In this document: piece after piece, positions 1 to 64,000 of the stretch
How positions within the stretch are numbered: position 1 is the first letter of the stretch
Layout: each line of letters starts with the position of its first letter
Origin: Klebsormidium nitens
Taxonomy: Eukaryota; Plantae; Klebsormidiophyceae
Assembly: GCA_000708835.1 (NCBI GenBank)
Contig: DF237088.1
Coordinates: forward strand, 1-64,000
Reading direction: 5' to 3'
Length of the DNA: 64,000 bases
Program-made: the position numbers and the translations under genes
The notes under the pieces: generated by a model
What the model was told of the DNA's origin: nothing
What the model saw: only the letters and a program-made list of their open reading frames with translations
Databases searched by the model: none

Positions 1-259
1 AGTTCTGCTGGATATAAGAAAAATCTGGTGGGCCCGCCAGACTCATTGGCAGGCCTGCCCGTGGTCGTTGCGACCTGTTGGTAAACTCGCGAAAGACAGT
101 AACAGAACTTTGACGTCACATACGTTTCTTGTACGACCTCCCTCGTACGTCCGTCCTGTACGGGCCCGAGGGATGTCCTTCCTAGTGCCTCGAATGCCAG
201 TGGACGTCTTGCCAATTGGATAAATGTCGTCTGGCTAAGAACGGAAAGTATATCTGCAG

Positions 260-1881
260 GCTGCGCCAAGTGCTGGCCAACGACTTGAGCTTGATTCTGT
301 CCGTGTCCGGACCTCGCCACCAAGCTCGCCAAGCGCAACCTCAACAAGGACCGTAGCCTGGAAACGTACAAGGTCAGGCCGCATATCTAATGTTTCTGGC
401 TGTTTTGATCGCAAATTGGGTCTGCATTTCAGGAGCTGTCCTGTGTACCTCTTCCTCGAAACCGACCTATTTTGTTTCCAGGAGCCCCGTTGTGACCGAC
501 GGAAGTGTCTTAGCTAATGTTCGTCCAGCCTTTTTCTGGGCCGTATTACGCCAAGGGGCGTTTCGAATTTCGGTGTAACGGGGGTGTAACTTACTTGTTA
601 CCGATGGTTCGCGTCTGAGCACTTAATAAAGCTTGTATGGGAAAGCAATGATTTTGAAGTTTCGAGGAGTCTTAACTTGAATAGATTGTCTTAGTACTCG
701 CTGATATCTTTCTTGCGGTGATTGCAGGACGTCTTGGGAGGCATCGGTTCGGCGAAGCGAAGTACTCCCGGAGACGAACGGTTTGCGCGAGGTCAGGCAT
801 GGGGTTCGACCTGAGGAGGTGAGCTCACTTGCTCTACACGTCTCTGCAACGCAACGACAGACGTACTAAAGACAACCCTGTGATTAGCCGGTAAGACGAA
901 ATCATGCGCACTTCTTGTGGCGAAAATCCTAGTCTTCTTTCCACACAGACGGGGCACCGCGACTCGGAGTTTCTGGGAGCAGTATAAGCAGCCAGAGTTG
1001 ACAGTTGGCCGATATTCCGGCCCCCCGTCTGACTTGTCACCAAGTCCGAGAGACTGAACATGGTGACAAATTGTCACTCCGATCGATAGTCAAGCCTCGC
1101 CCTGTCTTTCTCTGGCCATTATTTGATCTAGTCACTTTTGGATGGACACCTCTTCATCGAGGAACCTCGATGGGTCACTCAGATGATGCTGAATTTTTAT
1201 ATTGTATCTTGCAGCACAAGCGGCGGTGGTCCACGAGATTGGTTGGACACTGGGACAAGTACGACGACGGGGCGAAGCATCATTCGGGTATGCGGAAATA
1301 TCCGTCCAGATACTCATTTGCATCACATCTCTTTTATCAACCTCATTGGCCTTTTTGTACACAGATTCGCCATCAAGTGGTGACGAATAACCACACACAA
1401 TGTTCCTCTGTTTCAGCCTGGTCGGGTTCGTTGCAGGGTGATCCTCTTTCCCAGGCGTCAAGGGACCTGTAAACATTTGATGAGCTGACAGCCGGTAATT
1501 TTTTAAAGCAAAGCTTTGGAGATGGATACAACGAAGTGGACACTGCGCCAGGAGGTGCAGCTGCGGAGCGCCTTTGACACCCAAGGCTCGCCCTAGCATT
1601 TGTGGCAATGTTAAGCACGCTCGCGTCTCAAGCGGAGTCACTTTCTACTCTGTGTTCGCTTTATTATATTGCACACTGTTCCAACTGAACGGTTGCATGT
1701 TGTTCCCCTTTGCAGAGAGATTAGCAGATTTTCTCCGCTGTGTGCCGTGGTGGCCCGGCCGTCGAAAACCCTCCAAACGCTGGAGACGGCGCTACATGCT
1801 GCTGAGATTCCGACTGTGCAAGAGGAACCCTCAGCTCAAGCGGAGCTGCAGGCTCCTGTTTCTGACCGGGGCCTCAGATGA
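260..1881 (+). CDS. 3' end of an unidentified spliced gene or decayed gene entering from the left edge
   Basis: Exon-like segments bounded by AG/GT at about 260-372, 728-818, 1215-1288, 1418-1469 and 1716-1881 join into one open frame ending at TGA 1881. Other frames look equally coding-like and carry stops. No family recognised. Confidence 0.3.
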
Positions 1882-2880
1882 GCGGCCGGCCAGCCAGCCG
1901 ACTTTGAGTCCCCTAGCTAGCTATGAGTTTGAACGATATTGTCAAAGCGAATACGACAAATAGGAAGAAAGAAGTGAGCTTCTGCTTTGAAATTGAATTT
2001 GCCAGATCGATATGCAGGTGCATGCGCAACTAGGTACGTGCACCTTCAGATCATGGCTTGATGTTTGCCCTAAACTAAAGCTAGGCTGCGCCCAACTTTA
2101 TCAGGTAGTGTAGCATGATTCGTCGAATTGTGTTCGTATTCCCTGGCATTTTATAATGCTTTGACATCGCCTCACATAACTAGAGCGCGTCAAGGATCCA
2201 CATTGGGCCGCGCGCATGCATAGCCATGAATCGCGCAGGATATCTTTTGTATTGTGCATGAAGCAGGCTGCATTGTGAAAAGCCGCCTGGGTTTAAGCAC
2301 ATCGAGCCTCTATCATTCTCGCTAATTAAGCACATAAAGAGCAATGAGGCCATGCCGTGATATTCAGTTTTCAAAAGCCGCGTTAGTATCAGTCATACAT
2401 GCATGATGCAGAGAATACGTACTTTTGCCTCATGCATGATCGAGCTGAAGCTTGAAGCAGCTCGCTTGAAGATATAGCCTCACCAAGAGATAGAATTCCC
2501 TTGAAGTACGCCAGGCATTGCCAATATCACAATATATACTGTTACTGTAGTCATCTAGTAAACAACCATGTTCTTTTCAAATCAAGCCTGCCATGAATGA
2601 CTGTTTGAAGGGTGGCGGCGGACCATGATGTACCCAAGTGGTCCCCAACAGCTGGGGTTGGTATACAGAATGCAGCAACTTCGCAACGTTCAGAAAGCTT
2701 TGTAGTACGTAAGCCCCTCAATCTTGCGGTGTGACCATAGCAAAGAGCCTTTTTAAGTAACTTGCGAGCCAAACAAGGTTGAAAGAAAGCCACACAGCAC
2801 CGCACGTCTTTGAAGATTGTTAAAGCCACTTATTGACAGCCAGGGACTCGGACGAGATTGCGGGGCGCAGCGTCGACCAA

Positions 2881-4826
2881 CTAATCACACTGGTTCTGTT
2901 TACTTGCTGCACTATCTGCTTGACAGTTAGCCACTTCAATGGAGCCTCCTGTAGTATCCGACTTGGCTAATGATTGCAGGACTTCAAGGAGCCTGAGTGC
3001 TTCTTCATGCACATCTCCCTTGATACGCTTGCAGCTTAATATGCCTTCCAACCTGTTGAGTACTCCTAGTACCTCAGCTATAGCTTTCCGGAACTTTTGT
3101 TTGCGCGCCATCCCACAAAGTAGCCAAAGAGCACTTTGCACCGTTGTAGTCATGTAATTGTCCAACATGTCTACAATTACCTGCAAGGAACCAGGAATAG
3201 AGGCGATCGCCTCCATCACCCCGGCCTCAGCCTTGACGTACCTAAGCAAGATAATCACATCCTCTTGCATGTCTTGAGTCCACTCTGAACCAGCACCCTC
3301 TTTTGGATCCAAGCACTTCACGGCCTTCTGCCAAAATCCAGGCACCGCTGTGATGCTTTCGGCCGATCTGCTGTCTTCTGCCAGGGTGCTCAACGCCCAT
3401 GCCGCTTTTTCCCGAGTTGCGATGCTTGAACTGCCTAACAGATTCACCAACCCTTCAAAGCACCCTGGAACATCAGCCACAGCCTTCGCCATATCATTAC
3501 TAGCCAAGTTCTGCAGACACCATGCCGCACCCTCCTGTATTTCAACGATCCCGCACTTCAAAAGGCTCACTATTGACTGAAGGGCCCCTGGCATGAGTGC
3601 ATGAGTTCGCTGCAACTGAAATGGTCTGCAAACCGTGCCAAGGAATGCATGGCAATCCTCCGCACGGCCTTACTTTCATCATCCAGGAGATTCACAAGTC
3701 CCTGCAGGATGGCAGGAGCCAGCTGGACCGCAAGCTCGTTGACTCTGTACTCATCTGCCAGACTCCCCAAAGTGGATGCGGCTGTCCATCGCACGGTCTT
3801 GCACTCACTTCCAAAGAACGCAAGCAACCACTGCAGGCTCCTGGGACAAGACGCTATTGGTATGCAATTTTGCCGCTGCATCGCTAGATTGTCAAGGATG
3901 ATGAGAGCAAGTCCTCCCTGTGCTGATTCCTCTTGCTTTTCGAGAAGACCTACCAGCTTTTGCAAGCACCCTGGAACTCTGCCGATGGCAACTTTTATTT
4001 CTTCCTCAGAATTCCCTTCGTATAAGAGTTCTGCAAGCATATCCAAAGCCTTCTCGCTGACGTCACTGCTCTTGCTATCCAGGAGACCCACTACTAACTC
4101 CAAGCTTCTCGGCACCACCGTGCTCTTGACGCCCAGACCGACTATTTGACTACCCCATGCAACGGCTTCAATCACAGAGCTCAGCTCATAGTCCTGACCC
4201 TCAAGATGGTGAAGTTCTAATGTCTTGAGACTGGAGAAGGACTCGAAGAAAGAAGCAATCTCAGTGTTCGGAATAGCAAACCCAAACAAAGACAGATCTC
4301 GAAGATTTGCAAAGGGCTTTGTTAAACCCAAGCGATTCAGGATGACGGCAGGGCTGTGCCACCTGCTCTCCCACAGGAATATGTGCAACACCACCAGCTC
4401 CTTGCATTCCTGGAGCATGACAAGAACGCGCTTCCAATCAATGTTTTTCGCTTCCTTCTCGCTGAAGTCCAACGATAAGTAGACCTCTTGAAGGGTGTCC
4501 TTCGCATGAAGTGTGACAGACTGAAGCACGGCTATCAGATTGACAGGTTGCTCCGCTTTCAGCGCCATCTTCCTCAACGAACCCCTGCACCCATTGCTAC
4601 GTGCGTAGCGGATAAACTGTCTCTGATTCTGAGGCCAATCAGCAAAGTCCCACTCAAGGCACCCTGTGATGCGCACCAGCTCTTGAAACCTCCTGCAGAC
4701 AGCCTCCAGCCGCAGTCTGTCCTGAACCTGATCTTGCAAGAGACACGGCTTTCACAACGCTCTCTCAAAGATGCTCTCAAGCAACGCATCACAAAGACGG
4801 TCGAAGCAATTCTCCTTTGGGGCCAT
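2881..4826 (-). pseudogene. Intronless F-box + LRR-like + ARM-repeat gene with a premature stop and a frameshift
   Basis: ATG 4826 reads MAPKENCFDRLCDALLESIFERAL*KPCLLQDQVQDRLRLEAVCRRF, an F-box-like motif with in-frame TGA at 4754-4752. An LRR-like segment follows (FANLRDLSLFGF, FSSLKTLELHHL), then ARM-like repeats (VPGCLQKLVGLL, APAILQGLVNLL, MPGALQSIVSLL, VPGCFEGLVNLL). ORFs 4739-3570 and 3615-2881 join if one T is restored near 3620; the span is 1946 nt, i.e. 3n-1. Confidence 0.8.
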
Positions 4827-5483
4827 TGGTCAGGCGTCTCATGCTCTGCTGGGTGAAATGAATGCACCTGCAACCCACCTGCAAGTGCATTGCTTTGAAG
4901 CTGACGATGAATGTCACTCTGGCTCCAGCCTTCAGACTTCTGGCCGCAACTTCCAGCCGCAACTTCAACTTCAAGCTGCTCGTCAATCTGAATGCAGCTT
5001 CAACTTTCAGTGACATCAGCTAGCGCCAAATTCTTTGCGGCTTGAGTGATCCCCCAAGCACGCATGCGAGCGCGTTTTGTGGCCCCCAGGACTGTGACTC
5101 GAGCAGGAAGGACAGGGAACTGGAACTTGAAGCCTTCGGGATGAAAAAGGAGGGACGAAGGAGAAAGGCGCTGGCAATCCGTGATGAGCAGAGCGCTTCA
5201 CATTGGCAGGCCCTCTCTCTTGAAGATAGGATCTGCTGGCTTTAAAAGTGCTTCCGGAGAGGGGCCAGTAGCGCCTAGTTTGAGGGCTTTATCAAGACGC
5301 TTTGTCTTGCAGCACAAAGAGAGCGATGCTGCACAGCTCAGGCGTTTGGGGCGTTTGAACTGCGCACACTTCTCAAGACCACATCAGACAACGGTTTCAA
5401 AGAGATTGTTTCAGGAGGGGCGTCTGCCTGAAGATAAAAGCACCCCTGTCGGGTACAGTCCCTTTGAGTCCCAGCACAGAACT

Positions 5484-8400
5484 ATGTCGTGGCTCAGCCG
5501 CGGAACGTCGAACACTGACCTCATCCGTCAGATGCAGGCATTTGGCGCAATAAAGTCTGAGAGGGTGGCGAACGTCATGCGGGAAGTGGACCGGGGCCTC
5601 TTTGTACCACCGTCTGAAGATGCGTACCAGGATGCTCCGCAACCGATTGGGTTCAATGCGACAATCTCAGGTCTGTGTACACGGGGGAAGACCTTGATTG
5701 AGAATCTTCAATTGACATGCGGCTTCCCAGGAACTTGGTCGAGAACTGCAGCATCCAAATGGGTGGTGCAGCTTTGATTGGTGACCAGGCTAATACCTGA
5801 TGATTCTGAGCTGTAAGTTGCACCTCAATGCTGAAGGGGTGTAATGATTGAGTGATTGACAGCGCCTCACTTTGAAGCGACTGTCCTACATGTCACCGAT
5901 GGTATTTTCCACAGGAATGATTCCCTTGAAGTTTTAAGTGGTTGCGCGTCTGAATTTTGAAATTCAAAGCTTTCAAGTGACCTGGTGTGTCAGTGGCCCC
6001 TCCCTCTTACTTCACACATGAGGAATTGCTTAGTCAGTAGTTCCCAAGTACCTCTGCTAAGGAGTCATCTCATGACGTTAAAGTGCCGGTTCGAAAGTTG
6101 CGCAGCAACTTAAGACTTCTCCCTCTTACGCCACTGAAATATTTACCAGGTCTTCAAATATCGGCAATATGAGGCTGTACATCATCTGCTTCATGTTTAG
6201 ATTGCTATACTGTAGTAATTGCACAAACTCCTGCTGTCTGGGTCTGGTGTCCTGCCACAAGTAGTGTCAATCAGAAGCAGTTGCATAGTGTTTCCAACAA
6301 CTTAACAGCTTCCTTGCTCTGTGCAGCGCCGCACATGCACGCGCACTGCCTGGAGCTTTTGGAGAACCACCTGAAGCCCGGGGCGAGGGCGCTCGACGTC
6401 GGGAGCGGCACAGGGTACTTGACCGCGTGCATGGGGCTGATGGTCAAGGACGAGGGGGGCAAGGTGGTTGGGGTGGAGCACATCAAAGGTGGGGGCCTGT
6501 ATAAATACTGCTGTATGTAGTACCGGTAGCGGAGCTGTTGATGTAGGTTGTTGTTCCGAAAACTGAGAGAAGGAGCACGTCGAGGAGGAAAGTAGTCAGC
6601 AACTCTGTTCTCTTCAGAAGTTTCTAGAGCAAATCACGGCCAGTCTTTAATGTTCTGACTCGAAGTCTTGCAGTTTGCGAGCCGGAAGGCTTGCGGGTCC
6701 CCTATGAGATATGTTTTGGCGAACAGGGGCAAAGTCAGAAGCTTTGAGCGGGCTCTGCGTTCACACAGAAAACCAAGGAAGAATAGAAAGCCCACCCAGC
6801 CTTCTCTGGCCTTGTGCGTTTCGCCCCGTTTACAGGCCTTCTGTTCACTTCTTTCAACCTCTGTGCGCATCTTCCGCAGAGCTGACGGAGAAGTCCAAGC
6901 AGAACGTGCACAACTCGGCCGCGGGGCCCCTGCTAGAGCAAGGGGTGATCGAGCTACACACGGGGGACGGCCGCAAGGGCTGGCCGCCGCACGCGTTGTA
7001 TGACGCCATCCATGTGGGGGCGGCGGCGGAAGACACCCCCAAAGTGAGCCCCGCTTCTATTCTGAAGTTGTCGGTAGAATCTTTGCGTTTCCGAACAACA
7101 ATGATGGTTGTTCGGTTCCCAAACCTTGCGTTCGAGATTGACTTTTGACCGGATGTTCGTATGTGCGGCCTCTGCAGCTTGTTTTGTTTTACCCCGGGTC
7201 TATTTGAAGGGTTCTGCCCGAGCACAAGAAACCCGAGCACAGGGAATCTGTGAGTTTCCTTTTGGTGGACAGGGTACAAACACGAAAGTCGCTGATCTCG
7301 ATATGCGAATTGACTGTGTATAGAAGAGACGTAGAAGTTTGTGGGCGATAACAAAGAGGACGGCCTTGCTTTTTATCTGGACACAAATTTCATAAAGACA
7401 ACCAGTATTGACCTACTTGTTGGTGCTGGTGCTGTATCGGGTCTCATCACAAGCTGGTAGCTGCTTGTGGGCTGCCTCGCCTCGTGAGACTGCGCATAGC
7501 GAACTTGCTGCAGAAGAAGATGTCCAGAGTATCTTCTCTCATTCTTCTGGCCTCTTCGTCATATCGTCAGACGAGCCGCTGTTGCAACGGAAGTTCGCCT
7601 GGCATGTGCAGTGTGCATGCTGGTCGTTAGTCACAAAAAATTCCACTTGAGCAACGCTTGCTGGCAATGACGAAAGGTCTTCAGGTGGCGTTTTGCAAAC
7701 ATCACCAATGAAAACATCATCTGATCCCTAAGTCAGTGCCTGCTTGCTCAGTCCAATGATGGGATTGGCCTTTTTTGGGTTCTTGACTAGACCGTAGGAT
7801 TGCGAGATGACGTTTCCAAGCTAATCAGGCTTGACTTCCTATCCCGATGGCAAGTGTTGCACTTTTCAAAGTTCGCAAAGCTGTATCTGTTTGCATGATG
7901 TTCCTTGTGCTCTTGTGAAAGTCGGTCTTGAAAGCGAACTTTCTCTAGTCTCACTTAAGCAGAATTGCACTTGCACTGTCTGCCGCCTGTCTTGTACCCC
8001 GAAGGGTACCGCCGAAGGCCTTTCGGGCGGTCGAAGCGACTGTCCTTTGATAAGTTCTGGACTGGAAGTTTGCAACAGGGCTACCACGGAAGTTCCGGCA
8101 GGAGCACTGAAGTGTTCATACATGCCAGTTGACAAAGAGTGACCTGTACCAAAAAGAGTGGCACCCTGTGGATCGTTTGCATTTCTGGACACGGCAATTA
8201 TTCTTTGCGCATGGACAGAAGTCCAGGCGTCACGAGATACTTCTTTTTCCCATGAGCTGTCCAACTTCCGTCGGCGGACTTCGCTTACCCCTTCATGCTT
8301 TGCTCAGATTGCTGCCTACTCGTTCCTCTATTCTGTTCCAGCTCTTGTTTTGGTCCGTCTCAACTTACATCCTGATGTCGCCTGGGTTGAATCAGCTTAT

Positions 8401-8923
8401 TCGGCCTGTTGAGGATACTCCCTCCCTTCCCTCGCCCCGACCTTGGCTCGCTACACTCGCTGATCATCTAAAGCTTTTACCCATGCAGCTGACCAGATCA
8501 GAATGCGGACGTTTCAAAAGTTGACGTCCGGATCGTCCAACCCATATGTTGCAAAGTTCACGTCCGGATTGTCCGCACCTAATGTTTCAAAGCTCACATC
8601 CGGGTCGTGCGGACCCACATGTCTTAAAGCTCACGTCCGGATCGTCCAACCGGCTAACGCCGAGAAGTCTTCACCGGAAGAAGCGTTCTAAGTTTCGTGA
8701 TTCTGCTTTCTGATTCTCCTCGCTCTCGACTCAGGAGCTGCTGAACCAGCTGAAGCCGGGGGGCCGCCTGGTGTGCCCGGTGGGCAACGTCTTGGAGCAG
8801 TACCTCATGGTGTACGACAAGGCGGACGACGGGTCCGTCCGGGAGCACACGTCCAGCGGCGTGCGCTATGTGCCGCTGACCAACGAGCAGGACCAGCGGA
8901 GGCCCCGCGGGATCTTCCGCTGA
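5484..8923 (+). CDS. PIMT: Protein-L-isoaspartate O-methyltransferase, 4 exons, 233 aa, possibly N-terminally extended from ATG 5184
   Basis: Exons 5484-5670, 6327-6488, 6880-7043, 8735-8923, all GT-AG with consistent phases. Motifs [55 protein letters not shown]. Confidence 0.97.
8510..8651. repeat. Intronic minisatellite, 4 units of about 36 bp
   Basis: Units start at 8517, 8553, 8589 and 8626 (periods 36, 36, 37) with consensus aaagYtcacgtccggatcgtcc. Confidence 0.85.
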
Positions 8924-10260
8924 GGGTGCTACTTGTAAATCGGATAGACTGGGTTAGAAAAGGGTTACGGAAAGTGTAGAAACGGTTGAGGTATGATAGA
9001 TTGTACATTAGTGAGAGGAGAGGAAGCGAGTGCGCTCTCTGCAGCTCCGCTTTTTGGTACAAGGGTCTTGCGAAGAATATGCAGAGTCGTTTGACAGGAG
9101 TGTGCATAATAGGAGCTGGCCAGCTCCCCCTCGTGTCAATGATCAAGGGGTTACGGGTCTGGCAAGCTTTACTTAATGCTTGTTTTAGTCAAAAGAGAAG
9201 AATTTGTAAATATGTACATTGTGGCCTTACATGCGAAGCAATCAAGTTAGCACGACCTTCGTCTCCTGATGGGATTGTCTTCATCTGACGACCTTTCACT
9301 ACTAGGCTAGGCCAGGCCAGGCCGGGGCTTCCATGTATACCGCACACTTTGCGGCTCCTCGACGGTCTCCATTGTTGAGCGCCGAAGCTGCATGGCATGC
9401 TGATAGATGGGTATAAATGGTCACATCTGGCATTCCATGTGCTTCTCGTTGAAGCGTTTGACACGCGGTACGCTCGAAGGGGGCTACAGGAGAGTTTATA
9501 CCAATCAACACGTTATCAGCTAGCGGCTACAGCCACGCATACAGCTACTTCCCGTTGGCACGGCCACCATCTTAACATGTTGTCGCACTAGCTCGATTAT
9601 CTCTAAGTGGCCCGTGGGCTACAATCTGCACGCATCCCTCAAATCAGCAGTTGGGGTGCTGTCGTCCAGTCTCGAGATGCGAGCTCCCCGCATGCGCATG
9701 CAACCATTGAATGCGCGCGCCATGACACGCGGTAGAGCTTGATTTGGATTTCCGGTCGCGCTGCAGGCCGGCTGCCGCGCACAAGTAATGGGTGCGAAGG
9801 GGGTTCATCCAAAAACACAATTAATTAACAGTGGCAATACATGGGGCACGCGCCGCAAGGAGCACGTTCGAGTCGCCTTGCAAAGCAACTCGCTCTTTGA
9901 ATTCTCCCATCTGACATGTTCCACCTTTTTGAAAACTGCCTTCCTCAATCAATAGTACAGCCCAAAGATCACTTGAGACAGGACACATCCGCTTTTGCAT
10001 AGCCCCACAGGTCGGACTACCGTCTCAATACACGTACAAGTTGCTTACGAATTGCGCATGTCCAGCACGCTTTTTGGCTCAAACCAGTCCAGCTCATGCT
10101 GCGGCAATCGACGCACTTAAGCCTCTTCAATACCTTGCATAAAGCTTCCGTTGGTGCATTAGGTGATGGCCACGACGGAACGTGATTGCTGACGCAGGTG
10201 ACAGGCCTTTGACGTCTGAATACAGAAAGTGCCCTTCCAACCGGGCAACGGAATGCCATG

Positions 10261-12596
10261 TCAGCAGCTCGCTGACGTCACTTCCGCCTTCCGCGCCGCC
10301 AGGACCTCCTCCGGCTGGGCCATCTGCAGGACCGGCAGCGGCAACGCTTCACCGACGCCGCTGTTGTATGCGGAGTAACTGCCGCATCGGGCAATGTCGT
10401 CCTTCCATACGCCCTCGTACTTTTTGCCTTTTTGTGCATAGTAATACGTGCCCGCGCCGTTCTTCAGGTCCTGAGCCCACTGCCCCTCGTATCGGTCACC
10501 GTTGGCTGCATTGTGACATCACTTGACGAATCAGTGGCTGGCTGATGAAGCGGCACTATAATATGGTTCGTTTGACAAGTGTAATATTACAGCACATTCA
10601 AGTAATGATGCAGGGCTTCTTTTCTTGAGAGGACATCCTTGGATCTGACCACCGAAAGGCTCAACGGCTATCAGCACTTAAATCTTCGAGAGCCTCGACG
10701 ACTTTCAGCACTAGGAGTCCTGAGAGCCCCAATATGCCTTTCATGTCATGACTTTCTGAGTGGCGCGGCAAGTTCAGCCAGCTCGAACCAAGGGTACCGG
10801 CCCCACAGTCAAACCCCTCTGAATGTGGACCCTTTCCAATGATGCTCGAAGTGTTTTGTAAGGCGTTGGAAAGCAGGTGCCCAGGAAATTGAGCAACGGA
10901 TCCTATAACACTCACTCATCTGCAGCACTCCGTAGCCTTCCCGCATCCCCGCCGCCCACTCCCCGTCATACACGTCGCCGCCAAACCCGTCGATCGGCCG
11001 CCCTCCGTACGTCTGCCTCCCCTTCCCGTGCCGCTTACCGTTCTCGAAGTAGCCCTCGTATTTCTCGCCATACTCGTTGTACAGAATCCCGAATCCGTGC
11101 GTCTTGCCCTCTTGCCAACCGCCGCTGTATTCGACGGTGTACCTTCCGTTGCCCACGTTGACCCACATGGTGCCCTGGCCGTCGCGCTTGCCGGCCCTCC
11201 ATTCGCCCTCATACTTGTCGCCGTTCCTGGACACGAAGCGGGTTTGTGAGATTTTGCAAAAAGTACTACACAGAAAGGTTTGACTGCTAAACAGGTTCGA
11301 TAACCAGATTTCAGTCTGGTTCTTTGACCAATAACCGCGCTGGTTCTTTGACCAATAACCGCGTTATAGCCAGGTTTGAAACCTGGTTTACTGCTCGAGT
11401 CATAAACCAGCTTCGAACCAGCCCGTAACCGACTGTGGTTAACCGCCAAAAACCCCGAGCTTCGTGCTTCCTTAAGGAGAGTCTATCTGCTTTGGGTGTT
11501 TTGACGGAGGGTAAAACAGGGATGCGGAGGTTTTATTCTAATCAGCTGCACAGCAAGCCACAACTACTTTAATCGGCCCGGCTTGTTTTTGTGAGGCTTC
11601 TTGGTTTTGCCCAAGTGGTTTGAGTCAGATCCCGGATTCCATTGTGATTGGAATGCGTGTTGTCATACTTCGCTTAGGGACGGTTTGAGAACAAGACGGA
11701 CGAGCGTGACCATTAGTAGCTGTGATTTAGCTTTAGCTCTGTAACCCTCTGTCGCCAAGGATGCCTACCGATTCCTACTGTACACTCTCGCTTTTGTTCT
11801 CATCTCAAAGAGTGTATATCTACATGAAAAAAGTAACGACAATCGTTGTGTTGCCTGGCTGGTAATTCTACAGAAGAGGGGCAGAAGAGCCTGTCTTTCT
11901 GGTCGTAGAGTCGTAGCTCCCTAGTTTCATCTAGAAAAGTGCAGATAAGGACTTCCAAAACCGCCCCGATTTGCGTCAGCAAGCAGTCCTGAACAGATTT
12001 GTAAACTGCAAGCGGACTCGGGGTCGCCCCTGAGAAAGAATAAGCGCATGCAACTGCATTTCCTTAAAAGCAGCGGCGGCCCAGATCATGCAGCACTGGG
12101 AAGCGTTTGGATCGGAGCTGTCAACGTGAAGTTGGAAGCTAGTTCCAGATTATCCTAATGACATGATCAACAAACAGCTTCAGAAGGACATAAGGGGGGC
12201 ACTTAAGGAAAGCATAGAAGCTCCCGCAATGTCGAATCCGTCAAGTTTTTTCCTGTCAGCTCGGACATTCTGTTCGATCAAAAGAGCTTCAAGTTTCAGC
12301 ACCACGGTTGTTTCGACATTTATCTCCTAATGCCATCCCCGAGTATTGGTTTGTCATGTAGCAATTCTTGATAGCTGACAGTTCCACGACAGCACAGATT
12401 CCCACCTGTACATAAGCGTGCCCTTCCCATCCTTCTTGTTGTCCTTCCAGTGCCCCTTGTAGACCTCGCCCGTCACGAAATACACGTTGCTCCGCTGACC
12501 CGCCTTCTGTGCCAGCCGGTCCCGCGTCTTCCAAAGCTGTTCGGTCGCTCCATCCCCCAATGACATCACCGTCGGGCCGTCATTTGGGATCCCCAT
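10261..12596 (-). CDS. MORN3: MORN repeat protein 3 homolog (axonemal), 3 exons, about 248 aa
   Basis: Exons 12596-12406, 11226-10916, 10505-10261. N-terminus EQLWKTRDRLAQKAGQRSNVYFVTGEVYKGHWKDNKKDGKG resembles MORN3 as recalled. Successive YEGEW/YEGQW MORN repeats; C-terminus ARCGSY...LPLPVLQMAQPEEVLA. Start codon choice uncertain. Confidence 0.9.
11316..11386. repeat. 24-bp tandem duplication followed by a perfect 8-bp-arm inverted repeat in a MORN3 intron
   Basis: ctggttctttgaccaataaccgcg at 11316-11339 and 11340-11363; ccaggttt-g-aaacctgg at 11370-11386. Confidence 0.85.
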
Positions 12597-14463
12597 TTCA
12601 GCAGCAATTGGTCTGAGACTCACGTCATGGCTTGAAGGCGCGCTATCTGGCTCTCACGTCTTTCGTGCCGGCCTTAGCAATTTGCGGTTTTACAGAAGCT
12701 GGGTTGTGTCTTTGTGAAAACGTCCTGCAGGAGACTTCTGGGACAAAAATAAAGCCCTCGGCATTACAAATCTGCGTAACGACGACCGACTGTATCAATC
12801 AGAACTTAGAGGTTGACGCAATGCTGTTTCATGTTGGACTCTAGACGGGCCACATGCATGTTCTGATTGAATAATTTATCATGTCAACGAACAAGTAGCG
12901 AACTCTGCCTGCTAGCGCTGCTGCATTGCAGTCAAAGCAACGTCTCGCTCCCTCTAACTTGCGTGACATCACATGTGCGGCCTTCTTGTGACCTGTATGA
13001 TAGATACGGAACGGAATATTTTGATCCAAAGTGCCGAAAAACGGTGCCACAGCAACGCAACGCAGTGCAGTGCTTTTGCATGTTATGCCGACAGTAATTG
13101 AATCCTTGTTATCAGTGATCATTGCGAAGCGCATCCTGTACCTGAATTAAGATGTCCGACTCAAGAAGTGGCGCTGGCGGCTGTAAGGAAGCTTTCTCGG
13201 TTCTGTAAAGGTGACCGGTATTGATCAGAACACAATTTCCCGTGTACCGATTTCTTATTAGAGATAGTGCGCGCGCGACTGATGTAGGCCATCAAACGGT
13301 TGAGATGGTCTGATGGAGCTCGATCGACGGGCTGCGTAGTACCGCTGTCATGCACTGAGAGTTCTGCAGGCTGCACAAGCACAAGCAGGGCATCAGAACT
13401 GATCATGTCAGTGAATTTTGAAGGAAGGGAGGCTGGAGCTTTGAAAGGTCTTCAGATCTGTTGCAGAAGGTCAAAGTTCAGCAAGTGGTTTTGTGCGGCC
13501 TAGCAGGTTTGCCTCTTTCAATTGCGGCACCAATATCCTGTCCAATCTGCTGATTAGAACCACTCTCTAAGCCCCTGAAGAGGAAGAGCTGAGCTACTTC
13601 TGTTGCAAGTTTCGGCTGCTTCCGGCCCGCTCCCGGTTGCAATCGACAATTAGTTGCCAGTAAACTGCCTTACAATTTCGGAACAGCTTCTGCGTTCTTA
13701 CCTGCAACTTCGGGAGCCATCTTCGGTGCCATCATGTCTAGGCAAAGAAAAGGTAAGTTCGTGTGTCTCTGGCCTTCCTTGTATGCTTCTGGGTTGTCAG
13801 ACAATCATTCATGTAAATGTGGTGGTATGATAGAAAAAGAAAAATAAAAACTTTTCCGAGGCTTGCCTGATCTGGCAAGCTTTTTGTCAAGAGGACCGAG
13901 TAGTGGTTCACAAACAGCAGGAAGATGTAATGATACGCAGAATAGATTTCCTGATTGGAACAAGTGGGATAGGGCGCCTGCAACAGAAGAAGGACGCATT
14001 GATGGAGAGTTCTTTTAGGGTGACCAGCTTCTTCTTTCGACCTGTTCAATGGCTCTTACAACCCTAATTTGTTTCGCAGTTTACATGACGCTTCCTGCTT
14101 TTGATTCAAAACCAAACTGCTGTAAGAAGTGGACTCTAACAACCGTGAGGCTCGGTTACAAGCTGCAGCTGTGATCAGTTTGCAGCCTATGTGAACTTTG
14201 AATGAATAAGTCACTTGTTGACCACATTGGGCGCCTCTCTTCGCTGATGGAATCTGGCTGGTCTCACACTCATGCGCACTCAAAATCAGGTCCACAGCAC
14301 CTTCTTATCAAAATATTCTGTGGACTCTCGTGCCAATCGTACAGTACGATGCAACGATGCAACAATAGTACCAGCACAGTCTTGAAAGCTGTACAATCCT
14401 CCAACCGTAGGCACTCCTGCCCCAATTCAAGAAAGGGTCTCGTACCATGAGTCCGACGAACCA

Positions 14464-15591
14464 ATGGCGAGGTCAAAAGAGGAAGAGGAGGAAGACAGGA
14501 AGCTCTTGTTTAACGGGGAAGCGATGCAAGCAAACATACGGAGCGTGAATTTCAGGTGAGCTTCCATCTAACCACGATGAAGTGTGCAGCGTTGAAGCAG
14601 TGGCAGCATATGCAGTGGTTTAGAGAACTAGTTCAATCTGGTCAATTTCGAGCTCGCGGTCAAACGGCAGACTTGTCATCACCCACCAAAGAGCACTCCT
14701 TGGGCGGATTTTGAGTAAGGAATCTGAAGGTAGCGGAGACTTGGTGCAGCATTCTGGGGCACACGCTAGATTGGTTCTGACGTGGAAGCTCCTTTGGAGA
14801 ATTGTCTTTGTTCCCTTCCTTTCATGCCTAATTCGGATGGCTCTCAAAAGTCCCAGAAAGGCCTCAAAGGAGCTTCGTGGCATACTTCTGAATCGCCCGA
14901 GTTTGTTGTGGTTATGGAAGCTGTACACTCTGCATCACATCGCATGGGCAGAGCAAATAGAGTTAAGGACAAACGCCGCGCTGACTGTTCTGACTGAAAT
15001 GCTCTGTCCACGAACCTCATTCTGAAGTTCTTCTCCCTTGCAGTCGGACCTTTCTATCGCTAGTAGCGGGGGCTGTGGCAGGGATCTTGGGGTTAAGGGG
15101 GATTCCTGGATTCCTCTTTTACTTCGTCATCATGGCGGCACAGTCGGGAACGCTCCTCCTGAAGGCCAAGCTGAACGCTGCAGTCTACTTCCTGTCGCTA
15201 CAAGCAGTGGTCTTCGACGGGATACTTCCAAACGTGTTGGTGAGTTGAAAGGGTGAACCTGCTTCGCTTTTGCTGCAGAGAGTTGTGGTACTCTAATCGC
15301 CCACAAATAGTGGAGAAGCTTCTTACTCCCTGAAATGGTTGTTTGTGTGTTGCCGCTCACAGAGGGTCCTGATCGGTAAAAAACAAGTCATTTGGGTCCG
15401 ACTTTTGTGAGATTTTAGATGTTCGACCAAGTACTTGCTCTGCTGTTGAACTCTGATAACTTGGCTGTTGCATCCTGAGTACATTGCCAACACGAGCTTG
15501 TTTTGATGCTTACCTGACAGCTTCTCATTTGGCATTGCAGTTGTTTGTACTGTTTTGGACTCTCATATACGATTACGTCCACATTTTCTAA
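14464..15591 (+). CDS. EMC6: ER membrane protein complex subunit 6, 3 exons, 112 aa
   Basis: Exons 14464-14555, 15044-15239, 15541-15591 give MARSKEEEEEDRKLLFNGEAMQANIRSVNFSRTFLSLVAGAVAGILGLRGIPGFLFYFVIMAAQSGTLLLKAK...VVFDGILPNVLLFVLFWTLIYDYVHIF*. The SRTFLS..AG..AGI.G core and FVLFWT..YD.VHIF end are EMC6 signatures. Confidence 0.95.
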
Positions 15592-16805
15592 TGGAAGACT
15601 TAGCACACAAGGACCAGTCGGCGTGGTCATGTACCAAGGTGTCTGGTTTTTCTCCCGGGGATGTACCTCGTTCTTCACGCTCGGAGCAGGATGGACGCTG
15701 TTCAAAAGTTGACTTTCTGGGCGTTAATCCTACCAAAGACTCATTCCAGGGGGGGCCCCTGTGCAAGTGCGTGGCCGGTCGAATTGTTTGACGACTGTAG
15801 TACCTAGGACATGCAGCTGAAGAATCTATGTGCGTGATGAATTCAGCCACATGACAGAAGCATATGACAGTCGCATGAGCTCAACGCTTGTTGGACGAAG
15901 TTAACCGAACGAATCAAAGTGTTTTCGATCGTTGAATGGAAAATTGAACTTTTCGCAGCACGCATATGCTTACGGTAGGGCGTGCCACGCGCAGTTGATG
16001 GGCATGGTCCCTTGATGCCAGGTCGCACATGGTTGGAGAATATCGCATCGATACTAGGCATTCTTTCGCACTTGTAATGTAAACAAGGCAATAAAGAAAA
16101 AGTCTGAAGCTGCCCTCACTAGCTGTCACATGAACGTAAGCATTGAGTTTCGTCGAAACGAATTCCATAATACTATACACTTGATAGTAAATGCTTGTGA
16201 ATCTGATTGCTACGTGCACATTGTGACATGACCGTCTCAGGGCCGCATCCTTAATTGGGGATGTTGCTTCTATGTAGCCTGGGTTTTGAATCATGAAGGT
16301 TGACCTATTTAAATCATATAGGGTTTTGACCAAGTGATAATCTACGTGGCGAACCACGTGCATCATGGCGATTTGTGACTGGACACATCCGTCGGCGTTG
16401 GTTCTGCGACTTTCCATCGTGGCCCTCGATCACCCTGTTGCACTGCTGGGCATGACGAGGATTGATGGTGGCCCAAGAAGTTAGGTAGTTGGTTGGGCCT
16501 TCACATGAGGGCGATGGGGGCAGCCCTCGTCCTTGTGGTACTGAGAGGGTGGAGCGCAAGCACAATGCGGTCGTTCTGCAAGCGAGACTAGCCAGGTTAG
16601 CCAACTTGTGAAGGATTAGCTGTAAGCAACGCTGTGAAGGACAGCGGGCGCAGGTTTGCATCTGCCACAAAGGGGAAAAAGCATCTGCGAAATTGAAAAC
16701 ATTCTGGTATCTCTTTCCAGGCCATTTGCCGGCATTTCAAGCTCTCAGCTCATAAAAGTACCGCTAACCGCTGGAGGCCGCAATTGAAAGCTGTATCCCC
16801 TGAAG

Positions 16806-19800
16806 ATGGAGGCAATTGCCACCATGTCTTTCAGCGAGGCCCTGTTGGCTGCGCTGGGGCTCACTATTCTCTACCTGCTGTGCACCACCCTTTGGCGCCT
16901 GACAAGGCCTCACAAGGGCCCCTTTGCGTGGCCCCTTGTAGGCGCCTTCCCCCAGCTCATGTGGAACTACCATCGCTATCATGTGAGCTGGCTGCCCTTT
17001 GTTTCCTGAGGCTGGTTTGCACTGCTTCACTTTTCTTGTGAGTTTGAGAAGCAGTCAGAGGAAGAGGGTCCATGGTGGTAGTTCACCGTCAGCTTGAGTG
17101 ATAGACAGGTTTCCTGAATCATACACAGGGTGAGCTATTCAACTATTAGAATCTGGTGCACTCCATTATTGAGCTGTAACTTGCTTAACTCCGATAACTT
17201 ATTTTGGAAACCAGCAATTGAGGGAACCAGTAGTGGGCCCAGTGTTGAGATTTATAACGTCTTTAGGTAGTCTAGTACTTTGTGGCTGAGTCACCAACAT
17301 CAGGGGCTGTATCCAGTAGCTCCTCAACGCTGCAGTTTTAAGCTCAAGTAACGAGTTATCCAGCCTGACAAAAAGAGGGCACTTTTCAGAATGATGAGGA
17401 CCTCCCAAAAATACGCACAAATTCCCCCAGCCAGGGGAATAGGCTGATTGTAGATACATCATTGACCTCTCGTTATGTGTTCCATGAAGCTCTGCTTTCT
17501 TCCTCAGCTTCTTCCAGAATTGCTTTTGAGAGGAAGAGGGCAACCAAACCACAGACGTCGGCTGAAGCGTGTCACTTGCTTGCTTGAAATCCTTTTCTGC
17601 TTTCAGAGAAACAACGAACTCACAATGCTGATGCCAGGGATCCCTCTCCTTCAGGACTGGATCTCTGACCAGTACAGAAGACATGGGGGCACACTCTTGG
17701 TGCCCATTCCCTTCGACTCCCTCACATATGTTGCGGACCCCCGCTGCGTGGAGCACATGCTCAAGACAAATTTCAAGAACTACCCCAAGGTCAGTGCACG
17801 AGGGGTCCAGGGACTCAAATTGTTCCCCTTCGTTTCTTCTTTATGTGGTTCTGCAAGCGGATGTCTGAGGAGAGGAAGTGGCTTTTGAAACCTGGATCTT
17901 GACATGTTTCACTGAAGTGTTTCCTTGCTGGTGCGTGAACGAAAATCGCTTGGAACCCGACCTCAGGTTTCACTCTATGGTTGCACAGGCCCCTGGTTGT
18001 TGTATGATACAAGTGCCATAGAGTTCCTCTCTAGCGTTGTGTACGGTTCCTGCCATATTCTTGCCGCCCTGGGTCTAAGGCAGAATTTGTTGAGCCAGGG
18101 CGACCGAGACCGCGACATCCTTCTGGAGCTGCTCGGGGGCGGCATCTTCAACGCGGACGGCCAGGACTGGGCGGTGCAAAGGAAGGTGAGCAACGTTTTC
18201 AATTTTCGTCGGACAACCACTTCGCCTCACGCCGCGCCCACTCATTCCCCCCCGTGCCGCACCTCCTCTCTGGAACTCCGGGCAAACCCCCCGTTTTGAC
18301 AAATTCTGAGACCTTCCGAACAAACCCTCGGTGCTCAATCCTCTCCGGAAACACCCCCCTCGCCAGAGCGGTCCCCTTGGCCGACGTCCAACCCCCCTCA
18401 GGAATATTGTGCTCAGTAGCCTTCTGTCCTACAATTGCAGAACTTCGAACTCGTTGCGCTAGCTTTAAAGTTCATGAATGTTACCAGCCAGTGCGCCGGC
18501 TTCAAGTAGTACAAAGTCAGAGTCAGAGTCGTACAATAAGAGCAGGCCGAGAAAGATGTGAAGTTGGCTCCAAATATGTGGCAGATTGTGAATCTCCTGA
18601 TTAGCGGAAAGTAATCTCGTAGTTGCGTTTTACCCTGCATAAGCTGTCTGAATTTTCGAAGGCTGCCTTCTCTTCATCTTTCACTTTGTGGTGATACGCA
18701 ATCCTTGGGCTCATCCAAGGTAACAGAGAATGCTGGTGTAAAAGAATCAGAATACTTACAGAAAGGCAAATTCTCTGTGCTTTCTATTCTCCCAGACTGC
18801 AGTCCACGAGTTCTCAGTCAGGAAGCTGCGGGAGCACGCCACGCTGGTCTTTCAGGAGGAGGTGGGGGTTCTGGTCAAGCAGATCGATCAGGCGGCCGAG
18901 CAGGGAACCCCGGTTGACCTTCAAGTAGGTTTCCATGACGTTGTAGTATTGCATGTGCACTTGTCTGGTTTGTCTGACAATGGTCGTATGTACTGCCTCC
19001 TGATGGGATATTAGAGAAGTGCCGTATCGAGACCTGGCCTTGGAGTCCAATTGGAAACGAGAACTTATTACCTTGCACCGTGCAAAGGGGGGAATGTACA
19101 GCTGAGTAGACTGCCCTTCGATCATTTCAAGTACCTTGTCTCTGCATTGACGATGCCTGTCAGCCACACGTTTCAAAATAATCAACCCCTTGAAATTCTG
19201 GAGAGACGTAAAAGATTCTGACGTTGGATACCGCGATGGAGATGTTGGTCAGCGGCAGAACATGTCAAGCAAATCTTCGGAACTTGCATCCTAGTTTGTC
19301 TTCGGCGCTCGTCACACATGAAACGGTGGATCTGGACGGGCGGACTCCAAGTTGCAGGAAGGTCCATCTCCCGGTTGTACGACCCTCGCCCAGCTATTTT
19401 GTGTTCGATTGGGACAATTCTTGAAGCGAAGACGAGAAGCAACGAGCTTGTGCACAGAAGTTTTTGGCCCTTAACCAAAGACGGTTCTGGGCTGGTTCTG
19501 GGCTGCTTAGAATTTGGTTATGTGTCCTCTAGCCACACCTGGGCGGTAACCAGCCTTGGAAGAAGGTTACAGCCCGATTAGTGTTCCAGTAACCAAGAGT
19601 CAAGTCTGATTGTCAGGCTGGTTAGCAGCCAAAATCTCTCTGCTGATGCCATTGCCCTGCTGACGTGGTGCAGGACCTGCTGATGCGGCTGACGCTTGAG
19701 ACCATTTGCCACGTGGGCTTCGGGATCCGGCTAGGCGTCCTCGCTCCGTCCGACGGATCCAGCGAAGCGTGTGAGTTCGCCAAAGCGTTCGACCTGACAA

Positions 19801-21895
19801 ATCAGATTGTCGCGGAGCGGTTTGTCAGTCCGGTCATCTGGAAGCTCAAGCGGCTGCTGAAGATCGGGGGGGAGGGGAAGATGCGGAAAGCTCAGAGTGC
19901 AATCAACCGGTTCGCAAACTCAGTGATCCAAAAGAGGCGGGAGGAACTTGACACGATGAGGGGCGGGAAGAACGGGCTACAAATGGTGGAGAATAGCGAG
20001 TGGAGACACGGAAGCGGAAACGGAAACGGAAAACGAAACGGTGTCCTCGGGGTCAGTCCGGAAGCGTCCGACGAATCCTCTTCAAACTCGGACGAGGATA
20101 AGGAAAAGGAGGCCACAGGGGAGAAGCGCCGAGAGGGATCCCCCTCACTGGACGCCACACGCACCGGCCCCAAGGGGCGGTGGACGCTTGTCGAGAACGA
20201 GGAGAACGCCAAACCTCAAATCCCTACAACCCCAAGCAGCGAAAACTCCGAGCCGCAGGACTTGCTGTCGCGCTTCATGTCGATGCGGGACGGATGCGGC
20301 GCTCCCTACCCCGACGAGTACCTGCGTGACGTCATCCTCAACTTCATCATTGCGGGGCGCGACACGTCAGCGGGCGCGATCACGTGGCTGTTCTACGAGC
20401 TGTCGAGGAGCCGCCGCGTAGAAGAGAAGATCTTCCAGGAGCTGATGGGCGTTCTAGAAGCGGGGCCTGGGGAAGGGGGCCGCGTCGCGGCGCGGCTGAC
20501 GTTCGAGAAGCTGAGAAAGCTGACATACCTGCAGGTGGGTTTTCTGATTGGTCCTTTCTAAAATCGTTCTTGTAAAGGACTTACAAATTCTCGAACACCT
20601 GCAGCGGAGTTGAATGATTACTGCCCTTCCGATTGCTCGACTTTCTGCTTGAACGTGAGGCTTGCATGCACCTTTCCCGGCCGAATGCCGCCACTTTCCT
20701 CAACCGCCGAAAAGTTTGCCCAATCCAACCCCGCCGCAGCAAAAGCAATTCGTAATTCTGCACTTTCCTGCCTCTTGGCCCCCCAAATCCTTTCTCAAAT
20801 TTTGAGGCGTCATCGCCCCGACCTTCTCTCGCCCTCCTTTTAACAAGGCAACAACCTTCATATTCTGTCGATTATCACCAATTCCCGCTCCCCATTTCTG
20901 CCACATTTCACCAACCTTCTCCCCTTTCTCTCCGCCATGTGTCACCACCAAACCCCTCCCGTCGCAGGCCGCCCTATCCGAGACGCTCCGTCTGCACCCG
21001 TTTGTGCCCCAGGATCGCAAGTGCCCCAGGATCGCACGATTGTCGAAAATCCCCTCACTTGCCGCCACGTGTCACAATCATATTTTCCTCGCGCAGGCCG
21101 CCCTGTCCGAGACGCTCCGCCTGCACCCATCCGTGCCTGGGGACCGGAAGACCGCCGTAAATGCGGACGTCCTACCGGACGGCACGCGCATTGCCCCGGG
21201 ACAGTTCGTGGTGTGGACGGCCTACACCATGGGGCGCCAGGAAAGCATCTGGGGCCCCGACGCGGCGGAGTTCCGGCCGGAGAGGTGGCTCGGGCCGGAC
21301 GGAAGCTACCGGGCGGAGTCGACGTACAAGTTCACGGCCTTTCAGGTTGGGGGCTGGTCCTTTCGCAGTTGCCCGGGGTTGGAGCTTTTGCTCGACTCAA
21401 TCGGAATGGTTGTGGTGTTCTTGGACCATGCTTTCAGGTTGTTGTCAAGTCGGTGACTTACCTCATACAACGGTGCTTGGCGCCTTGATATTTGGGCTGT
21501 GTCATCACCTTTCTTGCCGCAAGGCCTGAGCAGAGACAAGAACGGCCGTCCCAGTAAGCAGGAAAAACCACACTGCGACTGCAAACGGCGCCATTGATCG
21601 GAGGGCAGCTCGTATTGGCTTTTCCCCCTCGAAGCTTCCAACGGCTTTGACAGACTTCAACGGTTAAGATCGATCCAAGAGACATCCAACACGTTCTCTT
21701 GCGTTCCAGGGCGGTCCCCGGGTGTGCCTCGGCAAAGAGCTCGCCTTCCTGGAAATGAAAGCGGCCGCGGCGGCGCTTATCTACAACTTTCGCTTCCAGG
21801 TCGTTCCGGGTTACCAAGTCACATACGGAATGGCGCTCACTCTGCCCGTCAAAGGCGGGCTCCCGGTTATCGTGACCAAACGGTGGAACCCTTGA
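16806..21895 (+). CDS. Cytochrome P450, CYP86 clan (CYP704/CYP94/CYP86-like), 7 exons, about 607 aa
   Basis: Exons 16806-16982, 17655-17789, 18099-18185, 18796-18924, 19674-20534, 21097-21345, 21710-21895, all introns phase 0. N-terminal membrane anchor, LKTNFKNYPKG, GIFNADG..W..QRK, I-helix NFIIAGRDTS, ETLRLHP, FRPERW, heme motif FTAFQGGPRVCLGKELA. Confidence 0.95.
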
Positions 21896-23357
21896 TTGGG
21901 CATCTGTCGGAAGGTCGAGTAACGGCGGCCGAATTAGCAACTTGTATTAGTGGAGTCTTTCTCGATGAGGCCGATATAGAGCCTACATACAGAGTGTATG
22001 TATAGACGAGCGCTTTGTACGACTTTCCTCGCTTGTGTCTGTGATTAAGAGATAGAAACGCTTCGACATAGGAATACCTTCAGTGGCGATGGTGTAACGA
22101 TAGACAGGAGTGTACATAAGTAGGCCCCATCGGTGTAGCAGGTTCTCCCGCGTGTGCTTATGCATCTACTAAAGAACGGTCGAGAGGCGTGTGCAGTGTA
22201 CAGAACGGAGATCAAGTTGAAGACGTGTTAATACATCAATTAGCTCGTGAAGAAGCTGAGAGGGGATTTGAATAATTCGTGAGCGTCTCTCGACACAGGG
22301 TAACGCGCGGTGTGGATACCCGTTGAGAGAGACTAGCATAGTCACTCGATTTGGTATAGGGACAAGCGATCCGGGGTTCATCACAGCCGCGATCGCCCTG
22401 TTAGTTGATGAAGACCTAATTTCGCATAGGATTTGACAAACATCTATGAATAAATTGTGTTCAGATCGACACCTATCGTAAAGATCCCCGACATGACAAG
22501 TATACGTACGAGTAAAATAACGATCAGACACTTACTCTGACGAGCTTTGCATTGGCAACTGGACTCAACCGCTTAAGTTCATCTTCATGACCGTGAGACG
22601 TTTGCGCCGGGATCGGGCCGGAGTCTCTTTCCGTAACCCCAAATGCCAGTAGATGATCAATCGGACTTCAATATATCACTTGACGTATTTGAGAATCGTA
22701 CTATACTTCGCACCATCTTGTAAGGGCATTGCCGAATGTTATGTGATCATATATGCTGACCCCGGCCCTCTCCATCATGCGATCATGCATCTGTTTAACC
22801 AATCCATGCAATTTCGCTCTTAAGTTCCACCCGGCCTTCCGACCAACTAATAAGTGCTAGGGCAAACGGATGGCCATCTCACGGCGACTACTGACAAACT
22901 TACGCCGCCTAGCAGTAACAAGAAGTGCGGAAGCAGATTGCATTTTGGTGGTGAAACGGGAAGCGGTAGCTGGCAAGGGCTAACACAATCCGTGTTGTCT
23001 TTACGGCAGAGGTCAAGCACATAAGCAAAAGTTGGGTGCTAAAGCACGTGCTAATTAGGCATAGGGCCAAGATGACAGTCAAAAGACCCCAGCTGGCACC
23101 AAAGTACTACAATAGTACTACAACAATGTAACGGATTGGTATTGCAGTCACTGGGGCTCGACTTATCGGTGGAACTCGATAACCTTGGACGAGGCTAGAC
23201 GAAGTACGAAAGAGTACAGCTAGAAGGCAGTTCCTGTACTACAGCTGCCCTTTAGCTCGGACTCTTTCGTTTAGGTCCGTTCATGAAGTCGATAAAGGAG
23301 AGGTTCTTTGACATGGTCCAGCAGAGCGTGCGAACTCTGATGCGCTTGTTGCCTTTT

Positions 23358-24065
23358 TTATTTCAATTTCTCCATCACTTTGGCTAGGATGTCTTGCAGC
23401 TCAGACATACATACCCGGGCCTTCGATACACGGCCCTGATTGTTCTCAAGTTTTGCCGGAGCTGAGGGCAGGGCCTTTGAACAAACTGAACAAACTCGCA
23501 CGTCCTTTTGGGAGTTGGAGGGGACCAGTTCCAGCAGGGCCACGGCCTTTATGTAGACAATACTTGTCAGCACCCGGCCAGATCTGCCGACCTGCTGTAG
23601 TTCATGTGTCCCTTCCCTTAAGCAGTAGAGCTCGTAGATGTATTGCTGAGAACCAGGCAGGCCACGTGCCAGTTCTTTGAGCAAAGCAGCACCTTGGCAG
23701 GTGTTGGAAAGCTCCACACTGGCGGTTGGGGCATCCTGCAGGTTGATTTCCTGGTTGACGTAGACGAGACCAATCCGAGGCACAAAGTATCCAACGTTGG
23801 TGGTAGCCCTGATGCGAAAAGATCCTTCAGGAGTAAAAGGCTCATCCATTCCCAGGGGGGTCCATCCTCCCCTAACTTTGAAGCGACACCAGTAGCAGCA
23901 CCAGTAATACTTCAGCCAATCTATCCTCTTTCGCATGTCCGCCAGCACCGCTGCCCCACTTGTAGGCATTTCCACATCAGGGATGTCCACCCTGAATGAG
24001 GGAGACCGGACGTCCGGGTCGAGATATTCATAGAGGTCTCCCGTCACATACACTAGTACTTTCAT
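23358..24065 (-). CDS. Intronless orphan protein of about 235 aa with two diverged internal repeats
   Basis: Open frame of 286 codons; first ATG at 24065 (MKVLVYV). Similar blocks VLVYV...SFRVDI...SGAAVLADMRKRI and GLVYV...TASVEL...QGAALLKELARGL. No family recognised. Confidence 0.6.
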   Translation of the reverse strand: MKVLVYVTGDLYEYLDPDVRSPSFRVDIPDVEMPTSGAAVLADMRKRIDWLKYYWCCYWCRFKVRGGWTPLGMDEPFTPEGSFRIRATTNVGYFVPRIGLVYVNQEINLQDAPTASVELSNTCQGAALLKELARGLPGSQQYIYELYCLREGTHELQQVGRSGRVLTSIVYIKAVALLELVPSNSQKDVRVCSVCSKALPSAPAKLENNQGRVSKARVCMSELQDILAKVMEKLK

Positions 24066-24992
24066 CTTAGGGTATACTTGAGGACAAAATCTGGAGATCT
24101 GGAACAATTTCAGTGGTATTTGGACGTCCTGGTGCTGCAGGAGGTGAATCAATGTTTCCAAGGTCTTAGCGATGCCTGAGTCTGCTGAGGAGCATCTTAT
24201 AGCTTGAGATCTATTCACGATGCAATCAACTTGTGAGTAGTATCACTTTTGGTCGGCCATAATATACAAGAACCTACGGCGCTTGGCCGCGGCGCCACAC
24301 ACCGCCGCGGCCGGCGCCGTGTGCGGCCGCGCGCCTTGGGTCATTCTCAGCGTCGGGGTTTAGGGGGGTTTACAGCCACCTGATTCACTCGGACAAAATG
24401 TGCGCGCACCGCTTTCTTTGTCGGGTGGCCAACTCCAGGCGAACAGATTGCAATGCTTGGCTGGCTCGGCTCGGGCTCGGCTCATTATTTAGCAATCTGC
24501 TCATGCATCACATCACATTGCAGAAAGCTGAGGTGGCCGGGATATAAGAGTGGTACAACTACTGTTTGCATAAGTGGTGCATTCGTCACTGGTTACAGCT
24601 GTAGTAGGTCCTAGCGGCAGCCCCAGCCCGGGCCGACGTGGCGTGAAGATAACGTGAAGATACGGGGCCGGGGAGATACGACGGCAAGCAATGATTCTCC
24701 CGTCAGACGGCTTTTCAAGCATCCGCTTTCCTTGAAGGTGATTTGTTACCTTAGAAAATTGAGGCGTTCAGCATCTGTCCCCAATGCAAAGGCACCTAGC
24801 TCAAAGAATAAAAGAAGACTATGCCACAATGCCCCTTTGAATCAAATGCACACCTTGCACAACAGTCACAAGATGTATCCACAAGCAGTTTTACAGCTAC
24901 CCGAGTGCTGACAATGACATACAAGCTATGTAAATATAGGTTCGGTATTGAGAGGCCCTGAGCGCCTCATAGTTTGCTCGGGGCATACTTCA

Positions 24993-27900
24993 ATGGAGGC
25001 TTTCAAAGAACTGTACGTTGAGAAATGCAGAGACTTCCTGTGTGAACCGATCAGCCTTCTGACCGAAGCGTTGCAAAGGGCAATTGAGAGCAGGTGCGCT
25101 GAACTTCTCATTGTTGTGGAGAGCATGGCAGTCCAACTATAATGCAGCTCCCCATGACAAAAGTCATGCGCTGCCCTTTGTTTATTGTCAAACAGAGCTG
25201 ACCGGTTGGAAAGTCAGTCCGGCAGATTTCGAGAGGTTGAAGGACTGCGCACAAGTGCCAATTCAGTTGTGGTTAGAAGGGAGTTCTTAAAAAGGGCTCT
25301 GGCAGGTATGCACAATTTATGCAAAGCATATCATGCCCCGGGTTTGTTGACTTGCTGCCATTGCGTCTGACAGGAAGCCTCTGACCACTCTCAAGCTCAA
25401 TGGCAACAGGAAAGAGCTGTTTTCCAAGCGGCTCGAATACATGCAGGTAAACTTGCCACATACATCAACTTGGGATCTGACCTCAGAGCTATTTCAATCA
25501 GTAGCAGCACTGTCATCGGGCCATGGTGGTACATGTGCTAGTAGCATTTGGGAACTCGTTGACTCGGACCTCTCTGGAATTGTGCAATGGCTTGTTGCTT
25601 ACAAGAGTGCCACATCCGGATATTTTGCTGCAGACAAGAATACCCCGTATGCAGCCGCATTAAGAAGCCTTTGCAACACGTGTTGAACCTTTTGCTGTAC
25701 CACCACTCTGCAGGTCTTTGCTCTTACGGAGGCTCTTCATGACGAAACGCAGATCGTGTCCTTGGACCTCTCTTACAACAACATTGACGATGCTGGAGCC
25801 GCAACCATAGCGCGTCTCCTTAAGGTGTGCTCTCAATAGCCTCTACCTTTCATGTTCGTGATCAGATTGAAAGCAATCCCATGTAGGAATGTTTCTCCGT
25901 CTGGGAAGCGCGCAAAAGGCAGTACAGTCTGTTCGTTTGTCAGAGACCTTATACGCTGGCGTCTCTTTATCGAGCTGATGGATCCTGTGTTCCAGTTCAA
26001 CAGCAGTCTTCAGTCCTTGAACCTGGAACACAACAACATCACTGGAGAGGGTGTCAAACAGCTGGCGGCATCGCTGCAAGCGGCAGAGGGCGGAGGCCTG
26101 GCGCTGAGGTCACTGAACCTTAGAGGCAATCCACTAGAGGATGCGGGGGGCATGGCACTTGCTGATATGCTCAAGGTGCGTTCCTTTGGAGCCCAAACAT
26201 GGATATCATGTGATTCGTAGCAACAGTCATGGAAGGGGATCCGAGCTTACAGCAAATATAAGTAGATTCCTGGCCAAAAGTAATCTCAGGACGAGTGTTT
26301 CCAAGTAAAGCCTGGGTCGAAGAAGATAAGCCTACAAGAAAAGGCGCGTCAATGGCAAAGGGCGACCTGATCACGATCATAGATTTGTCCGAAGCTTGAC
26401 TCATAAAGTGAGGGGAAAAGCTGGTACCAATTGTGCCGTCTTGGGGCATCTTTACAGGTCAATCGAGTCTTGCGAAGCTTGGACATCGGAGACACCCAGA
26501 TTGGCACCAAGGTCAGTGGCCAGTGAGATTTGCAGCGGGGCCCCGCAGACAAATGGTTCTTTGAACAAAATTTTCTCCAAGGCGAGGCTGCACTTTCCAG
26601 GCCCGATTCTAAGCACCAATAATCTTGCTTACTTTGGTTGTTTGACCACGTCGTATGGCATGGGCCCTTCCTGGTGCGTGAAGAAGCTTAGGGCTGCAGA
26701 GGACCGCTCTCGACATTATCTAGTGTCACCCCGCTAACTGAGCGGAGCTTCTGATGCAGTCGGTGATCTACATCGCCAACGTACTGCAGCAATCGAACAG
26801 GGCGCTCCAAAAGCTCAATCTCGACAACCCGCGGCTTTTCAGCCTGCAGGTAAATGTGATAGTCAAAGGGCCTAATCTTCTTATAGCATTCTTGCCACTT
26901 CATCTTTTCTTTGATACAGCTATCCAATCTGCCGGCGGCTGCTTGTAAGACGGGGTTGCACAAATCCGACATCTGATGCCGGGTTTTCCGGGCTAAGTAC
27001 TTGGGCTGGTGACAAGGCCGTCAGTTCCGTGTGCAGGAAGAGACCGCGAGTCACATCGCAAGAATGCTGGCAAACACCTCCAGCCTGCAAGAAGTCAAGG
27101 TACGTTCGATTCGCAAGGCGCTTCCATACAGACTTTTGTTTGGAGTGAGTGCAACTTCGAGCGCAATGAGTCTTGCAAACAGACTTTACAATGCGCTTTG
27201 CCAGGCCGGACTTTTGGACCGCCAGGAAGCGTACTTATGAGAAGCTTTAAGTGACTCTAGAGGGCAGGAAGTAGTTGAGTGCATTCTCGCACTGTTGATA
27301 TTACCTGCATTCAATTTGTGCAGCTGGGCAAGCATGCCATGCGGGACGCGGGGCTTGAGACTCTCCTCACCTACGGAATGATTCGAAACAAGTCGATCGA
27401 CTCCCTTGACCTTAGATGGTGAGCGGCAGCCGTCTCGACCACTCAAGCTTCTTTATTTGCTGAGCAACTTACGAGAACTCCACTTGCTTCTGTTCTCTGC
27501 ATCCTCTTCATCCCTGTTCTCTGGCCTATAATGACACTGGAGCACTGTGCTTGGACGAAGTGACAACAGACAACCTCTCTGAAAGTACAAGTCTTTGTTT
27601 CGCCTGCTGCAGTAACCAGATATCAGAAACCTCCGCCGCAAACCTTGCGCGCCTTCTCGGCGAAAGCCCAAACCTCCGAACCCTAAACCTCGCATGCAAC
27701 CGGATAGGCGACGCGGGCGCGGCCGGCCTTGCAGAAGGCCTGCTGCTCACTCCGTCCCTGACCAGGTACGTCTCCAGCCTTCCACTATACCTTGCTTGAA
27801 TGGCAGCTGAATTGGAAGATTGCATGTCCCCGCATCGCTTTCTGACTGTCAATGGGGCTTTTGAAGGCTTGCGCTGAGACTCGTCAGACGGTTTGGTCAC

Positions 27901-29193
27901 CATTTACTTTTGCTTGGGGTCTTTCAGGGATTTGCTTGGCACGCATCCTCTTTGACATCATCTCGAGTTTCCTCTCAGAAAGCAGGAGACATAGCTGTAA
28001 CGCAGATAAGGCTGTCCTGCAAACGTAATATAGTCGCTCGTTTGGGCCAAACCAAAGCGTCCTCGGAGCGGTCTTAGAAGGAAGAGCAGACCGTCTTTGC
28101 CCCCCCTCGTTTGTAGAACCTGGCCCGCAAAGACATGACCTTTTTTACTGCGTCAACAAGTCGTCCATCTTCTCATGCGTTTGTCCCCTTCTCCTTCGCA
28201 CGTGCAGTCTGGACCTTTCTCACTGCTCCATCAAAGATTCGGGGCTGCTAAGCATTGCGGAGGCGCTTAAACTTAACCGAACGGTGAGACGAATGCAAGC
28301 AAGCGACGAGAGTGAAGCCCCATATCAAAGACAACTTGAAACAAGACCTTCTGGAGTGCTCATCGTTTCATAGCACTTCACACCCGTGAAAGCATGTTGA
28401 TTCTCAGGATGTTGGTTGGACGAACTGTAGGAGATTGTCTAATTGTACAGCCGTGACAGTTTTCTGCTGGTTACATTCGCAGATTGGCCAGTTAGTCTGA
28501 AGTCAGAGCCACTGGTCTCGCTCCTGGCCTACGTGGTGTTTGACACTACTCGAGGGAGAGGTCTCGATAGCGACGATTGGCGAAGTCACACTTGGTATCC
28601 GTCCAGGTACCTCCGAACTTACGTTGGAGCAGTAATGTTGACTGCATCCGAAGCTAGTCTTACAGCTGCTTGTATGTCCGTCCCTTGCAGGTCATACACT
28701 TAAAACTGTGGGGGAACGAGTTCGGACAAGCGGCTGCCGCGGCTTTTGACGCGCTATTTAAAGACGTAAGCCAAGTTGCTCACACTTTACTCCCTTGCTA
28801 GTAAAACCGTTGACTTCCGCGGCTGAAGATCTGGCTGAAGGACGGCTGGCTACAGAGAAACGCTCCTTGTGTTTAGCCAGACGCTTTTCCTGGCAGCTGA
28901 CATCATTGTTTTAGCAATCATGGACCACAGAAGATGTTGAAGATTCTGGAGCCTGCAGGCTCTCATCAAATGAATCACTCCATGTACTAGGTCTGACACA
29001 TCATGATACTTTGCGAAGAAGAAGTGGCAAAAAGTGGCTGGAGCGTTTAGAGGCAGAGGCTACCATGTGGCCACGTTCTTTCTTCTCTTTGCAGAAACAG
29101 CGTCCAATACTCAAGATCGACTTCATGCTCTACTCCGTGGATGGTCAGTACCAGGTCGCACAGAAGCAGGCTCCTTCCTAACCGGCTGTTGAC
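24993..29193 (+). CDS. LRRC34: RNI-like leucine-rich repeat protein, LRRC34 homolog, 12 exons, 389 aa
   Basis: Exons 24993-25093, 25374-25446, 25714-25824, 25996-26175, 26458-26511, 26760-26849, 27037-27099, 27324-27418, 27613-27765, 28208-28283, 28691-28765, 29095-29193 total 1170 nt in one frame. LRRs LDLSYNNIDDAGA, LNLEHNNITGEG, LNLRGNPLEDAG; features resembling LRRC34 as recalled: QEETASHIARML, LGKHAMRDAG, LKLWGNEF, YSVDGQYQVA. Confidence 0.88.
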
Positions 29194-30049
29194 CCACTTG
29201 CTCGTGCCAGACCTTTTTTCGCTCCTTGTCGCAAAGCCTGGTCTTCAAAGATTTCATTTATGATTCTCCAGGACTTACGCATGCGTGGTCTCGTGATGAT
29301 GTTAAAAATTGTGGATTTAACGGGTCAACTAATGCAATTCTGGAGAACAACGACGTTCCATTTCAGCGTAAAAGTTCGCAAAATGTGTCCCATCGGACTC
29401 CAGGCCACGTTCCAACCGGCCGGTCGCCGTGACGGGTTGAGCCTTGGTTTCTTTTGACCCACTTCGATTACAGTTCTTGTGTACTTTTGAATGTCTGAAC
29501 TCATATTCATGAATTCGGGACAGCCGTTATGACTTACGAGGAACTATGCCGACAATGGATGGGACGCTAAAATCCTACACAATTAAAATGACATCGAGCA
29601 ATGGGCTACTAGCTGCGTGCATGCCAGTAGTAAAGCCTTTCCCCAATCATCGACCTGTTCAAACCAATGATTAATTATGATTTTGTGATGTCCCCGCCGA
29701 CTGTGTTAGAAAACTTGCCATCCAAAGCGTGGGCATCGAACTATCGAACAACGAAACGACATGGAAGCAAAGCAAGTGCCAGGGGAGAAGTCGTGAAAAG
29801 TACCTGTACCACCTTAGGAGAACATTGGAGTCAGTCACCACTATTCTGCACGTCGAGTATATCTTGGCCCAATGCTTGCAGAGCGCCTCAGGCTGATCAG
29901 GCTTTACAGTTGAGCAGTTAGGGGGGATATGTAGCTTAACACGCATGCATAATACGCTAATCACTGATTTGCCGAAGTTGGATACATCCTGCTATCTTGA
30001 GCATCACGAGAGAAGAGTACTACCCACGAGTAGACCTACTAGTACACTA

Positions 30050-30700
30050 CTAGTTGAGATGCACTCGGCGTTTGCCTTTCGCATTGTACAGTATAGTAAG
30101 GGCATAGTACATGCAGTAATATCGCGTAGTGCCAAGTAGGTACGGACGTTCGATGCCGGCCGCCGGCCGGGGCGGCGGGCGCGTATGAAAGCTGGCGGCC
30201 CGGCCCGCATTGTAAGCGGCGCATATGCCGCGGCACACATTGTGCAATGATGTGGACAGTGGAATCCGAGTGTACCAATCATTGCATGCTCTTACTGGTC
30301 TGCCGGACTGTTCCGTCTCGCTGACGAGTAGGTCGGCCCGGGGCTTCATTACGGGCTGCAACAAGTTGCGGGCCTTCAGGAGTTGGACATGCAGGTAAGC
30401 ATTCGTCAGGGCCTTCGTGATCTACCGGCGTAGCTACGAGACTCCAGAGGTCGGTGGTGCCCCCCAGGGAAGATGAGCTGGGGCCCGCCGCGCCCCATGC
30501 AGCGCCGAGCGGATGCCGAGGCGCCCGGTTGCTTGCAAGCCGGGCACAATGGTGTCGGGAGCCCATTCAGGAATCTGGAATCTAGCCTGGGGATTCCTTT
30601 GCCGAGGAATCTCTTGCATGATTGCGTAGATTGATATCAATGGGAGCAGGGCACAAGTCGGACCGCCATGCAGGGCAGCAATATCAAAGTTACTGCAGCT
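30050..30700 (-). pseudogene. Decayed coding-like frame of unknown family
   Basis: One frame of about 200 codons (CSNFDIAALHGG...RFQIPEWAPDTIVPG...GVS*LRR*ITKALTNAYLHVQLLKARNLLQP...) broken by two TAG stops, with exon-like splice signals upstream at 30700-30955. Confidence 0.25.
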
Positions 30701-31042
30701 GAAGTAGGTACGTCGTACCGAACTCCCGAAGGCATCTCTGGAGCGCCCCGCATAAGATGATTCGCCTGTGCTTGGCTATCTTTCAGTCAAAGGGGATGGC
30801 TGACGTCCAACGCTCCTGGGCAGGGGACCAAAGTCGAGAGCCCATCAATGTCGATCCAACGTCACCTCACCTCAAATGCGGAGTAAGAGTGCTCACGTTC
30901 GTTTTTGAGCACGACTGGTGCACAATATCAGCCCTGCACACATCGATGCCGCCTTCCTGCAGCTGAGACGCATTCGGATCGGACCTCAGGAGAGCTGAGC
31001 ACTTGTGCAGCTGATTGAAGCCCCTGTCTTCAGTCAGGCGCC

Positions 31043-34000
31043 ATGGCTCTTCCTGGGCTGCTCCTCTTCTCCTTGGCCCTGGTGCTGGTCGGTGTCGTTT
31101 CCGCTCAACATCCGCTGAACACCCCGAACCCCAGCATCAAGTACCCGACCCAACCCCCGAGGCAGAACCCCTTCATCAAGCCCCCTGGTGCGGGGTACGG
31201 CATCCAAACACAGCGCCCCTACAACATTGCGCACAGAGGTGAGAAGGTCGAGCTGCGGCTCTCTTAAAGTTGCAATCCTGGCCCTACACTGCTAATCAAG
31301 CACCACATGGCCCTGCTTGAGGTTGGGCGCAGAATGAACAAGTTCGTCTAAGTATGGGGGGAGGCAGCTTGGGGTTCTTTGCTTCCTGTCAACAGAAAGT
31401 GAGGCCGTACTATCCTCAATTGAAGCTTCGTGAACCACCTCAAGTGACCACAGTAGACTGCAGGAGGCATCCTGTAACGATTCCATCAGGCGAGTCTTGA
31501 GGATGACTAAGTAATTTGAGTCCCGGACAGGCCTTGTTTGCAAGTCCTTAAAGTTGGACATATTCACACTTACTTGCTTGCCCAACTGTTCATGAGGGCT
31601 TCTTGTGCCAGAACTAAGGACCAACTACGGATCTTGGCTGGTAAATGTCCATGTCAGGCATTATCTTATGTCGCCCCCATCTTTCATGGCACAGGTGCTA
31701 ACAACGTGTACCCTGAGGAGTCTGAGCAAGCTTACAAGGTGAGTCCTTGCATCGCACCTCTAGATATCTTTCCAAACATTACTCACTCTTCTGACATCCT
31801 GTCTTTAAATGGCTGTACGTTTGCTTGGAACCATACTATGTCTTTTTGCATGACAGTCCCTTCAATACAGCCTTTGATGATTGTTGTTTTAGGACTGCAT
31901 ACAGGCGAGCTGATATACATCCACAGCTCAAAGCATCATACCCCTTCTTGTACCGCCTGTTGAAACTTATGACGTCTTCTTTTGTTGGGGCAGTGATCTC
32001 CTTCAAGGCGCAAACCCCAAGAGAGACGAGCCAAGACTTCCTAACTTGCAGCAAAGGTCCTGCTAATCAGTCTGTCGTCTCCTTGCAGCTCGCCATTGAT
32101 TTGGGCGCTGACTTCATCGAGTCGGACATCCAGGCCACTAAGGACGGCGTCCTGGTCTGCTTTCACGACATTGGGCTGAACCTCACAACTGATGTTTCTA
32201 CCAGGCCCGAGTTTGCAAGCAAGCTGACGACATACAATGACATCACTGGTAGGGCAGGAGCTAACTCTGTCTTAGGCAATCCTCAGTTGTGTGAATGCAG
32301 CTTGCTTTGCAAGTGACTGTCTGTCTGTGGGAGGTGCCTCATCTGTCATGCTCTTTCATGAGACATCTTCAACAGCAGGACCTTTCCTTTGGAACTACAA
32401 TGCTGGATCTGCAGAACCCCGCTCGTAGGCTCCTGCTAAAACCAAGTTTCTTGCACCTATTCCAGGTGGAGATGGGACCAACACTGACTGGTTCTTGGGT
32501 AAGCATCGGTATTCTCAATGTTCATCTCTTATCTCATGCTTTCGATACTGACTTGGCACCACAAGGAAGTTGAGTTGTTCGTTGCTTCCGAGGTTTGGTG
32601 CAGATCTTTCTGAGATGCTGCCAACAGTAATCAAGCGTATCGCTTAGCATGCCTCAACTGCTCAAAGTGGTGCTCATGACAAGCGTTGTGATCGCTCTTG
32701 CAGTCGACTTCACTTATGACGAGCTCAAGACGCTCAAGCTGAAGCAGCGGTTCCCCTATAGAGACCAGTCTTTCAATGGTAAGCCCCATAGCATCGGTCA
32801 AATGGATCAGGGAACAAGAGATTTGTCGTCCACGAGACTACGAATGTGTTAGAAGCTGGACAGCGGTGCAGATTGGATCAAACAAAGACACAAAGCACTT
32901 TGAGAAAGCAATATAGGTAGTCCCCTTTTGAAACATGATTTGAGCTGAAACAATTTATCAAGATCGGATGTAACCATAAGGCAAGGTTATGACGTTCTTA
33001 AAGCACAACCAACTTGGCCAGCACATTTGCGAGGCTCAGCTGCACCTGCAAAATAGTATGGAGCAGCAAGCGTTTGTCTGGGCACGGCATAGCGTGTCTC
33101 GCTTGTGCTGGCAGGCCAGTTCTCGATCATCACTTTCGAGCGGTACATCCAGATTGCGCAGGAGGCCAACCGAGTGGTCGGCATTTACCCAGGTGATATG
33201 GAATTCTCAACACCAGCTTCACAGAAGTGCTCATCCATTCAGAGACGACCGATCCATAGCAGCTTCTTATGGCCGTTTTCGCCTTCTTGCCGATCGAACG
33301 TTGCGCATAGTGATTGTTTTGAAAGGAGCGGGTGCAATGCGAAGGGGATGCAAAGGAAACGAAATGATGAAGTCTAATACATAGCTCAAAAATGCTTCGC
33401 ATTTAACATGGGAATGCTGAAAGGAATATAGTGCTCAGCTATGCCTGTCCGTTTCTTGCAGAGATCAAGAGCCCTCGCTTCAACAAGGCCCACGTGCAGG
33501 TACGTTCGTTTGCAATGCCCTCGAGCGCCATGTGAAGAGTGATCACTTGGATTCAGACCGGCCTGATCTTGTCACTGGTTCCTTCGTCCGCAGAGTCCCC
33601 TCCTTCGCTCACAATCCACTGATTTTCTCTCATTGGCTGCTTCTACGATCCTCCATCCTCAGACCACTCTTTCTTGCTTCACAAATCTTATGTGCTGCAG
33701 TTTCCCGGAGGCAAGAGCTTCGAGCAGGCGGTCGTGGATCTTCTGAACCAGTACGGCTATGGCGGGCCCTACCTGACCGACAGGTGGCTGGCCAAGCCGC
33801 TGTTCATCCAATGCTTCGCTTACACGTCGCTGCTCGAGGCCAAGAAGTACACCGACTCGCCCCTCGTCTTTCTGTACGACTCGCTGGACGCTCGCACGCA
33901 GGACACCAACGAGGTAACGAAACCAAGCCTAAAATAAATTTGGTCAGGCCTCGCTGAGCTGGTTTTCAATTAAACGAATCGGGTTGAGACTTGGTCGAAC

Positions 34001-35222
34001 GTCCCTAACCAGACCCGCCAGCGGCTGATCTAATACTCTGGGCCAGGGCTGCTTGCGCAAACAGGCAAGCTTTAGTTGCTCAGGTTTCTTTGAAATATTT
34101 CACACTCGTCCTGCCCGGCCGATCATCGGACCGTCTCGTTGTTGTTCAATAGACAGGCGTCCCATCCTTGCTGAGGATTGTAGTCGGACGCTCGCAGACG
34201 TACGCTAGCCTTTCTACGGACGCTGCTTTCGACATGCTGAAGTCCATTGGCGTCGTGGGATTGGGCCCGTACAAGGCCAATATCCAGCCCATCAATACGA
34301 CCACGAACTACTACTCTGGCAAGCCCAACGACTTTGTCACGCGCGCGCACAACAAGGGCTTCGAGGCACGTAATACGAACCTAGTGTCCTCCTCCCTTTC
34401 TCCTAAGGGTCCTGATTGAAATGGTGGAGCATTGCTGGTGTGTTTTATTCTGTAGTCAAACCTTTTTGCTCTGATTGAGATCGTCCTTGAACGGTCCAGG
34501 TTGCTGATTGGAAGATTCAAGCACTCAAGCTGAAGGTAGATTCTCCGTCAGAATCGGTTGTTGTTGCGTCTCCCCTCGCAAAAGCCTGCTCATAGAATAC
34601 GGTGGCCTTACCTGCGGCTTTTGTGCATCCGCAGGTGCACCCGTACACTTACCGTGCGGACACCCCTCAACTGGTCTTTGATCTCCACGGCAACTTCTTC
34701 AACGAGTTTATCTACTTCGACAAGGTCATTGGCGTGGTGAGTTATCATTGATTATCCATTCCATCAGCGAAAGCGGCAGGGCTGCAAAGATAGATATGTT
34801 GTGAGCGCTGCAATCTGCTTGCCCTTAATCGACACACTGTCTCGCCATTGTCTGCTTCTCCCGTTGGCTTCCGGACTCACACCCAATGCTTTCAGATTCG
34901 ACATTTGCGCAACTATTCAAAGAACGAAGTTGACGTTATTGCTTGCAGGACGGGTTCTTTACTGACTTCACCGAGTCAGCGTTCCAGTGAGCATCACTCC
35001 CTTGAGCAACGCATTCTTATACCAGCTCTCTACATGGAATCTCAGAGTCGTTTCTGCCCATTCTCATGCTGATTATTGTTGCAGCCTTATTCTCAGCCCA
35101 GTGCAGGTGAAGCAAGGTTCTGCACAGATTACAAGTCTTTCTTTATATGGTGCAGGTACCTCGAATGGACGCATCCCATCTTCACCAAGTCCGATATCTA
35201 CCAAACTCTCATTTTTCAGTAG
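31043..35222 (+). CDS. GDPD: Secreted glycerophosphodiester phosphodiesterase (plant GDPD5/6-like), 13 exons, 403 aa
   Basis: Exons 31043-31238, 31695-31738, 32089-32248, 32466-32498, 32704-32778, 33115-33192, 33462-33499, 33701-33913, 34198-34365, 34635-34736, 34949-34986, 35156-35222 (12 listed segments, 1212 nt in frame). Signal peptide, [63 protein letters not shown]. One GC-AG intron is required. Confidence 0.95.
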
Positions 35223-37590
35223 TTACTCACAATGAAAGTTCTGACTAGCTTGCTCTGGAACATGTTATTTATAACCTACAGTGACTCAATCAAATATAGA
35301 AGCTCTGCAAAACGGAGAGGCTTTACACGGTAGCCTAGGCGTGTTGATAGTTCTCAAAGGATGGCCGTTTGGGCTGAACACGTTTTTGATGGCAATGCAT
35401 GGTTGCCCACTTCCTTTTCAGCGAAAGATACGCTAATATCATCTATCTTTGGGTTTCGGCAACAGCTCTTAATGAAGATCTCCGCCACTCATGTCTTTTC
35501 CGCATGATTGAAGTGTTGAGATTAGACAGCTCCGACTCATGTTTGAGGCGCCGTCGCCTGTTGTTGATTAGCTAGCATTGATGTGTTCTACGATAAACGA
35601 GAGCCTGACCAACAACTTCCATGTTTCGTAAGCCGCATGCGATTGTGATCAGCATTCGCGGATAACAACAGTCGATAATGATTGTATAAAAGAAGGTTTT
35701 GTTTCATTTTCCATTGATCATGATTCCCTGATTCCACTCTACATGGATACATGGCCGGCATTTGACATATACTTAGTAGGTTTCTCCACCGCAAACTCGC
35801 AACTCAATCAACTCGAAGGGTGATCCATGAGAATACATCTTGTTGCCGAACATGCCGGGCGTTCTCGTATAGTGCTGCAGAACCGGAATGACTCGATGAG
35901 GCGCACGTACCCAACTTCGAGTGCTTGTACAAGATCCTGCCGCGACCAGTGGTTATAAGACCACAAATTAGGCTGGACCCATCCGGCCGGCCACTAGCTC
36001 CAGCAATATCATTTCCCTGATATGTCACTCTACAAGATCTGTCGTTAGGACCTTAGAGTCAAACCTTGCGCAACCCGGTATGTGCAACTGCACCGTCAGT
36101 ACCACAAATGTTGTGCACGCATCATAGATGTAAAATTCTACCACTTGCCCCAATATACTCAAGGCAGAAAAGAACAATTTGACCTTCTGCTGATGGAGGG
36201 AGCTCCAGTTTGTCAGACCTTTTCAACGGGAACGATCTTTCGAGCTGCCACTCGAGCCTTTAGCTCCCGGACCTCTCGTCGTGTTTGTCGACTGTCTGTG
36301 TCGGCCAGTGTAGAACGTATTCTCTTTGCACGTGCCTGGCTTGCGCGCCTCTGTGATGAAACACCACATGCACCTTATCAGACAAATCATAACCCGTGAT
36401 TGATCAACAGTATGATTGCATCTCGGAAACTGAGCACAAAAATTTTCCAACAAAGCAGGTCGTCTCCCTGTGAGGATCTCTGTCGCTCAAGATGCAGCTT
36501 TCTGAAGTGCAGGAAATTGATGTGGAAAAAAGCCCGACAATTGCTCGAGAGCGGTGCAAGGAAAACCATGCTGACGTACCAGAAACTATTAGCGCTTCAC
36601 CTGTAGCAAGTAAAGCCGCCGCCTGAGCCTGATTGTCTCGTGAGTGCGAACGCCCATCAAAAGCTCGGTGGTGCTCGCGCGTGCCAGCTCCAAAGACACT
36701 TCCTGGTCTCCCCTTCTCTCTGCGTAAGGGAACGCGTTGGCTTAGCAACCTACTTGCATGGTCAGTAAATAGGCCGCTCACTTTTCTGTGAAGCACTCAG
36801 CTTCGGACTGCGATATCAGTACCTTCTCCGGCAAGGCTTTTTGATCCGCGTTCACTCCGTGAGGCCGGGCAGTAGGGTAAGACACAGTAAGACAAACTTT
36901 CTGAAAGAGTAGCAAAATGAAGCAATATCAGTAAAATATGCACGCCTTACGATCAGATTGCGAGCGAGGTGCAAGAAAGACACGCGTCACGTTTCTAGAG
37001 TATCCAGGCTGTTACGTTCCTAAAGGTTTGAACGTTGCTTTGCAGGCTTACCTTCAATGACGAGCCGCTTAAAGCTCTCAATGACGTCATGTACGGACTG
37101 CCGCTGCTTTGGCCGCGTGCCACGTGGAAGCTGCCCGGCTGCGGCCGCGCCCATCTCGAGCGCCTGGATGGCACGTGCCGTCTCTTCGTCCCTGTCACAA
37201 TGAACGTCCGAGGCGTAAATAGAGCATCATTTTACATGGGTAGATTCCGCTTCAAACGTCTACTTTATGTACAAGGGGAAACTCAAGCATGCTCTGCTCC
37301 CTGCAACTCGCATGAGCGGCGACGGCGCTTTCCGACCCAGCCTTACATGCATTCAAAGTGCGGAACGAGTGTTGATCCTTTGCATGAAGAAGCATGCAGT
37401 CCCCCGCTTGCCACCTAAACCAGCAAACGCAAATGCCATACCGCGCTCTTCGCTGGGCGCTTTCCAACCAAACGGTTTCTGAGCTCCTAGGCATCTCTGC
37501 CACTGCTTATTCGCTTTTGACAAGTCACCAGATCGTGAACGACCAAACGTTCGACACGTCACTTCTTTCCTAGCAAGCGTCGCAGGACGC

Positions 37591-40500
37591 TTAAGACTCC
37601 AACATCTTCAAACCTTTAACGGCGCACCTTTTCATCTGCTCGGCTTTTGCCGTCTCCTCCGCCTCTCGGCCCATCGCAGCAATCGCAGCCGCCCGCGTTC
37701 CCGCTACTGGGCCTCTGCCACGTGGCACCGCTCCCACGGATCCGCCGTACCGGCTCAGGAAGTCGGCTTCTGCCTCGGCCGCCGCTGCGGCTCGGACAGC
37801 CTGCACAGAGTTTTGAATCAAGTGAGAAATGCCCGATTTCAATCGGGAAGATTACCTTTTGACTATTGAGGCTACCAATTTACATGCAAGAACAAGTAAG
37901 AAGAAATAAAGAATGGGGGCAGCCTTAGGCTGGATCAAGTAGCGCAGGCTTTGCCGAAGGCTGCGAGGTACGGCAGAGGGACGGCGAAGCGCTATGACAA
38001 CTGCGCCTCAGAAAAATCGGCGGATGGATGCAGGGAACTGGCGTGCAAAGAAAGGGGCCAACGTTCGACTTAGCTTCCGTCATGATGGATGAAAGAATGC
38101 TCGAAATTGAGACTTTTCGCTACAACGCCGCTGCCAGTGGAGAATGTGGAATCTGGAGGAACCGCTTCCAGCCAGCTTACGTTACAATTTTCGAAGATGG
38201 CCTGGACACAAGAAGTGCACGAGTTACCGAAAAGGCCCACTGACCGGATGCGAGTCCGCCAGCAGCCGGATCTTGAGCGTCGGCATGTGCGACCGCGACC
38301 CGTCCGCTCGTAACTCCACCCACACCGCCTGCATCAGCCCGTACGAATGCACCACGCTCCCGGTCCGCACGTCCGAAACCCGCAAACTGTTTCCCTCTTT
38401 CTGCAGCGCCAAGTGGGCGGTCCCCCAGGCCCCGTTTTCGGCGCCGTCGCTCGGCGGCACCAGCTTGCCGGCCTTGTCGCGCAGGTAAACAGGGCCCCGC
38501 AGGTCGTACTTGGGGACGAAGACCATGAGCCCGTGTGGGTGCACGCTGGTAACGATAGCCTTTTCCGCTGACGTGTGGTTTTGTAAGTATAGTAAAAGGT
38601 ACAGCTCTGAGCAGTCCTTCTGCGAGCGCTTGCTCGCGCGGTGCCGCTCGTTCAAATGGTCCGCGATCTCCTCCAGCTTCGGGGCGCTCGCTAACCCTCT
38701 TCTAACCGGCTCCGCGTTTCGCTCAGGGAAACTAGACGCTGACCCGTTTCTTAACCCACCGTCTTCCAGTGCCGCGATTAATTGCCGATGCACAAGCACG
38801 TCGGCGTACCGTCTGATGGGCGACGTAAAGTGAGTGTAGAACTCCAACGCGAGGCCGTAGTGGTAAAACCCGCTGGAACCCTCCAAACCCCCGCCGTTCG
38901 AGGCCGCCCCCGTGCAGATATACTGCGCCTCTGACATTGCCCGCGTCGCGATCGCGCGCAGCGCGTTCTGGACCGTCAGATCGAGCGCCCGGGTGCGATC
39001 CAACGACTGCGCGAGCGCGCGGTTGCTGCTGACGTCAAGGGGGCCCAGGCCGTACGCTTCGAAGCACTCCTGCAGCCGGTCGAAGCCGTCGGGGCGCGGA
39101 GGGGCGTGGTGACGCAAGAGTGACGTCGACGGGAAGGTGGAGAAGATGCGCTCGGCGACGGCGGAGTTGGCGGCAATCATCAGCTCGGCGACCACCCAGT
39201 TGACTTGGAGCTCCTGCGAAAGAAGTTCCGGAGTTGAGGTGTACAGCATCTAATGACAGATCCACACACGAAAATGCTCGGGGGGAGAAAACGTCTGAGG
39301 CACCGCATATCAGTGAGGATCGATTACGATGTTGTCGGTTTTCTCTCGTAAGGAACAACTAGTAGGGCTGCAAGAGGTTGCAACCTCTTGGGAGCGGATC
39401 AAGCATTGACCAACCGACCGTCTTTGACCATACCCGTAACCAAAGCAGAGCATCGCGCAAGACATCCTTGAAAAGGAGCGCCCAGGCTGACCCTCCGCCT
39501 GCGGTGTCTCCATTCTTCCTCCAAGTCTATTGTCCTCACAAGTTCAACCGGCCAAACACCTCCGGGTCCCTCACTGCATGGCAACAACCTACACAACGCC
39601 TTAAAGTTTTGAAACCCAAAAAGCCCGAAACCCCAAACCCTAGAACCTCTTACCTGCTTGGTGATGACCTTCATCGGCGCCCCGGTCGCGGCATCCGTCT
39701 CGAACCGGAGCTCCGCGCTCGCGAGCTCCAGCGCGCCCGCGGCCTCGCGGCGGCCCCGAAGGGCCCGCGACAGGGCGGCCAGCAGGGAGAGGTCCAGCTG
39801 GAGGAGCCCGCGCTCGGACTCCCCACCGGACACCTCCGGACAGTTCCGACCGTCCAAAATCGCTTGCGCCTGCGCGAAAACAGCAGAAGGCTTTTGAGAA
39901 CGATGCTGCGGTCTTTGGAGGACGGGTTTTGATAGCCCTCGGCCATCCAAGGAAGGGGTCTGAATTGGGTGCTGCTCACTTTCGTGATGCGAGCTGACGA
40001 AGGACTCACACACCAGACAAGATGATTCCTTCAAAGATTTCCTGATCGTAGAACGCAGCGTGGGAGTCTGTAGAGCCTTTGTACGTTTTCAAAACAGGAA
40101 AAAACTGGAGACTGCGAACCAGGATTCGGCGTACTGCATACTCTCTTGCAACCGACTCTCAGTCTGAAACTGCTCAGCAACCTACCTGCGGATAGCTCAG
40201 CTGATGCCGGTTGTGTATAACCGTCCGCCCGAACCAGGGTCGGCCCACGATCGACGGGCCAGATGGGTCCACGTGCCAGACCACGCTGACCGCGAGGCGA
40301 TCCTGGCCGCCCACGAGCGAGCAAAGGTCCTCCGCCAGAAGTTTTGGGAGCATGTCGAAGCGCCGGTCGACCAAATACACCGTCGTGCCACGAGCTCGCG
40401 CCTCGAGGTCCAATAGGCTATTGTGCCGGACGAAGTAGGAGACGTCCGCGATGTGAACGCCCACCTGTGTGGATGATGAGGGATAGAAAAGGATGCGTAA

Positions 40501-43500
40501 GAGCGCGCGTAGCGATGCGTTTGGCTTGAGCGTGCATAGACGTTCCCTCGCGCGGACGCTTGCTCCTTACAGCAGACTTGAATCACTTCACCAACAGATG
40601 CAGAGTGAGTTTGTAAATCGAGGCCGTCAATGAACAAGCTGGTGACAGACGGACGCATTGTTTTTACGTTCAAAAGGTGCTTTTTGTAATCAATAAGAGA
40701 GACGGCATTCATATTCTCCGGTTGATCTTTTGGAAGTCATTCGAAGTCAAACGAAACATCAAGCTTAAGCATGGTAAGTGAGCTCTCAAACTCCGGACCC
40801 ACCTCAGCAGTGCCGTCGGGCAGCCATCTTACGGACAGCACGTCGTCCACGTCCTTGCTGCCCGGGGGGTCGATGCTGCAGGCCCGGTGATCGTGCCGCA
40901 AGTCGCGTCGCGCCGAGATCTCCACCCGGGGAATGCTCCACGGCGTGGGGGGAAGCTCCTGCAGCGCCCTGTACCGGGGGTACATTTTGATTTAGGAGAT
41001 GCATTTTGAACTAACGTCAGCAGTTTTCTGCTGCTAAGGGGCAAAGCGGCAGCGACCAGTTGGTGCTTTTTGTATGTTCGCTGGACATGGACGAAGAACG
41101 GAGTCTTTCACTGAGACAATCAAAAGCGACATGCCAGAGGACGACAATCTACTGACTATTGTCGCCGTAGGCAACCCGCTACGGATGCTCCTTGTAAAAC
41201 ATCGTCCCACGTTCTTCTAAAATACCCCAACCCATCGTAAAGACTTTTCAACCAACCCGCAAGCCAAATCCAACTCGAAAAAGTTATTGAAACATTAAGC
41301 TGCTTTAAGGGGAAAAGCAGCTAAACAAGCCGCTCGAAAGAAGCACCCTGGTACCGATGCTCTTCTAAGCTCCAACTTTCAAATCTGCTCGCATACCCAC
41401 CCGGTGCTGAACGGCGCCACCTCGATGCCGTTCTCCACGAGCAGGCTCTCGCTCTCCGCTCTCAGGTCGCCAATCGGGCCAACCAGGCGTGCCACGTGTC
41501 CATGCGGGAACGCCGTGTCGCGCTCCCAGCCGTCGACCCGCACGACGAACCGCTGGCCGGCCAGGCGCGCCACCTGGCGCGTTCGCAATCTCACAAAGGG
41601 GATCCGACGGTCCATAGGAACGGCGAGAACGGCCTCGGTCCGGCCGCTGTCAGTGGAACCTGCACAAGGAATGAAGGGCAAACGAGATGATTGAAACGTG
41701 CGAATGACGTAGATTCGTGAGAGTGCTTAGCGTGGGAATCAAAAGCGGACGGAGAAGCGTCCAAAACACCTAATGACTTGAATAGACTTTTGCTTCAACG
41801 AGACGATCACTTGGAAGGTTCCAAAGCGGACTTTTCCAGCAGCTGATTCAGGGCTCACTTCAAATTCCTTAATTGATTATTTGTGTCGAGCCGATCATTC
41901 ACTTACTGATACGGCTACAAGAAAAGGGCAGGGCAGATGTAAGGTGAAACATCAGCGGAAGGCCGACCTTCGAACGGCTCTACAAGCAGCCTTGGCTCGA
42001 GACCCTGTGACCCAAACTTCGAAGACAGACTCACCCAAGCTCTTTTCATCGTCCTTCTGCAAACACGCCACGTAGTCCCTCGCCGCCCGCTGCACTATCC
42101 CCACCACCTCTCCAGTGGGCACTCTTTCCCCCTGCTTCTCTTCCCCCTCCGCGTGTGAACTTCCTTCCATTCCCCCTCTTTCTGCAGTTCCAACCCCAAC
42201 TTTCGGCGTCCCGTTTGACTGCCCGCTTCTTTCTCCGGTCACCGTTTGCCGGAGGGAACCTTCGCCAGGTAAGCCTTCCTTAAGTAATTCGTCGTTTGAC
42301 TGGGCCTCGGCAGGGCCTGTCTCCAGCTCTGCTTCGACCTCCTCTTCTTCCGGCCCCAATATCGGGTCTTCCGACGGAACAGCGGCTGCTTCCGCCACGT
42401 GGGAGCCACGTGGTCGACCGACCTTGGGGCTGCGCCACTGCTCGCGAGGGAGAAGTCGTACCTGAACGCGGCGGAAGCTTTCAAGTGTTAATACACTGAT
42501 TACCTGGAGGCTATCGGATTTTTGAAACAGAAAGAGGAGGTCACTAACAAGCCATGAAGTGAAGGCTGCGGTTTCGCTTCTCCGGATTTCCCCTGACGAA
42601 CTCAGCTCGCTTTGCTTCGAAACCCTCACTGAGAGTTTTAAAAGCCGTGCCTTTCGAAGTATTGCCAGGAGTCTCGTCAGAGTTGCACTATGTACCGGGG
42701 ACGCTAGGTAACCGTGCCGAATCAGGGGCCTGATCAAGGAGGAGCAAAGAATAGTAGAAGAGCATCAACAGAAACTTACCGCGACCAGGTCCCCTTGCAA
42801 AGCCCGGTTCTGCAGGCGCCGCCCCGGGATGAAGATCTCGTGACGAGAGGCCTCCCCCTTGTTGCTGCACGAGGGAGACTGGATGAGACTCTTCATAGAG
42901 GAACTGACAACACGTTGGGAGATGGAAGCCAAGTGAGGAGTGCATAGTTCACAAGATTTCGGAACCAGTACGGTTTGAAAGGACGAGCAAGGAGCGGTCC
43001 GAATTCCATTTCGACAGCGGCGTAAATGCCAGCTTCAGCTGTCTCGCTCGAACGCGTCAAGGCACTGCAGCATTGAACAACAAAAAATCGAGCATAACGA
43101 GATCTCAAGATGAAACGTCGAGAAGAACAGGGGAGGTTGACGAGCTTCCAAACGGGGAGGCACAGGGATCGTACCTCGGTCGAACGAATGCTTCGTCCGG
43201 GGCTTGGCGGCTGACTTGGAAGACACCGACACGGATGGTGCCGTCCGAAAGACCGTCCTCGATCGCGTGAGCTGAAAGACGTCAGAGGAACGATGCATGT
43301 GAGTAAGCAAAGGCGGTCTAACAACATCGTTCGCAGATAGCTGCGCTTGTTAGACCTACAAGATAGCATCATGAGCGTTTGTCAAGGGCCAAAGAAGCGA
43401 CAAGCTGCAGGAGAAAGCGCAGGCAATAAACACTGAAGACTAATATGCTTTTTGTCGTCACAAGTAAGTAAAATTCTGGCTACTTTGGAAAAATGCAAAA

Positions 43501-46244
43501 GATCTTGGAAAAGCTCTGACCTGGAAGAAATGGAGGATAGGAAGTTCCCTTCCCGATGGTTGCCCGGGGCTCAGAAGGCAAAGCTTCTGTTGCCTCTGTC
43601 CGAGAATGGTCCTGCAATAGCAAGATCCACAGTATTCACCAAGGTTTCTACTTTTCTGAACGGTGACCTCCCCAATTGTGGCCTTGCGAGCTGTCACAAT
43701 TATGCATGCACGTGAAACGAGAGGCCATTTTGCTAGTTAGGGTCAAAAAATAAAGCTGCGTGGGCTGAAAATCGCGTTCAGGCGGTTTCAGTCTATGCTT
43801 CGGAAACAAGGCCACATTATTGTGCAGGATTGCAACGCAACACGCTGGTGCAAGGTAATTAGATCAGGCCACTCAACTTACGCAAGATAAATTAACGACT
43901 TCTTATCCTCGTCAATGACTTTGCAAAGCAGCGCTGACTTACCAACGCCTCGAAGAGCTCGAGCACCTCGGAGTCGTGCCGCCAGAACCGATGGAAGTAC
44001 TCGGAGCCGCTCAGAACCTGGAAAGAGAAAAGAACGGTTTTTGCGATCAGCTGACACCCAGCAAAAAGGCCGCTCGGCATCAGCTCTGTGACAGGCCATC
44101 CGCCAATCCGTTTCCAGTGGGGTTCATCGAAGCCAACGAACGTCCGAGAAAAGTTGTCGGAGGCGATGCCCGGACGTTTGAGCCTTCGAAGCGTGGCCAA
44201 AGGTGACCGCTGTATTTTTCCAGTGACGTCGAGATCATCGCACGGCTCGGAACTCGCATAAATTGACAGAGTACCTTCCACATCCGTACTGGCAAATCCC
44301 TCAGTTATGATCATTTTCAACAAGAGTTTCTGTACGCGTCGACACATTTTCAGACCTGCAATGAATCTTAGGAGGAGACTGCTGCACCATTCCTTCTCGG
44401 ACCGCAGGCTCACCTGCACGCCTGTCCTCAGCAGCCGCTGCCGGACGCCTTCGGACGCCTCCGTCAGCTGGTCGGACAGCACCACAATCAGCGTCCGCTG
44501 CTGCAAGTGCTCCGCAAACCACGCCGCAGTGGCCTGGATACCAGCGTCTAGCCCGTGCTTCTTCGGAGGGATCCCCCTGTTTTGGCTTCCGTTGATTGGG
44601 TGAGGAGAAATGCTTTTCGAGGGATGGTCGGGTTTGGGGGTGTAGTCCTGGCGCATGAGCCACGTGTAGAGGCAGTGCTGGTCGTCGAAGAAGGAGCTCT
44701 GGCGGCGCCGGTCGGAGTAGAGGGATCTGCGAACAATGAGGTTGTTAGAGGTTTGTTAGAGGTCTGTTAGACGTTTGTTAGACGTTTGTCAGAGGTTTGT
44801 TAGCTTTCGGGAATCCGTTTCAGGCCAGAAGTAACGTGTGGACCTCACAAACAGATTGAATCGATCTACACGTTATATCAAGCTTGCTAAGCGAAGAAGG
44901 GAATCTATGCTCCTAGTTCTAGTGATAGGCTCTGCAAATACGAAATGCTCAACGAAGTTGCTGTGATACGAGTGATTTCCCCTCCTTTACGTCACGTGTT
45001 CTTCCCGAGGATTCCTTGAGCAGCTCCCAGAAGCGTGAAAAAATCATACAGTTTCGCAAACCTCATTTGCCTAGCGGCAATCAGTTGACAAGGAGAGACT
45101 CACTTCAAACGAGGGGTCTTCCGCTGATTCACCTTCTGAAGCACCTGGGAGAAAGGGAGAAAATCTCAGCTCAAAGATGGCACGACGAGCTTGTGAGTGC
45201 ATTCCCTACGATCATGGCGATAATTGACAAGAAACGTGCATGTCTTTGGCAGCTTCTGTAACATCTTTCTTATAAAGATCATGAAGAAACTCGAGCTGTG
45301 CACCCAACCAAAGGCCCCATGTCCACGAAGGTAGACCAGGGTACAGGAATTGAATTGATGGACTGGTAAAGTACTTACTTCTTTGATCACGGAGGCCAGG
45401 TAGATGACCCCAGTGAGCTGGGGTAGCTCGAGAATCTCCTGGTAGTCAAGGACGGCTTGGGCGTCTGGTATCTGGAAGCATCAAAGCAAAATGCTACTGA
45501 CTTTGAAGCTTGAATCTAGGTCGAAACCTTCATTATGCCATCATTTGAGGACTTTAAGTGATGGTCTCAGAATCATAAGTACTGCCCTGAGATACTCTCC
45601 TAGGAGTACTAGTTGATCATCTGTTTCACTCAATGAAACAGACAATTTCGATATATTCCACTGGGCAAGCTCACCAAGTAGTGAGACGCCTGTCTCGACA
45701 AGGGGGGGCTCTCTTGCTGGCAGCCGCTAGGGCAATCTTGCGCCCCACAAGGGATGTCATCCCGGAGGTAGTGTTCCTCGCTTAGAAGTGAGACAGCCTG
45801 GGTGCGCTTCCTGAACTTTGTTGCCACCCTGACCTGCATCAATCAGGCAGGAAGATGTCCATGGAACGCAGACGTTGATTAGCTGATCCTTCAAGTCTGC
45901 CCTGAGAAGCAGCTGAGAAGTGGCTGCTTGCCACCGACTGTTGGACCTTGAAAAGGTTCTGAGGACCATCAGGCGAAGAAGAGATTATCGAGAACAAGCA
46001 GCAAAGACTTTGCTCCCTCTTACTACTCAAAGTAGGCCACTTAAAGTATGCCAATGAATCTTTTCTTACCCTCCCATTTGAAAATTCTGACCAGAAATCA
46101 ACACACGATCCAATCACTGATTCAAGCCAGCCACCAGTGCAGTTCAATGAAGCGCTGCTTGCAATGCTGTCAACTCTGCATTCGATGACTGAGGTGGTGG
46201 AGGAGCTCAGGATCCACCTGCCGCGCCACCCATTTGCTTTCCAT
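37591..46244 (-). CDS. DIS3L: DIS3-like 3'-5' exoribonuclease (CR3-PIN-CSD-RNB-S1), DIS3L type, about 1180 aa
   Basis: Exons 46244-46218, 45833-45675, 45471-45379, 45144-45104, 44726-44414, 44017-43943, 43611-43521, 43271-43175, 42903-42780, 42461-42035, 41659-41401, 40968-40803, 40464-40186, 39869-39654, 39213-38245, 37800-37591, phases consistent. Motifs EHYLRDDIPCG, IPDAQAVLDYQEILE, SIDPPGSKDVDDVLSVR, GVHIADV, ELMIAAN, HYGLALEFYTHFTSPIRRYAD. First exon and the extreme 3' end are less certain (alternative donor at 37627). Confidence 0.93.
44739..44803. repeat. 11-bp tandem repeat, about 6 copies, in a DIS3L intron
   Basis: Units of gaggtttgtta / gacgtttgtta / gaggtctgtta immediately 5' of the acceptor of the 44726 exon. 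Confidence 0.85.
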
Positions 46245-47323
46245 GGTTGGCGAGCTTGTAGTGGTGTTCGCCACCCCGCTTGAAAGTCAGCATGCATTAA
46301 CATGCCCTCATCGCTCAACCTGCAACAATGCACTGCATACTTATTGACAGGTGAACCCTGCTGATACGAGGCGCCACTCTTGACCTTCCACCATGGATCC
46401 AATATGGACCCTCGAGGAGTTTTTAACGGTTCGTGCAGTGGGCTCAAGGCGTGTTCAGAACTGAGTCATGGACGGGACTATATGTGGTCTGGCTGTAATA
46501 TGCGCGCACAATTTCGATTGTCATGTTGTGCCTCTATGTCCATATCCTTCCTACAGCTCTTCAACGACGTGGCGTCACATGATCAAGCACTACAAGCCTT
46601 CAGCAAGCAGCCGGGGCCCTGACTTAGCCCGTAGTCAACTTCTCTAGCGAACCCCACTGATCACGAGTGGAGGGGAAGTTTTGCCTATGACTTAGTCAGC
46701 CCGGCTGTGACTTCTTCTGGAGCACGCCCTGTAGCATATGGGTAGGAGGCCCCCTTCCTCCCCTCCCGTTGACACGTTAAGTGTTGATTCTTAGCAATAC
46801 AACTTCAAATATACATTGAGATTAGCCATCTAGATAAAAAGTTGATAGATAAATAATTTTATATATTGACGCTGTTATATTGCTAGGAATTGAACGCTTG
46901 ATCGTTAGGTGAGGTCCTGTAGATAAATCCGTCCAATCACATGTACACTATTTCTTCGCCCCCTGGGCTATACCGAAAGAAACCATCAAATGGTGAGTGG
47001 GACAGCACAAGAAGCTGGCGTTTAAGATGGACTAGGGATGCATATACGGGGGTCATGGGGGATGTTGTTTGGCGACATATTCAGAATATATCGGAATATA
47101 TGTTTGTCAGAAAACCCTATACTTGACACCAGACTGCTGAGGACACAAACAGTAAGCATTCGTTGCATTTAGGCGTCAATGATCCTCCCTCAGACCGGAT
47201 ATAAGCGGAGGAAAGTTAACCCTGATCGAGAGGGCCTTTCCTTCTTGCATATATCATATTAGGTGTGCAGCGTTTTTCAAGTTTCAGAATCAAAGAGCTG
47301 AGCAGACATTCCAACTGGTTGTC

Positions 47324-50300
47324 ATGGCGTCGTCTTCTATTGCTGCATTGCCCTCTGCAACTCTAGTTCCTTGCTCAAGGTGGTCGACCCAACAACTGAA
47401 GACAGCTCCCCATGGACTGCCAGAGCTGCTGAAACCGTGTCACTGTGTGCGGCGTCCTCGCTGCATGCCAACAGCACCCAAGGTACTCGCACATCCTTTC
47501 TATTGGTCCAATTGGTTGTGGTTACGCCCTCTTTTTCAAGAATCCTTGGATAGAGAAGCTCTGTGACGCCTTTCTGCAGCTCTCCCTTCAGAAGAACTCA
47601 TTTGTTGGTGATTATGAGCTAGTGCCTTCATAACATGAATGACCACTTTGACATGAATGCCATGTGTTTTATGAACCAATGTCTCTTGGGCCGGCTGGTT
47701 TGAGTTCCTGAGCCGTCTTCAAGTTAGCCTATTGGGTCAACTCATTAGAGCCTAGTCCTACACTCCTCAGTTCGATCACATAGCGCATCTCCCCAAAGAA
47801 CGCCAACCAGTTGTTCCATTCGTTCGCTAGTCCGCGTTGGCTCGATGTTTCCTCATGTCGTTCATCAGTTACGATTGCATTGGTGCGCAGGCTTCTTATG
47901 AGGAGCCTCCTCTGGGGCGAAGGGATGCTCTTTTTGTGGGGGTTGCCGGAGCTGCGCTGAGCGCCCTGGTGGGGGCTGCAGTGATGTTGCAACCGGTGGA
48001 TGTGGCGCAAGCATACCTGGTGAGAAGGCCAGCTGTGGAGCGTGCCACCACAATCATAGACAAGATAGGATATGCTCCTGTCCGATGGAAAGAAAATAAT
48101 TTCAGCATTTCCTTATCTGGACATGATCACACCGCTTTGGGATGTCCCATAAGTCTAGTGACGAGGCTGGCCGAGATTTTATCAATTCTAGACAGTGTGT
48201 CATGTCGCAATTGGGGAGCGCGCAAATACGATCGACTTTTCTTCAGTTATAGAGCCTCGTGCGGTCTTTTTGAGGTGTGGGGGTAGGTTGTGAAACGCAC
48301 CTTGCTGAACAGAGTTTCTCAAGTGATATGAAGCTAGGATGTTGTCCAATCCGCCGTCTCCCCTGGCATCATACAAAATGACAATATGCAAACACAAGTT
48401 ATTGTTGAGTCAGGACTAGATTTTCAACAATAAGTGTTCCGCTTCAGCTTTGGCTTGCACAAAAAGAAGCTGTCACTGTCATCCATGAACAAGCTACAAG
48501 GGAATCCTTGAAAGGGTGGTACTCAGCAAGGCGGTGAAGGTCTTTGTGACTTGCTGAACCATTTCTAAACACCCTCAACCTCTTTACAACAAACTGAAGT
48601 GAGGCTATATGTAAATGAGGTCCAACAAACTGAAGTGAGGTCACAGACTAAAAGTGGGGTTCTTTGATCTTGTCCGACAGGGTGGCGGCCCCTATGGCCG
48701 GCAAGTAACGCGGGGCCAGGACCTGAGTGGACAGGACTTCAGCAACCTGGACCTGACGGGCCAAGACTTCAAAACAGTGAGCCAAAACAAACGCCCCTCA
48801 TCTGAAAACGCCCTCTCAAAACCCAATTAACAAAGCAGATGAGGAAAATTTGCATAGACTCAGGCTGCAAGCCCAGGCGTCTCTGTTGCATCTTCAAAGC
48901 CGTTAAACTTCTTGCCTGGCAATGGATGCTGGCAGAATTCTGCCAACGCTGCTGGTGGGACCGAAAGGCTGGAAAGTTCGTTTCAAGCAACGGCACAGAC
49001 AGGCTTGAGAGAAAGTTCTGGTCTTCCACAGTTGGCCATCGCACCAAAGAACTCAAATGCAGGGAATTCAACAGTGCACGTCAGCAGGGGCTAACGATTG
49101 CTCAGCAATACTGCATAGTGACCAGTCCGCATGTCCCATTTGGCTCTGGCTGCAGTCCATCCTCCGGCAGACTACCTTCAAGAACTCAAAGCTAGCAGGG
49201 GCGAGTTTTTTTGACGCTGACCTGGCAGGTGGGCCTCATTCACATCAAAGTCGCCTCGCCGATTTTGGGGACCACACCACTCTGTTGCCTTCTCTTGGCT
49301 TGTTGCATTGTTGAAGAAAACTTGTTGATCCGAGCGTTGCCTGATGCATGCACTCCCTGGACCGCACTTGATCTGCACGGGTACTTTTGACCAAAGCATG
49401 ATCTGCTGACATCGTCAGGAGTAGGGTCCCTCTTGTCTCAATCTATAACCGTGGTCTTCTTACAGGGGCTGACTTCTCGAACACTGACCTTCGTGGGGCG
49501 GACTTTTCGCTCTGCAGAGCGACCCAGGTAGGCTGAGCCCTTTTCAACATGGCACTTCGCAGGACTATAAGACACTACTTCTTGAGCCTTTCGTGGTGCG
49601 CAGTCCTTGATTAGAATGCTATGAGATTGTGAGCGCAGGATAACATGAACGCACTCTATTGCAACCATTTCACGGCCCAAGTTCTGTAATTGGCAATACA
49701 GAACCTGGATGAAGTCCCAGGTTTATCAGATTGCTCTACAGACTGTAGGAATGGAACCGCTTCTTTTGGCTTCTGCCAGAATGCAGAATCAGGTTCGTTT
49801 TCAAGACTGCGGTCGATAATTCCAGACCAGAGAGTTCTCCATATATGAACGTGTCGCTAAGTTCGTACTCTCTTGAAGCGCTTTTGGGGCCGAGCAGGTG
49901 AATCTTGCTTGGTAGATTACAGACTACGGAAAGTCAGAGGCGCGTCCAGTCCTAGCAACCCTTCATAAGCGTCTGCTCGCATCCTTTTCAATTCAGTTTT
50001 CCTTGGATCCCACTTGGCAGGTCAATTTCACTGGTGCCATCTTTGAGGGCGCAACTGTGACTGGCAACACCCAATTCAAAGGCTCCAATGTAACGGATAC
50101 AGGTAAACATTCCAGCCTCTCTCGCTCAGACGAGCAAGAGCGGCAGCGTTCTGAGAATCATGTCCATTCTATCACGAGAATCGGATGCGAGATCGGGAAA
50201 GGTTGCACTTTGAATGACTTCTCGTTACTAAGTGCAAGTCTTATCTGACGCTTCTATTCCATTTTTGCGGCCACGATTGATAGCACTTGTTTGTCTGATC

Positions 50301-50785
50301 GTTGCGCTGTGCCGTTTGACGAAGTCGCAGCTCAAACAGTGCGTCTATCCAAGCCTCTCTTCTCTCTTGCTTACGAAGGTTCTTTCTGAGTAGATGGTAC
50401 TCTCTTGCCGTGCAGATTTTACAGATGTCGGGCTTCGAACCGATCAGAGGAAACTCCTGTGCAAAATCGCTTCCGGGTGAGGGCGAGATCGTTTGGCCCC
50501 TGCTCATGTGAAAATCTGCGCAGTTCACATTTGATTCCCGAGACACTCTTCAAATGAGAACGTCGCCAACATTCCAAGAGCAGAACCCGGGAACCGCAGA
50601 GTCCGTTTGACAGTCTTGCGATTGCCGATGTTTCTTCACCCGATGTTTCTTGGCTGCATGCGCTGCTTTCGGAGAAACGTCGAAATCTCCCCTTTGGTGC
50701 TTACTCAACGCATTGCGGTCGATTTTGCAGGACGAACCCAGTTACCGGAGTGGACACAAGGGAGTCTCTCCTTTGTGGCGACTAG
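47324..50785 (+). CDS. TL15: Thylakoid lumen 15 kDa pentapeptide-repeat protein, 8 exons, 238 aa
   Basis: Exons 47324-47482, 47891-48019, 48681-48776, 49156-49228, 49466-49527, 50021-50102, 50416-50476, 50731-50785. Bipartite transit peptide with RR motif and AQA cleavage site, then GGGPYGRQVTRGQDLSGQDFS, SILRQTTFK, GASFFDADL, GNTQFKGS, LCKIASGTNPVTGVDTRESLLC. Confidence 0.93.
48587..48640. repeat. 18-bp direct repeat with 18-bp spacer in a TL15 intron
   Basis: caacaaactgaagtgagg at 48587-48604 and 48623-48640. Confidence 0.8.
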
Positions 50786-51646
50786 GTGCACGTGTTGAGT
50801 TGACATAGTCAACAATTTTGTCACAGTTTGGGAGTTGAGTACAGTCGTAGCTCAACATAAAAGCCATGACAGGCGAGCTGTATAGCGAGTTGAAATTCGA
50901 AACTTTTGTAGCACGATCGAGTGCATCTGCAAGAGAAAGCTAGTGCATGGCGAAGGGTGTGCGCGCGCAGCTGGAATAAGATCATTCAACGGGCACCGTT
51001 GCATGCCAATGGACGCTGCATATCAACCTAGCTGTGCAACAGGTTTGCACATCAATTGGTCATAGTCGATGGCAAGGCTAGTGCATATGGCCGCAGTTCC
51101 TACACAGATACATTCCCCAGTACTCATTGTTGCCAGGATGGTCAATATGTACATAAGTTTGCCTGTCGGCATGCATGGATGGAAAAGATACAATTACATC
51201 TCTTGCCAATATCGAAAAATGCTTTGAGTAGCATCACATGTCTCGAATTCGCGACTTTATTCTGGATACCGTAATTTGATGCATGGGGCACCTGATGACA
51301 TCAATTTCCTCCGAACGCATGAGCAGTTACCGGATCTTCCTGGTAGCCACGCGAACTGAAGGCTAAAATCTGAGCTTACTGGGATCGATCTGTCATATGG
51401 CGCGGCTGTCCACACTATCGGAGGGGTTTGAGGATGCTATGAACATTCAGGACCGACTGAGGCCTGCAGCAGACGGCCATCGAACCGGACTACTAGTGGT
51501 AAAACGATCAGCGTACCCTATCTTGATCAGCGTGCGAGCGATGCCCTTGAATCTGTTGCCTCTACTTTGGCTTCAGTATATGACAGCGGGTTCGACCAGT
51601 TAACCAAATTCTGGAGGACAGCTTTGCCTAAGGAATCGGCTGGGAA

Positions 51647-54600
51647 TCATGAAGCCGTTTTAGGAGCCGATCGACATTCTCTTCGATGGCCGGTCGCCCA
51701 GTGCTTCGTCTGCATCAGACGTCATTGCGATTTCAAAGAAACTTTCCAGATCTATAAGGACTGGATGAAAGCTTTGATGCATGCAGTCCTGCTCTCGGAT
51801 GTGTCAAGTATGATAGATTTTCAACGGACGAGCTGTCTCTGCGGTCACAACATGGAGCATCTGAGAGTCGTTTATTCGGGGACAACTATGAGGAGGTGAG
51901 AAGCACACTACCTGACAAGATTTGGAGCAGTAACGCGCCACACCGCATCTGCCACACCTTTGGAAAGTCCCCTTGCTCTCTTCGACGAGCTTGTCTTCGC
52001 ACCCCTGTAGATGCAAATGACGAACATCAAGATTCGAGTAGACTCTGTTTGGAAGCCGCAGTCCTTACAGACAAGAAGGTGAAGGCCGCCAAGGCCGCCA
52101 GTAATGCAAAGCTAGCACGATATCGATTTCAGCTTACATAACACCCGACGTCAACTGCTTTAGGTGGTCCCTCAACTGCGTAAGGTGAAGCTGCAATAGC
52201 CTATTCCAGCAAGTTACCCGTTCCTTTCTCGTTACCCGTTCCTTTCTCAAAGAGCTTCCTACGTCGCCTTTCCGTGATGCTACTGGGGGATGCGTCAGCT
52301 TGCTTTCGAAGTCCGTTAGCGTCAGGTAAGCTTTCGGGATAGGCTGGAAAGGCTCGGGTCTCGTCGCCGTCATAATCTACAAACGTCGAAGGAATACGAC
52401 GGGTAGAGCCAGTCGAAAGACAAACAGAAAAAGAGCTCACCGGATTGCTGCAGGCCTTGAGTCCAAACTCGAGCGCCTGTACCTCCCAGAGACGCCGCAC
52501 CACTCTCTGCGTCGCTGGTACCCACTGCTGCTCCGCCGCCTTGTCGGGCAGCGCAGCCTGGAAAGTGAGAACGTCCCGGAGCACCTTGGCACATAGGGCG
52601 GGGCCGTTGGCCCGGGCGCTTCGGAGCAGGACCTGCCTGCGGAGCTTTGGCTCGGTGGCTGGGTCATCGAGCGTTTCTAGAAACGCGTCCAAGATCGAGG
52701 AAACGTTGCACATCGCTTCATTGAGGATTTCCTCCCCGGTTGTGCCGATGTAGTCCCTCAGCGGAGGTCCGTCGAAGGGCCCGAAAGCTCCGAAAGCTGC
52801 TATCATGGTGTCGCGCACTGAGTCGAGTGTCTGGATGACTATCTCGAGCTTTGGGAGGAGCGCTTTTTTGATGGGAGCAGCGAGGCAGCAGGCTTGCAAG
52901 ACGGACAAGACGCATCGAGGGATGCCGAAGAGAATGGAGTAGCTCTGCAGGACGTGTTGAAGCTTGTCAAGACCTAGGCTTAGAAGGCCCCGCTCGTAGA
53001 AAATTCGCCCGGCATTCTGCATACAGACCGCACCAATTCGTGGGGATTCCAAGGCGGGGTCCAGCGGCTCGCTTCCGGGGTGCCACAGACACTCGCTCGT
53101 GATCGTCACGCTGGAAGATCTGAAATAGCACGCAGAGCTTTTCAAGCTGGTGAGGTTGGCCCAGGCGATCGACGCCGTGTCGGAGAACGGGTCCAGCTTG
53201 ATGGCAGAGACGGCCAGGTCTACGTAGTGCATCTGCATCCGCTCTGGCAGCTTCCTCCGGTCCCAAATCTCCGTTTCCTTGAGCAAAGCTAAGACGGAGT
53301 TGTAGACATAGGACTCGAGCTTCTCGTCCAGCCCCACGAAGCCTGCGTTTCGGTCCAGAAGTTTCACAGCAGAGGTCCACTCCAAAAGTCCCACGGATGT
53401 TGTAAGGAACGGTCCTTGCAGAGATGGCTTCTTCCTTTTGTCTACCGTCAGGAACAAACTCCCAAGAACGTCGAGCGCACGTCGGACGATCGCGGATCTT
53501 TCGGCCGAAAGTTTCTTCTTCGCTCCAGCTTCCAAGCTGACTTTGGGGACAGTCAGGCCCAATGCTCTCAGAGTGACACTTGCTGCGCCTTCTGTGATCA
53601 ACGAAGCTGCTTGCTCGGCCGTGCACTTTCTGAGCTGCTTTGCCGCAAAATCTAGCAGACGTCCCGCTTGCTCCGCTCCTGAACGCGAAAGTTTCACGAA
53701 AATCTCACGAAGAAGCGCGGAGTCTGCTTGATGCGTTGGATCGGGGGTCTTACTCAAGTCCAGTTTCTCTGAGTCTCTTTGGAAGTACTCCGCCGCTTCC
53801 TTGAAGAGCTCCCTTTGATTCTTCATGACAGTCATGTGGCCTGGAGAGAACTCAGCAGTGTCGAAGTAGCGGAGAATCTTTGGTGGTCAGGATCTCGGAA
53901 AACACCTGGGAATTTCTCTCAATGCCTGGAAACGCTCTCAGGTCGTGCGTCACGATGGCTGCCAGCAGCCGAGCGTAAGTGTCTAAGAGCAACTCGAAGA
54001 ACTTAGCACGTCGACACTGAAGAGCTGGTTCTTCTGTTACTCTGTCACAGGTTTGGTCCATGAAGAGCAGGAAGTCTGAGGCCCACTCCCCAACATCGAC
54101 CGCCAAGTCCCTCAGGTTCTGCACGGAGTGCTCGGCATAGGCCCTGAAAATAAGGGCAGCTTGCTGTATGCTGAAGAAGAGAAAATATATGTTGTCCCCC
54201 CGCCAGTGGCACCACGCAGTATCCCATGTTCGATAAGAGATTGCAATGAACTGACGCAGGAGCCCGGCTTGCCGCGCAGCCTCGCGGAACTCTGCGCTGC
54301 TCTCGAGAAGACTGGCTGTGATGTTTGTGTAGTAGGTTTCCGGATGCTCCTTATCGAGGTCTAAATTCTGCGCTGCGCCTGTCTTTGGCTCTGACAGAAT
54401 CCTCTGCCCGAAGTGGAAGAGACGGGATGCGATGTCACAGCGCCCGATCTGCGAAACAGTTTGACTTGATGTTCGCAAGAATAGATGTCCTTTTCACGTT
54501 GCAACAAATGAGAGGTATCACCTGTGGAACTATTGTAGGAGATGCAAAAGCTTTGCAATCTCGATCTGTACGGTGATACCAGAGCTTTTCTACGTGACAG

Positions 54601-55797
54601 TTGAGCGAGTTGCAGAAAAACTACACACATATCGAACGGTTGCAACTCAAAGAGCTGCATAATCCGCATGAGAAGAAATTGTGGGGTCCTTCGAATCAGC
54701 TTGTCTTTTACGAATGTAGAAGTCTTTTTCCTACCTACAACGTTGTTTTTCAGATTGGTGCTTCAATATCGCCAAGAAGAATCTGAACTTTCAACCAGAA
54801 CGTCGATGTCCATAGACCGCTAAAAAGGCGATAACGTTTGGGAGAGAGTACGGAGGAGTTTACCTGCAGGGCAAACTCCGGGACGGTGCTCAGCTTTGCG
54901 ATGCATCTCACGCAAGAATCTGGCAGTTCGCCACTTGACGAGACGTTATCCATCTCATCTAGTAAGGCGGACAAAAGATTCTCATCTCTCAACATTTTCT
55001 CTACCTGCAAACATATAGAGACGGCTTTGTATAGAAAACCTGCGAAGAATTGTGAGAAAGAGGATCCACATACAGCTTTTGGAGAGTCTGAATTCAAGAT
55101 GAAATCAGAACTGATGGACTCTGACAGAAGCATCAAGCTGCCAAATTAGCTTTCAAAGGCACTAAAGTACGAAGACGTTAGACAGGGGAGCTCAGAGACA
55201 CAGATTGTCTTGGTGCTGTTGCAAAACCCGTCCGAGTAAGGTCTTGGGATCACGTTCAGAGGTCAAAATGTTAGTAGAAACGACTGGAAAATGAAGGGCA
55301 AAGGCAACCTCCTACTTACCGTCTTGAAGCTTTTGGACGGCTTCACTCTCATCTGGTTCTGCTCTTCTTTGGATATGGCGTCCTCAGAGGCACCAACTTT
55401 GCTGACCATGCGCACGAAGTCAGGCACAGCTTCGCAAGCCTTCTTTGCGCAGATCTTTGCAGGGTGCCTCAGGCCCTTCTTCAGATCCTGCAGCGAACAA
55501 AATTGCGGCATGCATTTCTGTGTAATATGCACATGAGCAGAAGTACGGCTTGCTTATCAGTTAAAGAAAGCCATCGAATCCAAATCTCAAATACGCCTGC
55601 CCCTTGAGCTGGCATGTCTGGCTACCGTATGTTGCATGAAAAGGCGTGAAGTTGACACGAGCTCGAGCGATATTGCTGAGAGGAGTTGACCCAAAATCTT
55701 GTTCAAACTCTCTTCTTTGCTCTGGGTTGAAGCTTTCAAGAGTCCGAACATTTTCTGTTCCGTTCTTCGAGCTTCTTACCTTTTCTTTCTTCGACAT
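51647..55797 (-). CDS. Large helical protein with C-terminal MYND zinc finger, about 875 aa, containing one frame break (possible pseudogene)
   Basis: Exons 55797-55597 (GC donor, tentative), 55487-55320, 55004-54864, 54403-52441, 52004-51912, 51709-51647. MYND motif CSNPGC...CGRCGVARYCSKSCQTKHWATGHRREC assembled across the last three exons. The big exon is 1963 nt (3n+1) and changes frame near 53880. Confidence 0.75.
52213..52248. repeat. 18-bp perfect tandem duplication in a MYND-gene intron
   Basis: gttacccgttcctttctc at 52213-52230 and 52231-52248. Confidence 0.9.
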
Positions 55798-57177
55798 CTT
55801 TGGCCAATCAGCAGGTTACTAGGTGGATCACCTTCTTTTCTTGTTCTGGTGCCGTGCAGCAGAACTTGACCGTTGAAAGGAGCATGCATCGCCTTCCTTC
55901 TGCCTCTGCTGTCGTTCCGCTTGTTTACAGTCGCCTTGAATAGTCCGCCAACATCTACTGTAGACTACTGGTTCCCACATCCTGAAGTCAGCAATTGAGA
56001 GCCGAGCGGTGTTGACAATGCCGTTGGACGGGGCCACTTGACGAGTCTGCGAAGCCTCTCGCACTGGCAGTGGATGTGCATGCGGGTTAAGTGAATCATC
56101 GAGAAACGCCTTGCACGTGAAAATCGCCTTATCGCTTCAGTCAGACGTTACTAGAAATCTTAACCTGGTGTCTTCGAACTGAAGCCGGGCCGGCGGCGGC
56201 AGGTAAGACAATACATCCTCATGAGCTTAAAAGACTCTTGATTTGGATCTTTGGTGGGTCTTCGGGACTGGTGAGCCTTCGGCTGCAGCGACGTTCGAGC
56301 GTGCCAGCCTTTCTCAATTGGGGGGTCCTGAGAAAACTCATTCACTTCTGCTTCTTGTCATTGCATGGCTAAGGCCAGTGCTACTGTTTATTATGTTGCT
56401 AAGGCTTAGTACTCCAAGCCTCTGACTTATCCATTGCATCGTGAGTTTTTCAGTCCGGTCGACGTACGACCGCTAGTTGAGCGAAATCCAATATGTTGTC
56501 GGCCCATGTTTCCACGTGTGTGAAACCTTAACCTTTTCAGATTGTAAAGCTTGATGTTTCGCTTGAGAACCCGAATCAGGTACTATGTAGTTTCACGCCG
56601 TTGTCTGTGAACGAATAAACATCCGACTGCGAATCAGTCAAGTCAAGTTGATTTGAAGTAGACGCACCATGATGCTCGAGCTGCATGGGCTGGCAGCACC
56701 TCTTGCCAATCAAGGCAAGCTGTCAGTAAAGTCGCTGCCCCTAAAACTATCAGCTCCGCGTAATGAAAGATGTATTGAGCCAATCAGTCACGAAGACTTG
56801 CTAAGTAAGCCTGTGACCTTTGGCTTTGGGGACAAGTCGGCTTTGTTCAACCATATTTGCAACATGAGTGACTAAGATCAGGCCATGTGCCATCATGCTC
56901 ATTTAAGACGCGGGTCAGATATGATTTTGCTCAAGTCATTAAAATCATTGTTCTCGACTCCTCTACCTCTTCGGCACCCATAAAAGGGCATTGAAATTTG
57001 TAAAGATCCCACCAGAAGATTTAAGTCCAATTAAGAAGCGAATCAATCAACAAGTCACTCTAGCCCGCTGGCTGAGAATGACACTCGAAGCACGGCTGTC
57101 ACTGCTCGTCGTTTGCAACAAGTTCACCAGTCACTACCCGCGTGCGCTGTCCCACTTCCCAGGCTAAAAGATCTCTT

Positions 57178-60100
57178 TTAACCGGCATCCGTCCGCTGAG
57201 GGCACCGTTTCCGATTGTGTCCCGGCTGGCCGCATATGCTGCACCTCTGAATGATCAGCTCCTTCGGACGCTCCGGACACTCGCGCACACGGTGGTCGGG
57301 GAGTCCGCAGATCTCACACAGCGTCCGGCCCGGGAACGCGGCACTGTTCGGACACTGCCCCGCTTCGTGCCCGTACTCCCCGCACTTTTTGCAGCGGAAC
57401 GGTATGCGCACCATGCCGCGCTTGGGACAAGAGCCGCCCCGCCCATGGCCCGGTTGCCCGCAGATCGGGCAGGGCTTGTTCGTGCTCTTCACAAAGCCTC
57501 GCTCCGGGCAGAACCGCGAATTGTGGCCTTCCAGGCCGCAGTAGCTGCAGTGCATCACCCGCTCTGAAAAGGAGAAGGGAGAAGTTCGGGGGAGTGGCAA
57601 TTGAAAAGAGTGGCCTTCGTCAGAACGGGATTCGGGTTCCGAAACGGAGTCATGATGAGCATTGCGCAGAGCAAAGAGGCCTCAAGCTTCATAGGGGTGT
57701 CAAAGGAGGAGAATGCAAGGAAGAGGGGGAATGAAGCGCAACTTAGAAAAAGCATCAGCTATAAATTCTTTTTTTCGGGAAGTCGAAGTAACACCTCGAT
57801 AGTAGACAATCGCGGTATCTAGGATCCAGATTGAAACATATACAAATGGGCTTTGTATCATCCGAAAAGCTTCTTTCCGGACAATCCTTTCGTTTCATCG
57901 TGTCCTTCTCTTGAGGAGGGGCGTCATCATGATGTAAGCAGAATCGGAAACGGCAAAACTTCCCAGATGAAAGAGACCGCTGGCTCTCTCTGTGATAACG
58001 GCTTGCCAGCTCTGGAGAAGTCTCCTCCAATCGTTCTTGCAATCTTACAAATCTTGCCGTTCAAAAGTAAAGAAGCTCTCCAATCTGAATACGCTTCTGT
58101 CGTCTGGACTTCGAGACAAGATCAGCATCTCCGCCAAACTTATCGAGCTAAGTTCCCGGTCCTCACTTCTCGGTGCCCAAAACTTCTTCGCAAGCTCCGA
58201 CCAGCGCTCCCTTGCGCCCGGCTCCTCGAAGAACTCCCGCCGTAGATCGGACAGCTTTTTCCTGCGTCCGAAAACATCCGTTAATAAGAGGAAGAGCCAC
58301 GACTGGCATGACTCACATCAATCCATGTCATTCCCGCACAGCAGAAAATCAACATAGGACCACCCCTAACTCCTACAAAAGTCGCGAATGAAATCAGCCG
58401 ACATTTCTATCAATCGGGGAAAAAGGTTAGTGTCGGCTTCTCGATGCTCTCACGGGAAGGCCGACGCGAAGAGTATGGACGCAACTCAATATCCAGCGGG
58501 TCTTCGGTCTTTGTTCATACGTCACTATATGTGACCAAGGCCCATCTGGGAACTCGTACAGCTTCAAGTGAAGAGCACATAGCAGCCCTTCAGTTTGCAA
58601 AGCCCTATTTCTTCTTAACGTGTATCTTGCGACATTGAAACGCACGGCTCACCTATGCGACGAAGTTAGCGGAGAGCGAGGCTTGCCCTGTACAGAAGAA
58701 GGAAATATATCATTTCTTGGTAAAAGGAAAACTCTCCGCGCAATTCAATGACTTCCGCTGGCAATGTTCTGATCGACTCCTAGAAGTTCAGCTCTGAAAA
58801 GATGAACAGCGAAGCGGAGAATTGCAGACACAAGAGGAGTTGGAGAAGCGAAGGGTTCAAGTTGAGTGGGCACACATCACGGGATGACTGTGCTAAGTTC
58901 CTGAAAACAACAATACGAGATGGCTACGCTAAGCTTCTGTAAACAACCGACAAAGACTACCTCTCAAAGAATTCAAGTGAACAAGTGAACATTGTCAAAT
59001 CCTCCAATAAGCACACACGCCGAGCGACTGTCTTCTTGATTTGTACCTGCATGGCCCGGCTGATCTTGGCACGGTGCTCCGGCGACTTGGGCCTTCCGAC
59101 GAGCCAGTGCGTCTTGGCAGGCGTGCCATTGGCTGCCGCGCGCCCGTTTGCACCGGACGAGGCCGACTGCATCCGCCTGCAATGAGCAACGCACACTGAG
59201 GCTGCAGCTACTCAACACGGAGGTTGACACGAATAGACAAAGGAAAGACGTGGAGTAACGTACCTTGCAGAGTTCTAAATGTCGTGCCCCTAGAACAGTG
59301 GCTGACTGACCTGTGGACGGTTCTGCTAAGGGTTTGATGGTTTGGATCCGCGTCGAGCAATCTTCTCAAAAAAACCGGTGTCCCCACGTCAATGGGATTC
59401 ATTAATGCCACGATCGAGGACAGGCGCGTCCAATGCTGAAGTAGAAGGCTGGATGACACCACGACTTGATACAGGTGCAAACAAGCGTCCTAACAGAACT
59501 GGAGCTCCCCTCTTAGACTCCCCCTCTTTCAATCAGAAAACCTTGACTCGCAATCGTGACGGCATTTTCAGGAGGCACTGCAAAGCGGCACAAACGGAAT
59601 ATATCTCGCTGATTCGGTGCTGATGTCAAACGGTAGATTCTTGAAAATCACAGCTATGCGGCAGACCCACTGATGACCACACCACGACCACCACCGGATG
59701 ATCAAAGAAAAGGAGTTCGTAAGCACTGCACCTTTCGTTCTTAATTATCCGGTATGCTTCCAGCAACGAAGGGCCCTCCTCCTCTAGTGGCTCGTTCACT
59801 GCGCTGGTGCTTTGTGCAGGGACTTTCGAAGGACTGCAAACGAGAAGCTAGGTTAGGGGTTCACCACGCTGGTACTCTGTGCAGGAACTCTTAAAGAATT
59901 GAAAACGCGAGGCTAGCCAAGGGGACAAATCGACTCACCACTTACTTCATCGTCCAAGAACACTCGAAGTGCAATGGTCGACCTGTTGTCTTCGAACTGA
60001 CAAAAAATCTAAGGTTTGCTGACCACGAATGTGCGATTTGGAATCGTTGAGATTGAATGAGGAAGAGAAAGGTTTCCTTCACCCTTTACGATAGCGGGGG

Positions 60101-61754
60101 GAGCTGTATCATGGACTGCCCCTAAGAAACGTGCGAGGCAACAAACGACCGGGCATAGAGCGTGAACTGATAGACATCATAAGAGCTACATGACCAAAAA
60201 CTCCCGCTGTCACTCACGCAGGTGTCTTCGGAGGCTGCGATCTCTTTGTTTGCCGATATGTTGTGCCACTTCCATGGCAGTGCGTACACGTCTTGTACCC
60301 CTGAGAGCGAAAGAAGCCACAGCACCATCATGAGCTCATCGAAGGGCAAATCAGGTTGATATCGACTAGACCTTCTCCCGTAAGCAAGACATCGCCTCGT
60401 CCTCTGGCTTACAAGTACCTGGCTCGAAAGAGTTGCCAATAGAAATTTGCCACATAGAACCAGATTGCACATATTTCAAAAATCTTTTGTATCTTTGGAC
60501 ACTTTTCCAATGCACTATCCGTCACGCATACTCAGGGGAAAAGTTGCTTACCACGCCTTTGCACGCTGGGCAAGCGCCTGGCGGCCAACCCGAGTCGCAC
60601 ACGTCACACACGAGAGTAGCAGTCCCATGGCATACCGGACACGGCTCCACCACCCATTCCGGGCCAGCCGCAAGAGTTGCGCTCGTGTCCGCCATCTCAG
60701 ATTCATCCGCCGTCTCATACCCTGCTAATAGTCCCGACAAAGGACTCCTCCGCAACCTGCCACCGCTCTTGCCGAATTGACCCCTTGGAAGCGGCCTAGC
60801 TATCGTACTCAAAGGACTGCTGCGCACTGGCATCTCTGCGTCCTCATTATCTATGCTACCCGCGATCACGTCCGGCTGGGGGTTTCTGGTGAAGCGCAGC
60901 TTTTGACGCCCCTTCCCCGGCTCGCTTTTACCAAAGATGGCATCAAGGGAAGTCCCAGGCGCACGGCTCTCAAGAGCAGAGCTCCTGCTGCTCGCAATGC
61001 CCTGTGTGTGCTCTGCCTCCCTAGTTGACCGCACGTCCCTCCATCTAGTTCCCTTGGTGGCAGTGTTGATCAATCTCGTCCCCCGTTCAAGCAGAGTGTG
61101 CCCCTCTGAAACCCCAGAGCCTTTTACCTCAAAATTATGGACATCATTTAAGTCCACTGTCGCCATTGGTGATTCATCTTTGTCAGCATCTAATATTGAG
61201 CTAGCCGCTCCATAAGAGCGATCGCTCCATGTGCGTCCCGAGCCTTCCTCACTTGCCCCTTTCTTTCCCGACCGGCCAACTTCCAATTTCTCCGCTGAGG
61301 GCTTCCGACCAGCCAATAGTCTTTCTTCAGGTTCTAGACCAGGAAATAGCTTTTCAACCTCAACAGATGGAGGCTTCTGCTTTGACCCGCCTGCCACCAC
61401 AACTCTCTCAGGTGTTGCCTTGGCATGGCAGGCGATTGATTGAAGCTGCTGATTCTTGGCGCATGTCAGCTGCCTCCGACCTCTGAGCTGCTTTCTGATC
61501 GTTTCTTGGCTCCTTAGTCTTGGCGTACAACCCTCTCTTCGAAAGGAAAGCAAATCTTGAGAGATATGTACAGCTACAGGAGTAGAGCATGAATAAGGAA
61601 ACCGCAGCTGCTCGAAGTGTGCAAAAGCGGAGCACGTGCTGGACCGATGCCTCCCAAAAGCACTACTTTGATGCACGCGACTTCTGGCGCCAGTCTCCAA
61701 CCACGCCCCTGTGGTGGTGCAAGCAGGGACACAAGCTGGACTCCTCAAAGCCAT
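57178..61754 (-). CDS. Putative plastid nucleic-acid-binding protein: DnaJ-type Zn finger + 2 NUMOD3-like motifs + 5 CCHC zinc knuckles, 6 exons, 643 aa
   Basis: Exons 61754-60552, 60300-60218, 59176-59047, 58687-58653, 58261-58167, 57563-57178 join with matching phases 0,2,0,2,1 (1932 nt). Ser/Arg/Ala-rich N-terminus; CPVCHGT...CDVC...CPACKGVGYKTCTHCHGSG; GRPKSPEHRAKISRAM and GKPRSPLTSSHRKKLS; five Cx2Cx4Hx4-5C knuckles. Confidence 0.8.
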
Positions 61755-62428
61755 GGCCCTCCTGAAATGCCAGCGAGCGCCTCACGTTCATGTAGAATCA
61801 AGTAACGCATCATGCCCCAGCATCATGCACAGCTCGTCCTTGTCCCCTGCAACGCTAGCACGTACCTAGTCTCTTAGCTGTGATTCTGAACTTGAGTCTC
61901 TGAGAACAAAGAAAAGATGTCCAGCTGATGGAGATAGCACAGGCTGAGAAAGGGCGAAATGGCATCTTTCTTGCTATCGAGGTTCTTCGTTCCGTGTGAA
62001 TCCTTTCAACATGAGGCACACGTGGCCGTGGGCTGAGCTGGTTGACCAATTGGAAGGGAGCAGCCGTGTATACGTGGCCTTCTATGTCACCAACTTGGAC
62101 GCATTTACACTTTTGAGTTCCTGATGATGACACCCAGCACTGCAGCAGAGCCAGCCTAGCTGAGCTACTGAGCCAACCTTCCTACAGTAGTATAAATTAT
62201 AATTCGAGGTCAGCTCAATTTTCAAAGCTCCAAGAGGTGCACTTGCCCACCATGTGTGTTGTCGCGCTGCCCTCTCCTCACTTGCATGCTGGAACTTGAG
62301 GATGTCTTTAGTATTATTAGTCGCTAGGGAGTAGTGCAGGTGCCAAGGTCCTCTGTGCTCTTTCATTCTGGATGGATTGTTCGAATTGCTTAGTGTAGTT
62401 GCGCGTACATAACAGTGGGCTTCTTGAA

Positions 62429-63865
62429 ATGGCTCTCTATAAGCACAGAAAAGAGGGCCTTGGAAGGTGAGTTGTTCCGCATTTTCTCAATGGTGACATC
62501 GTCAAACTATGATTTGTAGATCTTAAGTTGGAGAGAACTTGCATGTTCAAAAGTACATCCACTGCCACCCTAATTAGCGCTTAGGGACAAACACGTTGGG
62601 CCCCTTAAAGCTGAATGTTCAGACTTGGCGCCCCTGGGCTGGGAAGTAGCGCCAATCAGTCTGCTGTCTAGGGCGCTTTCTCATTCAATTCCAGCATTGA
62701 ATGCATCTGCAAGCGTCCGCTTTTGATTGTTATATCTTTCTGCATTGCATTTCATCTGTAAAACTCTCACTATTTGATCAAGGGGAATTTGCAAGCCACT
62801 TTGTCTTCAATTTCTGGCTGCTTCTGCAGGGGAACGGATAGCGAGCCGCTGTTTGGACCCTCCCCTTCTGAAACCGATCTGTTCCAGAAGCAGTTTGAGG
62901 ATCTGCTTCTGCAGCAAGAGGACGCCGAAGGACAGAACACTCAAAGACCATTTCTGTATCCTGACATACTTGCATTCTTCTTTGGGGTCGTCGTTCAAGT
63001 GTAGCACAAGTTACATTTTCCATGGTATTTTCTTAGCACTGATGCCTTTCTGTTTGTTCACATGTGCTGGATGATTCCTAGTGTCATCTTGAGTTCCAAT
63101 TGCTAATCGCCAAGCTTCCTTGACCAAAAAGCTTCCACAGCAATGAGCTGTTGGACATCACATCAACCATACAAGAGGGCGTCAGTGCTATCGCAGACGT
63201 AAGTCTCACCTCGAAGTTGGAAAGTATTGTCTGCAAACTGCTTGCCAGGTTTGTACGACGACGGAGTAAAATTGTGGGCAGTGGACATCCAATTTGGTGG
63301 CAGACAACTGTAATTGATGTCTAGTAGTGAATCCTTGCACAGTTTCGGTGAAACTTCCACTGATGCTTTTGCCGGGAGACACTACTCGGGAGCCAGCAAG
63401 TGTCGCCAGGAACTTGATGTGAAAACATGTTGGTAGACTACTAACTCTTATAGCGCTTGTGCGCTCCAGGACTCTTTCACGCGGTGTTTCAAGGAGAATC
63501 ATCCCGACCCATGGAACTGGAATATCTACTTGTTCCCAGTATGGTGCATGGGCGTCCTGCTGCGATACCTCATTCTCTTCCCCTTAAGGTAAGCTCGAGA
63601 CCATCTAGATGCCTCCTGAGTCCGAGTACTCATTCGTCAAGTATGCTGCACTTACACAGACTCCGCATTCCCTTGACATTGTTCTCCAATCTTACACTGT
63701 GACAGAAAGAAGGTCAATTTTTGGAATCGATTGCCCTCAAAACAGCAGCTTGCTGCCTGCAGGTTGATCCTCCTGGTCCTGGGCTGGGTTCTCTTCTTCC
63801 TCATCTTTCTGCCCGTGCACTTCTTCATCCCGGACAGCAAGTCGAAAATGAGAAAGAAGTTTGAG
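62429..63865 (+). CDS. GPAT9: Glycerol-3-phosphate acyltransferase 9, first 5 exons, continues beyond the window
   Basis: Exons 62429-62466, 62830-62955, 63141-63198, 63470-63588, 63763-63865. LLDITSTIQEGVSAIADDSFTRCFKENHPDPWNWNIYLFPVWCMGVLLRYLILFPLR matches the GPAT9 N-terminal signature. Confidence 0.93.
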
Positions 63866-64000
63866 GTGAGTGACTTTTTCACTGGCAAACATTCCCTATC
63901 TACTGGAACACCCGTACTTTGTTTGAAGCAGCATTGGGGCTGTAATAAGCCTCCCGACGACGAATCAACCCACAAACACCATAGCCTCTTGGCGTGAGTT

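Follow-up and report, generated by a model that had tools for sequence, protein, structure and literature searches.

A probable DIS3-like exonuclease 1 (DIS3L1) gene in the streptophyte alga Klebsormidium nitens

Introduction

DIS3/RRP44 (human DIS3, yeast Rrp44, Arabidopsis RRP44A) has two paralogues in the RNase II family, DIS3-like exonuclease 1 (DIS3L/DIS3L1) and DIS3L2 (SOV or RRP44B in Arabidopsis). Human DIS3L is the catalytic subunit of the cytoplasmic exosome and has been structurally resolved (PDB 9g8m-9g8p); DIS3L2/SOV is exosome-independent. The RNA-decay literature states that DIS3L1 is confined to animals (PMC8097288). No experimental studies of plant or algal DIS3L1-type proteins were found in the searchable literature.

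Here, we describe a locus in a window of 64,000 nucleotides from Klebsormidium nitens (contig DF237088.1, positions 1 to 64,000). The initial annotation of positions 37591-46244, which comprise a coding part (45839-38224) and flanks on both sides, had suggested a DIS3L gene. We conclude with high confidence that the locus is one intact 14-exon minus-strand gene orthologous to DIS3L1. Since DIS3L is called animal-specific in the searchable literature, the K. nitens gene represents a known family with a distribution wider than published. The finding is not categorically new, as automatically assigned database names already read DIS3-like exonuclease 1. Sequence comparisons indicate that the animal-only picture stems from the sampling of Arabidopsis, yeast, and opisthokonts.

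Results and Discussion

Gene structure and conservation

The homology-guided gene model is given in Table 1. All four peptides quoted in the initial annotation were located on the minus strand, in separate exons of this one gene: IPDAQAVLDYQEILE (45427-45471); YFHRFWRHDSEVLELFEAL (43943-43999); SIDPPGSKDVDDVLSVR (40827-40877); and DRRFDMLPKLLAEDLCSLVGGQDR (40297-40368).

Table 1. Predicted exons of the DIS3L1-type gene in the K. nitens window.
Feature	Position	Strand	Description
DIS3L1-type gene, coding span	38224..45839	-	14 exons, ~1098 aa; introns all GT-AG
Exon 1	45675..45839	-	First in-frame ATG and CR3-type cysteine motif (C31, C37, C41; ~45749-45720); aligns to DIS3 and DIS3L1 N-termini; DNA identity 79.5% to L001 241-406
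Exon 2	45379..45471	-	PIN-like region begins; acidic D58, E86; backed by alignment and L001 conservation
Exon 3	45104..45144	-	41-nt micro-exon VLQKVNQRKTPRL
Exon 4	44414..44726	-	PIN-like core: D160, H173, SDQ motif (D185/Q186)
Exon 5	43943..44017	-	Carries the YFHRFWRHD peptide of the initial annotation; L001-conserved
Exon 6	43521..43611	-	Linker; YPPFLP at end, counterpart of the YKEHL motif in plant DIS3L1 proteins; L001-conserved
Exon 7	43175..43271	-	Cold-shock domain 1 begins; L001-conserved
Exon 8	42780..42864	-	SNKGEAS...GDLVA; donor GTAAGT; L001-conserved
Exon 9	42035..42461	-	VRLLPREQW, acidic linker, VPTGEVVGIVQR; L001 blocks 42466-42307 and 42133-42030
Exon 10	41401..41659	-	Cold-shock domain 2; Pfam OB_Dis3 E = 1.6e-19; DNA identity 85.7% to L001
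Exon 11	40803..40968	-	RNB begins; four-aspartate active site DPPGSKDVDD (~40871-40842)
Exon 12	40186..40464	-	RNB; Pfam RNB E = 4e-32
Exon 13	39654..39869	-	RNB; Pfam, homologue alignment, and L001 conservation
Exon 14	38224..39213	-	RNB end (to ~38764), S1, C-terminal part, stop codon; Pfam RNB match

The gene was compared with L001, a contig of metagenomic origin that represents a close relative. Nucleotide conservation between the two is confined to blocks coinciding with the predicted exons. This pattern led to revision of a first model at exons 4 and 9 and at 44299-44228. Namely, an extra exon at 44299-44228 was dropped because the relative shows no conservation there, while conservation at 44447-44409 and 42466-42307 led us to lengthen exon 4 and to move the exon 9 acceptor to an earlier position. 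The donor of exon 4 was placed at 44414 because conservation extends to 44409. The micro-exon, located by scoring all AG..GT micro-exons against homologues, is also present in the relative with AG/GT flanks (L001 1079-1119). A candidate upstream start exon (46303-46218) with a GW motif as in plant N-termini was left out as unconserved in the relative, and a conserved block at 48031-47888 was assigned to a neighbouring gene on the plus strand.

The DIS3L1-type gene of K. nitens is under purifying selection, with a dN/dS of ~0.15 at a dS of 0.95 in comparison with the relative. A decaying or untranscribed gene copy is a very unlikely explanation of the locus. All 14 exons can be read through in an open frame, the splice sites are canonical, the catalytic residues of RNB are all intact, and the low dN/dS was obtained in a comparison in which intron similarity is no longer detectable. 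What could be taken as a sign of decay is the start codon: the predicted ATG at 45839 corresponds to a Leu codon in the relative, and the true start of the gene is uncertain for this reason.

Domain organization of the encoded protein

The encoded protein displays the DIS3L1 layout, which includes the CR3 cysteine motif, a degenerate PIN-like region, CSD1, CSD2, RNB, and the S1/C-terminal part. Pfam RNB extends across four consecutive exons (profile positions 1-325), and OB_Dis3 (CSD2) was detected in a fifth one. The features of the RNB/RNase II family are present, including DPPGSKDVDD at residues 582-591, all four catalytic aspartates, and the Arg motif HFTSPIRRY at 897.

Over its first 230 residues, the protein can be aligned to the N-termini of both DIS3 and DIS3L1. 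Residues C31, C37, C41, and H173 are kept, and the CR3 spacing is C-x5-C-x3-C. The presence of CR3 and a PIN-like N-terminus excludes DIS3L2, in line with the reasoning of the initial annotation.

According to the alignment, the K. nitens protein keeps D58, E86, and D160 of the acidic PIN tetrad, as does the relative. In K. nitens, the position of the fourth Asp is occupied by Gln186, with Asp185 adjoining. Each of the aligned animal and land-plant DIS3L1 sequences is devoid of at least one of the positions D58, E86, and D160. Pfam PIN_4 matches every DIS3 among the matches listed. No PIN_4 match was obtained for the window's exons or for the two DIS3L1 N-termini scanned (fish and Marchantia), and precomputed domain annotations of the DIS3L1-type proteins matched by liverwort and Ginkgo queries do not include it. 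Gln186 at the fourth catalytic position fits a dead PIN, and the alignment suggests that the PIN-like part of the algal protein is probably not an endonuclease.

Putative function

By orthology, the algal DIS3L1 would be a processive, hydrolytic 3'-5' exoribonuclease. Its CR3/PIN-like N-terminus would dock onto the nine-subunit exosome core as in human DIS3L, and the enzyme would serve cytoplasmic RNA decay as it does in humans, with the nuclear work left to a separate, presumed DIS3/RRP44. Exosome binding, cytoplasmic localisation, and activity are what we infer for the alga by analogy with human DIS3L.

A true member of the DIS3L1 clade may also perform a job unlike that of human DIS3L, acting independently of the exosome, within the nucleus, or additionally as an endonuclease via its fuller PIN site. 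This possibility is worth considering but is clearly the less likely one. It draws on the three PIN acidic residues shared by the alga and its relative and incompletely preserved in the aligned animal and land-plant proteins. Replacement of the fourth catalytic Asp by Gln speaks against endonuclease activity, and retention of CR3 and the His, both of which matter in yeast for binding to the exosome core (PMC3467083), speaks against an exosome-free role.

Sequence similarity and phylogeny

Comparison with solved structures, reported for exons 12 and 14, gave the highest scores with human DIS3L. For exon 14, these scores were: 171 bits (human DIS3L, PDB 9g8n/9g8m); 113-118 bits (DIS3); and 83-102 bits (DIS3L2). 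The exon aligned to residues 674-976 of human DIS3L, with the alignment reaching almost to the end. For the RNB exon (exon 12, queried as 40174-40464), human DIS3L was the best solved-structure match with 102 bits vs 72-81 bits for DIS3. In BLASTP of the whole model against the paralogues, DIS3L2 scored lowest. The nearest full-length relatives were plant and algal proteins of the DIS3L1 type. Identity to those of Marchantia and Ginkgo was 46-48% over the whole length; that to plant RRP44A was ~40% over the C-terminal two thirds.

By sequence phylogeny, the algal protein belongs to a pan-eukaryotic DIS3L1-type clade that is separate from DIS3. The FastTree reconstruction (158 rows) supported the DIS3 clade at 100 and the DIS3L1-type clade at 97. 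The corresponding values in the IQ-TREE analysis under LG+C20 PMSF (69 rows) were 99 and 97, and here the window's protein was placed within a streptophyte group with a support of 99. DIS3L2 was represented in the trees by a single long-branched sequence. Besides plant and animal sequences, the DIS3L1-type clade includes those from Amoebozoa, an oomycete, Thecamonas, and a glaucophyte, which agrees with the earlier view of this gene as ancient.

Approximately unbiased (AU) tests were made with IQ-TREE under LG+F+G4, using fast searches and 36 rows. The hypothesis of a single clade uniting all plant sequences was rejected (p = 6e-85; p = 4e-65 under the refined model), as was that of a single clade of all animal sequences (p = 7e-84). 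The tests thereby reject a plant-only or an animal-only duplication.

We also considered whether the gene could be the alga's own DIS3/RRP44, evolving fast and drawn towards DIS3L1 by long-branch attraction. No Klebsormidium entry was found among the best 120 of 1852 matches to a lycophyte RRP44 query, and monophyly of the whole DIS3L1-type group was only moderately supported under the simpler model (SH-aLRT 68-84 in the fast LG+F+G4 searches). The same searches exclude the algal protein from DIS3 at >=99.7, however, and in every tree it falls outside the DIS3 clade with a support of 99-100. Forcing the DIS3 and DIS3L1-type sequences of plants together costs ~350 log-likelihood units. Plant DIS3 is itself highly conserved, being 72-77% identical between a lycophyte and angiosperms, whereas the algal protein is only ~40% identical to it. 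Finally, both types coexist in the liverwort Calypogeia fissa (P0153 and P0265), and also in the genus Marchantia. An origin of this gene as the alga's DIS3 is thus very improbable: it lies outside the DIS3 clade, has no PIN_4 match, and misses the fourth PIN Asp. The initial annotation had proposed a tree of the three paralogues as a check on its assignment of the gene to DIS3L, and not to DIS3 or DIS3L2. This assignment is supported by the structure scores, the nearest relatives, the three trees, and the AU tests.

Distribution and evolutionary implications

DIS3L1-type genes were found in chlorophytes, other streptophyte algae, liverworts, Selaginella, and gymnosperms. Those from Marchantia polymorpha, Riccia, Selaginella moellendorffii, Chlorella ohadii, and Pleodorina starrii carry the automatic name 'DIS3-like exonuclease 1'; the orthologues from Ginkgo, Cryptomeria, Taxus, Welwitschia, Mesotaenium, and Mesostigma are unnamed. 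No flowering-plant or moss DIS3L1 occurred among the matches to the liverwort and Ginkgo protein queries. RRP44A-type entries, by contrast, number >1800. The loss in flowering plants suggested by the initial annotation is supported by this absence. Since the gene is widely kept, including in gymnosperms, the loss appears to be late. The distribution thus supports the earlier suggestion and refines it, placing the loss at or near the flowering-plant stem rather than at the origin of land plants.

We moderately favour a scenario in which the duplication that gave rise to DIS3 and DIS3L1 is older than the plant-animal split and perhaps older than the last eukaryotic common ancestor. In that case, possession of a dedicated second exosome nuclease would be the ancestral state, with independent losses in fungi, in flowering plants, and perhaps in mosses. 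A two-nuclease exosome system of the human kind would operate in non-flowering plants and green algae, and the near-complete PIN site of the alga hints at endonuclease activity of the ancestral DIS3L1. This raises the question of the source of the cytoplasmic exosome's hydrolytic activity, which is testable in non-flowering models such as Marchantia. A further question is what changed when angiosperms lost DIS3L1.

Comparison with known systems

The plant and algal DIS3L1-type proteins are direct orthologues of the K. nitens protein, with identities of 46-54% that extend across the entire protein in the cases of Marchantia and Ginkgo. The Pfam pattern of OB_Dis3 and RNB without PIN_4 is common to them and the K. 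nitens protein, as is the well-supported streptophyte clade. The land-plant members have lost more of the PIN acidic residues than the alga.

Human DIS3L possesses the same domain order and an intact RNB active site, and falls into the same clade. The PIN-like region of animal DIS3L1 likewise escapes Pfam PIN_4, as seen in the fish N-terminus. The fish orthologue is only ~40% identical to the algal protein, over the C-terminal two thirds. It has lost the residues at the E86 and D160 positions that the alga keeps, but retains the fourth Asp where the alga has Gln.

The paralogue DIS3/RRP44 resembles the algal protein in its overall architecture, CR3 motif, and RNB chemistry. It differs by its separate clade, an active PIN tetrad, and the PIN_4 match, and the algal protein scores lower against it. 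DIS3L2 and Arabidopsis SOV share the RNB and cold-shock core with the algal protein but are devoid of the CR3/PIN N-terminus, and DIS3L2 gave the lowest score of the three paralogues for exon 14.

Gene model and its conservation

Full-length relatives were placed on the region by tblastn, and all in-frame GT/GC...AG combinations of splice sites were scored against seven or eight homologues. This scoring revealed a 41-nt micro-exon, whose inclusion brings back conserved sequence in the PIN-like region. The final minus-strand model comprises 14 exons, with every splice site canonical, and encodes 1098 residues. The four peptides quoted in the initial annotation were all found, each in its own open segment. 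In Pfam, the RNB domain is split in order across four exons; the exon preceding these carries cold-shock domain 2 of the Dis3 type.

The model was checked independently against a metagenome contig of a close relative (JGI 3300060284, loci L001 and L002). Nucleotide similarity was present only in blocks matching the predicted exons to within a few bases; the introns were unalignable. The micro-exon is kept in the relative, including its AG and GT flanks, and three exon boundaries were corrected from this comparison. A candidate upstream exon, not conserved in the relative, was left out. The model's putative start ATG corresponds to a Leu codon in the relative, where no in-frame ATG occurs upstream. 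Across 1071 aligned codons, amino-acid identity is 80% and dN/dS is 0.15 at a dS of 0.95; the gene is intact and, by these values, maintained by selection. Because the end of exon 13 matches two places on L001, a partial duplication of this exon within an intron is suggested for the relative's species.

Conserved blocks were also seen on both sides of the gene. The one directly downstream of the stop codon, where the range given in the initial annotation begins (37591), could be a conserved 3' UTR or a piece of another gene. About 2 kb upstream, in divergent orientation, a plus-strand exon encodes a twin-arginine-like signal, GRRDALFVGVAGAALSALVGA, and, judging by this signal, may be part of a thylakoid-lumen protein gene.

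Features of the DIS3L1-type gene and its surroundings
Feature	Window	Strand	Relative	DNA identity
Neighbour exon	47837-48286	+
Conserved block in neighbour exon	47888-48031		L002 831-974	82%
Coding sequence (from putative start ATG)	45839-38224	-
Peptide 1	45427-45471	-
Micro-exon	45144-45104	-
Peptide 2	43943-43999	-
Peptide 3	40827-40877	-
RNB exon compared with structures	40174-40464	-
Peptide 4	40297-40368	-
End of exon 13	39734-39648	-	L001 8809-8896 and 8365-8595
Last exon (14)	38224-39213	-
Downstream block	37627-37803		L001 11335-11523	70%

Paralogue assignment

Compared with solved structures, the last exon scored 171 bits with human DIS3L, 113–118 with DIS3 and 83–102 with DIS3L2, and only the DIS3L alignment reached nearly to the exon end. 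The RNB exon gave 102 bits with DIS3L versus 72–81 with DIS3. These scores and the trees bear out the original proposal that the protein fits DIS3L better than DIS3. In local BLASTP of the whole model (single HSPs), the DIS3L1 proteins of Marchantia and Ginkgo aligned end to end with 46–48% identity (930–966 bits), and plant RRP44A aligned over the C-terminal part with about 40% identity (410–419 bits). Searched exhaustively, the last exon matched 237 representative proteins (E <= 1e-30). The closest full-length relatives were from land plants (Riccia, Marchantia, Calypogeia, Selaginella, Ginkgo, Cryptomeria, Taxus, and Welwitschia) as well as Mesotaenium, Mesostigma, Chlorella ohadii, Pleodorina, a pedinophyte, and Cyanophora; several carry the NCBI or UniProt name 'DIS3-like exonuclease 1'.

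The DIS3 and DIS3L1-type clades received support of 100 and 97, respectively, in FastTree (158 rows), and 99 and 97 in IQ-TREE (LG+C20 PMSF, 69 rows). In the latter tree, the Viridiplantae DIS3L1 group and the streptophyte group holding the window's protein were each supported by 99. The DIS3L1-type clade also includes Amoebozoa (Pelomyxa, Balamuthia, Protostelium, and Cavenderia), the oomycete Achlya, and Thecamonas. Plants, Amoebozoa, and animals occur once in each clade, the pattern expected from an old duplication, in agreement with the ancient origin initially proposed. AU tests (36 rows, LG+F+G4, trees from fast searches) rejected a single clade of all plant sequences (deltaL 350, p = 6e-85; refined model, p = 4e-65) and one of all animal sequences (deltaL 326, p = 7e-84). 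In the fast LG+F+G4 searches, SH-aLRT was only 68–84 for the whole DIS3L1-type clade and at least 99.7 for DIS3. A single long-branched sequence represented DIS3L2.

Predicted function

The RNB site DPPGSKDVDD (582–591) and the HFTSPIRRY motif are both intact; this DIS3L1-clade gene has a complete exonuclease site. Its CR3 cysteines C31, C37, and C41 are kept, together with their partner histidine, H173; in yeast, such residues matter for binding to the exosome core (PMC3467083). By alignment, the PIN acidic residues D58, E86, and D160 are retained, and the fourth position is Gln186, adjoined by Asp185; the relative has the same residues. Pfam PIN_4 had no match in the alga's N-terminal exons or in fish or Marchantia DIS3L1, and was found on every DIS3 among the matches listed. 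The protein would be a processive 3'-5' hydrolytic exonuclease, docked onto the exosome core by its CR3/PIN-like end and probably acting in the cytoplasm alongside a putative nuclear DIS3.

Distribution and comparison with known exosome nucleases

In a non-exhaustive word-index search, liverwort and Ginkgo queries matched DIS3L1-type proteins of liverworts, Selaginella, gymnosperms, and a few unnamed assemblies, followed by animal DIS3L1 and then DIS3, with none from flowering plants or mosses. The same database holds >1800 RRP44A-type entries, and the best 120 of 1852 matches include very many angiosperms. Since a seed-plant DIS3L1 should have more words in common with Ginkgo than proteins from liverworts have, the angiosperm absence is read as real loss, as the initial annotation had supposed. 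Physcomitrium and Ceratodon appear among the RRP44A matches and are absent from the DIS3L1-type ones; liverworts are in both. Loss in mosses is possible, with less certainty than in angiosperms, and may be a second, independent event.

DIS3L has been described as an animal paralogue (Lange and Gagliardi; PMC8894942), and Dis3L1 as occurring only in metazoa, based on a tree and PANTHER (Ballou et al.; PMC8097288). In literature searches covering DIS3L in Selaginella, Chlamydomonas, and Dictyostelium and exosome paralogues in LECA, we found no paper on non-animal DIS3L1. The cytoplasmic exosome cofactor RIPR is reported as limited to flowering plants (PMC6711988), the same group that apparently has no DIS3L1; the overlap could be fortuitous or reflect compensation. 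Ballou et al. also set aside an unnamed 'amoebozoan RNII-like' branch (PMC8097288), which may correspond to the DIS3L1-type proteins of Pelomyxa, Balamuthia, Protostelium, and Cavenderia.

Follow-up and report, generated by a model that had tools for sequence, protein, structure and literature searches.

The KFL_001390120 locus of Klebsormidium nitens raises the question of whether one gene joins a DnaJ-type zinc finger, NUMOD3-like motifs and five CCHC knuckles behind a transit-peptide-like leader, as the original prediction proposed, and whether such a three-part combination is unusual. Analysis of the window (the whole 64,000-nucleotide stretch, positions 1 to 64,000 of contig DF237088.1) revealed a single seven-exon nuclear gene on the minus strand, spanning 57178-61754, whose product is 677 aa long when counted from the ATG at 61754. 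The protein begins with the leader and a disordered region, followed by the cysteine-rich finger, a helical NUMOD3-type region and the five CCHC knuckles. The exons and the finger are placed as follows.

61754-60552, minus strand: exon 1, 1203 nt, 401 codons, with a GT donor at 60551; leader, long disordered region and first three CxxC pairs
60641-60552 (exon 1) and 60300-60265 (exon 2), minus strand: cysteine-rich zinc finger, four CxxC pairs, interrupted by intron 1
60300-60218, minus strand: exon 2, 83 nt, entered in phase 0; fourth CxxCxGxG and a basic tail; kept in the related contigs L001 and L002
59833-59732, minus strand: exon 3, 102 nt, with AG/GT borders; acidic linker with EEGPSLLEAYRIIKNER, present in the public protein P0002
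59176-59047, minus strand: exon 4, 130 nt; canonical NUMOD3 unit GRPKSPEHRAKISRAMQ
58687-58653, minus strand: exon 5, 35 nt; GKPRSPLTSSH, with which a further NUMOD3-like unit, degenerate in sequence, begins; 93% conserved in L001
58261-58167, minus strand: exon 6, 95 nt; helical segment carrying the family motif FFxxPxxRxxxS
57563-57178, minus strand: exon 7, 386 nt including the stop; five CCHC zinc knuckles

Six of these exons had been predicted with the right coordinates, phases and borders, and they total 1932 nt, equivalent to 643 codons and a stop. The seventh, 102 nt long at 59833-59732, lies within the supposed intron 60217-59177 (1041 nt) and had been missed; the 643-aa chain stayed in frame despite the omission because 102 nt is a multiple of 3, and inclusion of this exon lengthens the product to 677 aa. 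Every internal exon border displays AG/GT. Two related genomic contigs, L001 and L002, retain all seven exons in colinear order, whereas the introns are unconserved, as evident from the alignment to L001, in which the 2015 of 2034 exon bases against 278 of 2543 intron bases are far above chance. At the protein level, full-length exon 1 is 61% identical to P0001 of a related genome, and the conservation in L001 and L002 is 74 and 49% for exon 3, 97 and 67% for exon 6, and 88 and 72% (identity) for exon 7, respectively. An Rfam scan of 56500-62500 gave no match. The database searches were carried out with individually translated exons and with the public protein P0002 (KFL_001390120, 481 aa) in place of the spliced product.

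Two separate genes, one for the zinc finger and the other for the NUMOD3 and CCHC parts, split within 60217-59177, would be suggested by the length of this interval (1041 nt) and by the failure of the earlier reading to see an exon there, and no other support for a split was found. The interval nevertheless contains the conserved in-phase exon 59833-59732, the public model spans it, and finger and knuckles lie on one polypeptide in a single colinear alignment of putative orthologues from Chlorokybus to Arabidopsis; a split is hence hardly credible. The single gene that had been predicted stands, and the gene model, together with the family membership described below, is almost certainly correct as judged from these comparisons.

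The public protein P0002 is an exact suffix of the seven-exon translation, starting at Met197 (ATG at 61166), so that codons 1-196 (61167-61754) are missing from the KFL_001390120 model. An in-frame stop lies 10 codons upstream of the ATG at 61754, and no other in-frame ATG is present between codon 1 and codon 197. The first 60 residues include 15 S+T, 8 A and 6 R+K and only 2 D+E; this Ser/Thr/Ala/Arg-rich leader with scarce acidic residues agrees in composition with the transit-peptide-like character that had been proposed. Insertions and deletions relative to L001 within codons 1-196 keep the frame, and dN/dS against L001 is 1.03 over codons 1-100 and 0.38 over codons 101-196. These 196 codons are likely to form the true N-terminus, with a composition resembling that of a targeting peptide, and the 5' end of the public Klebsormidium model is corrected accordingly in annotation. 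The dN/dS value near 1 over codons 1-100 fits a transit peptide, and also fits weak or absent coding constraint.

The finger comprises the motifs CPVCHGTA, CDVCDSGW, CPACKGVG and CTHCHGSG, two of the four being canonical CxxCxGxG. All eight of its cysteines are invariant among 17 family members (alignment A1), and its predicted AF2 structure has pLDDT >90. The best structural match of the finger model is BSD2 (6ekb_A; Z 5.9, rmsd 2.3 Å, 50 residues aligned), and no other of the 48,161 chains compared reached Z 5. Foldseek also puts 6ekb first, with an E value of 0.07 that is weak since the query was the whole 481-aa model, and a profile search of PDB sequences returned EMB2737 (8xku_R) at 3.2e-5 and DnaJ (1exk) at 0.02. 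In Pfam, neither PF00684 (DnaJ_CXXCXGXG) nor PF25436 (BSD2_CRD) was matched in P0002, exon 1 alone gave nothing, and the finger matches of other members were weak and limited to a few of them (Anti-TRAP 3.5e-4, BSD2_CRD 0.023, DnaJ_CXXCXGXG 0.075). The invariant cysteines and the modelled fold support the predicted DnaJ-type assignment, more precisely a putative two-zinc hairpin of the BSD2/DnaJ cysteine-rich type. Arabidopsis BSD2 (6ekb) and the DnaJ cysteine-rich domain (1exk) likewise form a two-zinc hairpin from four CxxC(xGxG) motifs; the Klebsormidium protein, however, has no J domain and no other sequence similarity to BSD2. The same type of finger is borne by the plastid proteins BSD2, LQY1, CYO1 and pTAC5.

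The five predicted knuckles of exon 7 were confirmed, the exon matching Pfam zf-CCHC (PF00098) at 39.3 bits and 5.8e-10 against a cut-off of 20.8. They have the form C-x2-C-x4-H-x4-C, with H-x5-C spacing in the second. CCHC knuckles bind single-stranded nucleic acid.

The NUMOD3 region is less readily recognised. P0002 scores 16.7 bits (E 0.0071) with Pfam NUMOD3 (PF07460) and exon 4 alone 14.8 bits, both under the cut-off of 20.4. With an HMM of the repeat unit (unit HMM), derived from genuine NUMOD3 repeats, the exon 4 unit scores 28.4 bits and the best of 380 shuffles 5.2. This unit, GRPKSPEHRAKISRAMQG, fits the consensus of the NUMOD3 repeats of GIY-YIG/HNH homing endonucleases and shares 58% identity across 33 aa with P0086, a GIY-YIG/NUMOD3 protein. 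A phmmer search with P0002 finds, by way of residues 281-343, P0041, P0064, P0086, P0114 and P0125 at whole-library E values of 1e-8 to 1e-5, each of which clears Pfam NUMOD3 (35-113 bits). The degenerate unit of exon 5 is insignificant by itself with the unit HMM. The NUMOD3-like motifs of the original prediction are thus borne out for one unit, which matches genuine NUMOD3/GIY-YIG proteins, and fall short of the Pfam cut-off; the comparisons support one clear NUMOD3 repeat and a second, degenerate one. In NUMOD3 of I-TevI, the motif binds the DNA minor groove. Unlike the GIY-YIG/HNH endonucleases with their long NUMOD3 arrays, the Klebsormidium protein has no nuclease domain, carries one clear unit with one or two degenerate ones, and is encoded by a nuclear, intron-bearing gene.

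The exon 6 segment is predicted to be helical (AF2 pLDDT about 80), and F333, P336, R339 and S343 of its FFxxPxxRxxxS motif are invariant or nearly so across the family. The profile search of PDB sequences returned knuckles and DnaJ-like fingers only, and for the NUMOD3 region nothing resembling I-TevI. Structural matches for the helical region 295-380 were unrelated helical proteins, all with Z <4, and were judged meaningless. The plant NUMOD3 gene ClNUM1 (PMC11201747), for which zinc and CCHC are unmentioned, was taken as different.

The combination of finger, NUMOD3-type region and knuckles had been thought unusual. By alignment it is instead the usual layout of a family that spans the streptophytes, Arabidopsis included, and is already represented in public databases, and the Klebsormidium gene is an added member of this known, uncharacterised family, which extends from basal streptophyte algae to Arabidopsis. 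A phmmer search of 1.84 billion representatives gave finger-to-knuckle alignments in Melastoma, Acorus, Picea, Rhododendron, Gypsophila, Salix, Calypogeia and Chlorokybus, the best stretches (e.g. P0002 residues 167-477) spanning the finger, repeat region and knuckles in eight land-plant representatives. BLASTP of P0002 against Arabidopsis P0296 gave one colinear alignment, residues 170-477 against 85-379, at E 9e-19. The 17-sequence alignment A1 has 29 invariant columns, including the eight finger cysteines, P336, R339, S343 and the first two knuckles. An exhaustive HMMER search was required to reach the land-plant family; a word-index search with P0002 residues 150-355 returned only P0002 and P0001. 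A word search gave 297 matches, nearly all angiosperm and named 'zinc knuckle' or uncharacterised.

P0296 (NP_001078608.1) is presumably AT5G20220, an assignment consistent with the chromosome 5 accession series and with the several isoforms. The streptophyte AT5G20220-like family shares the order of leader, four-CxxC finger, helical repeats with FFxxPxxRxxxS and at least four CCHC knuckles, five in the Klebsormidium member. The residues ahead of the finger number about 350 in the Klebsormidium protein as compared to about 100 in land plants. The canonical NUMOD3 unit is kept in Klebsormidium, whereas in land plants it is lost at the level of significance: the putative land-plant orthologues gave no significant NUMOD3 signal with the unit HMM (≤1.1 bits) or with hhalign (P 0.004, probability 8%). 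With no significant signal there, it is possible that DNA binding through the NUMOD3 region has not been conserved in the family.

The presence of the architecture in public databases goes part of the way to refuting the original prediction on its own terms, although no paper describing it was found; the searchable literature yielded one passing discussion of AT5G20220, and literature searches for the family (NUMOD3/chloroplast, zinc knuckle/nucleoid/plastid and the K. nitens gene identifier) found no functional study. The family has been kept from Chlorokybus to angiosperms and goes in databases by the label 'zinc knuckle' alone. The algal sequence lets its other two modules be read, one as a finger of the BSD2 type and the other as a helical region derived from NUMOD3, and these readings offer concrete hypotheses for the Arabidopsis or Marchantia orthologues.

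As regards function, an organellar nucleic-acid-binding mechanism can be put forward tentatively, at somewhat less than an even chance, from the domain content. The leader would direct import into an organelle, more probably the plastid. The NUMOD3 helices would hold the minor groove of a duplex and the CCHC knuckles would hold single strands, while the BSD2-like finger would provide a zinc-stabilised surface for protein contact or holdase activity, a redox enzyme being less likely. A protein partner would thereby be tied to organellar DNA or RNA. Taken as a whole, the explanation that combines the gene, its family and an organellar nucleic-acid-binding factor is moderately favoured as the best one.

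CCHC proteins are in their majority nucleo-cytoplasmic, and the protein might be an RNA-binding protein of the CNBP/AIR2/ZCCHC kind, with a disordered N-terminal extension and no targeting peptide. Its strongest database and PDB matches are the CCHC knuckles of Gag nucleocapsids, TUT4/7 and AIR2, some orthologues are automatically named 'DNA-binding protein HEXBP' or 'ZCCHC9', and dN/dS is about 1 across codons 1-100. Those matches, however, are confined to the knuckles, acidic residues are scarce in the leader and Ser/Thr/Arg abundant, and a BSD2-type finger in plants is typical of plastid proteins. A preprint reports that the co-expression partners of the function-unknown AT5G20220 are almost all plastid genes, including LHCB7, ABC1K5 and HCF145, and that AT5G20220 has a predicted organellar presequence, which also speaks against a nucleo-cytoplasmic protein; such a protein is regarded as unlikely. 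The presequence and location predicted in that preprint, for AT5G20220 and for its single rice and maize homologues, are mitochondrial, and they favour a nucleic-acid-binding factor that is mitochondrial or dual-targeted over one of the plastid. The almost entirely plastid set of co-expressed genes in the same preprint points the other way, and a mitochondrial or dual-targeted factor is considered quite unlikely.

A further proposal, made in the original prediction, concerns the finger, which could be a redox enzyme similar to LQY1 and CYO1, with protein disulfide isomerase or reductase activity, coupling thiol chemistry to nucleic-acid binding. The finger has its CxxC-rich fold class in common with these two proteins, both of which exhibit disulfide isomerase activity in vitro. 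Its nearest structural match, however, is BSD2, which is a zinc-dependent assembly chaperone, and all eight cysteines are invariant, as two structural zinc sites would require; redox catalysis by the finger is thus very unlikely as compared to the zinc-stabilised contact or holdase surface of the organellar nucleic-acid-binding factor.

As judged from the match of its exon 4 unit, the algal copy shows the middle part of the family to derive from the DNA-binding motif of intron homing endonucleases. In the chlorophyte DUF1995-NUMOD3-CCHC proteins P0038 (of a cluster including Picocystis salinarum A0A6U9QXC0) and P0056, the same NUMOD3 unit or units are likewise followed directly by CCHC knuckles, as in Klebsormidium; in place of the BSD2-type finger, however, their partner domain is DUF1995, and P0056 has a different domain order. 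A doubtful but conceivable scenario is an early domestication, in green plants, of an endonuclease NUMOD3 unit within a fixed NUMOD3-CCHC cassette for organellar nucleic acids, to which streptophytes later added a BSD2-type chaperone finger and chlorophytes DUF1995. In streptophytes the result would be a conserved factor connecting plastid DNA or RNA with a surface for protein assembly or holdase activity, and Klebsormidium would retain the least eroded form. AT5G20220 also appears, opposite a spruce gene, in a probe set for conifer target enrichment.

The gene carrying the BSD2/DnaJ-type finger, NUMOD3-type units and five CCHC knuckles lies on the minus strand, and the six exons chained in the original prediction are all present exactly as proposed, with GT..AG borders at every intron and phases that close to 1932 nt (643 codons plus stop). 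The chain nevertheless lacks one exon, and the original observation is confirmed in part. Exon 1, used as the query of a word-index search, found P0002 ('hypothetical protein KFL_001390120 [Klebsormidium nitens]', 481 aa), in which 34 residues between exons 2 and 3 are the product of an overlooked 102-nt exon within the supposed intron 60217-59177; as 102 is a multiple of three, the reading frame survived its omission. On joining the exons computationally, the seven-exon chain from the ATG at 61754 gave 677 codons, not 643, with zero internal stops, and P0002, which stood in for the spliced product as query, is its exact suffix from Met197 (ATG at 61166).

Exons of the gene (numbered as in the original prediction)
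61754-60552, minus strand: exon 1, 1203 nt
60300-60218, minus strand: exon 2, 83 nt
59833-59732, minus strand: overlooked exon between exons 2 and 3, 102 nt, AG/GT borders
59176-59047, minus strand: exon 3, 130 nt
58687-58653, minus strand: exon 4, 35 nt
58261-58167, minus strand: exon 5, 95 nt
57563-57178, minus strand: exon 6, 386 nt, stop included

All seven exons were recovered in order by tblastn of P0002 in two genomic contigs, L001 (Logan assembly of SRR23617307, a close relative; exon identities 55-97%) and L002 (JGI metagenome 3300060284, a more distant relative; 40-72%). Nucleotide alignment to L001 covers 2015 of 2034 exon bases as compared to 278 of 2543 intron bases, and this conservation of exons with divergence of introns rules out a chance chain of ORFs. 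The same contrast excludes the alternative of two separate genes.

Whereas the public model KFL_001390120 begins at Met197, the open frame of exon 1 reaches back to 61754, and an in-frame stop lies 10 codons before the ATG there. The dN/dS values against L001 are 1.03 for codons 1-100, 0.38 for codons 101-196 and 0.27 for codons 197-401, and the indels between the two genes stay in frame. The value of 0.38 indicates purifying selection on codons 101-196, hence a start farther upstream is needed; as exon 1 holds in-frame ATGs at codons 1, 197, 308 and 354 only, ATG 61754 is the sole candidate, barring an unseen 5' exon. KFL_001390120 thus looks 5'-truncated, its 196 upstream codons (61167-61754, minus strand) being open, conserved in frame and partly under purifying selection. 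The first 60 residues of the leader (15 S+T, 8 A, 6 R+K, 2 D+E) appear transit-peptide-like in composition.

The translated exons display four CxxC pairs, split by intron 1, and five CCHC knuckles, the latter matching Pfam zf-CCHC at 39.3 bits (cut-off 20.8). The finger of P0002 gave no Pfam match at threshold; some family members match Anti-TRAP, BSD2_CRD and DnaJ_CXXCXGXG weakly, and the family profile matches the DnaJ-like finger of EMB2737 (8xku_R) at 3.2e-5 and E. coli DnaJ (1exk) at 0.02. An AF2 model computed from the family alignment, whose confidence is local only, has pLDDT >90 at P0002 residues 170-225 and about 80 at helices 299-353. The best match of the modelled finger, by both Foldseek and an exhaustive aligner, is Arabidopsis BSD2 (6ekb; Z 5.9 and rmsd 2.3 Å over 50 residues in the latter, no other Z reaching 5). 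Knuckle number is highly variable across the family, reaching about nine in models from Gypsophila and Spinacia, and the more distant orthologue at L002:13821-14162 (contig Ga0590114_0004424) has more knuckles past the fifth.

P0002, with its pair of NUMOD3-like units (GRPKSPEHRAKISRAMQ / GKPRSPLTSSH), scores 16.7 bits with Pfam NUMOD3, under the cut-off of 20.4. Residues 281-343 reached five proteins by phmmer among 1.84 billion representatives, all of which pass Pfam NUMOD3 (35-113 bits) and one of which also has a GIY-YIG nuclease domain; pairwise identity to this last protein is 58% over 33 residues. With a unit HMM from 26 genuine NUMOD3 repeats, residues 294-311 score 28.4 bits, the best of 380 shuffled controls being 5.2. 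Taken together, these observations establish one unit as a real NUMOD3 repeat, and the one or two units after it are degenerate.

The three domain calls are right. Contrary to what had been supposed, the combination is not unusual, since proteins of this architecture are already common in databases, from Chlorokybus to Arabidopsis, and the proposed function is putative; the original interpretation is partly supported. Exhaustive HMMER searches gave finger-through-knuckle alignments in Melastoma, Acorus, Picea, Rhododendron, Gypsophila and Salix, as well as in the liverwort Calypogeia and the basal streptophyte Chlorokybus, and 297 matches came from a word search that took the Salix protein as query. 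In Arabidopsis the family is represented by P0296 (AED92814.1, NP_001078608.1; on chromosome 5, with several isoforms), whose locus we take to be AT5G20220; its residues 85-379 form a colinear alignment with residues 170-477 of the algal protein (E 9e-19). Among 17 aligned family members 29 columns are invariant, and all eight finger cysteines are among these. The K. nitens gene is a newly recognised member of this known, uncharacterised family. The Arabidopsis protein shares its 90% cluster, that of P0287, with 759-762 aa models of A. lyrata, A. suecica and A. halleri, a few of which bear the name 'nuclear pore complex protein NUP1'.

The NUMOD3 signal by unit HMM is clear in Klebsormidium, weak in Chlorokybus (9.0 bits) and not significant in land-plant orthologues (≤1.1 bits), where hhalign places the unit at 'SPxPEVGxKISRSLK' with P 0.004, though at a low probability. 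From this gradient, the family's helical middle part is best read as eroded NUMOD3 repeats. In the chlorophyte proteins P0038 (cluster including Picocystis salinarum A0A6U9QXC0) and P0056, NUMOD3 unit(s) are likewise followed directly by CCHC knuckles (2-3), but DUF1995 takes the place of the finger, which suggests that NUMOD3-CCHC may be a mobile cassette.

In the literature searched, AT5G20220 is mentioned only in one preprint and in a conifer target-enrichment probe-set paper that pairs it with a spruce gene; no paper tying NUMOD3, a BSD2-type finger and CCHC knuckles together in plants was found. The preprint describes a CCHC protein of unknown function with one homologue each in rice and maize, predicted to be mitochondrial but with almost exclusively plastid co-expressors (10.1101/2021.02.05.430006). 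The leader would likely direct import into an organelle, the NUMOD3 helices and knuckles would bind nucleic acid, and the BSD2-like finger would offer a zinc-stabilised surface for protein contact. The co-expression hint favours the plastid as destination; a mitochondrial protein, in line with the predicted location, is improbable, and a nucleo-cytoplasmic one, at odds with the leader composition, is unlikely though slightly less so. Least probable of the three is a redox enzyme, against which the invariant cysteines speak, as such invariance is expected of two structural zinc sites; the finger is more readily viewed as a contact surface.

The downstream neighbour on the same strand (52201-55136, minus) seems to be a gene of its own with several exons; it includes a 544-aa ORF at 52201-53835, and more ORF pieces extend to about 55136.
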